A stretch of DNA of 64,000 bases from assembly GCA_041687695.1 (NCBI GenBank), contig JAWLBL010000022.1:32001-96000 (forward strand), written 5' to 3'. Below the pieces are notes generated by a model. The model saw only the letters and a program-made list of their open reading frames with translations. It made no database searches and was not told the DNA's origin. The translations under genes were made by a program, and so were the position numbers. Origin of the DNA: Myxococcota bacterium (GTDB lineage: Bacteria; Myxococcota_A; UBA9042; PHBI01; JAWLBL01). Every line of letters starts with the position of its first letter. Position 1 is the stretch's first letter. Below, piece by piece: positions 1 to 64,000 of the stretch.

Positions 1-1026
1 GCCCTCGCGCAGGGCGTCGATGGGGACGGCCTGGAAGGACTCGCCGGCCTGCCGGTAGGCGCGGCGGGGCGTCAGGGCGTCGAGCAGCTCGGTGCCGGTC
101 ATGGCGCTCCGCTGGCCGCGGGTCTGCAGGAAGCGGCCCAGCAGGATGAGGAAGACCAGGGTGCAGAGCGTGTCGTAGTAGCCGACGCCGGCGTGGGTGA
201 AGGTGGCCCAGGCGCTCATCAGCGAGCCGCCGATGAGGCCGAGGCTCAGCGGGAGATCCATGTGCGCGCGGCGCAGGCGCAGGCCGGCCCAGGCGCCGCG
301 GTAGAAGGGCCAGGCGGCCCAGGTGACGGCGGGCAGGGTGAGGAGGAGGCTGGCCCACTCGAAGAAGCGGTGGAAGGCGGGGTCCATCCCGCCGAAGGCG
401 CCCGCGTACAGGGCGATGGAGATGAGCATCACGTTGCCGGCCAGGGCGCCGGCGACGCCGATGCGGAAGAGCTCGGCGCGCTCCTCCTTCTTGCGGGCGG
501 TGTCGGCCTCGGCGCCCATGGGGTGGGTCGGGTAGCCGATGCGGGCGAGGAACGCGCCGACGTGCGAGAGCTGCACGCGCGAAGGGTCCCAGACCAGGCG
601 CAGGCGGCGGGTGCCGAAGTCCAGGCGGGCCTCGACGACGCCGTCGAGCAGGCCGGGGAGCTGGTCCATCACCCATACGCAGGCGGCGCAGTGGACGTGC
701 TGGACGTACAGCTCGATCCGCTGGGTCGTGGCGCCGTGCGGGCGTGAGTAGCGGGCGAGGAACGCCGGGTCGTCGTACAGGGCGTAGGCGCGCTCGGCCT
801 CGGCGACGGCGTCGGCCTCGACGGGCTGGCCGCTGGGGGCGTCGCCCAGGCGGTCGCGCAGGGCGTAGAAGGAGCCGAGCCCGGTGTCCTGCATCAGGTG
901 GAAGACGGTGGCGCAGCCCGAGCAGCAAAAGGCCGACTCGCCGTCCGGCGGCGGGGGCGCGGGCAGGCCGCAGTGGGCGCAAGTGGGGTGGTCGGGGTGG
1001 TCGGGGTGGTCGGGGCCGGTGCTCAT
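1..1026 (-). CDS. ccoI: Heavy-metal P1B-type ATPase, cbb3 assembly CcoI/FixI type (5' part; runs off window start)
   Basis: Not in ORF track; manual translation from ATG at 1026 gives CAHCG...FCCSGCATVF metal-binding domain, HCAAC HMA motif, GNVM..SIALY, HMDLP, YYDT..LVFLILLGR. Overlaps the upstream stop (ATGA). Confidence 0.9.
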   Translation of the reverse strand, partial: MSTGPDHPDHPDHPTCAHCGLPAPPPPDGESAFCCSGCATVFHLMQDTGLGSFYALRDRLGDAPSGQPVEADAVAEAERAYALYDDPAFLARYSRPHGATTQRIELYVQHVHCAACVWVMDQLPGLLDGVVEARLDFGTRRLRLVWDPSRVQLSHVGAFLARIGYPTHPMGAEADTARKKEERAELFRIGVAGALAGNVMLISIALYAGAFGGMDPAFHRFFEWASLLLTLPAVTWAAWPFYRGAWAGLRLRRAHMDLPLSLGLIGGSLMSAWATFTHAGVGYYDTLCTLVFLILLGRFLQTRGQRSAMTGTELLDALTPRRAYRQAGESFQAVPIDALREG

Positions 1027-1763
1027 CGGTGGTGCGGGCCTTCGGGCGCCGGGGTCGGGGCGTCCTGGCAGCAGGCGGGCTTGGCGGGGGAGCCGTCCAG
1101 CGAGGGCATGGGCATGCGGCCGGTCAGGGCCAGGACCCCGACGGCCAGCATGGCGATCGCCAGAGCGCGCGGGGCGTAGGGGCCCAGGAGGCGGCTGAGG
1201 CCGCCGGCGGCGAGGCCGGTCGCGGCGAGGATGGGGACCGTGCCCAGCCAGAAGGCGCCCATGGTGGCGGCGCCCCAGACGGGGCTGGCGGAGGCGCCGG
1301 CGATGGCGACGAAGCCCCAGAGCCAGCCGCAGGGGAGCAGGGCCGACAGCAGGCCGACGGCGAAGGTGCCGGTGGCGTCCTTGCGGCGGTAGAGGGCGCC
1401 CAGCGCGCGGCGCAGGCGGGGGGCCAGGGCGCGCGAGGGGGCGGTGGGCGACAGGCGCAGGCGGCGGGTCAGGCCCAGCGCGGACAGGGCCATCAGGATG
1501 AGGACGACGCCCATGAGGACGGCGGCGGCGCGCTGCACACCCAGAAAGGCTTCGGCGGCGCCGTCGATCGCCTGTCCGGCGGCGCCGGCGAGCAGGCCCA
1601 GGGTCAAATAGCTGAGGAGGCGGCCGCCGTTGTAGGCGGCGAGGGGCAGCAGCAGGCCGGCGCCGCGACGCGGTCCGCCGCAGGCGAGGACGAAGGGCCC
1701 GCACATGCCGGCGCAGTGCACCGAGCCGAGCAGGCTCATGGTGAGGACGGCGACGAGGGTCAC
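1023..1763 (-). CDS. Sulfite exporter TauE/SafE-like (DsbD_2) membrane protein of cbb3 assembly clusters
   Basis: GSVHCAGMCGP, YNGGRLLSY, LLPCG and FWLGT motifs; multiple TM helices; located between ccoH and ccoI. Confidence 0.85.
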   Translation of the reverse strand: MTLVAVLTMSLLGSVHCAGMCGPFVLACGGPRRGAGLLLPLAAYNGGRLLSYLTLGLLAGAAGQAIDGAAEAFLGVQRAAAVLMGVVLILMALSALGLTRRLRLSPTAPSRALAPRLRRALGALYRRKDATGTFAVGLLSALLPCGWLWGFVAIAGASASPVWGAATMGAFWLGTVPILAATGLAAGGLSRLLGPYAPRALAIAMLAVGVLALTGRMPMPSLDGSPAKPACCQDAPTPAPEGPHHR

Positions 1764-1984
1764 GGGGACTCCGGGGTGGGCGCCGCGGCGGGGGCGGCGG
1801 CGTCCGGGGCGGGCTCGGCGGGCGCGGCGCTGGGGATGGGCGGGCGCTCGACCATCACCGGCGGGTTGCGCTGGGCGATGATCAGCATGGTCACGTTGGC
1901 GACGACCACCGTGAGCAGGAGCGCCACGATGCCGAGCGGCCAGGGGTTGAAGCGGGGTTTGTCGGCGTTGTGCTGATGGGTCAT
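1760..1984 (-). CDS. ccoH: Small FixH/CcoH-like membrane protein
   Basis: C-terminal 74 aa of ORF 1760..3046 from ATG 1984 (MTHQHN..NPWPLGIVALL...AQRNPP); single N-terminal TM typical of FixH; translationally coupled to ccoG. Confidence 0.6.
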   Translation of the reverse strand: MTHQHNADKPRFNPWPLGIVALLLTVVVANVTMLIIAQRNPPVMVERPPIPSAAPAEPAPDAAAPAAAPTPESP

Positions 1985-3360
1985 GGGGCCCCCGTGGGCG
2001 GCGAGACGAACTGGAAGTCGAGGACCTGGGCCCAGCCGGCGTCGTCGGCGACGCGGACCTTGAACGGGGACTGGCCGTCGGGGTCGCGCGGATCGGGCTG
2101 CAGGATGAAGACCGGGGCGCGCTCGACGGCGCCGCCCGCGACCGGGTAGGGCGAGATGGGCATGACGAGCTGGGCGCTGGCGGGTTCGAGCAGCTCGACG
2201 GTGAAGGCGCGGGTGTCGTCGCTCTTGTTGGCGACGCGCAGCATCAGCGCGTTCTGGACGCGGCCGTCCTGGAGGGTGGTGTAGGGCTCGCCACCGGCGC
2301 GGGTCAGGCGCACCTCGACGTCCTGGCGGGCGCTGATGGTCAGGGCGGCGGCCACGACCACGACGCCGAGGGCGAAGGCGTAGGCGAGGACGCGCGGGCG
2401 CAGGATGCGGGTCTTCTGGCCCTCGAGGGCGTTGAGCGACGTGTAGCCGATGAGGCCACGCGGGCGGCCGAGCTTGTCCATGACGCTGTCGCAGGCGTCG
2501 ATGCAGGCGGCGCAGTTGACGCACTCCATCTGCGCGCCCTTGCGGATGTCGATGCCGGTCGGGCAGACCTGCACGCACAGGGTGCAGTCGACGCAGTCGC
2601 CGACGCCCTCGGCGCTCTTCTTGCCGCGCGGCTCGCCCCGGCGCGCGTCGTAGCCGATGGTCAGGCTGTTGGGGTCCATCAGGACCGACTGGAAGCGGCC
2701 GTAGGGGCAGACGACGACGCAGGTCTGCTCTCGGAACCAGGCGAAGTCGAAGAAGAGCAGCCCGGTGATGAGCAGGAAGGTCAGGGTCCCTGCCGGGTGG
2801 CTGGTGGGCGAGAACTGCGCCTCGAGGACCCCGTCGCGACCCAGGAAGTAGGCCGTGAAGGTGGTCGCGATGGCGCCCGCGACGACCAGGAAGGCGCCCC
2901 ACACGGCGCCCTGGCGCGCCACCTTGCCGGCGGTCCAGGGCGCGGCGTCGAAGCGGCGGCGGGCCTGGGGCTTGCCCAGGACGAGCCGCTCGATGGGGCG
3001 GATGACCGACTCGAGGAAGACGGTCTGGGGGCAGGCCCAGCCGCACCAGACGCGGCCGGCGACGGCCGTGAAGAGGAAGACCGAGAAGATGAGCAGGCCG
3101 AAGGCGAACAGGCCGTAGAAGCCGTCGGTCGCGAAGAGCTGCAGGCCGAAGAAGTAGGCGCGGCGGGCCGGGATGTCGAAGCGGATGGCCGGGTGGCCGG
3201 CGATGTCGACCCAGGGCGCGGCCAGCAGGATGACGACCAGGGCCCAGTGCACGGCCGTGCGGGCCTTCATGAAGCGGCCGAGGATCCAGCTGGGGTAGAG
3301 TTTGACCTTGCGGCCGCCCTCTCCGATGGTGCTGACCGTGTCGTTTTCCGCGAGGGGCAT
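1981..3360 (-). CDS. ccoG: Cytochrome c oxidase accessory ferredoxin CcoG/FixG
   Basis: GRVWCGWACPQTVF, REQTC..VCPYGRFQ, CVDCTLCVQVCPTGIDIR, CVNCAACIDAC. Confidence 0.95.
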   Translation of the reverse strand: MPLAENDTVSTIGEGGRKVKLYPSWILGRFMKARTAVHWALVVILLAAPWVDIAGHPAIRFDIPARRAYFFGLQLFATDGFYGLFAFGLLIFSVFLFTAVAGRVWCGWACPQTVFLESVIRPIERLVLGKPQARRRFDAAPWTAGKVARQGAVWGAFLVVAGAIATTFTAYFLGRDGVLEAQFSPTSHPAGTLTFLLITGLLFFDFAWFREQTCVVVCPYGRFQSVLMDPNSLTIGYDARRGEPRGKKSAEGVGDCVDCTLCVQVCPTGIDIRKGAQMECVNCAACIDACDSVMDKLGRPRGLIGYTSLNALEGQKTRILRPRVLAYAFALGVVVVAAALTISARQDVEVRLTRAGGEPYTTLQDGRVQNALMLRVANKSDDTRAFTVELLEPASAQLVMPISPYPVAGGAVERAPVFILQPDPRDPDGQSPFKVRVADDAGWAQVLDFQFVSPPTGAP

Positions 3361-3540
3361 CCGTGAGCTCCCGGGGCGCCGCCTCCGGTGGGGCGCCTCC
3401 GTGGGAGCGTCAGGGCAAGAGTCGGGCCAACTCGCGCAGGGGGGCCGGGGCCGCGGCCGCGCTGGGGATCGGGCGCCCCGCCGCGCGGCGCGCGGAGGCG
3501 CTGGCGCGGGTGGGTGTGTGATAACCCACGCCGCGCTGTG

Positions 3541-4416
3541 TCAGAGGGCGCGGCTCCACACGTTCATGTCCTCGAGGCCGTCGCCGATGCGACACGAGCG
3601 GGTCATGACGCCGCGGTGGACGAAGCCGAGGCGCTTGAAGGCCAGGTTGACGCCGGGGACGCGGGCGCGCGCGAGGGTGAAGGCGGTCGGGTAGCCGAGG
3701 GCGCGCAGATCGTCCATGAGGTCCGCGAGGACGGCCTGCATGAGGCCGCGGCCGCGGTGGCTGGGGCGGGTGGCGCAGTCGGTCAGCTCGGCGGTGCGGG
3801 CCTCGGGGACGAGGTCGGCCGAGGCGCAGGCGACGACCTCGCCCGCGTCGACGACGCAGCGGAAGGGCGTGCCCTCGGCGATGGCCTGGGCGAGGTAGGC
3901 GGGGTCGTCGCTGGGGGTCGGGTACTCGGCGAAGGTGTCGCCGATGAGGCGGGCGAGGCGCGGGGCGTCGGCGCGTGCGGCGCGGCGGGTGCGGGGGAGG
4001 TTGGGGCGCACGCCGGTCGCCTTGCGCGCCACGATGGCCGAGGAGCGGGCGACCTCCTTGGGGTTGGCGAGGTGGGCGCGGGCGGGGTCGAGGGCGGCGC
4101 CCATGACGACGCAGTCGTGCTGGCCGGCGTAGAAGCCGGGCATGCGGGCCTCGGTGGTGAGGCCGGCGGCCTCGAGGCCGGCCTGGAGGCGGGCGCGGGC
4201 GAGGACGACGACGCGGCCGCGGCCGCGGGCGCGGGCGGTGGCGAGCAGGGCCTGGCCGAGGGCGTGGCCGTCGGTGGTGGCGGGGTGGTCGCAGCGGACG
4301 CGGTCGGAGTAGGCGTCGTCGAGGGCGACGATCGAGGCGGCGTCGGGGAGGGCGAGGGCAACGCGGCGCGGCTTGGCGGGTGCGAGGGGGAGCGCGGGGG
4401 ACGGATCGAGGACCAT
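3541..4416 (-). CDS. Putative beta-lysine N-acetyltransferase (AblB/YodP-like GNAT)
   Basis: TFAEYPTPSDDPAYL, AELTDCAT...RGRGLM, TAFTLARA...N..F..LGF..RG......CRIGDGLEDMNVW; ATG at 4416 with GGAG upstream. Confidence 0.8.
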   Translation of the reverse strand: MVLDPSPALPLAPAKPRRVALALPDAASIVALDDAYSDRVRCDHPATTDGHALGQALLATARARGRGRVVVLARARLQAGLEAAGLTTEARMPGFYAGQHDCVVMGAALDPARAHLANPKEVARSSAIVARKATGVRPNLPRTRRAARADAPRLARLIGDTFAEYPTPSDDPAYLAQAIAEGTPFRCVVDAGEVVACASADLVPEARTAELTDCATRPSHRGRGLMQAVLADLMDDLRALGYPTAFTLARARVPGVNLAFKRLGFVHRGVMTRSCRIGDGLEDMNVWSRAL

Positions 4417-4572
4417 GGGGGCTCCGGGCGGCAAAGCGGGCGAGCCCGGCGGCGCCGTGCGGCGCGGTCGGGCGGTCGGAGGCGGTGCGTGGGACCCGAT
4501 GGGTCTCGCCCGTGGGCGGCGCTGTCGGCCGCGGCGAGGTCGGGGGGCCCACGCGGATGTGAGGCTGCTCGT

Positions 4573-4634
4573 GCCCTAAAGGGTCGGGGAGGGGGTGTCA
4601 AGGACGCAGGTCGGTGAGGGCGGGGTGTCAAGGA
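4573..4634 (-). promoter_or_regulatory. Possible sigma-70 promoter with duplicated TTGACA upstream of the acetyltransferase
   Basis: GGGGTGTCAAGGA occurs twice (4592-4604, 4622-4634), i.e. TTGACA on the minus strand; the proximal copy is 17 bp from a weak TAGGGC. Confidence 0.35.
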
Positions 4635-4770
4635 GGTGGTCAGGGGGATGGCGAGCGGGTCGACGATAGGGACAGGCGGGGGGGCGGGGAGCGCCAGGCG
4701 CGGCGCGGAGGCGGGCGCGGGAACGCGGCTTGCAGGGCGGAGGGACAGGCGCGAACGGTGGAGGTGGGTG

Positions 4771-5310
4771 ATGCGTGTCGGGTGGCTGGTCGGGTGCTTG
4801 GCGGTGCTTGCGAGCGGGTGCGACGGCGACGACGGGGAGGGGCCGCCGGTCGACGAGGTCGAGGTCGTGTCCGCAGGGAGCTGCGAGGTGGAGGCGGGCG
4901 AGGCCGTGGCGTTCGAGACCGTGCTGAGCGCGCGCTACGGGTGCGCGCCGCCGGCGGCGCCGACCTCAGAGGTGATCACGACCGAGGCGCGCTGGGTGGA
5001 GTGGCGCGACGAGGCCGACGGGTGCCTGGACGAGGGCGTCGAGCTCGGCGAGGTCGACTTCGCGACGTCGACGGTGCTGGTCGCGGGCGCTGGGGCGTTC
5101 GCGACCAGCGGGTTCACGGTGCACGACGTGAGCGTGGCCGCGGGGCCGGGGGGCGCGCACCTCGAGGCGGTGTTCACGGACCCCTACGGGGCCTGCGAGA
5201 CGCAGCCGGGGATGGCCGAGGCGTGGGTGGTGGCGGTCGCCGTGGCGACGGCCGACGCCGGGGCGCCGACCGTGTGCCGGAGGACGCGGCGTGTGTGCGG
5301 CTCGGAGTGA
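4771..5310 (+). CDS. Hypothetical lipoprotein
   Basis: ATG 4771 after GGAGG; lipobox LASGC. Confidence 0.65.
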   Translation: MRVGWLVGCLAVLASGCDGDDGEGPPVDEVEVVSAGSCEVEAGEAVAFETVLSARYGCAPPAAPTSEVITTEARWVEWRDEADGCLDEGVELGEVDFATSTVLVAGAGAFATSGFTVHDVSVAAGPGGAHLEAVFTDPYGACETQPGMAEAWVVAVAVATADAGAPTVCRRTRRVCGSE

Positions 5311-6894
5311 TCAGCCGGCCGGGGTGAAGGTCAGCGGGGCGTCGGGGCCGAGGGGCAGGCCGAGCAGGACCCAGGCCACCAGCATGACGGTCCAGGCGAG
5401 CATGAAGGCGACCGAGTAGGGGACCATGGCGGCGATGAGGGTGCCGAGGCCGGCCTTGCGGTCGTACTTCTGGGCGAAGGCGATGATGATGGGGAAGTAG
5501 GGCAGCAGCGGCGTGATGATGTTGGTGATGGAGTCGCCGATGCGGTAGGCGACCTGGACCGACTCGGGGGAGTAGCCCATCAGCATCAGCATCGGGACGA
5601 AGACGGGCGCCATGATGGCCCACTTGGCCGAGGCGCTGCCGATGAACAGGTTGAGGATGGACGAGACGAGGATGAAGCCGATGAGCAGGGCGATGCCGGT
5701 GAGGCCGGTCGCCTGCAGGGCCTCGGCGCCGTTGACGGCGAAGATGAGGCCCAGGTTGGACCAGCCGAACCAGGCGACGAACTGGGCGGCGACGAAGGCG
5801 AGGACGATGTAGGCGCCCATGGTGGCCATGGTGTCGCCGGTCATCGTCTCGACGGCCTTGTCGCTGCGGATGGTGCCCGCGACCATGCCGTAGGCGAGGC
5901 CGGGCAGCAGGAAGACGATCATGATGAGGGGGACGAGGCTCTTGTAGAAGGGCTCGGGGCCGCCGTCGTCGCCGCGGAGGACGCCGTCCGTGGGGACGGC
6001 CAGCAGGGCGACCAGGCCGAGGGACAGGAGGAAGGTCGCGGCGGCGGCCCACAGGCCCTTGCGCTCGGCGGGGGTCAGAGGGGCCGTGGCGTCGGAGGTG
6101 GCGGCGTCGGTCGTGTCCGTGTCGGGGGCGTCGGGGTCGGGGCGCCAGGGGCCGAGGCGGGGCTCGACGATGCGGGTGGTGACGAAGGCGCCGACGAAGG
6201 TGACGAGGAAGACCGAGGCGACCATGAAGTAGTAGTTGGCGGTCGGGGCGACCAGGTAGTCGGGGGCGACGACCTGGGCGGCCGACTGGGTGAAGCCGGC
6301 GAGCAGCGGGTCGAGGGAGGTGAGGAGGAGGTTGGCGCTGAAGCCGCCGGAGACGCCCGCGAAGGCGGCGGCGAGGCCGGCCAGCGGGTGGCGGCCGACG
6401 CCCGCGAAGATGACGGCGCCGAGCGGGGTGAGGACGACGTAGCCGGCGTCGGCGGCCATGCTGCTCATGACGCCGGCGAAGACGAGGGTGGCCGTGAGGG
6501 CGACCTTGGGGACGGCGCCGACCAGCTGCTTCAGGGCGGCGGCGACCAGGCCGCTGCGCTCGGCGACGCCGATGCCGATCATGGCGACGAGGACGGTGCC
6601 GAGGGGCGGGAAGGCGGTGAAGTTGCCGACGGCCTCGGTGAACATGCGGCGCAGGCCGGCGGCGTCGAGGAGGTTGACCGCCTCGATGGTCTTGCCGGTG
6701 CCCGGGTGGACGACCGACAGCTCGAGGAGCGAGGCGACCCAGGAGGCGATGGCGACGACGCCGCAGAAGATGGCGAAGAGGGTCAGCGGGGCCGGCAGGC
6801 GGTTGCCGACGCGCTCGACGCGATCGAGCAGGCGCATCAGCCGTGAGGACGGCTGCGGCGTCGCGGGTGAGGGCGCGGACGGGGAGGCGGACAT
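5311..6894 (-). CDS. abgT: AbgT family transporter
   Basis: LDRVERVGNRLP, FPPLG.VLVAMIGIGVAE.SG, GVSGGFSANL, SASAKWAIMAPVFVPM, AYRIGDSITN. Confidence 0.92.
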   Translation of the reverse strand: MSASPSAPSPATPQPSSRLMRLLDRVERVGNRLPAPLTLFAIFCGVVAIASWVASLLELSVVHPGTGKTIEAVNLLDAAGLRRMFTEAVGNFTAFPPLGTVLVAMIGIGVAERSGLVAAALKQLVGAVPKVALTATLVFAGVMSSMAADAGYVVLTPLGAVIFAGVGRHPLAGLAAAFAGVSGGFSANLLLTSLDPLLAGFTQSAAQVVAPDYLVAPTANYYFMVASVFLVTFVGAFVTTRIVEPRLGPWRPDPDAPDTDTTDAATSDATAPLTPAERKGLWAAAATFLLSLGLVALLAVPTDGVLRGDDGGPEPFYKSLVPLIMIVFLLPGLAYGMVAGTIRSDKAVETMTGDTMATMGAYIVLAFVAAQFVAWFGWSNLGLIFAVNGAEALQATGLTGIALLIGFILVSSILNLFIGSASAKWAIMAPVFVPMLMLMGYSPESVQVAYRIGDSITNIITPLLPYFPIIIAFAQKYDRKAGLGTLIAAMVPYSVAFMLAWTVMLVAWVLLGLPLGPDAPLTFTPAG

Positions 6895-6970
6895 GGGGGC
6901 TCCTGGGCGAAAACGCTCGGGAGCTTAGCCCCATGGGGCGGGGCGGCCAAGTGGACGCGGGGAGGCGGCC

Positions 6971-9031
6971 TCAGACCCAGTTGTCGGGGACGGCGGCGGG
7001 GTCGAGGTCGCGCAGGATGCCGACGAGCAGCGTGTAGGCCGGGTCGTCGGCCGCGCCCGGGTAAGCGGCGATCTGGGCCAGGGCGGCGTCGCGGGTCAGG
7101 GCGTCGAACCGGGGCATCGTCGCGTCGACGCGCTTGTACGCGGCCTCGAGGGCGGGGCCGTGGGTCGCCATGAAGTGCTTGGTCAGCGTCGGCCAGTAGC
7201 GCAGGTACAGCGTGCGCTTCATGGCCAGCTCGTACTTGGCCAGCTCGCCGCCCAGGCGATGGCCGAAGTTGCCGGTCAGGGCCTGCAGCTGCGTGTAGAG
7301 CGTGTCCAGCTCGGGCTTGACGATCTTGCCCTGGTCGTAGGCGGCGTAGAAGTGGGCGAGGCCCGAGTCGACCGTGGCCTTGAGCGTGGCGAAGTCCTGC
7401 TGGGCCTCGGGCGAGGCGGTCTCGTAGGACTCGGCGCCGTCGGGCGCCTTGGTCCACACGGCGATGTTCTGGTCGCGCTTGCCGGACTGACCGGCGATCT
7501 GCTCGCGCTTGCCCTGGAGCTTTTCGGGGTCGAGGTCGCCGCGGGTCACGTCGACCCAGCCGCCGATGTGCTCGAGCGCGCCCGTCGCCGCCGAAGGCGA
7601 GTAGCCGACGTAGGCCCAGATGCTCTTCACGTTGGGGAAGATGGCCTTGTACTGGTCGAGCTTGCGGCTCTGGCCGGTGTTGCAGGCCGACAGCATGAGG
7701 TCCTCGACCTGGCCGACCGCCATCGGGAAGATCTTGCCGAGGTCCTGCAGGTGATCGAACGACAGCGAGCCGTTGTCGTCGCCCCAGATGGACCAGCCGC
7801 CGCTGTGACCCGACAGGACGACGCGCTTGATGAGGCGTTGGCCGGTCTCGGCCTCGTTGAGCACCTGCGCGAGCTGCGCCACCTCGTCCATCGCCGAGGC
7901 GCCGGCCCGCTTGATGAAGGCCTCGAGCAGCGCCGAGCGCTCGGGCGACAGGTTCGGGATGGAAGCCAGCCAGGCGGTCAGGCCCTCGTCGGTCTGGAGG
8001 TCGACCGTCTGGCCGCCCACCTTGGCCGTGTCCTGCTTGGTCGCGCCGACGACCGAGGTCACCTTGGCCGAGCCGGCCTTGGACTCGAGCGTCTTCTTCT
8101 CGAGGTGCTTGGACGACGGGTTCAACCCCACGTACAGGATGTCGTCGCTCTTGACGTTGGCTTCGAGGCCCGCGCCGCCGGGCGATTGGCTGAGCCACTG
8201 CAACGTGATGTTGCCGACCTTGCCGTCGGCGTCGAGGCCCTTGGCGGCCTGCCAGGCGGCGATCTTCTCGACCAGCTCCGCGCCCAGCGACGCGCCGCTG
8301 GCGCCGACCACCGCGGCGATCTGGGCCCAGATCTCGGCCGAGTGGCGGCGGGACTCGTTGTAGCGCACCGCCGAAGCCACCTGCGCCGAGGTCAGCGTCC
8401 CGGGCGCCGCCGTGGCCCCGTCGTTGCGCATCTGGACCGCGCCGCCGGCGCCCCCCACGTCCGACGCCCCGACCTGCGCGTCGAGCAGATCCTGCGCCGA
8501 CTGCCCCGACACGACCCGCTGGGCCACCGCGTCGGCGTGCTGCTCGTAGCGGTCGCCCTCGGCGCCGACGCCGCCCGGGACGCTGACGCCCGCGCGCTGC
8601 TGCACGACGTGCGCCGCCTCGTGGGCCGCCGTGAACAGATCCGGCGCGCCCGCAAAGGCGATGGTGTCGCCGGTGGCGTAGGCCTGCGCGCCCATCGCGT
8701 CCGCCGCCTGGGCCGCCTGCGCGCCCGTGTGCGCCTGTACGCCGCTGACGTCGTGCGCGCCGAAGGCCTGCTGGATGCGGTCGAGGTGCGGGAGCGCGCC
8801 ACCCGAGCCCGCGACGCCCTGTCGCGCCAGCGCGGCCGTCGCCTCGGGCCCGGCCTTGGCGCCGGCCGCCGCCCGCATCATGACGGGCTGGTGAGCCGGA
8901 GACAGCGCGCGCACCTGCTCGGCGTAGGGCTTCCCGGCCAGATCACGCCGCGCGGCTCGATCGGGACGGGCCGCGCCGGGGGCGGCGTCCTCGAGGCGCT
9001 GCGGGTCACGCACGTCGGTCACTTTCGGCAT
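6971..9031 (-). CDS. DUF4157 (eCIS core domain) protein with PG-binding-like segment and C-terminal caspase/CHAT-like protease domain
   Basis: [48 protein letters not shown] (DUF4157); [14 protein letters not shown] (PG-binding-like); VVLSGHS...LMLSACNT (His/Cys dyad spacing of clan CD proteases). Confidence 0.8.
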
Positions 9032-9150
9032 TCGCGCACTCTAACGCGCGCGCATGTGCGTCCGCAACGGGTTCGTCGCATGAGCGTCCGCATCCGGGTT
9101 CGTGAAGTGCCTGGTGGCGGCGCGGGTCCGGGCCGGCTAGGATGCGGCCG

Positions 9151-9789
9151 ATGCGACTGTCGATCCTCGCCTTGGCGCTCGTGCTGCTGACCACCGCCCC
9201 CGTCCGCGCCGAGCCGCCGCCCGCCGCCCCCGATCCCGCGCCCAAGCCGCCGCCCGTGACGGTGCAGCTGGAAGTGACGCAGCCGCTGAGCCTGGTCGAG
9301 TGGGTCGCGCCCGGCCAGAAGACCGGGTCCGTCTCGCTCGACGGCGAGGTGCGCGTGCGCATCGCCAATCCCGGCACGACGCCGGTGCCGATCCAGTGGC
9401 TCGAGGTGCACGGGCTGGTCTTCGTCGACGCCGCGTCCGGCCGCGAGCACGTCGTCGTGCACCCGTGCCAGTGCGTCAAGGACGCGACCGGTCCCCTCGA
9501 GGCCACGCGCGTCGTGCCGCCCGGCGGCGAGCAGGTCCTGACGCTGGACGAGTGGGGCTGCAGCTCGACCTGGACGCCCCCGCCACCGGGTCGGTATGCC
9601 GTGCGTTATCGTGTGTCATCTCCGCAGGGGGCCGCGCGCCGCCCGGAGGATCGCTCGCGCCCGCCCAACGAGCTGGTGCAGGCCTGTCGTGCGCGCCTGG
9701 CCGCGCCCGAGACGTGGGCGGCCGCGGCGATCTCGGCGCCGGTCGAGGTGACGCTGCGCAAGCCCAAGCGCCAGCGAATCTCCGAGTAG
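9151..9789 (+). CDS. Secreted hypothetical protein
   Basis: Signal peptide MRLSILALALVLLTTAPVRA; GC3-biased frame. Confidence 0.7.
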   Translation: MRLSILALALVLLTTAPVRAEPPPAAPDPAPKPPPVTVQLEVTQPLSLVEWVAPGQKTGSVSLDGEVRVRIANPGTTPVPIQWLEVHGLVFVDAASGREHVVVHPCQCVKDATGPLEATRVVPPGGEQVLTLDEWGCSSTWTPPPPGRYAVRYRVSSPQGAARRPEDRSRPPNELVQACRARLAAPETWAAAAISAPVEVTLRKPKRQRISE

Positions 9790-9839
9790 CGCCCGACTCG
9801 GCTCGACGTGATCGGGCGGACGAGGCAACATCCGGCGCC

Positions 9840-11273
9840 ATGACGGTGAACACATCCGTAGCGTCGGCGGCCGACCGCCGGGGTGTCTGGGGCGAGGTGG
9901 CGCAGGCGGTGCCCGAGCGGGGCGCGCTGGCCGACGCGATGGTGCGCGAGCTGCACGAAGGGCTGACGCTGCTGGGGTCGTTGCCGCCGGCGGTGACGTT
10001 CTTCGGCGGAGCGCGCGTGCGGGCGGGCGACCCGGCCTACGCGGCGGCCGAGCGCATGGGCGAGCTGCTGGCCGCGCGCGACGTGCCGCCGCGGACCGGG
10101 GCGGGGCCGGGCATCATGTCGGCGGTCCCCGAGGGCTTCCGCCGGGCGCGGGCGGCGGCGGGCGACGGGGCCGCGGCGCGGGCGGCGGGCGAGGGTGGGC
10201 CGCCCGAGGGGCCGCAGGGGACCGGGCAGCTGCTGACGCAGGGGTTCAACATCGTGCTGCCGTTCGAGCAGATGGTGAACCCCGCCATCGACGTGTCGCT
10301 CGAGCTGGCGCACTTCCCGACGCGCAAGCTGATGCTGTACGCGAACTGCCTGGGGCTGGTCATCTTCCCGGGCGGGTTCGGGACCCTGGACGAGCTGCTC
10401 GAGGTGTGGCGGCTGGCGCACGCGGGGCGGCTGACGTACCCGTTCGTCCTGTACGGGCGCGAGTTCTGGGGGCCGCTGGGCGAGGGGCTGACCCGGGCGG
10501 CCGAGGCGGTGCCGGCGGCGGGGATCCCGCGCGAGGCGTTCGACCGCCTGCTGCTCACGGACGACGCCGAGCAGGCGATCGCGCATCTGCTCGCGAGCGA
10601 CGCGCCGACCCACGGCGGGCTGGGCGAGCCGCTCGAGGGCCTGGGCCAGCGCATCGCGCACGAGCTGGTCGAGGGGCTGGGGTTCCTCGAGAGCCTGACG
10701 CCGGCGGTCACCGTGCTGGGCGGCTCGCGCCTCGAGGAGGACGCGGCCTGCCTGGGGGCGGCGCGCGAGCTGGCGCGGCTGCTGGCGCGCGAGGGCGTCC
10801 CGACCCGCACCGGCGGCCCCGGCGGGCTGTCGGTGGCGCTGGCGCGAGGCGGCCACCTGGGATCGGCCTATCTGCCGCAGCAGGCCTTCGGCATGCGCCG
10901 CGAGGACGCGCGCAACCTGTACGGCGCCGACCGCGTGCACCTGGTCAACGACCGCCTGACCCACAAGGTGCTGCTGACCGAGAACGCGCGCGCCGTCGTC
11001 GCGCTGCCCGGCGGCCTCGGCACCCTGGACGAGCTGTTCAGCGTCCTGTGTCAGATGCAGACCGGCAAGATCGCCCTGCGGCCGGTCGTGCTGGTCGGCA
11101 CCACCTTCTGGGCGCCGCTGTGGGACGCCCTGCGCGCGACCATGCTGGATGGCCCGCGCCAGACCATCGGCCCGCACGATCTGGCCCTGGTCACGATGAC
11201 CGACGACCCGGCCGAGGCCGCCCGCCTCTGCCTGACCCCGCCCGCGCCGCGTCCGCCCCGAACGTCTCGGTGA
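9840..11273 (+). CDS. Tandem two-domain LOG family (Rossmann-fold nucleotide phosphoribohydrolase) protein
   Basis: Two PAVT.xGG.R / GPG / PGGxGTLDE units (FPGGFGTLDEL and LPGGLGTLDEL). Confidence 0.85.
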   Translation: MTVNTSVASAADRRGVWGEVAQAVPERGALADAMVRELHEGLTLLGSLPPAVTFFGGARVRAGDPAYAAAERMGELLAARDVPPRTGAGPGIMSAVPEGFRRARAAAGDGAAARAAGEGGPPEGPQGTGQLLTQGFNIVLPFEQMVNPAIDVSLELAHFPTRKLMLYANCLGLVIFPGGFGTLDELLEVWRLAHAGRLTYPFVLYGREFWGPLGEGLTRAAEAVPAAGIPREAFDRLLLTDDAEQAIAHLLASDAPTHGGLGEPLEGLGQRIAHELVEGLGFLESLTPAVTVLGGSRLEEDAACLGAARELARLLAREGVPTRTGGPGGLSVALARGGHLGSAYLPQQAFGMRREDARNLYGADRVHLVNDRLTHKVLLTENARAVVALPGGLGTLDELFSVLCQMQTGKIALRPVVLVGTTFWAPLWDALRATMLDGPRQTIGPHDLALVTMTDDPAEAARLCLTPPAPRPPRTSR

Positions 11274-11307
11274 CGCTCGCCGCGTCCTTCGCCTCGAGGA
11301 GCCCCTC

Positions 11308-11679
11308 ATGGACAAGCCCAAGCCCGGCACCATCGGCTGGCACGACCTGACCGTCCCCAACGCCGACGAGGTCCGCGACTTCTACGCCAAGGTCGCCAAC
11401 TGGACCTTCGAGGGCCTGAGCATGGGCGACTACGAGGACTACGTCATGAAGACGGACGGCGGCGACGTCGTGGGCGGCGTCTGTCACCGCCGCGGTCCCA
11501 ACGCCGACCTGCCGCCCATCTGGATGATGTACATCGTCGTCGAGGACATGGAGGCCAGCCTGAGGGCCGTCCGCGAGGGCGGCGGCGAGGTCCTGCGCGA
11601 CACCCGCAACGGCCCCGCCGGCATGGTCGTCATCAAGGACCCCGCCGGCGCCGTCTGCGCCCTGTACCAGGCCGAGTAG
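11308..11679 (+). CDS. VOC/glyoxalase family protein
   Basis: GTIGWHDLTV.NA..VRDFY, WMMYIVVED, IKDPAGAVCAL; GAGGAG RBS. Confidence 0.9.
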   Translation: MDKPKPGTIGWHDLTVPNADEVRDFYAKVANWTFEGLSMGDYEDYVMKTDGGDVVGGVCHRRGPNADLPPIWMMYIVVEDMEASLRAVREGGGEVLRDTRNGPAGMVVIKDPAGAVCALYQAE

Positions 11680-11706
11680 CGTCCGTCCTGGCCGGGAGCC
11701 CGGCGA

Positions 11707-11733
11707 CCTGGGATCGCCGGCTTCCAGCCGGCC
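11707..11733 (-). repeat. Single REP copy, inverted relative to the downstream array, at the RAYT 5' end
   Basis: CCTGGGATCGCCGGCTTCCAGCCGGCC is the exact reverse complement of the array core GGCCGGCTGGAAGCCGGCGATCCCAGG. Confidence 0.85.
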
Positions 11734-11740
11734 GAGTCCG

Positions 11741-12328
11741 CACAAGGCTTGGTTCTCGCGCGACTACCTGCCGCACCTCGACGTTCCGGGTCTCGTCCAA
11801 TCCATCACGTTCCGACTCGCTGATTCACTGCCCCGCGCCTTGGTTCGACAGCTCGAGTCGAAGCTGAGCCATGTGCCCCCGGATGAGCGAGCCCGTGAAC
11901 AACAGGACCGCCTTCAAGCGCTTCTGGATCGCGGCTACGGTGAGTGCCATCTCAGCGACGCTCGCGTCGCGTCCGTCGTCGAGGACGCGCTGCTCCACTT
12001 CGACGGCCGACGCTACCGGCTCATGGCCTGGTGCATCATGCCGAACCACGTGCATGCGGTGATGGAAAGGATGCAAGGTCATGCGCTGCATGCGGTGGTG
12101 CACTCGTGGAAGTCGTTCACCGCGACCGCGGCGAACCGGCTGCTGGGGCGGTCGGGGCCGTTCTGGATGCGCGAGTACCACGACCGGTATGTCCGGGATC
12201 TCGGGCATCTGGAGGCGGTCAAACGCTACGTCGAGGACAATCCGGTCGCTGCGGGGCTGGTGTCGGAGTCCTGGGAGTGGAGGTGGAGCAGCGCTTGGAG
12301 GGGCCGCTCGAAGGAGCGGTCAGACTGA
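11741..12328 (+). mobile_element. REP-associated tyrosine transposase (RAYT, HUH Y1); true start unclear
   Basis: In frame upstream of the ORF-track start: SRDYLPH...ITFRLADSLP; then WCIMPNHVH (HUH), WKSFTA, FWMREYHDRYVRD, YVEDNPVAAGL, WRWSSA. Confidence 0.9.
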
Positions 12329-12343
12329 ATCCGTCCAAGAGGA

Positions 12344-12730
12344 GGGCGGGGTTGCTGGCCGGCTGGAAGCCGGCGATCCCAGGGGGCCGGACGCGGGGAT
12401 GGGCGGGGTTGCTGGCCGGCTGGAAGCCGGCGATCCCAGGGGGCCGGACGCGGGGATGGGCGGGGTTGCTGGCCGGCTGGAAGCCGGCGATCCCAGGGAG
12501 GCCGGACGCGGGGACGGGCGGGGTTGCTGGCCGGATGGAAGCCGGCGATTCCAGGGAGGCCGGACGCGGGGATGGGCGGAGCTGCTGGCCGGCTGGAAGC
12601 CGGCGATCCCAGGGAGGCCGGACGCGGGGTTGGACGGGGTTGCAGGCCGGCTGGAAGCCGGCGATCCCAGGGAGGCCGGACGCGGAGAGGGGCGGAGCTG
12701 CAGGCCGGCTGGGAGGCGGCGCTGCCAGGG
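12344..12730 (+). repeat. Tandem REP array: six 57-58 bp units plus one degenerate unit
   Basis: Unit GGGCGGGGTTGCTGGCCGGCTGGAAGCCGGCGATCCCAGGG(A)GGCCGGACGCGGGGAT with hairpin GCCGGCT-GGA-AGCCGGC; units start at about 12344, 12401, 12458, 12516, 12574, 12632 and 12690. Confidence 0.92.
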
Positions 12731-12924
12731 GGGGCGGTGGGATGCCGCCGGTGGGAGGGGCCGGACGTGGGGCGCGGTTATGGGGGCGGTGGCTTGCCGC
12801 AGTGTCGGGGGCGAAGTAGAGCTGGCGCACTTCGAGACCGAGAGGTGAGCAATGGGCGCGGGGCGGTCCCGGGACCCGGGCGCCTCGGTGCGTGCGCGGC
12901 GGGGCCGCGGGGCAGGAGCAGTTC

Positions 12925-13773
12925 ATGCAGGCCGAACGGACGGTGCTGGTGACGGGCGCGACCGGGCAGCAGGGCGGCGCGGTGGCGCGGGCGTTGGTTG
13001 GACAGGGGCTGGCGCTGCGGGCGCTGACGCGGCACCCCGAGTCGGACAAGGCGAGGGCGCTGGCGGCGCAGGGCATCGAGGTCGTGCGGGGCGACATGGA
13101 TGACGCGGCGTCGCTGCGGCAGGCCCTGCAGGGGGTGTGGGGCATCTTCGCCGTCCAGAACACCTGGGAGGCCGGCGTCGAGCGCGAGGAGGAGCAGGGC
13201 AAGCGCCTGGCCGTGGTCGCGCGCGAGGCGGGCGTCGAGCACTTCGTGTACTCGTCGGTCGGCTCGGCCGAGCGGGACACCGGCATCCCGCACTTCGACA
13301 ACAAGCACCGGGTCGAGCAGAAGCTCCGCGCGCTGGGCTTCGCGTCGCACGTCATCCTCAGGCCCGTGTTCTTCATGGAGAACCTGGTCTCGCCTTGGTT
13401 TCTGAACGGCGACCAGCTGGTCTCGGCGCTGGACCCGGTGACCCGGGTGCAGATGGTCGCGGTCCAGGACATCGGCCGGATCGGCGCGCAGGCGTTCTTG
13501 CAGGCCGACGCGATGAACCGCGCCGAGATCGAGCTGGCCGGCGACGCCGCGACGATGCCCGAGGCGGCCGCCGTGCTGTCGCGGGCGCTCGGCCGCAAGA
13601 TCGAGTACGCGCGGATCCCGATGGACGCGATCCGTAAGAACAGCGAGGACTTCGCGCTGATGCTCGAGTGGTTCGAGCGGGACGGCTACGCGGCCGACAT
13701 CGGGGCGCTCGATCGGCGCTTCGGGCCGATGACGCGCCTGACGGAGTGGGCGCGCGGGCTGCCGCGCGCCTGA
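12925..13773 (+). CDS. NmrA/HSCARG family NAD(P)-binding protein
   Basis: VLVTGATGQQGGAVA, HFVYSSVG, IPHFDNK, LRPVFFMEN; AGGAG RBS. Confidence 0.92.
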   Translation: MQAERTVLVTGATGQQGGAVARALVGQGLALRALTRHPESDKARALAAQGIEVVRGDMDDAASLRQALQGVWGIFAVQNTWEAGVEREEEQGKRLAVVAREAGVEHFVYSSVGSAERDTGIPHFDNKHRVEQKLRALGFASHVILRPVFFMENLVSPWFLNGDQLVSALDPVTRVQMVAVQDIGRIGAQAFLQADAMNRAEIELAGDAATMPEAAAVLSRALGRKIEYARIPMDAIRKNSEDFALMLEWFERDGYAADIGALDRRFGPMTRLTEWARGLPRA

Positions 13774-13808
13774 GGGGCGGCTCACCGGTCGACCGCGGCC
13801 GCGGGCGC

Positions 13809-15287
13809 TCAGGCGAGCGGCGCCCCGGCCGCGGCCAGGCAGGCGGCGAGGCGGCCGACGTGGGCGGGGAGCTCGGAGGCGGGCGTGGCGGCGAAGCCCA
13901 GGATCAGGCCGGGCCGGACGTGCGCGGGCGCTGCGTAGTAGGTCGACAGCGGGGCGGGGGCGAGGCCCGCCTTGGCGGCGCGTCGGACGAGGGCGAGGTC
14001 GTCGACGCCGGGCGGCAGGTAGACGACCTGGTTGACGCCGGCGTCGCTGGGGGCGAGCGGGTGGTCTGGGAGGTGGGCGGCGAGGGCGGCGTGGAGGGCG
14101 CCGCGCCGCTCGGTGTACAGGGCGCGGAGGCGGCGGAGGTGGGCCTCGTAGTGGCCCTCGGCCATGAAGTCGGCGAGGGCGGCCTGGGCGACGGAGGAGG
14201 GGTGGGTGTCGGCCAGCCGGCGGGCGGCCAGGAAGGCGTCGAGCAGCCGGTCGGGGACGACCAGATAACCCAGGCGCAGGGAGGCGAAGGTCGCGCGGGA
14301 GAAGGTGCCGGCGTACAGGGTGCGGCCGTCGGGGTCGAGGCTCTGGAGCGAGGCCAGCGGGCGGCCGGCGTAGCGGAAGTCGGCGTCGTAGTCGTCCTCG
14401 AGCAGCCAGGCGTCGCGGCGGCGGGCCCAGTCGAGCAGGGCCAGGCGGCGATCGAGCGGCAGGGTCATGCCGAGCGGGAACTGGTGCGAGGGCGTCACGC
14501 AGGCGAGGCGGGCGTCTTCCGGGACGGCGCCGGCGGCTGCGAGGTCGAAGCCGTGGGCGTCGACCGGGATGGGCAGCGGGCGGGCGCCGGCGAAGGCGAG
14601 GGCGTCGTGCAGGCCGTGGTAGCCGGGGTCCTCGACGAGGGCGACGTCGCCAGGGTCGAGCAGGACGCGAGCGACGAGGTCGAGCGCTTGCTGGGAGCCC
14701 GAGACGATGAGGACCTGGTCGGGCGTGGCGCGGACGGCGCGGGTGGACGCGAGGAAGGCGGCGACCTGCGCGCGCAGGGCCGGGAGGCCGGCGGGCGGCA
14801 GCGCGGAGGTCAGGGCGCGCCCCGGGCGGCGCCAGCGTTGGCCGATGAGGCGGCCCCACAGGTGGAACGGGAAGGCGTCGACGGCGAGGGCGCCGGGGGC
14901 GAGCGGGCCCTGGGCGCGGTGCGGGCGGACGGGGAGGCTGGTCAGCCAGGCGGCGCGCTGGCTCAGGCGCGGGGCGGCGGCGACGGGGGCGGGCTCGCGC
15001 GGGCCGAGCAGGGCCTGCGGCAGCTCGGCGACGCGGGTGGCCGAGCCGGACGTGGCGACGAGGTACCCTTCGGCGGTCAGCTGGTCGTAGGCGGCGAGCA
15101 CCGTGTTGCGCGACACGCCCAGGGCGGCCGCGAGGGCGCGCGTCGAAGGGACGGCGGTGTCGGGGGCGAGGCGGCCGGCGAGCACGGCCTCGCGCAGCTG
15201 CGCGACGAGCTGGCGCTGGAGCGGCTCGTGGGAGCTGCGGTCGAGGGACGGGAGCGAGACGGGGAGGGGCGGTCTGCGGCGTGACAT
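13809..15287 (-). CDS. MocR/GabR family transcriptional regulator (GntR HTH + PLP aminotransferase domain)
   Basis: VPSTRALAAALGVSRNTV..AY.QL.AEGY; GSQQALDL, EDPGY, TPSHQFPLG, EDDYD, YAGTFS. Confidence 0.93.
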   Translation of the reverse strand: MSRRRPPLPVSLPSLDRSSHEPLQRQLVAQLREAVLAGRLAPDTAVPSTRALAAALGVSRNTVLAAYDQLTAEGYLVATSGSATRVAELPQALLGPREPAPVAAAPRLSQRAAWLTSLPVRPHRAQGPLAPGALAVDAFPFHLWGRLIGQRWRRPGRALTSALPPAGLPALRAQVAAFLASTRAVRATPDQVLIVSGSQQALDLVARVLLDPGDVALVEDPGYHGLHDALAFAGARPLPIPVDAHGFDLAAAGAVPEDARLACVTPSHQFPLGMTLPLDRRLALLDWARRRDAWLLEDDYDADFRYAGRPLASLQSLDPDGRTLYAGTFSRATFASLRLGYLVVPDRLLDAFLAARRLADTHPSSVAQAALADFMAEGHYEAHLRRLRALYTERRGALHAALAAHLPDHPLAPSDAGVNQVVYLPPGVDDLALVRRAAKAGLAPAPLSTYYAAPAHVRPGLILGFAATPASELPAHVGRLAACLAAAGAPLA

Positions 15288-15382
15288 GGACGGGTCATAC
15301 TGGATCCATCGATTCGCCGAAAGTGGCGCTTTCGTTGGGTCCGGTCGGCGGCGACGATGGGGGCTCGCGAAGGAGGCGAGCC

Positions 15383-16015
15383 ATGAACGGGACCCCACCG
15401 AGCCCAAGAGCCACCGTGCGGCGCGTGCCGCAGCGGGCCGACTACGACTTCGAGGCCATCGCGGCCATCCTGGACGAGGCCTGGGTGGCCCACGTGGGGA
15501 TGGCGGCGGACGGGCAGCCCTTCGTGCTGCCGATGGCCTGCTGGCGCGAGGGCGACCGCCTGCTGCTGCACGGCGCCACCTCGAGCCGCTTGATGCGGCA
15601 CCTGGCGAGCGGCGCGCCGATGTGCGTGGCGGTGACCCTGCTCGACGGGCTGGTGCTGGCGCGCTCGGCGTTCCATCACTCGATGAACTACCGCTCGGTG
15701 GTCGTCCTCGGGCGCGCCGAGCCGCTGGAGGGCGCCGCGAAGGCCGCGGCGCTCGACGCCTTCGTGGAGCGGGTCGAGCCGGGGCGGTCGGGGCGCGTGC
15801 GCCGATCGAGCGCGCAGGAGCTGAAGGCGACGATGGTGCTGGCGGTGCCGCTCGCCGAGGCGTCGGCCAAGGTCCGGACGGGCGGACCCAAGGACGACGC
15901 CGAAGACCTGGGCCGGCCGGTCTGGGCCGGGGTCGTGCCCATCCGCGAGGTGCGCGGTGAGCCGGTGGAGGACGAGCCCAAGGAGCGGCCGGGCGCGGGC
16001 GGGCTGGCGCGATGA
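15383..16015 (+). CDS. Pyridoxamine 5'-phosphate oxidase-like flavin-nucleotide-binding protein (NimA-like)
   Basis: RA.YD...I..ILDE, LHGATSSRLM, DGLVLARSAFHHSMNYRSVV, SAKVRTGGP.DD; divergent from MocR. Confidence 0.9.
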   Translation: MNGTPPSPRATVRRVPQRADYDFEAIAAILDEAWVAHVGMAADGQPFVLPMACWREGDRLLLHGATSSRLMRHLASGAPMCVAVTLLDGLVLARSAFHHSMNYRSVVVLGRAEPLEGAAKAAALDAFVERVEPGRSGRVRRSSAQELKATMVLAVPLAEASAKVRTGGPKDDAEDLGRPVWAGVVPIREVRGEPVEDEPKERPGAGGLAR

Positions 16016-16018
16016 GGC

Positions 16019-16053
16019 GAGCCGGCGTCCCGTGGTCGGCGGGACGCCGGCTC
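16019..16053. terminator. Perfect 14-bp hairpin between convergent genes
   Basis: GAGCCGGCGTCCCG-tggtcgg-CGGGACGCCGGCTC; no U-tract. Confidence 0.6.
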
Positions 16054-16060
16054 TCACCGG

Positions 16061-16636
16061 TCAGGGCGCGGCGGCGGTGACGCGCTCGCCCTGGGGGGCC
16101 TTGGGGTTGGCCGGGGTCGTGCCCTGCAGGGTCACGACGTAGGCCGAGACGGCCTGGACTTCGGCCGGCTTGAGCTGGTCCTTCCAGGCGAGCATGCCCT
16201 TGTCGGGGACGCCGACGTTCACGATGTGCAGGACCTCGGCCACCGAGCCGTCGCCGTGCAGCCAGAACTCGTCGGTCAGGTTGGGGCCGACCAGGCCGCC
16301 GCCGTCGGGGCCGTGGCAGTTGGCGCAGCGCGAGTCGTACAGGCCCTTGCCCTCGGCGACCACCGCCGCGTCCTGGGTCAGGGCCTGCAGCTCCTCGGGC
16401 GACAGCTTCGGCGCCTCCTTGGCCGGGCCGTAGGCCGCCATCTCCTTGGCGTACTCGTCCTGCGGCAGGTCGCCCGGCCCCCAGTGCATGTAGGGGATGT
16501 AGACGACGGTCCAGGCGATGGTCAGGTAGAACAGCCAGACCCACCACCGGGGCAGGGGGTTGTCGTACTCGGCGATGCCGTCGAAGACGTGCTCACGGAC
16601 CTCGTCGGTCACCTGGTGCTTGGTCGCGTCAGCCAT
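16061..16636 (-). CDS. ccoP: cbb3-type cytochrome c oxidase subunit III (mono-heme)
   Basis: H.FDGIAEYDNPLPRWW, CANCHG, GPNLTDEFWLHG, KGMLAW. Confidence 0.93.
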   Translation of the reverse strand: MADATKHQVTDEVREHVFDGIAEYDNPLPRWWVWLFYLTIAWTVVYIPYMHWGPGDLPQDEYAKEMAAYGPAKEAPKLSPEELQALTQDAAVVAEGKGLYDSRCANCHGPDGGGLVGPNLTDEFWLHGDGSVAEVLHIVNVGVPDKGMLAWKDQLKPAEVQAVSAYVVTLQGTTPANPKAPQGERVTAAAP

Positions 16637-16856
16637 GGTTGCACTCCTTACCGGACGAGGGGGCCTCCGGGCCGGGGCGGCCCGTGGCGTCGTCGAACAC
16701 GAGGCGGCTCCGGTCGGCGTAGATCTCGCGGGCGCCCCGCCGGCAGATCCACAGGACCGCCCCGGCGAACATGGCGACGAACAGGACCACGGTGACCAGC
16801 GGGAAGAGCAGCAGATCGGTGCGGCTCAGGGTCTCACTCATCATCGATGCGAGCAT
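16629..16856 (-). CDS. ccoQ: cbb3-type oxidase small subunit CcoQ
   Basis: Single TM (VLFVAMFAGAVLW) followed by SRLVFDD; between ccoO and ccoP; GGAGG RBS. Confidence 0.75.
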   Translation of the reverse strand: MLASMMSETLSRTDLLLFPLVTVVLFVAMFAGAVLWICRRGAREIYADRSRLVFDDATGRPGPEAPSSGKECNHG

Positions 16857-16868
16857 GGTGACCTCCCT

Positions 16869-19118
16869 CTACTCGAGGCTCGCGTGGGTGTCGGCCGCCT
16901 TGCCGGGCGCGGCCGGATCGGCCGGGGTCGGCTCCTTGCCGATGTCCGTCCCGAGGCGCTGCAGGTAGGCGATGAGCGCCACGATCTTCTTGTCCGACAC
17001 GTCGGGCAGGCCCTGCGCCTTCAAGCCCTCGGCGATCTTCAGGGCCTGGCCCCACGCGAGGGTCTCGGCGTCCGCGATCTCCTGGTCGGAGTAGGGCGCG
17101 CCCAGCGTGCGCAGCGCGGTCATCTTCGACTGGAGGAGATCGAGGTCCAGCCCGTCCTCGAAGAGCCACGGGTAGGACGGCATGATGGACCCCGCCGACA
17201 TGCTGCGGGGATCGAGCATGTGGTGGTAGTGCCAGGAGTCCGAGTATTTGCCACCGACGCGGTGCAGATCCGGGCCGATTCGGCGCGAACCCCACTGGAA
17301 GGGGCGGTCGTAGATGAACTCGCCGGCCTCGGAGGGGCGGCCGAAGCGCAGGGTCTCGTCGCGGAAGGGGCGGACCATCTGCGAGTGGCAGGTGTAGCAG
17401 CCCTCGGCGACGTAGATGTCGCGGCCCTCGAGCTCGAGCGGCGTGTACGGTTTGACCGAGGCGATGGTCGGCACGTTCTTCTCGATGAGCATGCTCGGGA
17501 TGATCTCGAAGGCGCCGCCGATGGCCACCGCGATGGTGGTGTAGACCGTGAAGCGGATGGGCCGGCGCTCGAGGAGGTCGTGCCAGAAGCCCTTGGCCGT
17601 GGCCGGGGGCAGGTCGACGCCGGCGACGGCGGTGGCCGGCAGGGGACGGGCCTCGGGCAGCAGCGGCGGGGCGCTGGCCTGCTCGTCGCGCATGTCGCCC
17701 TTGCCGCCGGCCGTCTTGACCAGGTTGACGATCATCAGGATGACGCCCGTGAGGTACAGCGCCCCGCCGACCGCGCGGACCCAGTACATCGGGATGATGG
17801 CGGCGACGGTCTCCTCCCAGTTGCGGTAGACCAGGGCGCCGTCGGCGTCGAGCTCCTTGAGCATCAGGCCCTGGGTGACGCCCGCGACCCACATCGACAG
17901 GGTGTACAGGCCGATGCCGGTCAGGCCGAACCAGAAGTGGGTGGAGGCCAGCTTGGTCGAGTACAGCTTGGTGCGATAAAGGCGCGGGAACAGCCAGTAG
18001 ATCATGCCGAAGGCGAAGAAGCCGTTCCAGCCGAGGACGCCCGAGTGCACGTGGCCGATGGTCCAGTCGGTGTAGTGCGACAGCGCGTTGACCGACTTGA
18101 TGCTGAGCAGCGGGCCCTCGAAGGTGGCCATGCCGTAGAAGGTGATGGCGACCACGAAGAACTTCACGACCGGGTCGGTGCGCAGCTTGTCCCAGGCGCC
18201 GCGCAGGGTCAGCAGGCCGTTGATCATGCCACCCCAGCTGGGGGCGACGAGCATGACCGAGAAGACCATGCCGAGGGTCTGCGCCCAGTCGGGCAGCGCG
18301 GTGTAGAGCAGGTGGTGCGGGCCGGCCCAGATGTACAGGAAGATGAGCGACCAGAAGTGCACGATGGACAGGCGATAGCTGTACACCGGGCGCCCGGCGG
18401 CCTTGGGCATGAAGTAGTACATCAGGCCCAGGATGGGGGTCGTCAGGAAGAAGGCGACGGCGTTGTGGCCGTACCACCACTGGACCAGCGCGTCCTGAAC
18501 GCCCGCGTAGGCCGAGTAGCTCTTGAACCAGTCGACCGGCAGGGCCAGCGAGTTGACGATGTGCAGCAGCGCGACCGTGACGATGGACGCGATGTAGAAC
18601 CACAGGGCCACGTACAGGTGGCGCTCGCGGCGCTTGGCGATGGTGCCGAAGAAGTTGACCGCGAAGACGACCCAGATGGCGGCGATGGCCAGATCGATGG
18701 GCCACTCGAGCTCGGCATATTCCTTACTGGAGGTGATGCCGAACGGCAGCGTCAGCGCGGCCGAGACGATGATGGCCTGCCAGCCCCAGAAGTGGATCCT
18801 CGACAGCTTGTCGCTGTACATGCGCGCCTTGAGCAGGCGCTGCGTCGAGTAGTACATGCCGGCGAACATGCTGTTGCCGACGAAGGCGAAGATGGCCGCG
18901 TTCGTGTGCAGCGGACGCAGGCGGCCGAAGGTGATCCAGGGCAGATCGAAGTTGAGCTTGTGCGCCGCCAGCTCGAGCGCGAGCCACAGGCCCGCGAGCA
19001 TGGCGACGGCGCCCCACACGACGGTGGCGATGAGGAAGTGCCTCACCGTCTTGTCGTCGTAGTGGAAGGTCTCGAGCTGTTCCTGTCGGGTCACGACAGG
19101 TTCGGCGGCGGGTTTCAT
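16869..19118 (-). CDS. ccoNO: Fused cbb3-type cytochrome c oxidase subunits I/II
   Basis: [33 protein letters not shown]-terminal [23 protein letters not shown]. Confidence 0.96.
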
Positions 19119-19336
19119 CGTGAGCGCTCCTGGGGGTGCCGGGGACGGGAGGGGAGGGGACGGGAAGCGGTAGGTGCGCCGAGCCGCGGGTCGGCGTCGG
19201 CGTCGTCGAAGAGGATCCGGACCGGGGGCGTGTCGAGGTCGTCCATCTGGCCGCTGCGCAGCGCCCAGCGGAACGCGGCGATGGCCGCCGCCGTGACGAG
19301 CACGGACAGCGGGACGAGGAAGAAGAGCGCTTCCAT
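19115..19336 (-). CDS. ccoS: cbb3 oxidase maturation protein CcoS/FixS
   Basis: From ATG 19336: [11 protein letters not shown]...[24 protein letters not shown]. Confidence 0.9.
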
Positions 19337-19338
19337 GG

Positions 19339-20745
19339 TCAGACGGTCCTCGAGAAGGTCGGGCGGGCGGCGGGGCGCTCGCGCAGGTGACGGTCGAAGG
19401 CCATGGCGACCACCCGGACGAACAGCTTGCCGATGGGCGTGACCGTGAGGCCCTCGGGGGTGCGCGTGACCAGGCCGTCGGCCTCGAGGGGCGCGAGCTG
19501 GGCCAGCTCGGGGGCGAAGTCGCGCGCGAGGGACAGGCCGAAGCGGGCCACGAGGTCGGCCTCGCGGACCCGGAAGTTGCACATCAGCTCGGCGATGACG
19601 AAGCGGCGCGCCTCGTCGTCGGCCGACCGGACGAAGCCGCGCTCGACGGGCAGGCGGCCGGCGTCGATGGCCTTGTAGTAGTCCTTGAGATCCTTGGCGT
19701 TCTGGAAGAAGCCGCCGCCGACGTCGCCGATGCTGGTCAGGCCCAGGCCGACCGTCTCGAGCTCGCCGAACTCGCCGGCGACGGCGGCGGGCCGGACCGT
19801 GTAGCCCTGGAAGTTGCGGTACAGCGTGCCCTCGCGCTGGGCGATGGCGATCTCGTCGTCGGGCCGCGCGAAGTGGTCCATGCCGATGCCGACGTAGCCG
19901 GCCTCGAGGAAGGCCTCGCGCGAGTCGCGGAAGATGCCGAGCTTCTCGTCGCCCTGCGGCAGGGTCGCCGGGTCGATGGCCTCCTGCTGGCGGCGCAGCC
20001 AGGGGACGTGGGCGAAGCTGTAGAGGGCGACGCGGTCGGGCTGGAGGGCCAGCGTCTCACGGACCGTTTGCGCGAAGCCGCGTCGCGTCTGGTGGGGCAG
20101 CCCGTAGATGAGGTCGACGTTGACGCTGTCGAACTCGGCCTCGCGGGCGGCCTCGACCAGCGCGCGCACCATGGCGACCGGCTGGATGCGCCGGACGGCC
20201 TCCTGCACGCGCGGATCGAAGTCCTGGATGCCCATGGACAGGCGGGTGAACCCGAGGGCGCGCAGGGCGCGGACCTGCTCGGGCGTGCCGTGGCGGGGGT
20301 CTATCTCGATGGCCACCTCGGCGCCCGGCTCGAAGGTGAACCGGCGGCGCAGGGCGTCCATCAGCTGGGTGAGCTGGTCGATGCCGTAGTAGTTGGGCGT
20401 GCCGCCGCCGAGGTGCAGCTGGGCGAGCCGCGTGCGCTCGCCGAGGCGGTCGGCGACGAGATCGACCTCGCGCAGCAGGCGGCGCAGGTAGGCCTCGAGC
20501 TTGCCCGCGCTGCGCGTGATGATGACGTTGCAGCCGCAGTAGGTGCACAGGCTCTCGCAAAAGGGCATGTGGACGTACAGGCTGATGGGCGACGCGCGGC
20601 GGCTGGCGCGGTCGAGGGCGGCCTCGTAGTCGGCCGCGGCGACGGGGCCGAAGCGGTCCGCGGTCGGGTAGCTGGTGTACCGCGGGCCGGGGCGGTCGTG
20701 GCGCGCCACCAGGAGGGGGTTGGGTTCCAGGGATATCGCCGACAT
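19339..20745 (-). CDS. hemN: Oxygen-independent coproporphyrinogen III oxidase
   Basis: [27 protein letters not shown] (radical SAM), [26 protein letters not shown]. Confidence 0.96.
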
Positions 20746-20881
20746 TCGGACCTCCGGGGGGCCCGAAGCAGCGGGGTGGCCCTCCCGAGCCGCAGCCTGG
20801 GCAAGAAGCGGGCCAAGGCGCGGAGGTCGGCCTGGATGGCGGCTTTGGCGCGATCGACGGCCGGAGAGGGACCGGGAGATG

Positions 20882-20906
20882 CGTCAAGGGTGTGCCATGT
20901 CGCACA
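20882..20906 (-). promoter_or_regulatory. Palindromic site TGTGC-N6-GCACA next to a TTGACG -35-like hexamer upstream of hemN-ccoSNOQP
   Basis: TGTGCCATGTCGCACA at 20891-20906; TTGACG (minus strand) at 20887-20882. Confidence 0.4.
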
Positions 20907-20943
20907 GGGCGTCGTGCGGGGTGACACCCGGGGTGGGGCGAGG

Positions 20944-21774
20944 TCAGCGGGGGCGGGCGCGGCGGGCGCGTTCGACGACGTAGAGCAGGCGGGCGGCGAA
21001 GAGGACGGCGTCGGTGTTGTCCTCGGCGACGGTGTCCGAGACCGAGGAGGAGCGCAGGTGGCGCGTGCGGTCGCGCAGGCGCTGCGTCGGCACGGGCGGG
21101 ACGCGACCGGCGGCGCGCTCGAGGGCGGCGTCGACGCGGGCGCCGGGGCAGGCGGCCTCGAGGCGGGCGAGCAGGGCGAGGTAGTTGGTCTGGGCGGAGA
21201 CGACGCGCGCGTCGCCGAGGCCTTCGTAGTCGAGGGCGTCGCGGGACAGGCGGACGCACAGGTCGGGCCCGACGGACCAGAGCAGCGCGAAGGCTTCGTC
21301 TTCCGTGGTGCGGTCGACCTCGCGCGTGGTCTTGGACTTGGACATCGGGACGCCCATGGCGAGGGCGCCCAGGCGGACCTTCTTGCGGGTGGTCTCGGTG
21401 GTGGTCTCGCTGGCGTGCAGGGCGCGGGCGCGGCAGATGAGGCCGACGCGGGCGAGCGGGACGGCGGTGGCGGCGCCGCGGCGGTCGAGGAGCTCGAGGT
21501 GATCGGGGGCGAAGCGGAAGGCGCGGGCGTCGAGGACCGGGGGGACGTGGTCGAGGACGGCGTCGTCGAAGGCCCAGGCTTCGAGGCCGGCCTGGGTGAG
21601 CGTGGCCGCGACGGCGTGGGCCTGGGCGGGGGTGTCGCGCCAGGCGGCGATGAAGGGCAGGCCGCGGAGCAGGACCTGGCGGTGCTCGTAGGCGCCGCCG
21701 CCGACGGTGTCGGCGAGGGCGGCCGACGCGGCGGCGGGATCGGCTTGGCCGGGGGCGACGAGGACGAAGTGCAC
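20944..21774 (-). CDS. Hypothetical protein
   Basis: 276-aa ORF, GTG start with GGAGG upstream, protein-like composition; no recognised motif. Confidence 0.65.
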   Translation of the reverse strand: MHFVLVAPGQADPAAASAALADTVGGGAYEHRQVLLRGLPFIAAWRDTPAQAHAVAATLTQAGLEAWAFDDAVLDHVPPVLDARAFRFAPDHLELLDRRGAATAVPLARVGLICRARALHASETTTETTRKKVRLGALAMGVPMSKSKTTREVDRTTEDEAFALLWSVGPDLCVRLSRDALDYEGLGDARVVSAQTNYLALLARLEAACPGARVDAALERAAGRVPPVPTQRLRDRTRHLRSSSVSDTVAEDNTDAVLFAARLLYVVERARRARPR

Positions 21775-21945
21775 GGCGGGGCCTCCGGCGCGAGCCTAAC
21801 ACGGGCAGAGGCGTTCGGCGGTTTCGTGCGGTGACGCCAGCCCGCTTTCGGCTCGCGAGCAGGCGTGCTAGCGTGCGGGATACCGATGAGGGGAGCGGGA
21901 AGCGTGCGGCCGGCGCCGGCCGGGCGGCGCCCGGAGGAGGGGGAG

Positions 21946-23076
21946 ATGTACGAGGCACAGGTCCGTAAGAGCCCGGTCACCGACGCCGCCGAGGCGGCCG
22001 CGCCCGCGGCGATGAAGGGTGGGGCGCGCGCGCAGCTCGCCGGCAAGTCCTACGCCGAACAGGCGGCGGCGCTCTCTCCGACGTCGCGGAACGCGCCGGC
22101 CGCGACGCCGGCGCCGCAGAACGCGCCGGTGCAGCTCAAGAAGAAGAAGAAAAAGAAGAAGAAGCAGCAGCAGCGCCGCCCGCAGACGAACCAGCGGCCG
22201 CAGCAGAACCAGGATCCGGTCAAGGCGACGACCCCGGTCGAGGAGCCGAAGCTCGAGGAGCCCAAGGTCGAGGAGCCGGTCGAGCTCGAGGACCCGGCCC
22301 TGCGCGAGAAGCACCGCGACGGCTCGGTCGAGTACCAGCGGTACACCGGAGACCTGTTCGTCAACGGCGTGTCGCCCGAGGACGTCATCCAGGGCTCGAT
22401 CGCCGACTGCTACCTCATCGCGGCGCTGTGCGCGGTCGCCAGCTCCAACCCCGATCTCATCACGAGCGGCGTCAAGCCGGCCGGCGTGGGCGCGTGGGAG
22501 GTGCGCTTCTTCGAGCGGCAGGCGAACCGGACCTTCAAGGAGGTCTGGATCAAGGTGGACGCCGATCTGCCGACGCTCAAGGGCCGCACCGCGCCGGCCT
22601 ACGCGCGGTCGGGCGACAAGAACGACAAGGGCCTCGAGCTGTGGCCCGCCGTCTTCGAGAAGGCCTACGCCGTCTGGAAGCAGGGCTACGACAAGATGGG
22701 CGAGGGCGGCTCGTCGAAGGGCGCGCTCGAGGCGCTGACCGGCAAGTCGGTCGACACGATGACCACCGAGTGGACGCCCGCCGACACGATCTGGGCCAAG
22801 CTCGAGAAGGCGTCCAAGGACGGCAAGCTCGGCAAGGCGGCCTCGGCCGGCACCCACGGCAAGGACCGGCAGGATCTGTACGAGGGCAAGCGCCTGTACG
22901 CCTGGCACGCCTACACCGTCATGGGCATCGAGTCGGCCGGCGGCGAGCGCTTCGTCATCCTGCGCAACCCGTGGGGCCAGTCGGAGCCCGGCGCGGACGG
23001 CAAGGACGACGGCATCTTCAAGCTGACGCTCGAAGAGTTCATGAAGTACTACCAGAACCTGAACCTCGAGCTCTGA
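21946..23076 (+). CDS. Calpain-like (peptidase C2) cysteine protease with low-complexity N-terminal extension
   Basis: QGSIADCYLIAAL (Cys), ELWPAVFEKAYA, HAYTV (His), LRNPWG (Asn); ATG 21946 after GGAGGAGG. Confidence 0.9.
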   Translation: MYEAQVRKSPVTDAAEAAAPAAMKGGARAQLAGKSYAEQAAALSPTSRNAPAATPAPQNAPVQLKKKKKKKKKQQQRRPQTNQRPQQNQDPVKATTPVEEPKLEEPKVEEPVELEDPALREKHRDGSVEYQRYTGDLFVNGVSPEDVIQGSIADCYLIAALCAVASSNPDLITSGVKPAGVGAWEVRFFERQANRTFKEVWIKVDADLPTLKGRTAPAYARSGDKNDKGLELWPAVFEKAYAVWKQGYDKMGEGGSSKGALEALTGKSVDTMTTEWTPADTIWAKLEKASKDGKLGKAASAGTHGKDRQDLYEGKRLYAWHAYTVMGIESAGGERFVILRNPWGQSEPGADGKDDGIFKLTLEEFMKYYQNLNLEL

Positions 23077-23110
23077 CGCCCCTCGCCGCGTGGGCCGACG
23101 ACGGCGGGCG

Positions 23111-24160
23111 CTACTCGAAGGCGCCTGCCGTCGCGGCGCGCGGGCGGGCGGCGCCGGCGAGGTCGGTCGCGACGCGGCCCGGACCCGGTGGCTCGGCGAG
23201 GCCGCGGGCCGGCGAGTCGGGCGCGGGCCGGTAGGGCTCGGGGGCGTCGGCGCCGACGAAGTCCGGGGCGCCGTGGCGGTTGGTCGGGTGGCGCGGGGCC
23301 GCGCCGGCGGGGCCGTCGAGCAGGCTGCGCACCACCTCGACGCGCGCCGCGGGGTGTTGGGTGGCCGCGTGGACCAGCGGGCCCCCGGCGTGGGACAGCA
23401 GGCTGTCCTTGACGACCAGCGTCGGGGCCCGCGTGGTCGTGCCCGTGACGCGGAAGAGGGCGTCGCCGCGGTTGTCGGCCAGGGTGGAGGCCACGACGCG
23501 CAGCTCGGCGCCGTCCGAGACGTTCACGACCGCGCCGGTGGCGGCGGCGTTGCCCGTGACGAGGCAGGTGTCCAGGGTCACGCGCGCGGTGCCGTCGGCG
23601 ATGATGGCCGCGCCTCCGCGCTCGGCCTCTCCGCCCGTGATGCGGCAGCGCTCGAAGCGCACCTCGCCGTCATCGGCGTACAGGCCCCCGCCGCCCGCGG
23701 CCCCGCCGCGACCGCCCTCGAGGACGCACCCGACCAGCGTCACGCGGGTCGGCCCTGCGACGCGCAACGCGCCGCCGGCCTCGCCGTCGACCCCGCCCCG
23801 CAGCGCCAGCCCTTCGAGCCGCACGTCGGCGTCGGCCGTCAGCATCACCGTCGGCCCGCGCCCGCCCGCGTCGAGGACCACGGGGCCGCCCGGCAGCGCC
23901 CTGAGCGTCGCCGATCGCGGCACCTGGATGGGCGCCCGATACTCGCCGGGCTCGAAGCACAGCACCCCCGCTTCGGGCAGGCCCAAAATGGCCGCGCGCA
24001 GGTCGTCGCCGGGGCCGATGGTTCGCGTGCACTCGCTCATCGCCGCTCCCTTGCCGTCCGGTGGCGTCGCGGCCGCCCTGGGCGTCGGCGTCCCGCCGAT
24101 CACCGCCCACCCCAACAGCGCCCCCCCGAGGAGGACACCACGCCGCGTCGCTCCGCGCAT
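23111..24160 (-). CDS. Right-handed beta-helix (pectin lyase-like) repeat protein, possible Tat substrate
   Basis: GGAL/GGGLY/GGAA and GN.A repeats; N-terminal TRRGVLLG; alternative start at 24040. Confidence 0.7.
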   Translation of the reverse strand: MRGATRRGVLLGGALLGWAVIGGTPTPRAAATPPDGKGAAMSECTRTIGPGDDLRAAILGLPEAGVLCFEPGEYRAPIQVPRSATLRALPGGPVVLDAGGRGPTVMLTADADVRLEGLALRGGVDGEAGGALRVAGPTRVTLVGCVLEGGRGGAAGGGGLYADDGEVRFERCRITGGEAERGGAAIIADGTARVTLDTCLVTGNAAATGAVVNVSDGAELRVVASTLADNRGDALFRVTGTTTRAPTLVVKDSLLSHAGGPLVHAATQHPAARVEVVRSLLDGPAGAAPRHPTNRHGAPDFVGADAPEPYRPAPDSPARGLAEPPGPGRVATDLAGAARPRAATAGAFE

Positions 24161-24251
24161 CCATCCACCGCTGTACCGCCGCCCCTCGAGGCCGTCAAGC
24201 GGACGCGGCGACGGCGAGGAACGCGCGCGGGACCGACGCGGTTGAAAAGAC

Positions 24252-24578
24252 ATGCAACACACCACCGACACCGACCCCGAGCTGGCGGAGCTCGAGCGGC
24301 GCCTGGAGCGCCGCGCGGCCGCCTTCCAGACCTTCCTGCGCGTGCGTGCGGTCGTCGGGCTCGTGCTGATGGTCGCCGGCGCGGCGGGGCTGACGCTCTC
24401 GCTGATGGCCGTCGGCTTTCTGGCCTTCGACGTGAGCCTGCCCGGCGTGAGCGACGCGGTCGCCGCCCTGGGCGCCGTCGCGGCCGTGGTCCTGCCCGCG
24501 CTCGGAGGCCTGGTCGCCTGGCGACTGGGTCGGTTCTATTGGCGGGGCCGCAACGCCTCGCTCACCGACGAGCCCTGA
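24252..24578 (+). CDS. Small hypothetical membrane protein (2 TM)
   Basis: Two hydrophobic stretches after a charged N-terminus. Confidence 0.6.
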   Translation: MQHTTDTDPELAELERRLERRAAAFQTFLRVRAVVGLVLMVAGAAGLTLSLMAVGFLAFDVSLPGVSDAVAALGAVAAVVLPALGGLVAWRLGRFYWRGRNASLTDEP

Positions 24579-24626
24579 GCGCGCCCTAGCGCTTCGTCGT
24601 CACGCACTGACCGGAGAGACAGAGCG

Positions 24627-25067
24627 ATGCACGTCCCCAACTCCGTCACCACCGCTGGCCTGACCGTGCTGCGCGTCGGCGCCGGCCTCTTGTTCATGCA
24701 GCACGGCGCCCAGAAGCTGTTCGGCTGGCTGGGCGGCGACCAGGTCGACGCCATCGTGTCGTTGATGGGCCTGGCCGGGATCCTGGAGTTCTTCGGCGGG
24801 ATGCTGATCGTCGTCGGCCTGCTGACGCGGCCCGTGGGCCTGGTGCTGGCCGCCGAGATGGTGGTGGCCTACTTCATGGCTCACGCGCCGCAGGGACCCT
24901 GGCCCATCAACAATGGCGGCGAGAAGGTGTTGCTCTTCGCCCTCATCTTCCTGTTCTTGGCGACTCGCGGAGCTGGCGCCGTCAGCGTCGACGCGCTGTT
25001 CCGGCGCCGCCATCGCCCCGGCGAGGCGACCAGGACGAGGGCCTGGCGGCCCATCGAAGAGACCTGA
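24627..25067 (+). CDS. DoxX family protein
   Basis: LRVGAGLLFMQHGAQKLFG, EFFGG, GLLTRP, MVVAYF..H, NGGE, GAG..SVD. Confidence 0.9.
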   Translation: MHVPNSVTTAGLTVLRVGAGLLFMQHGAQKLFGWLGGDQVDAIVSLMGLAGILEFFGGMLIVVGLLTRPVGLVLAAEMVVAYFMAHAPQGPWPINNGGEKVLLFALIFLFLATRGAGAVSVDALFRRRHRPGEATRTRAWRPIEET

Positions 25068-25119
25068 CGCAGCGCGGGAGCCCACGGCGCGTGACGCGTC
25101 GCGGGCCCCGGCGCGCGTG

Positions 25120-28100
25120 TCAGCGGGACCGGAGGAACGTGAAGGTCACCAGCTTGTCGATCTCGCCCTCGATGAGGCTGGTCGACACGACGCTGGCGTT
25201 GCCGTCGGTCGGCTGCCAACCGTTCGGGTCCCAGTAGCCGTACACCTCGAGCGTGTCACTGGTCGAGACGGACACGGAGGGGGGCACCGAGATCTGGATC
25301 GGCGCCGCGGCGGGGACGCCGCTGCCCAGGCCGGAGAAGTTGACGTCGTAGATGACGCGGGTCTTGCGGTCGATCGGGCCCGTGGCCGTGCCGCGGGTGA
25401 TGGTCGTCGTGAACGTGCTGTCGAAGGTCTCGGCGCGCACCTCGATCTGGAGGCCGTCGACGAAGTTCAGCGTCGTGGCGCCCGGGCCGAAGGTCGCCAG
25501 GTACGGGTAGCTCAGGTTGCTCAAGGTGCACTCGCGGGTCAGGGTGTCGGTCGACATGATGGAGCCGCCTCGGCCACGTAGGCCGCCGAGCGCCTCCGAG
25601 GCTGCGCGCGCAGCGTCTACTGCGTCGCGGTCGAGGAGGCGCGGGAATGAAGGGAGTTGTTCCGTCGGTGAGGTCGCCGCGGGCGAGAGCGCCCGAGCCG
25701 CGTCATGGTTGCCTATCTTCTCGAAGATCACAACCGCCGCCGCGGCGTGTCGGGCCGCCCGCGTCTCGTCGCCCCGGGCCCGCAGCGCCGTCGACAAGGC
25801 TGCATGGCACTGCGCCAGGCGATCGTTGACCACGCCGAGGTCGAGCGCGATCTCGAGCGCCCGGCGCAGCAGCTGCTCCCCCCCGGCCGCGTCTCCGGCC
25901 GCGGTGGCGGCCTCGCCCTGCGTCACCAGGGCCGAGCACATGTCCTCGACGCTGCCGAGCTCCTCGGCCAGCCTCGACGCGAACGCAGCCGACTCCAGCG
26001 CTTCGTCGTGCCGGCCCATCTTGGCCGCGACGTCGGCCATGTTCATCATCGCGCGCTGCAGGCCGCGCCGATCGGCGACGCGCTCGAAGACCGCGACGGA
26101 CCGGCGCGCAAAGGCCTCGGCCTCTTCGGGACGCCCACGCCGCAACTCGAGCGCGCTCCCCAGCCGCAGCGCGTGACCCAGCCCGCGCCGGTGGCCCGCG
26201 GCCTCGAGCACGGTGATGCACTCGCCGAGGTGCTTCGCCGACGCTTGGAAGGATCCCGAGGTGAGGAGCCAGGCGGCCCTCTGGTACAGGCACCGGCCCA
26301 ACGCGACCGGGTCTCCGAGCCGCCGACGGATGCGCTCCTCGGCCTCGAGCAGCTCGATGCTGGCCGCATGCTCGGTGCGCCAGAACATCAGCTGGGCCAG
26401 GCCGCCGAGCGCGTCCGCCTCGAGGGCGCCGTCGTCATGGGCGCGCGCCAGCTCGAGCGCGCCCCGGAAGAGGGCCTCGGCGTCGTCGTAGCGCCCGCGC
26501 TTGAAGTGGATGTGCCCCGCCTTGGTGCGCACGTGACCGGCCTTGGCGGCGTTGTCGATCGCGCTCCACCCCAGCGCCGCCCGGGCGTAGGCGTCGGCCG
26601 CCGCGGCGTCGTCGCCACGCGCGTCCGCCACGTCACCGCGCAGCTCGAGCGAGCACGGATCGTCCGGCACCCGGCCCAGCGCGTCGATGGCCTCGTCCAG
26701 ACGCCCGGCCGGCAGCAGCGCGCTCGCGAGCCCGCACCAGATGGTGCGCCGCAGCGGGTCGGGCGCGTCCGTCCGATCCAGCAGCGCCGCCGCCCGCTGC
26801 CACAGCTCGATCGCCTCGGCCGCCTCGTGCCTTCGCGCCGCCAGCCCGGCGGCTCGGGCGAGGTGCGGGAGGGCGCGCGCAGGGACCCCCGCGGCTTGCC
26901 AGTGTCGGCCGATCGCCTCGGCGTGCGCGTCCAGCGCGTCACCGTAGAAGGCCTCGAGCGCCTCGGCCGCCCAGCGGTGCAGCGACGGCCCGTCGGGGGC
27001 CGCGGCCGCGTGGGCCAGCAGCACCTCCTGGACGAACCCGTGCTCGAACTGCACGACGTCCTCGTCCCAGTTCTCGAGGTCGCGCAGCCAACCGCCGTCG
27101 ACCAGGCGATCGAGGCGCGCGTCGAGGGTGTCGGCCAGGGCGTGGGCGCCCTCGAGGGTCAGCATCCGGGTCAAGAGATCCACCGGGATGCGCACCCCCA
27201 ACAGCGCCGCGCGCAGGATCACCTGAAACGCGGCGTCGCCGTCGCGCTCGGCCTTGAGCCGCTCGAGGCGTCGGCCCATCAGGGCCGTCAGGGGCTCGGG
27301 CAGCGCGCCCCGGTGGGTCAGGCGCCACGAGCCGGCCGCCCGCTCGATGGCCCCCTCGGCCGCCATGTGCCGCACGAGCTGCAGCATGTGGAGCGGGTTC
27401 CCTCCGGCGCGTTGCAGGACGTAGCGGACGGCGGCGTCGTCCACCCCCGGCAACGCCGCGCGGACGAGGGCCGCGCTGTCCTCGGGCGTCATCTCGGTGA
27501 CACGGACGACCTGCTGACGCGCGGCCAGGATGTTCGCGAGCCGGGCCGACAGCCCGACGCCGTCGACCGGGCCCCGGGCCCCGTGGGGCTCACGCGGCCC
27601 GGGGCCCAGCGTCTGGGCGCTCGTGCGCACGACCAGGCACAGCATCACGGGCCATGGCGTGTCGGCCAGCGCCCAGGCCAGGTGCTCGACGAGCGTAGGA
27701 TCCGCCAGGGCCTCCTCGCGGAGGTCATCGACGATCGCGAGGGTCGGCCCCGAGCCCATCGCGGCCATCAGCGCGCGCGCCTGCGCGTCGTAGACCAGGG
27801 CCCTGCGTTCGGCCTCGGACAGGCCCGCCCCGAGCGCGGCGGCCTCGCTGGGCGAGGGGCGGTCGTTGGTGCGGGCGCGGCCGCCGGACAGGGCCTGGAC
27901 CACGTCGCGCAGGGCGACCAGGAGGCCGGCGTTGCCCGCGGGGGCCAAGGTCACTGCGACGCGCGCCATGTTCCGGCGGGCCTGGTTGACGAGCCACTCG
28001 ACCAGCTTGGTCTTGCCGACGCCGCCCGAACCTTCGAGGACCAGCAGCGCGCCGCCGGCGCCGCTCAGGGCCTGCTCGGTGAAGCGGCCGAGCGCTTCGC

Positions 28101-29214
28101 GCAGCTTGGGGCGGCCGACGAGGGGCGGCCGGAAGAGGGCGGCCTTGGCGACCTGGGTGTCGAGATGCGGCTCGATGGGCGGCTGGGGCGCGAGGGGGCC
28201 GGCCGGCGACTCGAGGATCGGGGCCTCTGGGGTGCCGTGGGCCCAGGCGGCGAGGCGAGTGGCCACCTGGCCTGCGGTGGGCGGGCGCTTGGCGGGGTCC
28301 TTGGCCAGCAGCTCGAGGCACAGGGCCTCGAGGTCGGGGGGGATGGCGCCGGCTGGCTGAAAGTGGCTCGGCGGCGGCGGCGGGCGATGGAGGTGCTCGA
28401 CGAGGATGCCCAGCGGGGTGTCGGCGCGGAAGGGCGGTCGGCCCGTCAGCAGCTCGTAGAGGATGACCCCCAGCGCGTAGAGGTCGGAGCGGGCGTCGGC
28501 CGGGGCGCCCTGCACCTGCTCGGGGCTCATGTAGCCGGGCGTGCCGAGGACGGCGCCGGTCTGCGTCACGCTGTCGGAGGCGTGGGCCTCGAGCGGCTTG
28601 GCCAGCCCGAAGTCCACGACCTTGGTGCGCTCGTAGCCGGCGTCGTCGCGGATGACGAGGATGTTCGCCGGCTTGAGATCGCGGTGGACGATGCCGCTGG
28701 CGTGGGCGGCGGACAGGGCGTCGGCGACCTGCGCGGCGAGGTGGGCGGCGCGGGCGGGGGCGAGCGGCGCCTCGTGATCGATGACGCGGGTGAGCGGGTC
28801 GCCGTGGAGGATCTCCATGGCGATGTAGAGGGTGCCGTTCTGGGTCTGGCCCGAGTCGAGGATGGTCACGACGCCTGGGTGCGAGACGGCGGCGGCGGTG
28901 CGGGCCTCGCGAAGGAAGCGCTTGAGCTCGGCCGGATCGCGGGTGGCCGAGGGGGCGATGAACTTGAGGGCGACCGGGCGCTCGAGCGAGCGCTGGCGGG
29001 CGGCGAAGACCACGCCCATGCCGCCCTGGCCCAGAGGGCGCTCGAGGATGTAGCGGCCGTCCACCGTGTCGCCGGGGGCCAGGCCGCGCGGCAGCCGGAA
29101 CAGGGGGGCGTCGTCCTGCGGACACCGGGCGCTGACCCGCGGATCGGCGGGCGGGGTGACGTCGCGAACCTCTCGCTCGCAGGTCGGGCAGTACAGGACG
29201 GCGGCTTCGTTCAA
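25120..29214 (-). CDS. Ser/Thr protein kinase + AAA/STAND-like ATPase + TPR repeats + C-terminal beta-rich domain
   Basis: [37 protein letters not shown]; Walker [20 protein letters not shown]; helical repeats. Confidence 0.9.
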
Positions 29215-29299
29215 CGGCGGCGCCTCGGCGGTTCGGGCGCGAATGTGCCCGAAGGCGGCCCCGGTGGCAACCGCCGCCCGGGGCCGGGCCCCGCTCTCG

Positions 29300-31219
29300 T
29301 TAGTTCATGCCGCCCGGGAACCCGTAGCTCATCGCGCCGTTGTAGCCGTAGACGACGAGGCCGAACGGCTGATCGCCGGCCAGCTTGTGCACCCCCGCCT
29401 TCAGCTCGAGGTAGCCGTACTCCCAGCCGCCCGCGCCGAAGGTCTGGAAGAGCGAGGCCGGGACCGGGCCGCCGGCGGAGGAGACGGTCGCGCCGACCGG
29501 CTTGATGATGGTGACCCAGTTGGTGTCATAGCCCGGGGGGATGGTCAGGGCGTAGAAGTCGCGGTAGCGCTGGGTCGGGACGGCCAGGATCAGGCTGGGA
29601 TCGCCGGTGCCCTGGGTGGTGCCCTCGGAGCCGATGAGGTACTGGCCCACCTGGATCTTGCCCGTGGCCTGGATCTCGAACGACTGGTCGGAGTAGACCT
29701 CGACCCAGTCGCCGCGCTTTTGCAGCGTGACGTTGTTCACGCCCGGCTGCGGCGGGTTGGTCGTGACGGTCACGTTGGCTTCGGCCGCCTGGATGCGCCA
29801 CAGGTCGGGGTCGTTGCCACGGGGCTTTGACTTCACGGCCAGGTAGCTCTGGTCGAGGACGTGCAGCGGGAACATCTGCTCCTCGAGGTGATCGAGGTAG
29901 CCGCTGGCCTCGCTGTTGGTCGGGTTTGCGATGGCCGCCGACTCATGGCCGGCGAAGACGGCGACCGGCTTCTTGGCGCTGACCGTCGACCCCGTCAGGT
30001 CGCAGGTCTCGAACAGGGTCGCGGGCTCGCACTCGACGTTGAGGATCTCGCCCTTGTTGATGGTCACCGTCTGGATCGCGCCCTTCTGCATCGCCGCCAC
30101 CTTGTCGCCGGCGGCGACGCGGCCGGTGACCTGGAACGTCACCTCGGTGTCGTCGTGGACGCCGACCACGGTGAAGAAGCCGTTGACGTTCTCCATCGCG
30201 GGCATGCCGGGGATGGGGAACTGGATGAGGCCGCGCGGGTCGGTGGGCCAGCTGAGGATGACGTAGTCGCTGCCGAGGAAGCTCTCGGGGAGCAGCAGCG
30301 AGGCGTCGTTCGACCAGATGGCCTTCCAGGGGTTGAACTGGTGGACCAGGATGGGGCGGCTGGACTTGAAGCGGATGCCCTTGTGCGACACGCCGGTGCC
30401 CTCGGTGTTGAGGACGGGCATCATGAAGACCTTGCTCTCGCCGGCCTTGACCGTGTTGTCGGTGCTCTGGATGGTGACGCCGGGCGGCGGCTCCCAGGTG
30501 ATGGTCGCGTCCATCTCGTTGGGGTTCGAGATGACCAGGGCGTGCGGGAGATCCTCGGGGTTGGTCGGCGTGATGGTCGGGTCCGGCCAGTTCGGCAGGT
30601 CGACCGTCCAGTACGAGCAGCCGACGTAGGAGCCGAACTTGGGGTCGGCGAAGCAGGCGCCGGTGCACTTGCCGGAGGTGCAGTACTCGTTCTCGGGGCA
30701 GGGGACCGGGTCGGAGAAGCCGCTGCCGTCGGGCAGGCAGGACTTCACGGCGGCCAGCCCCTCGCAGAAGGTGGTCCCGGCCTGGCAGAGGACCGGCTTG
30801 CAGGCGCCGTCCAGGCACTGGTGCGACGAAGGGCAGGGCTTGGGCACGAAGGCGGTGCCGGTGGCGTCGCAGGTCATGACCGCGGCGTTGCCGTAGCAGG
30901 CTTCGGTCTCGCCGGCGGTGCAGCCGCCCGGCGCCGGGGCGACGCACCAGCCGTCGACGCAGGTCGCGGGGGCCGCGCAGTCGCCGCAGCCGGCGGCGCC
31001 GTCCGGCAGCGGGGCGTCGGCGGTCGGGGCGTCGGCGGTCGGGGCGTCGTCCGAGGTCTTGGCGTCGGTGTCGCCGAAGCTGGTCTCGGCGCCGACGTCG
31101 ATGGGGACGCCGACGCCGCCCTGGTTGGGGTCGCTGCAGGCGCCCCATGACAGGGCGGCGGCGGCCAGGAGGGCGGCCAGAGGGGGGGTGGGGGCGGCGA
31201 TGTGGATCGTGCGGCGCAT
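29300..31219 (-). CDS. Lipoprotein with Cys-rich repeats and IgGFc-binding-like domain
   Basis: Lipobox WGAC; SYVGCSYW.VDL, SNDASLLLP...LG..Y, KPVAVFAGH, DHLEEQMFP, GDPSL, SYGFPGG. Confidence 0.85.
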   Translation of the reverse strand: MRRTIHIAAPTPPLAALLAAAALSWGACSDPNQGGVGVPIDVGAETSFGDTDAKTSDDAPTADAPTADAPLPDGAAGCGDCAAPATCVDGWCVAPAPGGCTAGETEACYGNAAVMTCDATGTAFVPKPCPSSHQCLDGACKPVLCQAGTTFCEGLAAVKSCLPDGSGFSDPVPCPENEYCTSGKCTGACFADPKFGSYVGCSYWTVDLPNWPDPTITPTNPEDLPHALVISNPNEMDATITWEPPPGVTIQSTDNTVKAGESKVFMMPVLNTEGTGVSHKGIRFKSSRPILVHQFNPWKAIWSNDASLLLPESFLGSDYVILSWPTDPRGLIQFPIPGMPAMENVNGFFTVVGVHDDTEVTFQVTGRVAAGDKVAAMQKGAIQTVTINKGEILNVECEPATLFETCDLTGSTVSAKKPVAVFAGHESAAIANPTNSEASGYLDHLEEQMFPLHVLDQSYLAVKSKPRGNDPDLWRIQAAEANVTVTTNPPQPGVNNVTLQKRGDWVEVYSDQSFEIQATGKIQVGQYLIGSEGTTQGTGDPSLILAVPTQRYRDFYALTIPPGYDTNWVTIIKPVGATVSSAGGPVPASLFQTFGAGGWEYGYLELKAGVHKLAGDQPFGLVVYGYNGAMSYGFPGGMN

Positions 31220-31387
31220 GGCGAGTGTCTAGCGGCTCTCGCGGCGAGAGTCCAGACGCGACGAGGGCGCGAGCGTCACCACGGGAAACAGGCAGGACGT
31301 CGGGGCGCGCCAGAGGCGGGTCGGCGCGTGCGAATCCGCCACGGGTGGGGTACAAGCCTGGGCCGCACCCTGTCCGGAGTCACGCGC

Positions 31388-32239
31388 ATGCTGAAGCCCT
31401 TCTCGAAGTCAGGCGCCGCCTTCGTCGTGCTCGCCGCGATCGGAGTCGTCTCGGCCGGGGCCTGCGAAGACGCCGGCGGGTCGAACGAGACGTCCGCGCC
31501 CTCGCCGACGCCCGCCGAGGCCTTCTGTCGGGCTCACTTCAGCGCCGCCTGCGAGCGGCTGTTTCGCTGCGACCCCGACGCCGCGGCCCTCATCCCGCAG
31601 GCCGCCACCGCCGCGGCCTGCGCGCAGGCGCACCACGAGCGCGTCTGCGATCGCCTGTCGGCCGACATCGCCGCCGGCGCGGTGCGCGTGGACCTCACCG
31701 GCGCGGACGCCTGCAACGACGACCTCGCGACCGCCAGCTGCGGGACGGCCGCCGAGGAGGTGCGACGGTTCTTAGAGGCCGGCAAGCTCGACGCGTGCCC
31801 GGACGTGCTGGGGGGCGATCGGGCGAAGGGGGCCAGCTGCACGGCGGCGTGGCATTGTCGCGAGCCGTCCAGCAACTGCGTGGCCGTGGCGTCCGGCGCC
31901 GGCGAGTGCACCGGAGCGCTGTCGGGGGACGCGTTCGAGATCGCCTGCTCGGCGACGAGCGCAGGCGCGGGCGCGTGCCCCGGGCTGGTGTGCCTGGGGC
32001 TCAACGCGAACCAGCAGGGCAAGTCGGGCCTGTGCACGGCGCGGTGCCAGAGCCAGGCCGACTGCGGCGACGGCGGCGTCTGCGTCGCCCTGACCGACGG
32101 CAACATCTGCTTTTCGATGTGCACGTCGGACGCGGACTGCGGAGGCGGCTTCGTCTGCGTGGACGAGGTGTACCAGCCGGGGCCCCAGATCGAGGGCGAC
32201 GGGCGCGCGTGCCTGGTGACGTTGCCCTCGGCCGAGTGA
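31388..32239 (+). CDS. Cys-rich hypothetical lipoprotein
   Basis: Lipobox AGAC; many C-x-C motifs (CQSQADC, CTSDADC). Confidence 0.75.
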   Translation: MLKPFSKSGAAFVVLAAIGVVSAGACEDAGGSNETSAPSPTPAEAFCRAHFSAACERLFRCDPDAAALIPQAATAAACAQAHHERVCDRLSADIAAGAVRVDLTGADACNDDLATASCGTAAEEVRRFLEAGKLDACPDVLGGDRAKGASCTAAWHCREPSSNCVAVASGAGECTGALSGDAFEIACSATSAGAGACPGLVCLGLNANQQGKSGLCTARCQSQADCGDGGVCVALTDGNICFSMCTSDADCGGGFVCVDEVYQPGPQIEGDGRACLVTLPSAE

Positions 32240-32573
32240 AGGCGATGGGGGCTGTCAAAGGCGCGGTCGCATTTCGAAGCGCCGGTGACGTGCGATTTGC
32301 CGGCATATTTTTGTGAAGTGGCACAAGTGTGGGAAACCTGGGCGAGTTGCGCGCCGCCGCTGGGCCGGCTGGTTGAACGGCTCGCGATGCGGGTCTATCA
32401 AGTGCCTGCCGACGCCTTCCGGCGCGGCGAACCCCCCTGACCGAATTCCACGCAAAGTTCAAAATTCGCAGCGAGCGCCGCCCGCCGGATCGCCCAGCCG
32501 TTCTCCGGCCGCGCGGTGATCCGCCCCGCCCCCGGGTGCGCGTCGCTGCGCTCCACCACGCGAGCCAATTGCC

Positions 32574-34358
32574 ATGCTGAACGCGACCCCCAAGAACGTC
32601 CGTCGCCTGGGCGTCGGACTGGCCTCGGCCGTCGCCCTGTCGATGGGCGCATGTGCCAGCGACGTGAGCCCTGCGCCCGGCTCGGGCACGGCCACCACGG
32701 GCCTGGCCCTGTCGATGAGCTGGGACAAGGACGGCGCCGTCGCCGGCTTTCACTTCAAGATCCGTCAGGTGCCCTGCAAGAAGGAGCACATCGACTATCC
32801 GGTCGAGCACGAGGCCACGGTGGGCCTCGAGGAGTTCGGGCTGCCGTCGTTCGTCCCCGGCAACCACTTCGGGGACGAGCTGCACGCGTTCGCCGACCAC
32901 TTCACGGTGCTGCCGGCCGGCTGCTACGACGTGAAGGCGACGCCGGTGGACGACAAGGGCAAGCCCGTCGAGGACTGCAGCCCGGCGCACGACAAGAAGG
33001 TCCGCGTCGTCGACGGCGAGACCACCGAGATCCTGCTCGTGAGCAAGTGCGGCGGCGAAGAGGTCGGCGGCCTGGACGTCATCGCGGCCATCAACACCGC
33101 GCCGACCCTCGAGAGCCTGGAGTTCAACCCGTCGAAGTTCGTCGAGACGTGCGACTGGGTCGAGATCTGCGCGACCGCGTCGGATCCGGACGGCGACGGC
33201 CTCGAGTTCAAATGGAAGAAGAAGGCTGGGCCCGAGGTCAAGGGACCCAAGGTCGTCAGCCACACCGAATATGACGGGTCGGTGACCGAGTGCATCAAGG
33301 TCCGGCCCGAGGAGCCCGGGGCCTTCACCTGGGAGGTCAAGGTCTTCGACCTGCGCGACTTCGACGGCCGCAAGTGGCGCGTCGAGGAGTGGCTGCAGGA
33401 CAAGCACAAGGGCGCCAAGTCCAGCGACAGCCTGGAGTTCCCGCTGTACGCCGTGGGCGACGCGTGCGTCTCGCCGCCCGAGTGCTACAAGGACGAGGAC
33501 TGCAAGTACGGCGAGATCTGCAAGGACGGCATGTGCGTCGAGCCGCCGGCCGAGTGCTACGACGACAAGGACTGCCGCTACGGCGAGGTCTGCAAGGACG
33601 GCAAGTGCGTCGAGCCGCCGGCCGAGTGCTACGACGACAAGGACTGCAAGTACGGCGAGATCTGCGAGTACGGCAAGTGCGTCGCGCCGCCGCCGGAGTG
33701 CTACGACGACAAGGACTGCCGCTACGGTGAGATCTGCAAGGACGGCAAGTGCGTCGCGCCGCCGCCGGAGTGCTACGACGACAAGGACTGCAAGTACGGC
33801 GAGATCTGCAAGGACGGCAAGTGCGTCCAGCCGCCGCCGGAGTGCTACACGGACAAGGACTGCAAGTACGGCGAGATCTGCAAGGACGGCAAGTGCGTCC
33901 AGCCGCCGCCGGAGTGCTACACGGACAAGGACTGCAAGTACGGCGAGATCTGCAAGGACGGCAAGTGCGTCCAGCCGCCGCCGGAGTGCTACACGGACAA
34001 GGACTGCAAGTACGGCGAGGTCTGCGAGTACGGCAAGTGCGTCCAGCCGCCGCCGGAGTGCTACAAGGACGAGGACTGCAAGTACGGCGAGGTCTGCGAG
34101 TACGGCAAGTGCGTCCAGCCGTCGCCGGAGTGCTACAAGGACGAGGACTGCAAGTACGGCGAGGTCTGCGAGTACGGCAAGTGCGTCCAGCCGCCGCCGG
34201 AGTGCCGCTACGACAAGGACTGCCCCTACGGCCAGGAGTGCAAGGACGGCAAGTGCGTCGAGCCGCCGAAGGAGTGCAAGTACGACAAGGACTGCGGTTA
34301 CGGTCAGGAGTGTGAGTACGGCAAGTGCGTCGAGGACCGGCGCGAGCGCCGTGACTGA
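32574..34358 (+). CDS. Lipoprotein with Ig-like region and twelve 24-aa four-Cys tandem repeats
   Basis: Lipobox MGAC; NTAP...ATASDPDGD.L...W Ig-like motif; C-terminal repeats. Confidence 0.85.
   Translation: MLNATPKNVRRLGVGLASAVALSMGACASDVSPAPGSGTATTGLALSMSWDKDGAVAGFHFKIRQVPCKKEHIDYPVEHEATVGLEEFGLPSFVPGNHFGDELHAFADHFTVLPAGCYDVKATPVDDKGKPVEDCSPAHDKKVRVVDGETTEILLVSKCGGEEVGGLDVIAAINTAPTLESLEFNPSKFVETCDWVEICATASDPDGDGLEFKWKKKAGPEVKGPKVVSHTEYDGSVTECIKVRPEEPGAFTWEVKVFDLRDFDGRKWRVEEWLQDKHKGAKSSDSLEFPLYAVGDACVSPPECYKDEDCKYGEICKDGMCVEPPAECYDDKDCRYGEVCKDGKCVEPPAECYDDKDCKYGEICEYGKCVAPPPECYDDKDCRYGEICKDGKCVAPPPECYDDKDCKYGEICKDGKCVQPPPECYTDKDCKYGEICKDGKCVQPPPECYTDKDCKYGEICKDGKCVQPPPECYTDKDCKYGEVCEYGKCVQPPPECYKDEDCKYGEVCEYGKCVQPSPECYKDEDCKYGEVCEYGKCVQPPPECRYDKDCPYGQECKDGKCVEPPKECKYDKDCGYGQECEYGKCVEDRRERRD
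33483..34346 (+). repeat. Coding tandem repeat, 12 x 72 bp (CYxDKDCKYGEICKDGKCVxPPPE)
   Basis: 72-bp period, e.g. TGCTACACGGAC at 33843, 33915 and 33987. Confidence 0.95.
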
Positions 34359-34635
34359 CACGCGCGGGTCGCGCCGCGCGGCGCCCGCGAGGGCGCGCGG
34401 ATGACGTCGACCCCGTGAACGGATCCCGAGGCCCGGTGGCGACCCGTTCGCCGCCGGGCTTCGGCCGTTTGCGGGCTGCGCGGCTTGACAGCGCGGGGGG
34501 CGGTCCTGTCGACTCGCGGGCGAGGACATGGCGCGGTGAGAGGGGTCGTGTGGAGCGAGCGTGGGGCGGTCGAGTTCGGGAGACGAGGAGCCGCCGGGTG
34601 GCGGCGCCGGCGGACGGGGGCTGCGGGGCGCCGAG

Positions 34636-35526
34636 GTGACTGACGTCCGCCGCGGGGCCGCCGCTTCGAGCATGCGGGAGGTCGGAGCGTCCGACCGCCT
34701 GCCGCTGACCTGCGCCCGGGGCGACGTCTGCTGCTTCGGCATGGCGGTGTGGCTCGAGCCGTACGCCATCGCCCGGCTGGCCCGTGGCCTGGGCCTGCCA
34801 CCCGAAGAGCTCGTCGCCCGCCACACCGTCGACGGCGGGCTGCGGCTGCGCGCGTCCGGGCCCTCGGGGGCGCGCGGCGAGCCCGCCTGCGACCTCTACC
34901 GCGTCGGCGCCGGCTGCTCGGTGCACGGCGACCGCCCGCTGGCCTGCCGCCTGTACCCGCTGCGTCGCGAGCTGCGCCAGGGGACCGCCACCTACGGCTT
35001 CGACGGGCCGCGCTTGCCCTGCCTGGCCGGCTGCCCCGACGTGGCGCGCCTGCCCGAGCGCACGGTGGCCGACTACCTGGCCGAGCAGCAGGTCGCGCCG
35101 CACGAGGCCGCCCAGGTGGCCTACCTCGAGGTCATGCAGGATCTCGCCGAGGGCGCCTTCGTCCTGCTCTTCGACTCGGGCCTGGCCGCCACCGGCGACC
35201 GCGCCACCCTGCCGCGTTGGCGCCGCCTGGGCGCGCTGACGCCCGACGCGCGCGCCACGGCCGTCGGCCCCGAGTGGCTGGCGGCGCTGCTGACGCCGCC
35301 GCTGCCGCCCGACGACCCGGCCGAGTTCGCCCGCCAGCACGCGGCCCGGCTGCAGGCGCGGGCGCAGTCGAGCTTCGCGGCGCTGTCCACCGCCGAGGGC
35401 CTGCGCGACGCGTCGTGCACCATGCTGGCGCTGGCCCTGCACCTCGGGCAGGGCCTCGGCGTCGCCCCCGCCGTCCTGTCGGCGCGCTGGGTGCAGGCGG
35501 CCCGCGATCGCGGGGCGCGCGGATGA
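34636..35526 (+). CDS. YkgJ-like CxxCxxCC cysteine-cluster (Fe-S/Zn) protein
   Basis: LTCARGDVCC...CDLY..GAGCSVHGDRPLACRLYP; start 34636 (GTG) or 34672 (ATG). Confidence 0.8.
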   Translation: MTDVRRGAAASSMREVGASDRLPLTCARGDVCCFGMAVWLEPYAIARLARGLGLPPEELVARHTVDGGLRLRASGPSGARGEPACDLYRVGAGCSVHGDRPLACRLYPLRRELRQGTATYGFDGPRLPCLAGCPDVARLPERTVADYLAEQQVAPHEAAQVAYLEVMQDLAEGAFVLLFDSGLAATGDRATLPRWRRLGALTPDARATAVGPEWLAALLTPPLPPDDPAEFARQHAARLQARAQSSFAALSTAEGLRDASCTMLALALHLGQGLGVAPAVLSARWVQAARDRGARG

Positions 35527-35915
35527 CCCGCGGGCTCGTCGTCGCCATGGCGTTGCTGCCGTGGGCCTGCGCGCTCGCCCGGTCCAACCCCGCGCCGGCC
35601 GCCCTCGACGCCGAGGCGGTCGCCCGGGCCCAGCAGCGCTGGCCCGAGGTCGACGGCGACTCGCTGGAGCGCGGCCGCGCCCTGTTCGCGTCGAGCTGCA
35701 ACGGCTGCCACGGCTACCCTGCGCCGGCCGACCACTCCGAGCGCCGCTGGCCGCGCGTCCTGCGCGACATGGGCCCGCGCGCCAACCTGTCCAGGGCCGA
35801 GGCCGACCTGGTCCTGCGGTTCGTGTTGGCCGCCCGTCTGGCCGAGATGGCGGACGTCCCGTCCGATCCCTCTGGCGACGCCCCCGCCGCCGCCCCTGCC
35901 CCGGAGGAGCCATGA
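35523..35915 (+). CDS. Small secreted mono-heme c-type cytochrome
   Basis: Signal peptide; RGRALF..SCNGCH, W...L..M; ATGA coupling on both sides. Confidence 0.8.
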   Translation: MTRGLVVAMALLPWACALARSNPAPAALDAEAVARAQQRWPEVDGDSLERGRALFASSCNGCHGYPAPADHSERRWPRVLRDMGPRANLSRAEADLVLRFVLAARLAEMADVPSDPSGDAPAAAPAPEEP

Positions 35916-37492
35916 CCCGCCCCGATCCCGCCGTCACCGTGGTCGCCCCCGTCGACATCCTGGGCCGCGTGGCCGGCGCGCTGCTGGCCGCGACCTTCCT
36001 GGGCAGCCAGTTCCTGATCACCTGGATCCTGGTCGGCCAGGCCGTCGCCTGGGTCGCCGGGCTGCTGGCCGGCCTGTGGGTCGCCCTGGCCGTCCTGGGG
36101 CTGCCGCGCCTGCGCCGCCGGATGCGCGGCCGCCCGGGCGCCCGGCGCGTCATCGACGGGCTGATGGGCCTGTTCGTGCTGATGGTCCCGCTGCAGGCCG
36201 TCGTCTTCACGACCCTGGGCATCGCCGCCGCCGGCACCATCCTGGGGCTGGGCGCCGAGGTCGACCACCCGGGCGCCACCTTCGCCATCGGCTCCCTTTA
36301 CGTGGCCCTGTTCCTGACCGGCTTCGGGGGCCTGTTGCCCTTCGGTGGCATCCTGGCGGCCGGCTGGTCGCGCCCCGGGCTGCTCTGGCGCGCCCTGGGC
36401 GTGCTCATGGTCGCGCTGGGCCTCGCCGTCGGCCTCGGCGCCGGGCTCTTCCTGGACGACTGGCTGGCCCCGCTGGTCCGCGCCTGGCCGCCGGGCCGCC
36501 TGTCGGCCGCCATCTTCGGCCTCGAGGCCGTCCTGTCGGCGCTGGTGGTCCTGATGCTGCGCCCCAGCTTCACCCAGCGCGGGTGGCGCGCCGTCGCCTG
36601 CAGCCCCGACGGCGCGCAGGTCCTGGTCGCCCGCGACCGGCGGGCGATGGTGCTGAGGGCCGGCGCCGAGCCGCTGACCCCGGGCGTCGGCGGTCGCCTG
36701 GCCGCCTTCAGCCCCTGCGGGCGCTGGGCCGCCGTCGCCGACTTCGACGGCGCCGTGGTCCTGTTCGACGCCCACGGCTGGCGGCCGCGCCTGCGCCTGA
36801 CCGACGGCCAGGGCACGCCGGCGGCCGCGACGTTCTCGCCCGACGGCGCCTACCTCGCGGTCGGCGACGACGACGGCTTCGTCCAGATCTGGCGCGCCGC
36901 CGAAGGGCGGCTGGTGCGGCAGGCCGAGACCCCGCTCGATCAGGCGGCCGCCGTGGCCTTCGCGGGCGACGCGGTGGTCGCCATGGACCGCAACTACCGC
37001 GTCATCGAGATCCCGCTGGGCGCCGGCGAGCCGACCCAGACCGCGCGGCGCGAGGACTTCGTGGCCGACGAGAGCGTCCCCACGTTCCCGCGTCCCTTCC
37101 TGGCCCCCGGCGCGCGACGGCTGGCCCTGGCGACCGGGCAGCGGCTGGCGTTCTTCGAGCGCCAGGGGGACCGCTGGATCCCGCGTCCCGCCGGCGACTC
37201 GGCCCCGCTCGCCTTCGCGCAGGTCGCCTTCTCGCCGACCGGCGACCACGTCGGCGCGGTCGACCACGAGGGCCGCGTGCGCGTCTTCGCTTGGGATGGG
37301 CCGGTGCCGCTGCTGACGCTGGACGGGCTGCCAGAGCCTCCCAACGCCGTGGCGTTGGACGCCCGCGCGAGCACCCTGTTCCTGGCCGGCAAGTCCCTGC
37401 GCGCCCTCGACGTCGCCCACGGCGGGCTGCAGACCCTGTGGCCTGCCGCAACGGCGACCCCGGCGCAGGACGCAGCGCGCAAGGCCAGCTGA
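35912..37492 (+). CDS. Multi-TM membrane protein with C-terminal WD40-like beta-propeller
   Basis: About 6 hydrophobic helices, then repeated A.SPDG/FSP.G...V.xW motifs. Confidence 0.75.
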   Translation: MTRPDPAVTVVAPVDILGRVAGALLAATFLGSQFLITWILVGQAVAWVAGLLAGLWVALAVLGLPRLRRRMRGRPGARRVIDGLMGLFVLMVPLQAVVFTTLGIAAAGTILGLGAEVDHPGATFAIGSLYVALFLTGFGGLLPFGGILAAGWSRPGLLWRALGVLMVALGLAVGLGAGLFLDDWLAPLVRAWPPGRLSAAIFGLEAVLSALVVLMLRPSFTQRGWRAVACSPDGAQVLVARDRRAMVLRAGAEPLTPGVGGRLAAFSPCGRWAAVADFDGAVVLFDAHGWRPRLRLTDGQGTPAAATFSPDGAYLAVGDDDGFVQIWRAAEGRLVRQAETPLDQAAAVAFAGDAVVAMDRNYRVIEIPLGAGEPTQTARREDFVADESVPTFPRPFLAPGARRLALATGQRLAFFERQGDRWIPRPAGDSAPLAFAQVAFSPTGDHVGAVDHEGRVRVFAWDGPVPLLTLDGLPEPPNAVALDARASTLFLAGKSLRALDVAHGGLQTLWPAATATPAQDAARKAS

Positions 37493-37494
37493 GG

Positions 37495-38283
37495 TCAGGC
37501 CAGCGCGACCGCCGCGACGACCAGCGCGAGGGACCAGGCCAGCTCCGCCAGGCCGACGCGCTTGGCGTCCTTGGCCGAGGTCGCGGGGCGATGGGCCAGC
37601 ACGCGCAGGGCGTAGGCCAGCGGCAACAGCCCGACCCACAGGTGGCCCGTCAGCCAGCCCACGGCGACCGCGGCCACGACCGAGAGCCCGGCCGCGGCGG
37701 CGCGACCGGCGTCCGCGGTGCGGTGCGCGAGGACGGTGGCCAGGGCGCGCTGCACGTAGGCGACGCCCAGCGCCTGCCAGGCCAGCAGCGTGACGAACAC
37801 GGCGGCGACCGCGTCCGGGGTGGCGCCCGACGACAGGGCCAGGCCGGCGCCCAGGCCCGTCAGCCCGACGAGCCCAGCGGCCTCGAAGGGCAGGGTGCGG
37901 GCGAAGCGGCCGCGGGTGACCAGGGCGACCGCGGCGGCGGCCAGGCCGGCGGCTCCCAGGGTTCCTGCGAGGACCAGCGGCGCGGGGGACTCGGCCATCG
38001 CGCCCAAGGTGGCCAGGCCCGTCGCGGCGGCGGCCCACAGGGCGGCCAGGCCGGTGGCGGCGTCCTTGCGACGCAGCCAGCGCGCGGCGGCGTTGCTGGC
38101 CAGGAACCCGCCGACGACCGCGGCGCCGGCCAGGAGCGTGGCCGGATGCGGGGCCAGCAGCAGGGCGGCCACGAGCGGGACGGTGACCCACGCCCACAGG
38201 CCGTGCTCGGCGGGTGACAGCGCCTTGGTGTTGGGGCGGACGCGCAGCATCGCGAGGAGCGTCGGGGTAGAGGACGTGGTCAC
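37495..38283 (-). CDS. YwiC-like membrane protein
   Basis: PAEHGLWAW..VPL N-terminal motif, AYV, K.VGLAE C-terminal motif. Confidence 0.8.
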   Translation of the reverse strand: MTTSSTPTLLAMLRVRPNTKALSPAEHGLWAWVTVPLVAALLLAPHPATLLAGAAVVGGFLASNAAARWLRRKDAATGLAALWAAAATGLATLGAMAESPAPLVLAGTLGAAGLAAAAVALVTRGRFARTLPFEAAGLVGLTGLGAGLALSSGATPDAVAAVFVTLLAWQALGVAYVQRALATVLAHRTADAGRAAAAGLSVVAAVAVGWLTGHLWVGLLPLAYALRVLAHRPATSAKDAKRVGLAELAWSLALVVAAVALA

Positions 38284-38296
38284 GAGGACCTCCGGG

Positions 38297-38767
38297 TCAG
38301 TGCGGGTCGCCGGCGGCGGGCCCGGCCCAGGCCAGGGCCTCGGCCGAGCGGGCGACGTCCGCGAGCGTGGTCGTCGCCAGCAGCGTGCGGATGGGGCGCG
38401 TCGCGACCAGCCACAGGTCGTGCAGCGGACAGGGGTTGGTCGGATCGCAGGCCCGGTCGCCCATGGCGCAGGCCGGGGCGAACGGCGCCGAGGGAGCTTC
38501 GGACAGGGCCGAGATCACGGCCTCGAGGGTGACGGTCTGCGCGGGCTGGGCCAGCGCGTAGCCGCCGCGGCGGCCCTTCTCGCCGGCGACGATGCCGGCG
38601 CGGCCGAGCTGCTGCAGCAGCTTGGCGAGGAAGGCCGCCGGGACGTGCGTGCGGGCGCTGAGCTCGGCGGCGCTCAGGCGCTCGCCCGGGGCGAGGCGGG
38701 CGAGGCAGGTCGCGGCCGACAGCGCGTAGCGCGCCGACAGGGGCAGGGCGGGGGAGGCGGGGATCAT
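38297..38767 (-). CDS. Rrf2 family transcriptional regulator (three Cys)
   Basis: YAL, P.AFLAKLLQQL..AGIV...GRRGGY.LA, CAMG..ACD..NPCPLH. Confidence 0.9.
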   Translation of the reverse strand: MIPASPALPLSARYALSAATCLARLAPGERLSAAELSARTHVPAAFLAKLLQQLGRAGIVAGEKGRRGGYALAQPAQTVTLEAVISALSEAPSAPFAPACAMGDRACDPTNPCPLHDLWLVATRPIRTLLATTTLADVARSAEALAWAGPAAGDPH

Positions 38768-40656
38768 CGGGCGGTCAGTCTCCCGTAGACGGTGGCCAGG
38801 GCGTCGGTCAGCGCCTCGGGGCGCGGCAGGATGTGCCACGCCCCCGGGCCCAACATGGTGGGGAGATAATCACGCGCGACGGCGTCGACCGCCAGCGCGT
38901 GTGTGTGGACGCCCTTTCCGGCGGCCTCGCGCAGGGCCTGGCGGATGTCCGCGATCCCGTAGCGGCCCTCGTACTGGTCGAAATCATTGGGCTTGCCGTC
39001 GCTGATGAGGAGCAGCAGGCGCCGATCGGCCGGCGTGGCCGCGAGGCCGGCCGCCGCGTGCCGGATCGCCGGGCCGATCCGGGTGTAGCCCTGCGGCTCG
39101 AGCAGCCCCAGGCGCGCCTTGCCCAGCGCCCAGGACTCCTCGAAGGCCCGCACCTTCCAGACGCGGCACTTGTTGCGGGTGTGTGAGGCGAAGGCCAGGA
39201 TCTCGAGCCGGTCGCCCAGCCGGTCGGCCACCTCGCCCAGCACCAGCACCGCCTCGCGCGCCACGTCCAGCACGCGGCGGTCGTCCACCCAGCCGTCGCT
39301 GGACAGCGACACGTCCAGCAGCACCGTGGTCGCGAAGTCCCGCCGCCGGTGGACCTGCCGCACGTACAGCCGCTGATCGCCGCCGCGCCCCGCGCGCCGC
39401 GCCGCCAGCTCGTCGACCAGCGCCGTCATGTCCACGTCGTCGCCGTCACGCTGCCGGTCCAGGTTCATCAGGCCCATCCGGTGGGCCTCCAGCCGCTTGT
39501 GCAGCCGCGTCACCTCGCGCCGCTGCCGGACCAGGGCCTCGGCCGCCCAGCGCGGGTCCCCGCCGCGGATGTCCGCCGGGTACACGACGCACCAGCCCTT
39601 GCGGTACGCGCGCCTTTTGAAGTCCCACTCGTCGTAGGGGATGCCCTTCTCGTCTGGCGCGATGGTCCCGACGTCCGGCACGTCGGCGTCGAGCTGCAGC
39701 TCGGCCTTGTAGATGCTGCTCGGCGTCTCGCCGCCGCGCAGGATCTCGCGCAGGTCCAGCTCTTCGAGCGCCTCGAGGTGCTCGTCGAGCTCGTCGTCGC
39801 CGCAGGCGTCCCGCGCGAGGCCCTGGTAGTTGTCCAGGGTCTCGGTCTTCTCGAAGGTGTGCATCAGCACGGCCTCGGCCTGCTCCTTCTCGTCGAGCAG
39901 GACGCGCTTGACCTCGTCGACCGGCGGCGCGGCGACCTCGGTCCCGTCCGGCGGGCCGCCCGGGTCTCCCTCGTTCGCGCCCGTCGTCTCGTCCAGGGTG
40001 TCGACCCGCACCAGCTCGCCCCACAGCGGGCAGGCCGGCGCGTCGACCCCGCGCGCCGAGGCGCGACGCAGCGCCGCCAGGGTCGCCGCCTCGTCCACCG
40101 GCTCGTCGCGCAGCACCCGCTGCCGCGCCTCCTCGAGCACGCGGGCCTGCGGCGACAGGCCCTCGAGCGGCGGCCGCGCTCTGAGCGTCAGCGCGCAGGC
40201 CGCGCGCCAGGCGACGCCGAAGCCCGGCAGATCGCTCCGCAGCCAGTCCACGGCGCGGACGACCCGCGTCAGGGCGGCCACGCGCGCCGCGAGCGGGTCG
40301 TCGGGCACCGGGCGGTCGAGCCCCAGGCGGCGCACCGCGGCGGCGACCACCGCCCGCGCCAGGTACAGGGCCTGGTTGCCTTCGACGTCGGGCGCGACGG
40401 CGAGCGAGGACGGCAGGAGGAGATCCCGCCCCCGCACGCCGCCGGCCCCGGCCGCCTCACGGACGCGCACCGGCTCGCCGGCGACGAGCTGCGCCACGAC
40501 CGACAGGCGGCCCGACACGTCGCCCAGGGCGACGACGTGTGACGTGTCCTCGGGCGGCCGCGCGCCGGCCCGCGACAGCCCCCGCCACAGGGCGCGGAAG
40601 GCGCGGAACAGGCCGACCTCCCACTCGAACTCCAGCTTGGGGGCTTCGCTGGCCAT
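38764..40656 (-). CDS. norD: Nitric oxide reductase activation protein NorD (vWA)
   Basis: YDEWDF, LLDVSLSSD MIDAS, YTRIGPAIRHA, ISDGKPND.D.YEGRYGI.D. Confidence 0.92.
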   Translation of the reverse strand: MASEAPKLEFEWEVGLFRAFRALWRGLSRAGARPPEDTSHVVALGDVSGRLSVVAQLVAGEPVRVREAAGAGGVRGRDLLLPSSLAVAPDVEGNQALYLARAVVAAAVRRLGLDRPVPDDPLAARVAALTRVVRAVDWLRSDLPGFGVAWRAACALTLRARPPLEGLSPQARVLEEARQRVLRDEPVDEAATLAALRRASARGVDAPACPLWGELVRVDTLDETTGANEGDPGGPPDGTEVAAPPVDEVKRVLLDEKEQAEAVLMHTFEKTETLDNYQGLARDACGDDELDEHLEALEELDLREILRGGETPSSIYKAELQLDADVPDVGTIAPDEKGIPYDEWDFKRRAYRKGWCVVYPADIRGGDPRWAAEALVRQRREVTRLHKRLEAHRMGLMNLDRQRDGDDVDMTALVDELAARRAGRGGDQRLYVRQVHRRRDFATTVLLDVSLSSDGWVDDRRVLDVAREAVLVLGEVADRLGDRLEILAFASHTRNKCRVWKVRAFEESWALGKARLGLLEPQGYTRIGPAIRHAAAGLAATPADRRLLLLISDGKPNDFDQYEGRYGIADIRQALREAAGKGVHTHALAVDAVARDYLPTMLGPGAWHILPRPEALTDALATVYGRLTAR

Positions 40657-40676
40657 CGCGTGCGTCCTCCTCAGCC

Positions 40677-41507
40677 TCAGAAGACCAGCGACACGAGGTC
40701 GCGCAGGCCGGCCGCGATCTCGCGGTCGTCGGTCAGGGGCTCGACGATGGCGGCCTGGCAGGCGATGCGCGGCGCCACGCCCGAGCCGATGAGGCGCGCG
40801 GCGTCGACCAGCAGGCGCGTCGACGGGACCTCGGCCAGGCCGAGGGTGTCCAGGGCGCGCATGCGGCCGGCCAGGGCGACCAGGCGCTTGCCGACCTTGT
40901 CGTCGACGCCGGTCTCGCCGCGCAGGATCTCCAGCTCGACGTCGGCGGCCGGGTAGTCGAAGGAGACGCCGACGAAGCGCTGGCGGGTCGAGGGCTTGAG
41001 CTCCTTCAGGCCGCGCTGGTAGCCGGGGTTGAAGCTGACGACGAGCATGAAGCCGGGGGCGGCGTCGAGCTCCTCGCCGCGGCGCTCGAGGATGAGGCGG
41101 CGGCGGTGGTCGGTCAGCGGGTGGATGACGACGATGACGTCGCTGCGGGCCTCGGCGACCTCGTCGAGGTAGAGGATGGCGCCCTGGCGGACGGCGCGGG
41201 TGACGGGGCCGTCCTGCCAGGTGGTGTCGCCGCCCGAGACGAGGTAGCGGCCGACCAGATCGACGGCGCTGGTCTCGTCGTGGCAGGCGACGGTGACGAG
41301 CGGGCGGCCGAGGCGGGCGGCCATGTGCTCGACGAAGCGGGACTTGCCGCAGCCGGTCGGGCCCTTGAGCATCACCGGCAGGTGCTGCGCGTAGGCGTGC
41401 TCGAACAGGGCCACCTCGTGGCCGACCGGGCGGTACCAGGGCAGGGGAGGGGCGGCCGCGAGCGGCTCGGGGTCGCTCGCGGAGACCCGGGCGAGGGCTG
41501 GGGTCAT
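40677..41507 (-). CDS. norQ: CbbQ/NirQ/NorQ AAA ATPase
   Basis: LKGPTGCGKSRFVEHMA, YLDEV, SFNPGYQ..LKELKPSTRQRF, STRLL. Confidence 0.95.
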   Translation of the reverse strand: MTPALARVSASDPEPLAAAPPLPWYRPVGHEVALFEHAYAQHLPVMLKGPTGCGKSRFVEHMAARLGRPLVTVACHDETSAVDLVGRYLVSGGDTTWQDGPVTRAVRQGAILYLDEVAEARSDVIVVIHPLTDHRRRLILERRGEELDAAPGFMLVVSFNPGYQRGLKELKPSTRQRFVGVSFDYPAADVELEILRGETGVDDKVGKRLVALAGRMRALDTLGLAEVPSTRLLVDAARLIGSGVAPRIACQAAIVEPLTDDREIAAGLRDLVSLVF

Positions 41508-41508
41508 G

Positions 41509-42909
41509 TCAGAGCTCCTTGGCGCTGGCGGCGCGGGCGGTGGCGGCGATGGGGAGGTCGATGTCGCCGCCGGGGGCGGTGACGCGGTCGTCGACGTCCA
41601 CGGGGCGGCCGTAGCGCCAGAAGTTCACGATGAAGAGGGCGATGCCGATGCTGAAGAGGACGGCGGCCAGGACCAGGCCCAGGAAGTGGACCTCGACGGC
41701 CTTCTGCACCTCGAGGAAGTCCATGCCCATGCGGCGCTCGAGGTAGACCTGGGCGACGCCGGCGACGCCGAAGGCGACGGTCATGGCGAGCATGCCGATG
41801 TTGGAGGTCCAGAAGGACCACTCGGGGATCCAGCCGGTGTACAGCGTGCGGCCGGTCATCTGGGGCAGGGCGTAGGAGATGATGGCGAAGACGATCATCG
41901 CGTAGGCGCCCCAGAAGGCGAGGTGCCCGTGCATCGCGGTGACCAGCGTTCCGTGGGTCCAGATGTTCACGCTGGGCAGGGTGTGGGCGAAGCCGAGGAA
42001 GCCGGCGCCGACGAAGGCGACGATGCCGCAGCCGACCGTCCAGGTGAGCGCCATCTTGTTGGGGTGGCGGCGGCCGCCCTTCTTCATCATGACGACCCCG
42101 TAGATGGCCATCGCGAGGAAGCTCAGGGGCTCGAGGGCCGAGAAGAGGCCGCCCATGGCGAGCCAGTACTCGGGGGCGCCGATCCAGTAGTAGTGGTGGC
42201 CGGTGCCGATGATGCCGCTGATGAAGGTGATGCCGACGATGACGTAGAGCCACTTCTCGATGACCTCGCGGTCGACGCCGGTCAGCTTGATGAGCAGGAA
42301 GCTCATGATGGCGCCCATGATGAGCTCCCAGACGCCCTCGACCCACAGGTGCACGACCCACCAGCGGAAGTACGAGTCGCGGACCTGGTTCTCGAACGGG
42401 ATCATGCCCGGCAAGTAGAGCAGGGCGGCCGAGACCAGGCCGATGAGGAGCACGACGTTGGTGGTCGTGAAGCGTTTGGCGCGCAGGGCCGTGATGCCGA
42501 TGTTCGCGATGAACATCAGGACGTTGACGACGACCAGGTAGTCGAGCGGCCGGGGGATCTCGAGGAACTTGCGGCCCTCCCACCAGTTGAAGTGGAAGCC
42601 GATGATGGCGGTGACGCCCACGATGAGCAGCGAGGCCCACTGGATGATGGCCAGCTTCGGGCTCCACAGCTCGCGGTCGGCCTCCTCGGGGACGATGTAG
42701 TAGGCGGCGCCCATGAAGCCCATCAGCAGCCACATGACCAGCAGGTTCGTGTGGGTGGCGCGGGCGGTGTTGAAGGGGACCCAGTCGTGCAGGCCGTCGT
42801 AGCCCATGTGGGCGAAGCCCATGATGAAGCCGTAGACGATTTGCAGGCTCAGCAGGAGCATGCAGGTCGCGAAGAACGGGTACGCGACCTTCTGGGACTT
42901 GAACTTCAT
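41509..42909 (-). CDS. norB: cNOR nitric oxide reductase large subunit
   Basis: WWVVHLWVEGVWEL, GTGHHYYWIG, LEP, HGHLAFWGAY. Confidence 0.96.
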   Translation of the reverse strand: MKFKSQKVAYPFFATCMLLLSLQIVYGFIMGFAHMGYDGLHDWVPFNTARATHTNLLVMWLLMGFMGAAYYIVPEEADRELWSPKLAIIQWASLLIVGVTAIIGFHFNWWEGRKFLEIPRPLDYLVVVNVLMFIANIGITALRAKRFTTTNVVLLIGLVSAALLYLPGMIPFENQVRDSYFRWWVVHLWVEGVWELIMGAIMSFLLIKLTGVDREVIEKWLYVIVGITFISGIIGTGHHYYWIGAPEYWLAMGGLFSALEPLSFLAMAIYGVVMMKKGGRRHPNKMALTWTVGCGIVAFVGAGFLGFAHTLPSVNIWTHGTLVTAMHGHLAFWGAYAMIVFAIISYALPQMTGRTLYTGWIPEWSFWTSNIGMLAMTVAFGVAGVAQVYLERRMGMDFLEVQKAVEVHFLGLVLAAVLFSIGIALFIVNFWRYGRPVDVDDRVTAPGGDIDLPIAATARAASAKEL

Positions 42910-42964
42910 GGGTGGCTCTCCTCGGGACGTCGGGATGTGGGGGTGGGGTGGCGGTCGCGTCCGG

Positions 42965-43654
42965 TCACTTCAGGGTCAGCAGCCAGTCGACCAGCTCGGC
43001 GCGCTGGTCGTCGGTCAGGGGCATCTTCGGCATGGCGGTGCCGGGCTTGACCGACTGCGGGTCGGCGATCCACTGGTCGAGGGCTGCGCGGTCGGCGAAG
43101 CGGCTGCCCACGCCGTCGAGGGCCGGGCCGACCTTGCCGCCGGTGCCGCCGACCGAGTGGCAGGCCGTGCACAGCTGGGCGAAGGTGCCGGGGGCGCTGT
43201 CGAGCGAGGCGGCGCCAGCGGCGACGACCGGCTTGGGCGCCATGTCCGGGTCGCGCGGGAAGCCGTTGGTGTCGATGTTGCCGTTCCACTCGAGGAAGGC
43301 GATGAGCGCCTCGATCTCGGGCTCCGAGAGGTCGTACTGGACCATCTTGCGCTCGCCGGGGAACATCCCCTGAGGGTCCTTCAGGAACAGGCGCAGCCAC
43401 TCCTTGCCGCGCCGCTCCACGACCTTGGTCAGCTCGGGCGCGTAGTAGGCCCCCTCGCCGAGCAAGGTGTGGCAGCCCATGCAGTTGTTGTCCTCCCAGA
43501 TCTCCTTTCCGTGCACGACCTCGGCGGTCATCAGGTGCTCGTTGGAGCGTTCGGGGACCTGCCGCAGGGTGTCGACGGTCAAACCGAGGAAGACGGCCGA
43601 GAACCCGGCCGTCGTGACGACGAAGAACAGTCTGGCTTGTGATTTCGAGAGCAT
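42965..43654 (-). CDS. norC: cNOR cytochrome c subunit with a second C-terminal heme c domain
   Basis: ATG 43654 MLSKSQAR..F; NNCMGCHTLLGEGAYYAPELT; second domain CTACH...GPALDG...PGTAMP. Confidence 0.93.
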   Translation of the reverse strand: MLSKSQARLFFVVTTAGFSAVFLGLTVDTLRQVPERSNEHLMTAEVVHGKEIWEDNNCMGCHTLLGEGAYYAPELTKVVERRGKEWLRLFLKDPQGMFPGERKMVQYDLSEPEIEALIAFLEWNGNIDTNGFPRDPDMAPKPVVAAGAASLDSAPGTFAQLCTACHSVGGTGGKVGPALDGVGSRFADRAALDQWIADPQSVKPGTAMPKMPLTDDQRAELVDWLLTLK

Positions 43655-43693
43655 CGGGGTCACTCCGGGTTCAGCGGACCTGGCTGTCCGATT

Positions 43694-43709
43694 TGCACGC
43701 GGCGTGCCA
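43694..43709 (-). promoter_or_regulatory. Sigma-54 promoter of norCBQD
   Basis: Minus strand TGGCAC-GCCGC-GTGCA; exact GG-N10-GC spacing, 40 bp upstream of the norC ATG. Confidence 0.75.
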
Positions 43710-43851
43710 CCTCCCACGCCCCGTGTTCGCGCGCGCTCTGGCCGCCTGCCGGCCTCGGCAGCGGGCGAATTGACACGCGTGCGGCGTGCGAGATGACCCA
43801 GCTCCCCCGGCGCGGCCCGTTCGGGGCGTCCAGCGGCCGGTCCTTCGGCGC

Positions 43852-43867
43852 TGGCACGTCCATTGCT
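43852..43867 (+). promoter_or_regulatory. Sigma-54 promoter of the CBS-domain gene
   Basis: TGGCAC-GTCCA-TTGCT, matching consensus TGGCAC-N5-TTGCW. Confidence 0.8.
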
Positions 43868-43948
43868 GTGATCCAGGTCATCCCACCGAGCGGTCGACCC
43901 GGGTCGCGCCGACCCCGTGGCCTGCTCGGAGCTTTGAGAGGAAACCCG

Positions 43949-44374
43949 ATGAAGCGCAGCGAGCGAGTGTCCGAGATCATGAGCCAGGACGTCGTCACCT
44001 TGCGGCTCGAGGACCGCCTCAGCGAGATCCGCGGCACCATGATCGAGCACCACATCCACCACCTGCCGGTGGTCGACGGCGGCCGCCTCGTCGGGATGCT
44101 GAGCTGGTCCGATCTGCTGCGCGTCAGCTTCGGCGACGTCATCGGGCAGGACCCCGAGTCCGCCGACAAGCTGCTCGACCACGTCTCCTCGGTCGCCGAG
44201 ACGATGTCCCGCGACCTCGTCACCCTGGCGCCCGACGACACCATCCGCCACGCCGCCAGCCTGCTCGCCGAGGGGCGCTTCCACGCGCTGCCGGTGGTCG
44301 ATGATGGCCGCGTCGTCGGGATGCTCTCGTCGACCGATCTGGTCCGCTACCTCTACAAGCAGTACTGGGCCTAG
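43949..44374 (+). CDS. CBS domain pair protein
   Basis: VSEIMS..VVT, IHHLPVVD..RLVGMLS..DL, FHALPVVD..RVVGMLSSTDL. Confidence 0.92.
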   Translation: MKRSERVSEIMSQDVVTLRLEDRLSEIRGTMIEHHIHHLPVVDGGRLVGMLSWSDLLRVSFGDVIGQDPESADKLLDHVSSVAETMSRDLVTLAPDDTIRHAASLLAEGRFHALPVVDDGRVVGMLSSTDLVRYLYKQYWA

Positions 44375-44379
44375 CCGCC

Positions 44380-45072
44380 ATGGATGGCGAGGTAGGCAAC
44401 GCCCCCTGCCGCTGCGCCGGTCACGCCGCCCCCAGCGGCGACCTGACCGGCGCGCGCCCCCGCGTCGTCGTCCTCACGGGCGGCCCCGGCGCGGGCAAGA
44501 CCGCCGTCCTCGAGCTGGCCCGACGCCGCTTCTGCGCGCACGTCGAGGTCCTGCCCGAGTCGGCCAGCATCCTCTTCGGCGGCGGCTTCCCGCGCCGCGG
44601 CTCGCACGGCGCCCGCAAGGCCGCCCAGCGCGCCATCTTCCGGGTGCAGCGCGAGCTCGAGGCCGTCGCCCACGCCGACGGCGACCGCTCGGTCGTCCTG
44701 TGCGACCGCGGCACGCTCGACGGCCTGGCCTACTGGCCCGAGGGCTCCGAGAGCTTCTTCGCCGAGCTGGGCACCACCGCGGAGGCCGAGCTCGCCCGCT
44801 ACGACGTCGTCATCCACCTGCGGACGCCGCCGCCGGGGGCCTACGACCACGTCAACCCGCTGCGCACCGAGTCCGCCGCCCAGGCGGCCCTCATCGACGT
44901 CCGCATCGCCGAGGCCTGGGCCCGCCACCCGCGCCGGGTCGTCATCGACAGCACCAGCGACTTCTTCGACAAGGCCGCCGCCGCGCTCGCGGCGATCTCG
45001 GCCGAGGTCCCCCCGTGCTGCCGATCGGCCGGGACCCTCGTCCGCGCGACGAGCCCCGCCCCCGTCTCCTGA
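44380..45072 (+). CDS. P-loop NTPase (AAA_28/NadR-like)
   Basis: VVLTGGPGAGKT, PESA, LCDRGTLD, YD.VIHL. Confidence 0.85.
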   Translation: MDGEVGNAPCRCAGHAAPSGDLTGARPRVVVLTGGPGAGKTAVLELARRRFCAHVEVLPESASILFGGGFPRRGSHGARKAAQRAIFRVQRELEAVAHADGDRSVVLCDRGTLDGLAYWPEGSESFFAELGTTAEAELARYDVVIHLRTPPPGAYDHVNPLRTESAAQAALIDVRIAEAWARHPRRVVIDSTSDFFDKAAAALAAISAEVPPCCRSAGTLVRATSPAPVS

Positions 45073-45155
45073 CGAGGGCGGGCCGCCCGGCCGCTGGTTC
45101 GAGGCCCCGCTTCTTGCGACGAGCCCCGCCCCCGTCTCCTGACGAGGGCGGGCCG
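45046..45155. repeat. Exact 40-bp direct repeat (70-bp period) carrying a hairpin between convergent genes; likely duplicated terminator
   Basis: GCGACGAGCCCCGCCCCCGTCTCCTGACGAGGGCGGGCCG at 45046-45085 and 45116-45155. Confidence 0.85.
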
Positions 45156-45175
45156 TCGTCAGCGGGCCGCGCGCC

Positions 45176-46441
45176 TCAGAACGTCCCCTGGACCGACAGG
45201 TACAGGCCCAGGTCGGCGTCGTCCCCGCCGATGATCGCCTCGAGCCCCGCGTCCGGCACCATCAGGAACGCCCCCGCGAAGGCCTCGAGCTGCGGCATCG
45301 GCGTCCACGTCACCGTCCCGTCGACCTCCCAGCCGAAGGCCTCGGGGCCCCCACGCGGCTCGGCCGCCAGGAACCGGTGCACGTCCAGCCCCAGGCGCCA
45401 GTCGGGCGCCGGCGTCGCCGCCAGCTTCAGCGCCAGGTCGACCAGCCCCTGCTGCTGCGTCTGCGCGGGGATGTTGATGAAGAAGTCGGCGAACCCGTAG
45501 AAGGCGTGGTTGGTGCCGTACAGCGTGTCGAAGGCCCTGACGGTCCCGTCGGTCGGGTCGTCGTCGCCGCTCAGGTAGTCGGCCCAGAGCGTCACCTGCA
45601 GCCACGAGACGCCGGGCACCCGCGTCCCCACCGCGCCGGCCAGCAGGAACGCCGAGATGTCTCGGTCGCCGGCCTCGCCGGTCTGGTAGTAGCCCTCGAC
45701 CCGCAGGTCGACGGGTCCGAGCTTCAGCTTGTCCCACAGGCCCAGCGTCGCCCGCGTCAGGTCGTCGCGGTAGCGGTGCTCGGCCAGCCCATACAGCGAC
45801 AGCGCGTTCTTCTGGCCGGCCAGCTCGTGCTCCAGCCGCGCCACGGCCCCGGTCAGGAACATGGTCTCGTTGGGCGGGATCAGCTCCGAGCGGTTGCCCA
45901 GCGCGTCCTCGACGTCCAGCACCTGCGCGTACAGGGCGTCGACCTGCCAGCCGGCCTCGGGTGGCGCGTAGCGCAGCCGCACGGCGTCGAAGCTGCGGCC
46001 CTGCGGCGTCCAGCCGACCGGCCCGATGAGGCGCTGCTCGTCGTAGGACAGCTCCTGCCGGCCGATGCGCGCCACCAGCCCCGGCGTCAGCAGCGGGAGA
46101 TCCAGGTAGGCCTGGTGCACGTCCAGCCCGTCGGCCGAGTAGTCGAACAGGGTATGCAGCTCCTCGCCCCAGGCGCGCACGTCCTGGATCTGCACGAAGA
46201 CCGACGGCCCCTGCTGCAGCGCGACCCCCAGCCCCAGGCGCGTGCGCTGCTCGACCCAGGTGTGCGAGGGGTCGCCGCTGTCGCCGTCTCGTCCCTGGTG
46301 GTGGTTGACGCGGGTGCGCACCTGGACGGGAGCGGTCACGCCCTCGGCCAGCGGGACGGCGAAGGCGGGGGCGGCGGCGAGGGGGGAGGCGGTCAGCAGC
46401 GCCGCCGCGGCGAGTCGTGACATGCGTCGTTTTCGTGGCAT
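45176..46441 (-). CDS. Alginate export family outer-membrane beta-barrel
   Basis: QRTRLG, VQIQDVR.WG, HQAY, GRQELSYD.QRLIG.VGW...GRSFDA, YGTNH.FYG.AD, GWEVD; C-terminal Phe. Confidence 0.88.
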   Translation of the reverse strand: MPRKRRMSRLAAAALLTASPLAAAPAFAVPLAEGVTAPVQVRTRVNHHQGRDGDSGDPSHTWVEQRTRLGLGVALQQGPSVFVQIQDVRAWGEELHTLFDYSADGLDVHQAYLDLPLLTPGLVARIGRQELSYDEQRLIGPVGWTPQGRSFDAVRLRYAPPEAGWQVDALYAQVLDVEDALGNRSELIPPNETMFLTGAVARLEHELAGQKNALSLYGLAEHRYRDDLTRATLGLWDKLKLGPVDLRVEGYYQTGEAGDRDISAFLLAGAVGTRVPGVSWLQVTLWADYLSGDDDPTDGTVRAFDTLYGTNHAFYGFADFFINIPAQTQQQGLVDLALKLAATPAPDWRLGLDVHRFLAAEPRGGPEAFGWEVDGTVTWTPMPQLEAFAGAFLMVPDAGLEAIIGGDDADLGLYLSVQGTF

Positions 46442-46519
46442 CGGGCACCCCGGGGTCGTGTGAACGCGCCCCCCGCCGCGGCCTTCCTGGGCTCCGCGCG
46501 GGGGCGCAACCCCGGATGC

Positions 46520-46536
46520 AGCAAGGTTCGGGCCAA
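46520..46536 (-). promoter_or_regulatory. Sigma-54 promoter of the alginate-export-like porin gene
   Basis: Minus strand TTGGCCC-GAACC-TTGCT; GG-N10-GC. Confidence 0.7.
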
Positions 46537-46609
46537 CTCGGACGGGCGTGTCCCGGTTGTTGGGGCCATGAGCCGCCCCTGCGCAACCCTCTGGGCGTCG
46601 CCGTGGCCC

Positions 46610-47023
46610 TCAGACCTTCGACCACCGGGCCGCGCCGCGCCCCAGCGCCAACGCTCCGAACAGCAGCCCGGCGTCGCGCAGCGCCAGCGCCATCTGCTCG
46701 CCGGCCACCGCGGCGTTCAGCGCCAACAGCGCGAACCACAGCGCCAGCGCGTACCCGCCCAGCCGCGCCGACATCGCCACGCCGACACCCAGCGCGATCT
46801 CGACGAGGCCGACGACCTTGATCAGCGTCAGCGCCCCCAGGGGCGCCGCGTCGAGCACCGCGGGCGCGATGACGGGCGGCCCACCGCCCAGGAACCCCAG
46901 GAACTTGTCCAGGCCCAGGACGATCGGCAGGACGGCCATCGCGGCGTGCAGGATGAGGAAGCCCTGTCGGGCGGGATCGGCCGGCGCGCTGGCGCGGCGG
47001 CGCGGGAGCTCGTGGACGGTCAT
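46610..47023 (-). CDS. DoxX-like small membrane protein
   Basis: ATG 47023 with AAGGAGG; P...GLDKF, VG.VEI..G, ALRD.GL...ALAL. Confidence 0.75.
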   Translation of the reverse strand: MTVHELPRRRASAPADPARQGFLILHAAMAVLPIVLGLDKFLGFLGGGPPVIAPAVLDAAPLGALTLIKVVGLVEIALGVGVAMSARLGGYALALWFALLALNAAVAGEQMALALRDAGLLFGALALGRGAARWSKV

Positions 47024-47206
47024 GACGCGCCCTCCTTGGCGGCTGCGGCGCGGGCCCGGCAGGGGCGGCGCCGTGGCGAGAGCGTTGGCGGCCAATCCCG
47101 AGGGGCCGCGCGCAGCGAGGGGTTCGGGCGCGCGGTGCGGGCGTCGAGGCCGAACCCGAGCATGCCACGGCCCCCGCGCCCCGCCGAGCCCCCGGTCGGG
47201 CCACCG
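47008..47206. repeat. ~200-bp dispersed element, copy 1 (includes RBS and first codons of the DoxX-like gene)
   Basis: Aligns to 49714-49910 (GCTCGTGGACGGTCAT, CGCGCCCTCCTTGGCGGCTGCGGCGCGGGC, GGCCAATCCCGAGGGGCCGCGCG, CGGGCGTCGAGGCC, GTCGGGCCACCG). Confidence 0.9.
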
Positions 47207-47296
47207 CCCGACGCGTGCCATGGGCTCGGGGGCTGAGACGCGCCCAGGCGGCCGACCGGGTTGCGTCCCTGCCCTGCACCGTGGGAAGCTGGCGAG

Positions 47297-48025
47297 ATGA
47301 GCGCAGCGCCCTCCCAACTCACGACCCCATCCGGTTCCCAGGTCTCGCGTGTGCCGCCTCGCTGGAGGTGGGTCGACCTGGCGTTTCGCCTCGCCGAGTG
47401 GGAGGTCCTCATCCACCTCTGCACGGTCGTGGTCGGGGTGGTGGTTTCGGCCTCGATGGGGGGTGCGGACGTCAACGAGGGTGTCCTCGGGGCCATCGTC
47501 CCACTGACCTACTTCGTGCGTGTCGCCATGGAGCTCATCGGGTTCGGGCTGCTGGTATCCGCGGCGCGCTCGCTCCCCGGTGGACTCGCTGGCCGTGTGG
47601 CGGCTTGCGCCTGGATTGGCCTCGTCTGCATCGCGTTGCGAACGACCTTCGACGTGGTCGCCCTCGTCGCGACCGAGTTCGCCGTCGAACATCTGCTGTT
47701 CGTCTTCGAGCTGACCCCGCTGGTGCCTCTGGTCGCCATGGGCGCCCTCATGCTGGTGGCGCGCGGCGTCATCAAGCGGTTGGCACCGTCGAGCTCGACG
47801 CGAACGGCCGAGCTGCAGCTCGCGCTCATCGGCGTCGCGATCGCCTATCACCTGAGCGCGACCTACACCGACGCGCTGGCCGCGATCCCAGGGGGCGTTC
47901 TTGCGATCGTCGTGCTGCTCTCACGCCTCGTAGGGCTGATCCTCTACCTGCGGGCGCTCCGCCAGGCGCGCCGAGCGCTCGCCGCGACCCGCGACACCAC
48001 CGCCATGGCCGAGGTCTTCTCCTGA
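47297..48025 (+). CDS. Hypothetical multi-TM membrane protein
   Basis: About 6 hydrophobic helices; no recognised motif. Confidence 0.6.
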   Translation: MSAAPSQLTTPSGSQVSRVPPRWRWVDLAFRLAEWEVLIHLCTVVVGVVVSASMGGADVNEGVLGAIVPLTYFVRVAMELIGFGLLVSAARSLPGGLAGRVAACAWIGLVCIALRTTFDVVALVATEFAVEHLLFVFELTPLVPLVAMGALMLVARGVIKRLAPSSSTRTAELQLALIGVAIAYHLSATYTDALAAIPGGVLAIVVLLSRLVGLILYLRALRQARRALAATRDTTAMAEVFS

Positions 48026-48112
48026 GCCCGTCGCCGCTCGACCTCAGGAGATTGCGGCCAGGCCAGCCGTCTAGATCCCCAAACCTCGAACCCGCACCTT
48101 CCGAGGACCCCC

Positions 48113-49561
48113 GTGCTTCGCTCGATCATGGTCACCCTCGCCGCTCTCGTCGCGTCCGCCGGATGCGGCTCGGCGACGCCGGGCGCCGCGATCGATGAGG
48201 TGCCTGCTGCGGATCCTTCGTCCGATGCCGAGCTCGCGTTCGATGGGGCGCCTGCCGCGGACACCTCGCCCGACGCCGAGCTCGCGTCCGACGACGCCTG
48301 GCAAGAGGCCCTGGACGGGGTCGCGGCGGAGGCAGAGACCTTCGGCCCGGACACGGCCGACACGGACGCCTCGAAGGGCGACGCGTCGGACGATGACCTC
48401 GGGTCCGACGGCGACACTGCTCCTCCGCTCCCGACCTGCAGCGAGGTCCTCGATGCGGAGGCCGCGCCGATCCCCCTGACGCCCCTGTGGGACTCGACCT
48501 ACGGTCACCTGAAGGCCTCGTGGCACCGGTCCTACCATGCCGAGCGGCTCGTCGACGGCACGATGCTGCTCGGCGGAGAGTTCACTCCCGGGACTCAGTT
48601 TGGCCAGCCGCTCTGGGTGCTCCTCGACGCCGACGGCGGCCAGCTGGGCGGCGACGTCGTCCCCACCGCGGGCTCGGCCGGCGAGATCCAACGTGTCCGG
48701 GCGCTCCCCGACGGCGGCGCCATCCTCGCCGGCCACCACACGAGCAACGGCCTCGGCTTCAGCCATCTGTGGCTGGCCCGCTTCGGCCCCGGCATGGCGC
48801 CGGCCTGGTCGCGGCAGACGGAGCTCCTCGACATGAGGGCGCGCGACCTCGCCCTCCTCGAAGGCGGCGGCTTCGCCATGGCGGCGAGTGACACCTGGCA
48901 GCCCGTGGCCCACGTCGTCTGGTTCGACGCGGACGGCCACGCCGTCGACGCTTGGAGCGCCTCGTTGGGCGTCCATGTTCGTTCCGTCCAGCTATGGGTG
49001 ATGCCGGCGGGCCGTCTGGGCGTCGCCGTGGTCGCCCGCTCGGCCGACGTCCTCTACGCCCCGGACGCCCTCCACGTCGTGACCTTCGACGCCGAGCACG
49101 AGGTCGACTCCGTCGCCGAGCTGACGCTCGACGGGACGCACTTGCTGCAGGTGGTGCGCCCAAGGCCCGGGGGGGGCTGGCTCGCGGCGGGCCTTCGCAG
49201 CGAGGCAGGCCCCTGGCTGGTCGGCCTGGGTCCGACGGGCGCCGTCGAGTGGTCACGGGTGGTCCCGGTCGGGCCCGGCTCCATCTCCGACCTCGTGCCG
49301 CTCGAAGGCGGCGGTTGGTTGGCCGTCGGCAGTCTCTACCCATCGCAGAACCACTATGAATCGCTGGTCCTGAGGCTCGGCCCGTGCGGCGAGCTGGTGG
49401 CCGCCGCCCGGCTCGGGCCGGCGCTGAGGACCTTCTCGGCCGTGGCCCACGTTCCCGGCACGTCGACGGCCATGGCGACTGGCTGGGCGAGCGCGATCCA
49501 CCAAGGGACTGAAGGCTACTTCATCACGGCCACCGAGCTCCCGGTCGACTTCGGTCCGTGA
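48113..49561 (+). CDS. Hypothetical lipoprotein with acidic linker and beta-propeller-like domain
   Basis: Lipobox SAGC; Asp/Ala-rich linker; repeated DGG.xLAG / W.xx.D..G...W motifs. Confidence 0.7.
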   Translation: MLRSIMVTLAALVASAGCGSATPGAAIDEVPAADPSSDAELAFDGAPAADTSPDAELASDDAWQEALDGVAAEAETFGPDTADTDASKGDASDDDLGSDGDTAPPLPTCSEVLDAEAAPIPLTPLWDSTYGHLKASWHRSYHAERLVDGTMLLGGEFTPGTQFGQPLWVLLDADGGQLGGDVVPTAGSAGEIQRVRALPDGGAILAGHHTSNGLGFSHLWLARFGPGMAPAWSRQTELLDMRARDLALLEGGGFAMAASDTWQPVAHVVWFDADGHAVDAWSASLGVHVRSVQLWVMPAGRLGVAVVARSADVLYAPDALHVVTFDAEHEVDSVAELTLDGTHLLQVVRPRPGGGWLAAGLRSEAGPWLVGLGPTGAVEWSRVVPVGPGSISDLVPLEGGGWLAVGSLYPSQNHYESLVLRLGPCGELVAAARLGPALRTFSAVAHVPGTSTAMATGWASAIHQGTEGYFITATELPVDFGP

Positions 49562-49713
49562 GCTGGCTCGGTCCCCGGCGCGCCCACCAGGCCGAGTTCG
49601 CTGCGCCACGCGCGGCTGCCTGGCCGTCGACCGGGCCGCTGGCGGGAACGTCGAGGCCGAACCGCGTCGCGGCGCGCAAGCTCAGAGCGGCATGCGCGGC
49701 GCGCGGCGCGAGC

Positions 49714-49910
49714 GCTCGTGGACGGTCATCGCGCGCCCTCCTTGGCGGCTGCGGCGCGGGCTGGCTGGGCAGCCCCGTGGCGCGAGCGTTGACGGCCAAT
49801 CCCGAGGGGCCGCGCGAGCGAGGGGTTCGGCTGCGCGGTTCGGGCGTCGAGGCCTACCCGAGCGTGCAACGTCCCCCCGCTTCCAGCCGAGCCCCTGCGT
49901 CGGGCCACCG
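49714..49910. repeat. ~200-bp dispersed element, copy 2
   Basis: Diverged direct repeat of 47008-47206; retains AAGGAGG and the MTVHE start but stops after 15 codons. Confidence 0.9.
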
Positions 49911-49938
49911 GCCTCGCGGCTTCGCTGACCGAGAGGGC

Positions 49939-50302
49939 TCGCGCGTGCGAATCGGCTGCGCGAGCCTCGACGGAGGCTCTTCGCGGGTGCGAGTCGGCTG
50001 CGCGAGGCTCGCGGAGGCGATTCGCAGGTGAAAATCGGCTGCGCGAGGCTCGCGGAGGGGTCTTCGCAGGTGAAAGTCGCCTGCACGAGGCTCGCGGAGG
50101 CGATTCGCAGGTGAAAATCGCCTGCACGGGGCTCGCGGAGGCGTTTCGCAGGTGAAAACCGGCTGCGCGAGGGTCGCGGAGGCGTTTCGCAGGTGAAAAT
50201 CGCCTGCACGGGGCTCGCGGAGGCGTTTCGCACGTGAGAATCGGCCGCGCGAGGCTCGCAGAGGCTTCTCGCGGGTGAAAATCGGCTGCGCGAGGCTCGC
50301 GG
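49939..50302. repeat. Tandem array A: nine 41-42 bp double-hairpin units
   Basis: Consensus TCGCAGGTGAAAATCGGCTGCGCGAGGCTCGCGGAGGCGAT; units at about 49939, 49981, 50022, 50064, 50105, 50146, 50187, 50228 and 50269. Confidence 0.92.
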
Positions 50303-50323
50303 GCCGGTGCGGCGACCTGGGGG

Positions 50324-50395
50324 TCAGGGGGCCCCGGGGGTGGGGGTCGCGCTGACCGTGAAGTCGGTGAAGTTGTCGCCCGTGTCGGTCGCGTC
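50324..50395 (-). pseudogene. Duplicated 3' end (last 23 codons + stop) of the lamin-tail-domain gene at 52446-55979
   Basis: Identical to 52446-52517 (DATDTGDNFTDFTVSATPTPGAP*), offset 2122 bp. Confidence 0.85.
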
Positions 50396-50420
50396 ACGCG
50401 AGGCTCGCGCCAGGATCGCC

Positions 50421-51857
50421 TCATGGATCGGGGTGGGGGCATCGGGTACGCACCAGGGCTGGGGGCCGGGCGCCGGCGGGTGGCGGTTCGAAGCCCAGGT
50501 GACCGTTGGGCGCGACGAGTAGAGTGCCATCGGGGCTGAAGGACGTCACCAGGTCGCCGCCGAACCAGGGGTCTGCCCGCAGGGCCGCGAAGGACGGCTC
50601 GGCCAGACCGGCGAGATCACGGCACCGGCCCGCGCGAGCGGCGTCCAGACGCCACGCGACCACCAGCCGAAGGGCAGCGGGCCCAGTGCTCATGATGCCT
50701 CCGCTACGAAGGTAGCGGGTCAGGATGTCTGGTGCCTCCGCCATCAGCTCCTCCACGAATAGGCGCCGCAGCTCCGACTTCGCCGACGGGTCGGTGGCGA
50801 GGCGCTCTCGGAGGTCGTTGGCGCGTCCCTTGGGCGCCCGCCTCCCCAGTCGCTTCCGCCAAGCCTGGATGCGCTCCCAGCAAGCAGAGGCCGGCCCGGC
50901 CGAGCACGCCTGGAGGTCGAGCGGCAAGCTCTCGAGCTCATACTCGAGCACGGCGGCGTAGTTGTCATGGTCGTACTTGGCATTGGGGGAGTCCGTGGCA
51001 TCGAGCCCTTCGAGCGCCAGTACGATTTGGTACTCTAACGCGCCTCGGACCCAATCCTGGTGCGACGGAGCCGTGGTGACCAGCGCGGCGAGATCACGCT
51101 CGAACGTCTCCAGAATGCCAGGTTCGAGTCCGGGCAACTGAAGCAGGAGCTGCTCGCTCGCATAGAGCATCAGGAATGCTCCCATGTTGGCCATCTGCAT
51201 GACGCTGATGTTGGCCCCGCCTCTCGCCAGATCCTGAAAGAACTGCAGGCCATCCGCCAGGTCACGGAAGGCCTCTGCCGGACGTCCGGCGCGGGCATGG
51301 GAGATCGCGCTCGCCACGACGGCAGAGGCGGCGCGGGCCACCATCACCGCATCCTTCGGCTCGGGCCGGCGACCCGCGAGATAGGCCGAGCACGCGTCCC
51401 TCATCGCAATCGCACGTCGAATGGCCTGTATCACCGGCGAGCACAGTCGAACCTCCTCGTCCAGGGCGAGGTTGGGATCGTCGAGCGGGAGGAATGGTGC
51501 CGCCTCGAGGCTATACCAATAGTAGCGAAGCGCGGACGGGTCCTTGACCGAGATGTGGTAGTTGAAGTCGGTGTCCCGGATTCGCTCGAGACATGGCGCC
51601 ACGTCCGGGTCGGGCTCAGCGAGCGCGACGTGGTGTTCATCGGCGCGGCCTCGCTCACCGGCGCCACGCAGGACGGGTCGCTCACATCCGCGCCCCTGCT
51701 CGGATCCGAGCACGGCGGCGGCTCGCGCACGCAAGGCCGCGACCTCCGTCGCGTCGTAGATGGGCGGGGCGGGGCCGCGGTCGCGACAAGCCGCTAGACT
51801 CACCGGCAAAGCGATCGACAGCGCAACGAGCGCTCGCACCACGAGCCTGGTTGCCAT
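50421..51857 (-). CDS. Hypothetical helical lipoprotein with atypical (less GC-skewed) codon usage
   Basis: ATG 51857 MATRLVV...LAAC lipobox (ORF open to 51929); visibly more A/T than flanking genes. Confidence 0.7.
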   Translation of the reverse strand: MATRLVVRALVALSIALPVSLAACRDRGPAPPIYDATEVAALRARAAAVLGSEQGRGCERPVLRGAGERGRADEHHVALAEPDPDVAPCLERIRDTDFNYHISVKDPSALRYYWYSLEAAPFLPLDDPNLALDEEVRLCSPVIQAIRRAIAMRDACSAYLAGRRPEPKDAVMVARAASAVVASAISHARAGRPAEAFRDLADGLQFFQDLARGGANISVMQMANMGAFLMLYASEQLLLQLPGLEPGILETFERDLAALVTTAPSHQDWVRGALEYQIVLALEGLDATDSPNAKYDHDNYAAVLEYELESLPLDLQACSAGPASACWERIQAWRKRLGRRAPKGRANDLRERLATDPSAKSELRRLFVEELMAEAPDILTRYLRSGGIMSTGPAALRLVVAWRLDAARAGRCRDLAGLAEPSFAALRADPWFGGDLVTSFSPDGTLLVAPNGHLGFEPPPAGARPPALVRTRCPHPDP

Positions 51858-51970
51858 CGGGCGTCCCCAGCGAGCCTCGTCGCCCGACGAGTCGGAGGAG
51901 GAGTGAGCTTCGATGCGTGCTGAGTCCATGTCCGCCTAAGGCTCGTTGCCGGACGATGTTGTATGGGGGG

Positions 51971-52100
51971 GGGGCGCGCGCGGCTAGGGGTACGGGCGCG
52001 GTTCGGGCGTCGAAGCCGACCTCCAGCATGCCACGTCGGCCGCGCCCGGTCCGGCCGTCGGCCTCGCGGCTTCCATGACCGCCTTCGGCGGCCGAGAGGG
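51971..52100. repeat. Partial third copy of the dispersed element
   Basis: Shares GCGCGGTTCGGGCGTCGA, AGCATGCCACG, GGCCTCGCGGCTTC and CCGAGAGGGC with copies 1 and/or 2 (or the sequence just after copy 2). Confidence 0.7.
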
Positions 52101-52101
52101 C

Positions 52102-52424
52102 TCGCGCGTGCGAATCGGCTGCGCGCGGCTCGCGGAGGGGTCTTCGCAGGTGAGAATCGGCTGCGCGAGGCTCGCGGAGGCGATTCGCAGGTGAAAATCG
52201 GCTGCGCGAGGCTCGCGGAGGGGTCTTCGCAGGTGAAAATCGGCTGCACGAGGCTCGCGGAGGCGATTCGCAGGTGAAAGTCGGCTGCACGGGGCTCGTG
52301 GAGGCGTTTCGCAGGTGAAAATCGGCTGCGCGGGGCTCGCGGAGGCGATTCGCAGGTGAACATCGGCTGCACGGGGCTCGTGGAGGCGTTTCGCAGGTGA
52401 GGATCGGCCGCGCGAGGCTCGCGG
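52102..52424. repeat. Tandem array B: eight 41-42 bp double-hairpin units
   Basis: Same consensus as array A; units at about 52102, 52144, 52185, 52227, 52268, 52309, 52350 and 52391. Confidence 0.92.
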
Positions 52425-52445
52425 GCCGGTGCGGCGACCTGGGGG

Positions 52446-55400
52446 TCAGGGGGCCCCGGGGGTGGGGGTCGCGCTGACCGTGAAGTCGGTGAAGTTGTCG
52501 CCCGTGTCGGTCGCGTCGGTGTCGCGGGTGAGGCTCTTGCCGGGGCCGGTGGCGGGGGCGGGGGTGCCCTCGCCGGCGAAGACCCAGCCGCTGAAGTTGC
52601 CGTAGCCCAGCGCGTCGAGGACCTGGCCGGACGGGGAGCGGAGCTGGACGCTGTCGGGGCCGTTCTGGAAGTCCACGCTGGCGATCTGGTCGGCGTGCTG
52701 GGCGATCCAGGCCGCGGCCGTGGTGTTGGCGACGAGGTAGACGCCGTCGGCCGGGATGGAGCCGGTCAGGGCGACGGTCTTGTAGACGTCGCCGCCGTTG
52801 CCGTTGACGCCGACCAGGGTGTAACCCGACAGCGAGGCGCCGGCGGGGCCGCGGAGCTCGACGAAGACGTCGTCGTCGGTGTCGACGGCGTCGTAGAGCA
52901 GCTCGGAGATGACGATGTCGGACGCCACGGGTGGGACCCCGGGGCCGTCGCAGGTGATGCGGAGGAGCCGGGCGGTCTTGTAGGTGCTCTCGTAGCTCTC
53001 GTCGGTGGTGGCCAGCCAGGCGTAGCCGCCGGTGGGGCGCATCACGGCGTCCTTCATGAGCGTGACGTACAGCTGCAGGCCGCTGGTGTTGAAGCGGTTC
53101 TGGGTCCAGACCAGCTGGCCCTGGTCGTCGGCCAGCGCCATGACAAGGGGGTTCCAGCCGCTGGCATAGTCGCGCCGGCCACCCAGGACCAGGGCGCCGC
53201 CCGGACGCGCGGCGACGGCGGTCCACGTGCCGGTGAAGGTCGGCTGATCGGTGTCCAGCACCGCGCCGGCGGCGCTGGCGCGCACGAGGAGCGGCTTGAA
53301 CTGCCAGGTCGCGTGCTGGTCGTCGCCGGCCATGACGAAGCCGCCGAGGTCCAGGCCGGCCAGCGCGCGGGTCGCGATCGCCGCGTCGGGCAGGTCCGTG
53401 ACCACGCCGGCGGCGGTCACGCGCCGCAGCTTGGTGAGGTTCGTGCTCGAGTCGCGTGCGGCGACGACGAACGAGCCGTCGCTCAGCCGCGCGGCGCTGG
53501 GGCTACTGGCCTGGGTCAACGTCTTGTGCCAGGTCAGCGCGGCGTTCGCTCCCAACCGCCCGTACATCGGCGCGCCGATCTGGACGCCGACCACCAGGCT
53601 GTCCGTGTCCGAGATCGGCAGGATGTCGTGCAGCTCGGAGGTCTGGTCCACCTCGGCGTCCCACTTCACGGCGCCGTCGGGGCCGACCTCGGCCACCCAG
53701 CCGCGGTACGACTTGAGCCCGCCACGGACCGCCCCGACGATGAGCCACCCGCCGCCGGGCAGCTCGCGCGCCGCGCGCACCTCGTGCTCGGTGCGGCCCT
53801 CGGGCAGGTCGAGCTCGTGCTCCCACACGACGCCTCCGGCCGCGTCGACGCGCAACATCCAGCCCTTGGGCTGCAGGCTCCACGCCTCGTCGCTGGGGGA
53901 CGTGTACCCGACGACGAAGAAGCCGCCGTCGGCCGTGGGGTACAGGCGCTCGCCGTACTCGGAGTAGCCGGGCGTCCCGTACTGGGTCTCGACGAGCGCG
54001 CTCGTCAGCTGGGCGGGGGTCCGGCACTCGGTCCCGCAGGCCACCGTGCCGGCGTCACAGGTGTACACGCAGCCGCCCCCCATGCAGGCGACGCTGGCGT
54101 TCGGGCCCGGCGCGGCGCACGGCGAGCAGCTGGCCCCGCAGTGGTCGACCGAGTCGTCCGAGACGCACTTGCCGCCACACAGATGATAGCCCGGGTCGCA
54201 GGTGACGCCGCACTTGGTCCCGTCGCAGGTCGCGACGCCGTTGGGGTCGCCGGGGCAGGGCGAGCAGCTCGACCCGCAGGTCGCGGTCGCGGTGTCCGAC
54301 ACGCACTTGCCGGCGCACAGGTGGTAGCCGGTGCTACAGGCGATGCCGCACTTCGAGCCGTCGCAGGTCGCGACGCCGTTGGGGTCGCCGGGGCAGGGCG
54401 AGCAGCTCGACCCGCAGGTCGCGGTCGCCGCGTTCGACACGCACTTGCCGCCGCACTGGTGGAACCCCGCCTTGCAGGTCAGGCCGCAGCTGCCCTCGAC
54501 GCAGACCGCGGCGCCGTTCGCGTCGCCCGGGCACGCCGCGCAGCCGCCGCAGTGGTCGACCTGGGTCCCGGGCACGCACTGGCCGGCGCAGCAGTAGCCC
54601 GAGTCACAGTCGTCCCCGACGCCGCAGGTCTTGCCGTCGGCGCACGCCTGGCACTCGCCGCCGCAATCCACGTCCGCCTCGCCGCCGTTCTTCGCGCCGT
54701 CTTCGCAGCTGGTGCACACGCCGCCCGTGCAGCGCCCCGAGGCGCAGTCGGAGGCCGCGCCGCAGGTCTTGCCGTCGGCGCACGCCTGGCACTCGCCGCC
54801 GCAATCTACGTCCGCCTCGCCGCCGTTCTTCGCGCCGTCCTGGCAGCTGGTGCACACGCCGCCCGTGCAGCGCCCCGAGGCGCAGTCGGCCTCCACGCCG
54901 CACGCCCGCCCGTCGCCGCAGGGCTCGCACTTGTTGCCGCCGCAGTCCACGTCGGTCTCTTTCTGGTTCTTCACCTCGTCGTCGCAGGTCGGCGCCGCGC
55001 ACACCCCGAAGATGCAGGTCGCGCTGAGGCAGTCCGCGTGCCCGTCGCACAGCTGCCCCAGCGCGCACCCCTTGCAGTCGCCGCCGCAGTCCACGTCCGT
55101 CTCGTCGCCCGACTTCTCGTTGTCTTCGCAGCTCGCGGGCGCGCCGCAGCTGCCCCCGTCGCACAGCCCCGACGCGCAGTCGCTCGGCGCGACGCAGCCC
55201 TTGCCGAATCCGCAGCCCTTGCAGCCGCCGCCGCAGTCCACATCCGTCTCGGCGCCGTTCTTCTGGCCGTCGTCGCAAGCCGGCGCCACCGCCACGCACG
55301 CGCCCCCCAGGCACTTGCCGCTGACGCAGTCCCCATCACCCAGGCAGGCCTTGCCGTCGGCGCACCCCGGGCACGCCCCGCCGCAGTCGACGTCCGTCTC

Positions 55401-55979
55401 GGCGCCGTTCCGCGCCTCGTCGCTGCACGAGGGCGTCGCGCAGAACCCGCCCGCGCAGAACCCGCTCTTGCAGTTCGCGTCGACCAGGCACCCGCCCCCG
55501 TCGTCGCACTGGTCGCACTCGGGGCCGCCGCAGTCCACCCCCGTCTCGGCCCCGTTGCGGACCCCGTCCGCGCAGGTCGGCACGTCGCAGACGTCGCCCT
55601 TGCAGTAGCCGCTGGCGCAGTCCGCGTTGCCCGAGCACCCCTGCCCGACACACGCCGGACACGCCCCGCCGCAGTCGACGCCGGTCTCGTCGCCGTCCTG
55701 GGCGCCGTTGCCGCAGCCGGCGTCGCGGCACACGTACACGCTGCACACGCCCGACTCGCAGTCGTCCCCGCCGACGCAGGCCTTCCCGGCCGTGCACGGC
55801 GCGCACGCCCCGCCGCAGTCGACGTCGACCTCGCCCGGATCGAGCTGTCCGTTGCTGCACCCGTTCACGGGCCCGGTGTCCGGGAAGAAGACCCCGCCGC
55901 CCCCGCCGCCGCCTGGGCCGGTGCAGGCCGCGAGCCAGACGCTACAACCGACGAACACGAGCCACGGGTTCCGGGACAT
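52446..55979 (-). CDS. Large Cys-rich lipoprotein: nine xVDCGG repeats, further Cys repeats, beta-propeller-like region, C-terminal lamin-tail-like domain
   Basis: Lipobox LAAC; C.DG.KNG.E.DVDCGG x9; IVISELLYD....D..FVELRG....SLSGY.L, QNGPDSV.L. Confidence 0.85.
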   Translation of the reverse strand: MSRNPWLVFVGCSVWLAACTGPGGGGGGGVFFPDTGPVNGCSNGQLDPGEVDVDCGGACAPCTAGKACVGGDDCESGVCSVYVCRDAGCGNGAQDGDETGVDCGGACPACVGQGCSGNADCASGYCKGDVCDVPTCADGVRNGAETGVDCGGPECDQCDDGGGCLVDANCKSGFCAGGFCATPSCSDEARNGAETDVDCGGACPGCADGKACLGDGDCVSGKCLGGACVAVAPACDDGQKNGAETDVDCGGGCKGCGFGKGCVAPSDCASGLCDGGSCGAPASCEDNEKSGDETDVDCGGDCKGCALGQLCDGHADCLSATCIFGVCAAPTCDDEVKNQKETDVDCGGNKCEPCGDGRACGVEADCASGRCTGGVCTSCQDGAKNGGEADVDCGGECQACADGKTCGAASDCASGRCTGGVCTSCEDGAKNGGEADVDCGGECQACADGKTCGVGDDCDSGYCCAGQCVPGTQVDHCGGCAACPGDANGAAVCVEGSCGLTCKAGFHQCGGKCVSNAATATCGSSCSPCPGDPNGVATCDGSKCGIACSTGYHLCAGKCVSDTATATCGSSCSPCPGDPNGVATCDGTKCGVTCDPGYHLCGGKCVSDDSVDHCGASCSPCAAPGPNASVACMGGGCVYTCDAGTVACGTECRTPAQLTSALVETQYGTPGYSEYGERLYPTADGGFFVVGYTSPSDEAWSLQPKGWMLRVDAAGGVVWEHELDLPEGRTEHEVRAARELPGGGWLIVGAVRGGLKSYRGWVAEVGPDGAVKWDAEVDQTSELHDILPISDTDSLVVGVQIGAPMYGRLGANAALTWHKTLTQASSPSAARLSDGSFVVAARDSSTNLTKLRRVTAAGVVTDLPDAAIATRALAGLDLGGFVMAGDDQHATWQFKPLLVRASAAGAVLDTDQPTFTGTWTAVAARPGGALVLGGRRDYASGWNPLVMALADDQGQLVWTQNRFNTSGLQLYVTLMKDAVMRPTGGYAWLATTDESYESTYKTARLLRITCDGPGVPPVASDIVISELLYDAVDTDDDVFVELRGPAGASLSGYTLVGVNGNGGDVYKTVALTGSIPADGVYLVANTTAAAWIAQHADQIASVDFQNGPDSVQLRSPSGQVLDALGYGNFSGWVFAGEGTPAPATGPGKSLTRDTDATDTGDNFTDFTVSATPTPGAP

Positions 55980-56192
55980 GACGCTCCCCCTGGGGTGCCA
56001 GGCGCCACGGCCTGCCCACTCGACGGCTCCCGCAGCGTGCCACCTCAATAGCCGAACCGAGCCCTCGAGGGAACCCGGCCCGCAGCTTCCGGCGGTCCCG
56101 ATACGCGTCAGACGTTCGAAACGACACGGGGCCGGAGGACCACCCGATGATGGTCCGCCAGCCCCGGCGATTTCAGGCCCCGATGTTCGGGG

Positions 56193-57026
56193 CTAGCGTA
56201 CTTCCAGGTGGAAGTGCGGCGGCTTGTGCTCCTCGATGAAGGTGTCGACGCCGGATACCTGCTCGATGGCGTCGCGCAGGGCGCGCTTGTCGCTGGCGTT
56301 CATGTCGCGGCTACGGAAGTCGACCGCGCCCTCGCGCATGTGGCGCGAGATGTAGACGCCGTCGGCCTGCTGCTTCTCGATGGTGGCGGCCATCGCGGCC
56401 ACCTGCGCCATCGCGCCGCTCTCGCCCTCGTACGCGGCGACGATCTCGCGGATCGCGCCCTTGTTGGCGTACAGACCGATGACGTTGTCACCCAGCTCGA
56501 GCTTGGTGTGCATCGCCTTGGCCTGGGCCATCGGCGAGCGGGTGCCGCTGGTGACCGTCAGGCGCTTGCCGGTCTTGGCGTGGTACCTGGCCGCGATCTC
56601 CTGGACCTTGGCCTCGACGTTCGGCGCGAGCGTCACGTCGGCGGATACTACGTAGGTCGGGAACTCCTTGGGGCCGTCGGCGACGGGGGCCTCGGGAGCG
56701 GCGGCGGGGGCCGGCGCGGCCGGGGTCGTCCCAGCGGTCGACATCGCGTCGAGCGAGCCCTGGAAGGCCCTCGCGTCGAGGCCCTGCACGCCCTCGGCGG
56801 CGCCGAGGACGGCCGTCGGCATCGCGCCCTGGCCGGCCAGCGGGAGGGCCGCGTCGAAGGCGGCCAGGCTGACGTTCAGCGCCGAGTCGACGTGCGCCAC
56901 GTGGTGCGGGTAGGCGTCGCGCATCTGGGGCGCGCCGGCCGTGGTGATGATGGCGGTCGCGGCGAGGAAGCCCACGCGGGTTCGCTCGCGGCGGATGAGA
57001 CGCTGAAGTCGGGGTACCAGAGTCAT
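56193..57026 (-). CDS. Zn-dependent peptidoglycan peptidase, M15/LAS-like
   Basis: VTSGTRS..AQ, SRH..EGAVD (H-x6-D), PHFHLE (H-x-H); N-terminal hydrophobic anchor. Confidence 0.8.
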   Translation of the reverse strand: MTLVPRLQRLIRRERTRVGFLAATAIITTAGAPQMRDAYPHHVAHVDSALNVSLAAFDAALPLAGQGAMPTAVLGAAEGVQGLDARAFQGSLDAMSTAGTTPAAPAPAAAPEAPVADGPKEFPTYVVSADVTLAPNVEAKVQEIAARYHAKTGKRLTVTSGTRSPMAQAKAMHTKLELGDNVIGLYANKGAIREIVAAYEGESGAMAQVAAMAATIEKQQADGVYISRHMREGAVDFRSRDMNASDKRALRDAIEQVSGVDTFIEEHKPPHFHLEVR

Positions 57027-57154
57027 GAAGCTCCTTGTCGTGGGCGCTGTTGCACTCGACGCATCGAGGTCGGCGCCGCGCGTTGGGGAGTTTGTGAACC
57101 GGTATCAACAGCGTCTCGCCCGCCGCATTTCCCATGCTTGTTCTTTTTTTTCGG

Positions 57155-59716
57155 CTAGTTGGGTGCTCCGCCGGTCACCCAGGCCTCGAGCAGCTCGTGC
57201 TGCTGCGCGCTCAGGCTGAAGGGCGAGCCCATCGGCATCGACCCCTCTTCGACCCGGCTGAGCATGCACTCGGCCACGGTCTTGCCGGGGCAGACGTTCG
57301 AGGCCTTCTGCGTGTCCGAGTAGTGGCTGACGAAGCAGGCCCCGCCCGAGCACGTGCCGGCGGTGTTGCCCTTGTGGCAGGGCACGCAGCTGACCTCGAG
57401 CACCTCGGCCTGGACCTCGGCGTAGGTCGGGACCGCCGGCGCGCACGCGCTGTCGTCGTGCTGGCAGCCCAGCTCGGCGTCGCACGAGTCCACCGTGCAG
57501 GCGATCCCGTCGTCGCAGTCCAGCGCCGTCCCAGCCTCGCAGCCCGTGGCCGGGTCGCAGGACTCGGCGCCGTTGCAGGCGTCGTCATCGTCACAGACCA
57601 GCGCCGTCCCCGCCTGGCAACCCGTGGCCGGGTCGCAGGACTCGGCGCCGTTGCAGGCGTCGCCGTCGTCGCAGTCCAGCGCCGTCCCCGCCTCGCAGCC
57701 CGTCGCCGGGTCGCAGGTCTCGGCGCCGTTGCAGGCGTCGCCGTCGTCGCAGACCAGCGCCGTCCCCGCCTGGCATCCCGTCGCCGGGTCGCAGGTCTCG
57801 GCGCCGTTGCACACGTCGCCGTCGTCGCAGGTGACCGCGTCCCCGGCCGCGCACGCGCCCGCCTGGCAGCTGTCCCCCTCGGTGCAGGCGTCCCCGTCGT
57901 CGCACGCCGTCCCGTCCAGCGGCGTCCACGCCTCGGCGGCCGTCTCCGGGACGCACGCCTCGCACGCGTTGTCCGGGTTCGTCGCCCCGCTGGGCACGCA
58001 CACCCCGTCGATGACGCACGTCGCCTCGACCGGCGGGTGCGCGCACGCCCCGTCCACGCACAGGTCCTGCGTGCACGCCTCGCCGTCGTCGCACACCATC
58101 GGCGCCCCGGCCACGCAGCCGGTCGCGCTGTCGCACGTCTCGACCCCGTTGCAGGCGTCCCCGTCGTCGCACTGGGCCGCCTGACCCGCCACGCAAGCCC
58201 CGGCGTCACACTGGTCGCCCTCGGTGCAGGCGTCGCCGTCGTCGCAGGCCGTCCCCGCCGCCGCCGGCGACCACGCGTCCGTCGCCACCGCCGGGTCGCA
58301 CACCTCGCACGGGTTGCCGGGGTTCGCCTCGCCCGCCGCGCGGCACTGCCCGGCGATGAGGCAGGTGTCCGCCACCAACGCCGAGAAGTCACACACCCCG
58401 CCGATGCACTGGTCCTGCGTGCAGGCGACCCCGTCGTCGCAGGCCTCGCCCCCCGGCGCGTCGCACCCCGGCGGCGCCTGGCACGTGCCCATGCCCTCGG
58501 GATCCCCCTCGCCGGCCAGGCACACCTCGCCGGCCGCCTGGCACCACCCCGCCACGCCCAGCACGCACGGGTCGCCGCTGGCCCCGAACACGCACAGCCC
58601 GAAGCTCGGGTCGTCCTTGGGGTTGTCCGGCGTCCCGTTGCCGTGCAGCGCGAAGGAGGCGCAGCCCATCCCCTCGCCGCAGTCGCCCGGCATCTTCTGG
58701 CACACCTGCGTGCAATAGCCGGCGATCCCGTCCTCGTCCAGGCCGCCCAGCAGGCACCGCCCCGAGAAGCAGTCGGACCCGTCGGCGCAAGCCTCGCCGA
58801 CCTGTCCCACCGCCGGCTCGCCCAGCACGCACCACGTCTGCGCCTTCAGCGTCGTCGGCTCGACGAAGACCTCGCAGATGTCGGACTCGCCGCACTTGTC
58901 CTGGCTGGTGCAGTAGTTCAAGCCACCCTGCAGCGGCTGGCACAGCCCGCCCCAGGCGCCGGCCGTCTCGCTGTCCTCCTCGGTGATGAAGCCGAAGCCG
59001 ACGCACAGGTGGCTCGCCGGGCAGTGCTTGTTCTGCGAGCAGTGCGCCGTGCAGGTCCCGGCGGTCCCTTCGCCCTCGCCCTGACACAAGAGCGACTTGC
59101 AGTCGCCGTCCGAGGCGCACGCCTCGCCCGCCGGCTCGCGGTCGCCGCCCGGGAAGCACAGCCCGTCCACCGTCTTGGTGCCGGTCAGCACGGCCGCCGC
59201 GCACACCGTGTTGGGCGCGATGGCCGCGCAGTCGGCGTCCGCGGTGCAGATGATGTCCTGGCCGGCGACCGGACCGGGCATGCAATAGATGATGTCGTCC
59301 GAGCAGCCCCAGACCGAGCCGAAGGGCGAGGCCGCGCTGACGTCGCCGCAGGCGTTGGGGATCAGCTGCCCGTCCTGCTGGCAGCGGCGCGTGCAGAAGC
59401 CCGCGAAGCACACCTGCTCCGGGTCCTGCAGGCAGTCCGAGTCGCCCTGGCAGGGCGAGCCCAGCTTGCCGTCGGGCGCCGGCGGGGTCACCTGGTCCGG
59501 CTGAGTGTCCTGCGGGTCGGGCACGTCGGCGGGCGGCTGCGAGTCCGGCCCGGGGTCGGGCGTCACGTCCGGCTCGCCCAGGTCACCTCCTCCCTCGTCG
59601 CCCTTGTGGGTGTCGACCAGCGTGTCGGACGACGCGTCGTCCGCCGGGGTCGAACCGCCCTCGTCGCCGCACGCGGCGAGCAGCAACAGACAACACGACA
59701 ACGTAGCCTTCCTCAC
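57155..59716 (-). CDS. Cys-rich repeat lipoprotein with C-terminal c-type cytochrome domain
   Basis: Lipobox LAAC; CDDG.AC...C repeats; C-terminal PTY..V...L..SCVPCH...MP....L......L.AWV.GGA. Confidence 0.82.
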   Translation of the reverse strand: MRKATLSCCLLLLAACGDEGGSTPADDASSDTLVDTHKGDEGGGDLGEPDVTPDPGPDSQPPADVPDPQDTQPDQVTPPAPDGKLGSPCQGDSDCLQDPEQVCFAGFCTRRCQQDGQLIPNACGDVSAASPFGSVWGCSDDIIYCMPGPVAGQDIICTADADCAAIAPNTVCAAAVLTGTKTVDGLCFPGGDREPAGEACASDGDCKSLLCQGEGEGTAGTCTAHCSQNKHCPASHLCVGFGFITEEDSETAGAWGGLCQPLQGGLNYCTSQDKCGESDICEVFVEPTTLKAQTWCVLGEPAVGQVGEACADGSDCFSGRCLLGGLDEDGIAGYCTQVCQKMPGDCGEGMGCASFALHGNGTPDNPKDDPSFGLCVFGASGDPCVLGVAGWCQAAGEVCLAGEGDPEGMGTCQAPPGCDAPGGEACDDGVACTQDQCIGGVCDFSALVADTCLIAGQCRAAGEANPGNPCEVCDPAVATDAWSPAAAGTACDDGDACTEGDQCDAGACVAGQAAQCDDGDACNGVETCDSATGCVAGAPMVCDDGEACTQDLCVDGACAHPPVEATCVIDGVCVPSGATNPDNACEACVPETAAEAWTPLDGTACDDGDACTEGDSCQAGACAAGDAVTCDDGDVCNGAETCDPATGCQAGTALVCDDGDACNGAETCDPATGCEAGTALDCDDGDACNGAESCDPATGCQAGTALVCDDDDACNGAESCDPATGCEAGTALDCDDGIACTVDSCDAELGCQHDDSACAPAVPTYAEVQAEVLEVSCVPCHKGNTAGTCSGGACFVSHYSDTQKASNVCPGKTVAECMLSRVEEGSMPMGSPFSLSAQQHELLEAWVTGGAPN
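57518..57829 (-). repeat. Coding tandem repeat, 4 x 78 bp (CDDGDACNGAETCDPATGCxAGTALx)
   Basis: Near-identical 26-aa units with alternating Q..V / E..D variants. Confidence 0.9.
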
Positions 59717-60020
59717 AGCAGACCTCGCGTATCAGGCGCCAGTGCGGGCCCGCGGCGCCCCCCACGCGGCGTCGCGTCCCTCCGTCTTCATCCCCAATGG
59801 CGGCATCGTGACGCAAGGCGGGTGTGGAATCCAGCCCACCCGGCGCCGATCCTCACAGCGCCGGTCCCGCCCGTCGGCCCGTCTCCCGCGACGCTGGCTG
59901 CGCTGACACCTCATTACCGCTCCTTGCCAACCCGGGACTTGGCCGCATAGCGTGCCTTTCGGGTTCCCTCTCCCCGCGCGGGGCGGGCGACGAGGACCGA
60001 CCTGGCAGCGAGGCGACGCC

Positions 60021-63000
60021 ATGGCCGACGACGTGATCGACGACAAGCCCCAAGCCCAGCCGACGCCCCCGGGCGGCGCGCCGCGCCCTCCCGCCCCGCC
60101 ATCGCGCCCCACGGTGACGACCCCGCCCGGCCCGCCGCCGCGCCCGCGCCCGATCACCGCCCCCCGCACGCCGCCGCCCGGCCCCACGCCGCCGCCGCCG
60201 CCGCGCCCCGCTACGCCGGCCGCCCGCCCGCCGACCGGGCCCGCGCTGCGCGCCACGCCGCCCCCGGCGCCCCCGCTGCCCCCGCCGACCGCCGATCGCG
60301 CTGGCGCCGCGGCCCGCGTGGGCCGCGCGAGCCACTTCCCGCGCCCGCCCTCGAGCCGCCCCGCGACCCCCATCGCGGGCGTGCGCCCCCCGCCGGGTGC
60401 CGCCGCCGCCTCGGCCGAGCCCCCCGACGTGTTCGCCCCCGTCGCCCAGGCGCTGGTCGCCGCCTGCGAGGCCGAGATCGGCGCCCGCCCCGATCCTACC
60501 TGGGACGCCCGGCTCAACGCCGGCATCGCCCGCCTGGCCGAGTGGCCGCTGGGCGACCCGCGCCTGGCCGCCGAGCACTTCCGCCGCGCCGGCCTGACCG
60601 CCCCCGAGCACCTGCCGACCCTGCACGGCGCGCGCCGGGTCATGTTCTCGCGGCGCACCTACGAGGCGGCCCTGCCGCACTTCGACGCCGAGATCCGGCT
60701 GACGGCCGATCCGCGCCGCAAGGCGGCCCTGACCCTGCTCAAGGCGCGCCTGCTCGAGGACGTGCTGGGGCGTCGCCCCGAGGCGCGCGAGGCCTACGTC
60801 GCCGCGCTCGACCTGGCCCGCGACGACCTGTCGGCCCTGAAGGCGCTCGAGCAGGCCGAGGCGGCGGGCGAGGCCTGGGACGCGCTGGGCCGGGTGCTCG
60901 AGCGCACCGCCGAGGCGGTCGCCGCCGACCCGCGCCATCGCGCCGCCCTGGAGATGCAGCGGGCGCGCCTGCTCGAGGCGCACGGCGGAGACCTCGAGCT
61001 GGCGGCCGAGCTGTACGAGAAGGCGCTGGAGCTGGACCCCGACAGCACCAACGCGCTGTCGAGCCTGAAGCGGCTGTACTTCGCGCAGCGGCGCTGGCGC
61101 GATCTGGTCCGCGTGCTGACGCGCCAGGCCGAGACGACCACCGACCCCGACGGGCGCGTGCTGGCCTGGTACCGCATCGGGCGCCTGCAGGCGGCGCGCC
61201 TGGGCAACCGCGCCGAGGGCATCGCCGCGCTCGAGCGCGCGGTCGCGCTGGCGCCCGACGACCCGCTGGTCCTCGAAGAGCTGGCGGGTCTGTACGAGGC
61301 CGCCGGTCGCCACGAGCCGCTGGTCGCGGTGCTCGAGCGCCTGCTGCCGGCGCGGCACGAGCGCGGCGAGCGGCTGGGCCTGCTGCACCGCATCGGCCAG
61401 CTGAGCGAGCGCCTGGGTCGCGAGGACGCCGCGCTGGCGCGCTACGAAGAGGCGCTGGCCCTCGACGCAGCCTTCGTCCCGGTGCTGCAGGCGCTGGGCA
61501 AGCTGTACACGCGCCGCGCCGCCTGGGACCGCCTGGTCGCCATGCACCTGGGCGAGGCCGGCGCGGTCGAGGACGCCGGCCGCCGCGCCGCCGCCTACGC
61601 CCGCGTCGCCGAGATCTGCGAGGCGCGCCTCGACCGCCCCGACGAGGCGGTCGAGCACTACGCGCGCGCCCTGCAGGTCGCCCCCGACTACCAGCCGGCC
61701 TTCAAGGCGCTGACCCGCCTGCTGCCCGCGCTCGGCCGCCACACCGAGCTGGTCGCGCTCTACGAGGCCGCCATCACGCGCGCCCCGGACGCCGAGCGGG
61801 CCATCGCCTTCCTCTTCAAGATCGGCGCCCTGCACGAGGACGCGCTGGACGCGCCCGATCAGGCGGTCGCCGCCTACCGCCGCATCCTGAAGCTGGCCCC
61901 CAACCACCTGGGCGCGCTGCACGCCCTGCAGCGCGCCGCCGAGCGGGCCCAGCGCTGGGAGGAGCTGGTCGAGGCGCTCGAGCTCGAGGCGGCCGTCAGC
62001 CAGGACGCGACCCACATCGTCGCCCTGGTCCACCGCGCCGGCGAGGTGCTCGACGAGAAGCTGCGCGACGCCGACCGGGCGCTGGTCCGCTACCGGCGCG
62101 TGCTGGAGCTCGACCCGACCTACGCGCCGGCGCTGCGCAGCCTGGGCCGCTTCTACTACGGCAACGGGCGCTGGGACGATCTGCTCGAGATGTACCGGCG
62201 CGAGCTCGAGGCCATCGGGGCCGGGCCGGGGGCGGTCGCCCTGCTGGTCAAGATGGGCGAGCTGTGCGAGGCGCCCATCGGGCGGCTGGACGAGGCGACG
62301 ACCTATTACCGGCGCGCCGTCGAGCTGTCGCCCGGCCACCCGGCGGCCGTGCGCGCCCTGACGCGGGTGCTGCGCGAGCGGGGCGAGTGGCGCGAGCTGA
62401 CCGAGGTGCTCGAGGTCGAGCTGGCGGGCATCACCGAGCCGAAGGCCCGCGCGCTGGCCGCCTTCCGGCTGGGCACCGTCTACGAGGAGCAGCTGCAGGA
62501 CCCGGCCAAGGCCATCGCGGCCTACCAGATCGCGCTGCAGGCCAACCCGGCGCACCGGCCGGCCCTGGACGGCCTGGCCCGGCTGCGCGACGCGACGCGC
62601 GCGTGGAAGGACCTTTTGGGAGACCTGGGGACGCTGGCCGAGGCGCTGGTGGACCCGCGCGACCGGCGGACGGCCCTGCTGCGACAGGGCGAGATCTACC
62701 GGGACGAGCTGGGCGACGCGCGCCGGGCGACGGCCTGCTACGAGGCCGTGCTGGCCCAGCACCCCGACCACTTCCCGTCGCTGCTGGCGCTCGAGGGGCT
62801 GTATCGACAGATCCACGACTGGGACCTGCTGGCCGGCGTGTACCGCAAGCAGCGCGAGCTGTTCACCGCGCCCGACGCGCAGTTGGCCGCGCTGCGCGAG
62901 CTGGCGCGCCTGGCCGAGACGCGAGGGGCGGCCGTGCCCGACCTGCGGGCCGTCTACGAGGATCTGCTGACCCTGGTGCCGGGCGACCCTGCGGCCCTGT

Positions 63001-64000
63001 GGGCGCTCGAGCAGCAGGCCCTGGGGGCCCGCGACCGCGTGCTGCTGGCCCGGGTCGACCGGGGGCTCATCGCGGCGGCGGCCGACCCCGCCGTGCGCGC
63101 CGCCCACCGCATCCGGCTGGGCGAGACGCTCGAGGTGCTCGCGGCCGCGCCCGCGCCAGCCGGCGACGCGGCCGGCGACCCGACCGCCGCCTCGTCCCCC
63201 GGCGCGACCTTCGAGGAGGCCCTGGCCGCCTTCCGCGCCGCCCTCGAGGACGACCCCGACGACCTCGCCGCCGTGCGCGGGCAGGGGCGCGTCGCCGAGC
63301 GGCTGGACGACGCGGCCGCCCTGGCCGACGCCTGCCGCCGCGAGGCGCGCCTCGTGCGGGACGTCGGCCGCTCCGCCGACCTGCTGGTGCGCAGCGCCGA
63401 GCTGCACGCCGGTCTGGGCCGCGTGGCCGATGCCGTCGACGACGTCGACCGCGCCCTCGAGCTGGTGCCCGACCACGCCCCGGCCGCCGAGGCCCTGACG
63501 CGTCTGCTCACGCTCGAGGCGCAGCCGGAGCGGCTGGCCGAGCGGCTGGCGCGCGCGGCCAACGCCGGCGCGCAGACCGAGCGCAAGGTCGCGCTGTGGC
63601 ACCAGGTCGCCGCCTTGCAGGCCGACGCGCTGGGCGACCTCACCGCCGCGCTGCGCGCGATGAACGGCGCGCTGGCGCTGGCGCCGGACGACGTGCCGAC
63701 GCTGCTGGTCTACGCGGCCTACTGCGAGCGCGACGGCCAGTGGAGCGAGGCCATCGGCACGCTTTCGAAGGTGGCGCGGCTGGCGACCGACAAGCCGCTG
63801 GTGCAGGCGACGCGCCTGCGGGTCGCGACGCTGCTGTTCGAGCGGCTGGGCGACGGCGACCGGGCGCTGCCTCATCTAAAGGACCTGCTGGCCGCCGAGC
63901 CGGGGCACCGCGAGGGGCTGTCGCTGCTCATCGAGCTGCAGGTCGGCAGGCGCGATCTCGCGGCGGCGGCCGAGACGGCGCGCGGGTGGCTGGGGGTGGT
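60021..64000 (+). CDS. Giant TPR-repeat protein with Pro-rich N-terminus (partial; runs off window end)
   Basis: Not in ORF track; ATG 60021 MADDVIDDKPQ, Pro-rich stretch, then repeated A...Y..AL..DP....AL..L.RL...RW..L motifs; no stop seen. Confidence 0.88.
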   Translation, partial: MADDVIDDKPQAQPTPPGGAPRPPAPPSRPTVTTPPGPPPRPRPITAPRTPPPGPTPPPPPRPATPAARPPTGPALRATPPPAPPLPPPTADRAGAAARVGRASHFPRPPSSRPATPIAGVRPPPGAAAASAEPPDVFAPVAQALVAACEAEIGARPDPTWDARLNAGIARLAEWPLGDPRLAAEHFRRAGLTAPEHLPTLHGARRVMFSRRTYEAALPHFDAEIRLTADPRRKAALTLLKARLLEDVLGRRPEAREAYVAALDLARDDLSALKALEQAEAAGEAWDALGRVLERTAEAVAADPRHRAALEMQRARLLEAHGGDLELAAELYEKALELDPDSTNALSSLKRLYFAQRRWRDLVRVLTRQAETTTDPDGRVLAWYRIGRLQAARLGNRAEGIAALERAVALAPDDPLVLEELAGLYEAAGRHEPLVAVLERLLPARHERGERLGLLHRIGQLSERLGREDAALARYEEALALDAAFVPVLQALGKLYTRRAAWDRLVAMHLGEAGAVEDAGRRAAAYARVAEICEARLDRPDEAVEHYARALQVAPDYQPAFKALTRLLPALGRHTELVALYEAAITRAPDAERAIAFLFKIGALHEDALDAPDQAVAAYRRILKLAPNHLGALHALQRAAERAQRWEELVEALELEAAVSQDATHIVALVHRAGEVLDEKLRDADRALVRYRRVLELDPTYAPALRSLGRFYYGNGRWDDLLEMYRRELEAIGAGPGAVALLVKMGELCEAPIGRLDEATTYYRRAVELSPGHPAAVRALTRVLRERGEWRELTEVLEVELAGITEPKARALAAFRLGTVYEEQLQDPAKAIAAYQIALQANPAHRPALDGLARLRDATRAWKDLLGDLGTLAEALVDPRDRRTALLRQGEIYRDELGDARRATACYEAVLAQHPDHFPSLLALEGLYRQIHDWDLLAGVYRKQRELFTAPDAQLAALRELARLAETRGAAVPDLRAVYEDLLTLVPGDPAALWALEQQALGARDRVLLARVDRGLIAAAADPAVRAAHRIRLGETLEVLAAAPAPAGDAAGDPTAASSPGATFEEALAAFRAALEDDPDDLAAVRGQGRVAERLDDAAALADACRREARLVRDVGRSADLLVRSAELHAGLGRVADAVDDVDRALELVPDHAPAAEALTRLLTLEAQPERLAERLARAANAGAQTERKVALWHQVAALQADALGDLTAALRAMNGALALAPDDVPTLLVYAAYCERDGQWSEAIGTLSKVARLATDKPLVQATRLRVATLLFERLGDGDRALPHLKDLLAAEPGHREGLSLLIELQVGRRDLAAAAETARGWLGV

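Follow-up and report, generated by a model that had tools for sequence, protein, structure and literature searches.

A 15-residue motif, located at a fixed place after a polar N-terminal leader, is carried by numerous proteins of a Myxococcota bacterium and occurs independently of both their payload and the DUF4157 domain. The same genome encodes an eCIS locus and several Afp15-type ATPases, and the motif co-occurs with them across the class. The motif probably is an eCIS loading signal, putatively read by a conserved orphan ATPase encoded on contig C3. Such signals are required for loading, yet the passages considered here from the literature on PVC, Afp and AlgoCIS describe no consensus for them.

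Two copies of the motif lie within the window, i.e. the whole 64-kb stretch of DNA that was analysed. P1 (686 aa, 6971..9031, minus strand) is encoded by a stand-alone gene and comprises a polar leader predicted to be disordered (residues 1–30, 8942..9031; pLDDT <50 at residues 1–23), the first motif copy (residues 31–45, 8897..8941, seen in the sequence and in the predicted model), a loose second element read from the sequence, QPVMMR (8873..8890), an eCIS_core domain (DUF4157) with HExxH (residues 85–148, 8588..8779; PF13699, E 1.1e-12), a PG_binding_1 domain (residues 249–280, 8192..8287; PF01471, E 3.4e-5, above the curated cut-off) and a clan-CD cysteine-protease-like payload (residues ~283–532, 7436..8185), all on the minus strand. 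P2 (376 aa, 21946..23076, plus strand), also a stand-alone gene, lacks DUF4157; its polar leader is followed by the second motif copy (LAGKSYAEQAAALSP, residues 31–45, 22036..22080), a Lys/Gln/Pro-rich linker and a calpain-family protease domain (Peptidase_C2, residues 136–347, 22351..22986; PF00648, E 6.5e-30), and the loose element APVQLK is found at 22123..22140, all on the plus strand. Judging from the sequence, P2 probably starts at the ATG at 21946, preceded by a purine-rich ribosome-binding site (21933..21945, plus strand), and not at the GTG at 21865. The preliminary description had placed the two open reading frames and their motifs at these coordinates, both motifs from residue 31 and with 12 of 15 residues identical, and the sequence agrees. 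It had also called the proteins otherwise non-homologous: BLASTP aligns only residues 27–48 (E 0.001), the next best match having an E value of 0.74.

Both proteins were said to end in cysteine-protease domains, and this proved correct. The P2 domain scores 104.6 bits against a Pfam cut-off of 23.8 and possesses the Cys-His-Asn triad (C155/H321/N341), which makes it a member of Peptidase_C2. For P1, the Pfam scan gave no protease match, and a PDB sequence search with its alignment matched the PG-binding part and nothing else. H409 and C450 are invariant in the alignment of 76 homologues of its C-terminal part, and the predicted model of the payload resembles CHAT, gingipain, C11 and caspases (Z 9–13), with SAVED-CHAT as the best structural match (Z 13.1, rmsd 2.9 Å, 176 aligned) and a best Foldseek E value of 1.6e-3. 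The model and the homologues suggest that this payload is a clan CD cysteine protease (caspase/clostripain/CHAT-like) with a caspase-like fold and a predicted His-Cys dyad, H409/C450, assigned to the clan but to no named family.

The consensus of the motif is L-[RAK]-G-[KML]-[SGPD]-Y-[DA]-E-[QG]-[VA]-x-[MA]-L-x-P, in which L, Y and L (L31, Y36 and L43 in P1) are invariant across families whose flanking sequences share nothing. It begins at residue 34 (median) and is preceded in every member by a polar stretch rich in A/S/T/P/Q/G/R. In the predicted model of P1, a short helix (25–31), a turn and a second helix (36–43) are found at the motif, with a mean pLDDT of 72 at residues 31–40 and values <50 around the motif. 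A hydrophobic window occurs within the first 35 residues of only two of 68 database matches, one of which, the His-rich repeat protein P0064, is a false match; the lack of Sec signal peptides, already noticed for P1 and P2, is thus common to the carriers. As in eCIS loading signals, these leaders are N-terminal, polar, predicted to be disordered and non-Sec. The trailing VQxK-like element of the preliminary description is real but loose, a PVQxK-like sequence being found within 30 residues after the motif in 29 of 67 database members. The DNA located 5' of the member genes contains no convincing shared operator; TTGCGA is present in 7 of 20 upstream regions versus 1.6% of genes, a background that includes genes inside operons.

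The motif extends far beyond the two window genes. A regular expression built from the P1 and P2 copies retrieved 7 open frames from the genome, all located 26–34 codons past an ATG, and a profile search retrieved 15 copies spread over 11 contigs. Leave-one-out profile scores of 10 members range from 27 to 48 bits, versus at most 23.6 bits for the reversed six-frame proteome, and 31 matches to a strict DNA pattern were found in 41 genomes, versus 2 in the reversed control. Across the class, the profile search found 236 copies in 49 of 87 genomes, 8 of these 49 being counted on matches weaker than E 0.001; within the order, the motif tags 2–26 candidate cargo proteins per genome. The search of 1.84 billion proteins yielded the 68 matches mentioned above, 59 of which carry the motif at residues 25–45 (43 of 50 when only matches not close to a training row are considered). 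The motif is therefore N-terminal and not random in position, as had been proposed. Among long matches not close to training rows, it lies within the first 60 residues in 23 of 25 cases (13% expected), and all 20 sampled matches from distant families have a start codon 27–43 residues upstream of it. A cluster look-up of 10 database matches returned no taxonomic assignment. An exact-pattern scan of GTDB genomes gave 65 matches, of which 41, scoring no more than 26 bits and almost always internal or out of frame, were rejected as chance hits. The remaining 24 are N-terminal, 21 being titled Myxococcota, Myxococcales or Deltaproteobacteria and 3 untitled, and many of them coincide with proteins used as training rows.

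The payloads found behind the motif are unrelated to each other: calpain, clan-CD protease, UCH-like protease, muramidase plus LysM, C39-like, L,D-transpeptidase, D,D-carboxypeptidase, CHAP, transglutaminase and ADP-ribosyltransferase. This variety of effector-like domains, with or without DUF4157, had been anticipated. DUF4157/eCIS_core (PF13699) is reported as a marker of eCIS-associated toxins or cargo (PMC8213781, PMC11297309). Like the motif, it labels the N-terminal part of polymorphic effector-like proteins encoded by eCIS genomes, and it often follows the motif, which differs in lying upstream and in having no Pfam or NCBIfam model (scans of 41 motif rows matched no family). DUF4157 follows the motif in 6 of 15 members of the source genome, 5 of 27 relatives, 12 of 68 database matches and 5 of 20 distant matches, and the motif is absent from 9 of the 18 DUF4157 genes of the source genome; because most carriers lack DUF4157, the motif marks three to four times more proteins. 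Some calpain payloads carry the motif only and others the motif plus DUF4157, and close homologues of P2 (P0195, P0199–P0212) have short N-termini devoid of the motif. In a tree of 120 homologues of the P1 payload, this leader requires 4 changes, 3 of them forced by well-supported branches, and one clade has retained the motif and lost DUF4157. Homologues of one payload carry GN[QA]A, GKRTL or SNxGRAA motifs in the same position instead of this motif. No family of the GN[QA]A type was found in the source genome, where a single plausible case turned up and the matches did not outnumber those of the reversed control.

The preliminary description had assumed an injection system encoded outside the window. 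Contig C17 indeed carries a complete eCIS structural locus (Pvc16, two sheaths, two tubes, CIS_tube-LysM, VgrG-like, gp25, baseplate J and P2_I). None of the 15 motif genes lies on this contig, although cargo genes usually adjoin the eCIS operon (88% within ten genes according to PMC11297309), a trait that is usual without being strictly required. Six Afp15-type ATPases, made of a WHD plus two AAA domains, are encoded on C3, C30, C23, C11, C18 and C5, all apart from the structural locus. The C3 ATPase, whose N-domain spans residues ~8–235, shares 28% identity with the ATPase encoded between the tape-measure gene and the DUF4255 gene of the pADAP Afp locus, in an alignment that covers 87% of the C3 protein (E 7e-54). 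The host therefore encodes both the Afp15/Pvc15-type AAA+ ATPase and the eCIS structural genes that go with eCIS loading signals.

Among the 87 genomes of the class, Pvc16 was found in 48 of the 49 motif-positive ones and the motif in 1 of 21 Pvc16-negative ones, 11 of which belong to one family; a tube gene is present in 49 of 49 motif-positive genomes, and so is the C3-type ATPase (once as a contig-end fragment). The only motif-positive genome without Pvc16, G005, carries six motif genes; the genes found on either side of the locus in its sister genome are missing from it as well, which fits an assembly gap. Conversely, 18 of 66 Pvc16-positive genomes have no motif match at E 0.01. In family f12, the motif is found in 11 of 13 eCIS-positive versus 0 of 5 eCIS-negative genomes, with a contrast within one genus (G053 versus G054 and G055). 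G060 carries eCIS structural genes and lacks the ATPase, DUF4157 and the motif. Naive Fisher values overstate this co-occurrence, as the genomes are kin. Outside the class, 2 of 203 genomes carry the motif, both with Pvc16 and tube genes, and the motif is absent from 65 of 67 Pvc16-positive genomes; in G223, also outside the class, the best match to the C3 ATPase is no better than a paralogue. The motif is thus lineage-specific, and a role as a general eCIS signal, with only 2 of those 67 genomes carrying it, is ruled out.

Short or modular markers of the dispersed substrates of one machine are known elsewhere (YxxxD/E in T7SS, MIX and FIX in T6SS); their machines and sequences differ from those considered here. 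Among eCIS, a precedent is AlgoCIS, in which loading depends on a disordered N-terminus and on the ATPase Alg15 but not on DUF4157; its authors hypothesise a system-specific recognition (bioRxiv 10.64898/2026.05.27.728243). The AlgoCIS cargos Cgo1 and Cgo2 likewise combine a disordered N-terminus, an optional DUF4157, a variable C-terminal payload and an Afp15-type ATPase in the genome, and their leaders are similar within a system, not between systems. However, two cargo genes were compared in AlgoCIS and the loading sequence was called not conserved across systems, whereas here a 15-residue motif is carried by hundreds of unrelated genes, none of them on the eCIS contig of the source genome, and the ATPases are encoded away from the structural locus. 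The PVC signal peptides (Pnf, Pdp1), with Pvc15, and Afp18 NT20 are also non-Sec polar N-terminal leaders associated with a tandem AAA ATPase that has a winged-helix N-domain, but homology between these signals is described as rare, with related signal-peptide groups within Photorhabdus and neither a consensus nor any conserved residue (PMC11495950, 10.1101/2023.11.13.566157, PMC11297309). The minimal signal of Afp18 is its first 20 residues (NT20), which are polar, without consensus and substitution-tolerant (10.1101/2023.11.13.566157), whereas the motif lies at residues ~30–45 with invariant L, Y and L. An Afp18-like function could rest on residues 1–30 alone, which counts against the loading reading. 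So do the Pvc16-positive class genomes, the DUF4157 genes and the close homologues of P2 that are devoid of the motif, the absence of motif genes from C17 and the lack of immunity-like genes beside P1 and P2.

As the motif is found almost only in genomes encoding a phage-tail-like injection particle, it is likely an address label for the loading of scattered cargo, and the following model can be drawn. The motif, predicted to fold as a short helix-turn-helix within a disordered leader, would be recognized by an AAA+ ATPase of the Afp15/Pvc15 type, which would insert each cargo into the tube by unfolding it; the payloads would be injected effectors, many of them possibly aimed at other bacteria. 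In other lineages, other short motifs would take its place, and a payload would receive a new address on passing from one lineage to another. The conserved orphan ATPase on C3 is the candidate reader by elimination among the six ATPases, of which C3 and C30 were traced across the class with an ortholog cut-off of our own. The C30 ATPase is a poorer candidate: its clear orthologues are limited to 11 of the 15 genomes when the order is considered, and in f12 no orthologue stands apart from the C3 type. The earlier interpretation, a modular leader routing dispersed effectors, is supported by these data, and those of its refuting conditions that were checked all came out in its favour; loading and ATPase binding are what we infer from them.

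The motif might also act within the eCIS pathway without being the loading signal, which is rather unlikely: loading would depend on the polar residues 1–30, as in Afp18, and the binding partner of the conserved helix would be the tube wall, the cap or plug, a chaperone, or a factor keeping the payload inactive in the producer. The sufficiency of a 20-residue polar signal in Afp, the polar stretch before every motif and the many members, including P1 and P2, that have no adjacent immunity-like gene are in line with this, and the co-occurrence data suit any eCIS component equally. Nevertheless, the narrow distance between the start and the motif and the lineage swap of motif type on one payload suit a recognition tag, and G060 has tubes, yet neither ATPase nor motif. 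The chances are lower still that the motif is a substrate tag of Afp15-type ATPases on proteins that are not injected, these being unfolded, activated or released in the producer, as has been suggested for cytoplasmic CIS, or leaving it by lysis or in vesicles. Co-occurrence with the motif is slightly closer for the ATPase (49/49) than for Pvc16 (48/49), a Streptomyces CIS was reported to act in the death of the producing cell itself (PMC10020575), and genomes of family f15 encode Afp15-type ATPases without eCIS; however, the motif is found in 0 of 11 f15 genomes with such ATPases, and the diversity of payloads and DUF4157 resemble described injected toxins.

Improbable too, and slightly more so, is an inherited 5' module with no function of its own, which recombination would have carried from one polymorphic-toxin gene to another, its link with eCIS reflecting shared ancestry. 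The near-restriction of the motif to one class and the likeness of the two window copies (36 of 45 bases) would fit such a module. It would hardly explain why three residues stay invariant between flanks that share nothing, why the motif was kept upon loss of DUF4157 or why it is absent wherever eCIS is absent within f12. A signal for T6SS or for a type III/flagellar export gate is largely refuted: type III signals are N-terminal and 13 of 15 genomes of the source's order have FlhA/SctV, but neither TssC (PF05943) nor FlhA/SctV (PF00771) was found in the source genome, which is 99% complete, TssC occurs in 4 and FlhA/SctV in 22 of the 87 class genomes, and FlhA/SctV is found in none of the 18 f12 and 27 f10 genomes, two families that carry the motif. 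Of the "contractile injection or other export machine" first proposed, the former part stands, eCIS being present, and the latter is narrowed by these results.

The loading reading can tentatively be extended to an address code, which is possible although less probable than loading itself. Each lineage would have its own leader motif and a cognate, stand-alone Afp15-type ATPase to read it, and several ATPases per genome would sort several cargo classes. The present motif would pair with the C3-type ATPase, GN[QA]A, GKRTL and SNxGRAA being the addresses of other lineages, and transferred payloads would be re-addressed. Such a code would be the first readable eCIS signal and would expose a genome-wide effector arsenal that is mostly invisible to predictions based on DUF4157 or on operons. 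With three invariant positions in 15 residues and a candidate reader named, recognition is testable by point substitution. The motif can also serve as a search tag for cargo, as most tagged proteins lack DUF4157 and none of those of the source genome lies near the operon. Many tagged proteins have peptidoglycan-directed or unknown domains, which points to eCIS as a main weapon of these uncultured bacteria against other bacteria, T6SS being absent from most of them.

The 686-aa DUF4157 protein P1 (9031–6971, minus strand) and the 376-aa calpain-like protease P2 (21946–23076, plus strand) each carry at residues 31–45 a copy of a 15-residue motif (LAGKSYAEQAAALSP in P2), with 12 of 15 residues identical at equal distance from the start, as the preliminary description had claimed. 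Their supposed non-homology elsewhere was borne out by BLASTP, which found no further common stretch of P1 and P2 beyond the motif region. The leader is followed in P1 by DUF4157, a PG-binding domain and a C-terminal domain, and in P2 by a low-complexity linker and a calpain-family domain. The proposed cysteine-protease ends also stand: the calpain triad is present in P2, and the C-terminal domain of P1 has invariant H409 and C450 (76-row alignment) and a predicted model (mean pLDDT 89.8) that resembles proteases of clan CD (Z up to 13.1, at rmsd 2.9 Å over 176 residues; best Foldseek E 1.6e-3). In this model, the motif is predicted as two short helices (25–31 and 36–43) inside a low-confidence leader. 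A ten-lysine run (22138–22167) directly follows the PVQL element of P2 and is lacking in its homologues. The window also encodes a protein with two LOG/SLOG domains (9300–11273) and a cbb3-type oxidase whose subunits I and II are fused in one gene (16869–19118).

The motif is not limited to these two proteins. In the source genome (7.97 Mb, 73% GC, 63 contigs, 99% complete), a regex built from both copies matched 7 frames, each close to an ATG, an iterated HMM retrieved 13 members scoring over the reversed control, and the final 41-row profile A2 retrieved 15 over 11 contigs, 14 of them being training rows of that profile. Leave-one-out scores were 27–48 bits versus a reversed-proteome maximum of 23.6, and visual inspection added about six weaker copies, of which some lie in tandem. 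At E 0.01, A2 gave 236 matches in 49 of the 87 genomes of the class and was positive in 2/203 genomes of other classes, where the seven matches are likewise N-terminal and mostly followed by a DUF4157-like stretch. A strict pattern matched in 13/17 genomes of the order and 3/23 others of the class (31 matches versus 2 for the reversed pattern). Against 1.84 billion representative proteins, A2 found 68 matches, one false; the first Leu lies at residues 25–45 in 59 of them, a proportion that is 43 of 50 when only matches without close resemblance to a training row are counted, and a start codon lies 27–43 residues upstream in 20/20 sampled distant-family matches. Relatives with names are titled Myxococcota or Deltaproteobacteria MAGs. 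The consensus of 93 copies, with frequencies (%) biased towards seed sequences, reads L100, R68, G94, K/M/L, S48, Y100, D/A, E84, Q81/G19, V59, A58, M/A, L100, A/S, P98; no Pfam or NCBIfam model spans it. The motif is real, conserved and lineage-specific.

Payloads in the source genome vary (UCH-like protease, muramidase with three LysM, unknown domains and, among the weaker copies, a C39-like domain), and DUF4157 is present in 6/15 members. Among 120 homologues of the P1 payload compared at the leader slot (residues ~25–45), 32 have the motif by regex, others have GN[QA]A (27), SNxGRAA-like (13), GKRTL (6) or a LysM arrangement (10), and 32 were left unclassified. On the payload tree (quick tree, SH-aLRT support only, midpoint root), the motif requires 4 changes, of which well-supported branches force 3; one clade of four members retains it without DUF4157. 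About a dozen P2 homologues have motif variants and many have none. Given these leader swaps, this clade and the mixed P2 homologues, the motif is bound to neither payload nor DUF4157; three distant proteins combine it with both DUF4157 and calpain. GN[QA]A[IV], GKRTL and [TS]N[ST]GRAA, found at the same position on P1-payload homologues (three groups: P0147–P0187; P0082, P0110, P0114, P0120, P0124, P0128; P0116–P0134), are candidate address motifs of other lineages.

Some members have two degenerate tandem copies (L020:9522–9700, L023:3899–4050, L025:2520–2664, L028, L029, P0063), and several continue after the motif with a small MreC-barrel-like domain (L016:2756–3607, P0008, P0013, P0056); this domain also stands alone between two paralogues on contig C5, near 20450. 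Motif genes are mostly stand-alone; among 21 that were inspected, 6 are followed on the same strand, ≤11 bases downstream, by another gene, possibly for immunity, and the P1 and P2 genes have none within that distance. TTGCGA occurs within the 160 bases upstream of 7/20 members versus 1.6% of genes, and may be just a −35 element.

An extracellular contractile injection system (eCIS) has its genes, as had been predicted, outside the window. Its structural locus on contig C17 comprises Pvc16, two sheaths, two tubes, a 1656-residue low-complexity protein, CIS_tube-LysM, a VgrG-like spike, gp25, baseplate J and Tail_P2_I, with the same gene order and flanks in genome G008; no ATPase gene lies within it. 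The winged-helix N-domain has ten scattered matches in the source genome, six within long ATPase frames. Three Afp15-type ATPases adjoin giant DUF4157 genes bearing other N-termini (C11:53653–65992, C18:101323–111305, C5:190666–197621); these giants, of ~1500–3200 aa, differ in their N-termini, with related ones on C53, C60 and C9. Another ATPase (C23:76394–85504) is convergent with a 1549-aa gene that has a GN-type leader motif and no DUF4157 match. The ATPases on C3 and C30 are orphans. That on C3 shows homology, along 87% of its length, with the ATPase encoded in the pADAP Afp locus, and its conserved N-domain has an invariant patch. Neither TssC nor FlhA/SctV was found in the source genome. 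Two orphan tube genes lie outside the eCIS locus, one with an N-terminal extension of a repeated 12-residue unit (L014, C8:58055–58765), the other with a neighbour kept in genome G005 (L015, C27:93633–94139). Found repeatedly in the class are short DUF4157 proteins that stand alone and have a conserved helical N-terminus (C19:80347–81093; L189–L193); they are possibly an accessory factor, not cargo.

Among the 49 motif-positive genomes, 8 of which rest on weak matches, Pvc16 is present in 48, a tube gene in 49 and a C3-type ATPase in 49 (author-chosen cut-off E 1e-17, one contig-end fragment being added), these counts being drawn from related genomes, which are not independent. The motif occurs in 1/21 Pvc16-negative genomes, G005. 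DUF4157 genes are present in G005, along with 11 winged-helix matches and one orphan tube; no sheath was found there, and because the eCIS-flanking genes tested on both sides (one query each) are missing too, an assembly gap is suggested. Family f12 gives the least ancestry-bound comparison, with the motif in 11/13 eCIS-positive versus 0/5 eCIS-negative genomes. In genome G060 (92% complete), eCIS structural genes are present and no Afp15-type ATPase, DUF4157 or motif was found. The 18 Pvc16-positive genomes without a motif match count against the co-occurrence; in one of them, G062, a weaker variant is visible by eye.

Several papers report finding neither a conserved sequence nor a consensus in eCIS loading leaders, and note likeness within single systems (PMC11297309, PMC11495950, PMC8213781, PMC13266070, 10.1101/2023.11.13.566157, 10.64898/2026.05.27.728243). 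No description of the motif was found in the literature covered, largely outside subscription journals; leader alignments in the figures or supplements of these papers may bear on its novelty. The main rival reading is that residues 1–30 do the loading and the motif serves another job in the eCIS pathway, since the Afp18 signal is described as the first 20 residues only (10.1101/2023.11.13.566157). We rather favour, with some reserve, an eCIS loading signal in which the motif is the part that is recognised; a role of the C3 ATPase as its reader is plausible and somewhat doubtful. Loading in AlgoCIS and PVC is reported to depend on the ATPase and the N-terminus (AlgoCIS: 10.64898/2026.05.27.728243). 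The process could be viewed as follows: a polar, disordered tail of 30 residues would engage an Afp15-type hexamer at its pore, the helical motif would supply specificity, for which the C3 ATPase's conserved N-domain is the probable site, and the payload would be unfolded into the tube.
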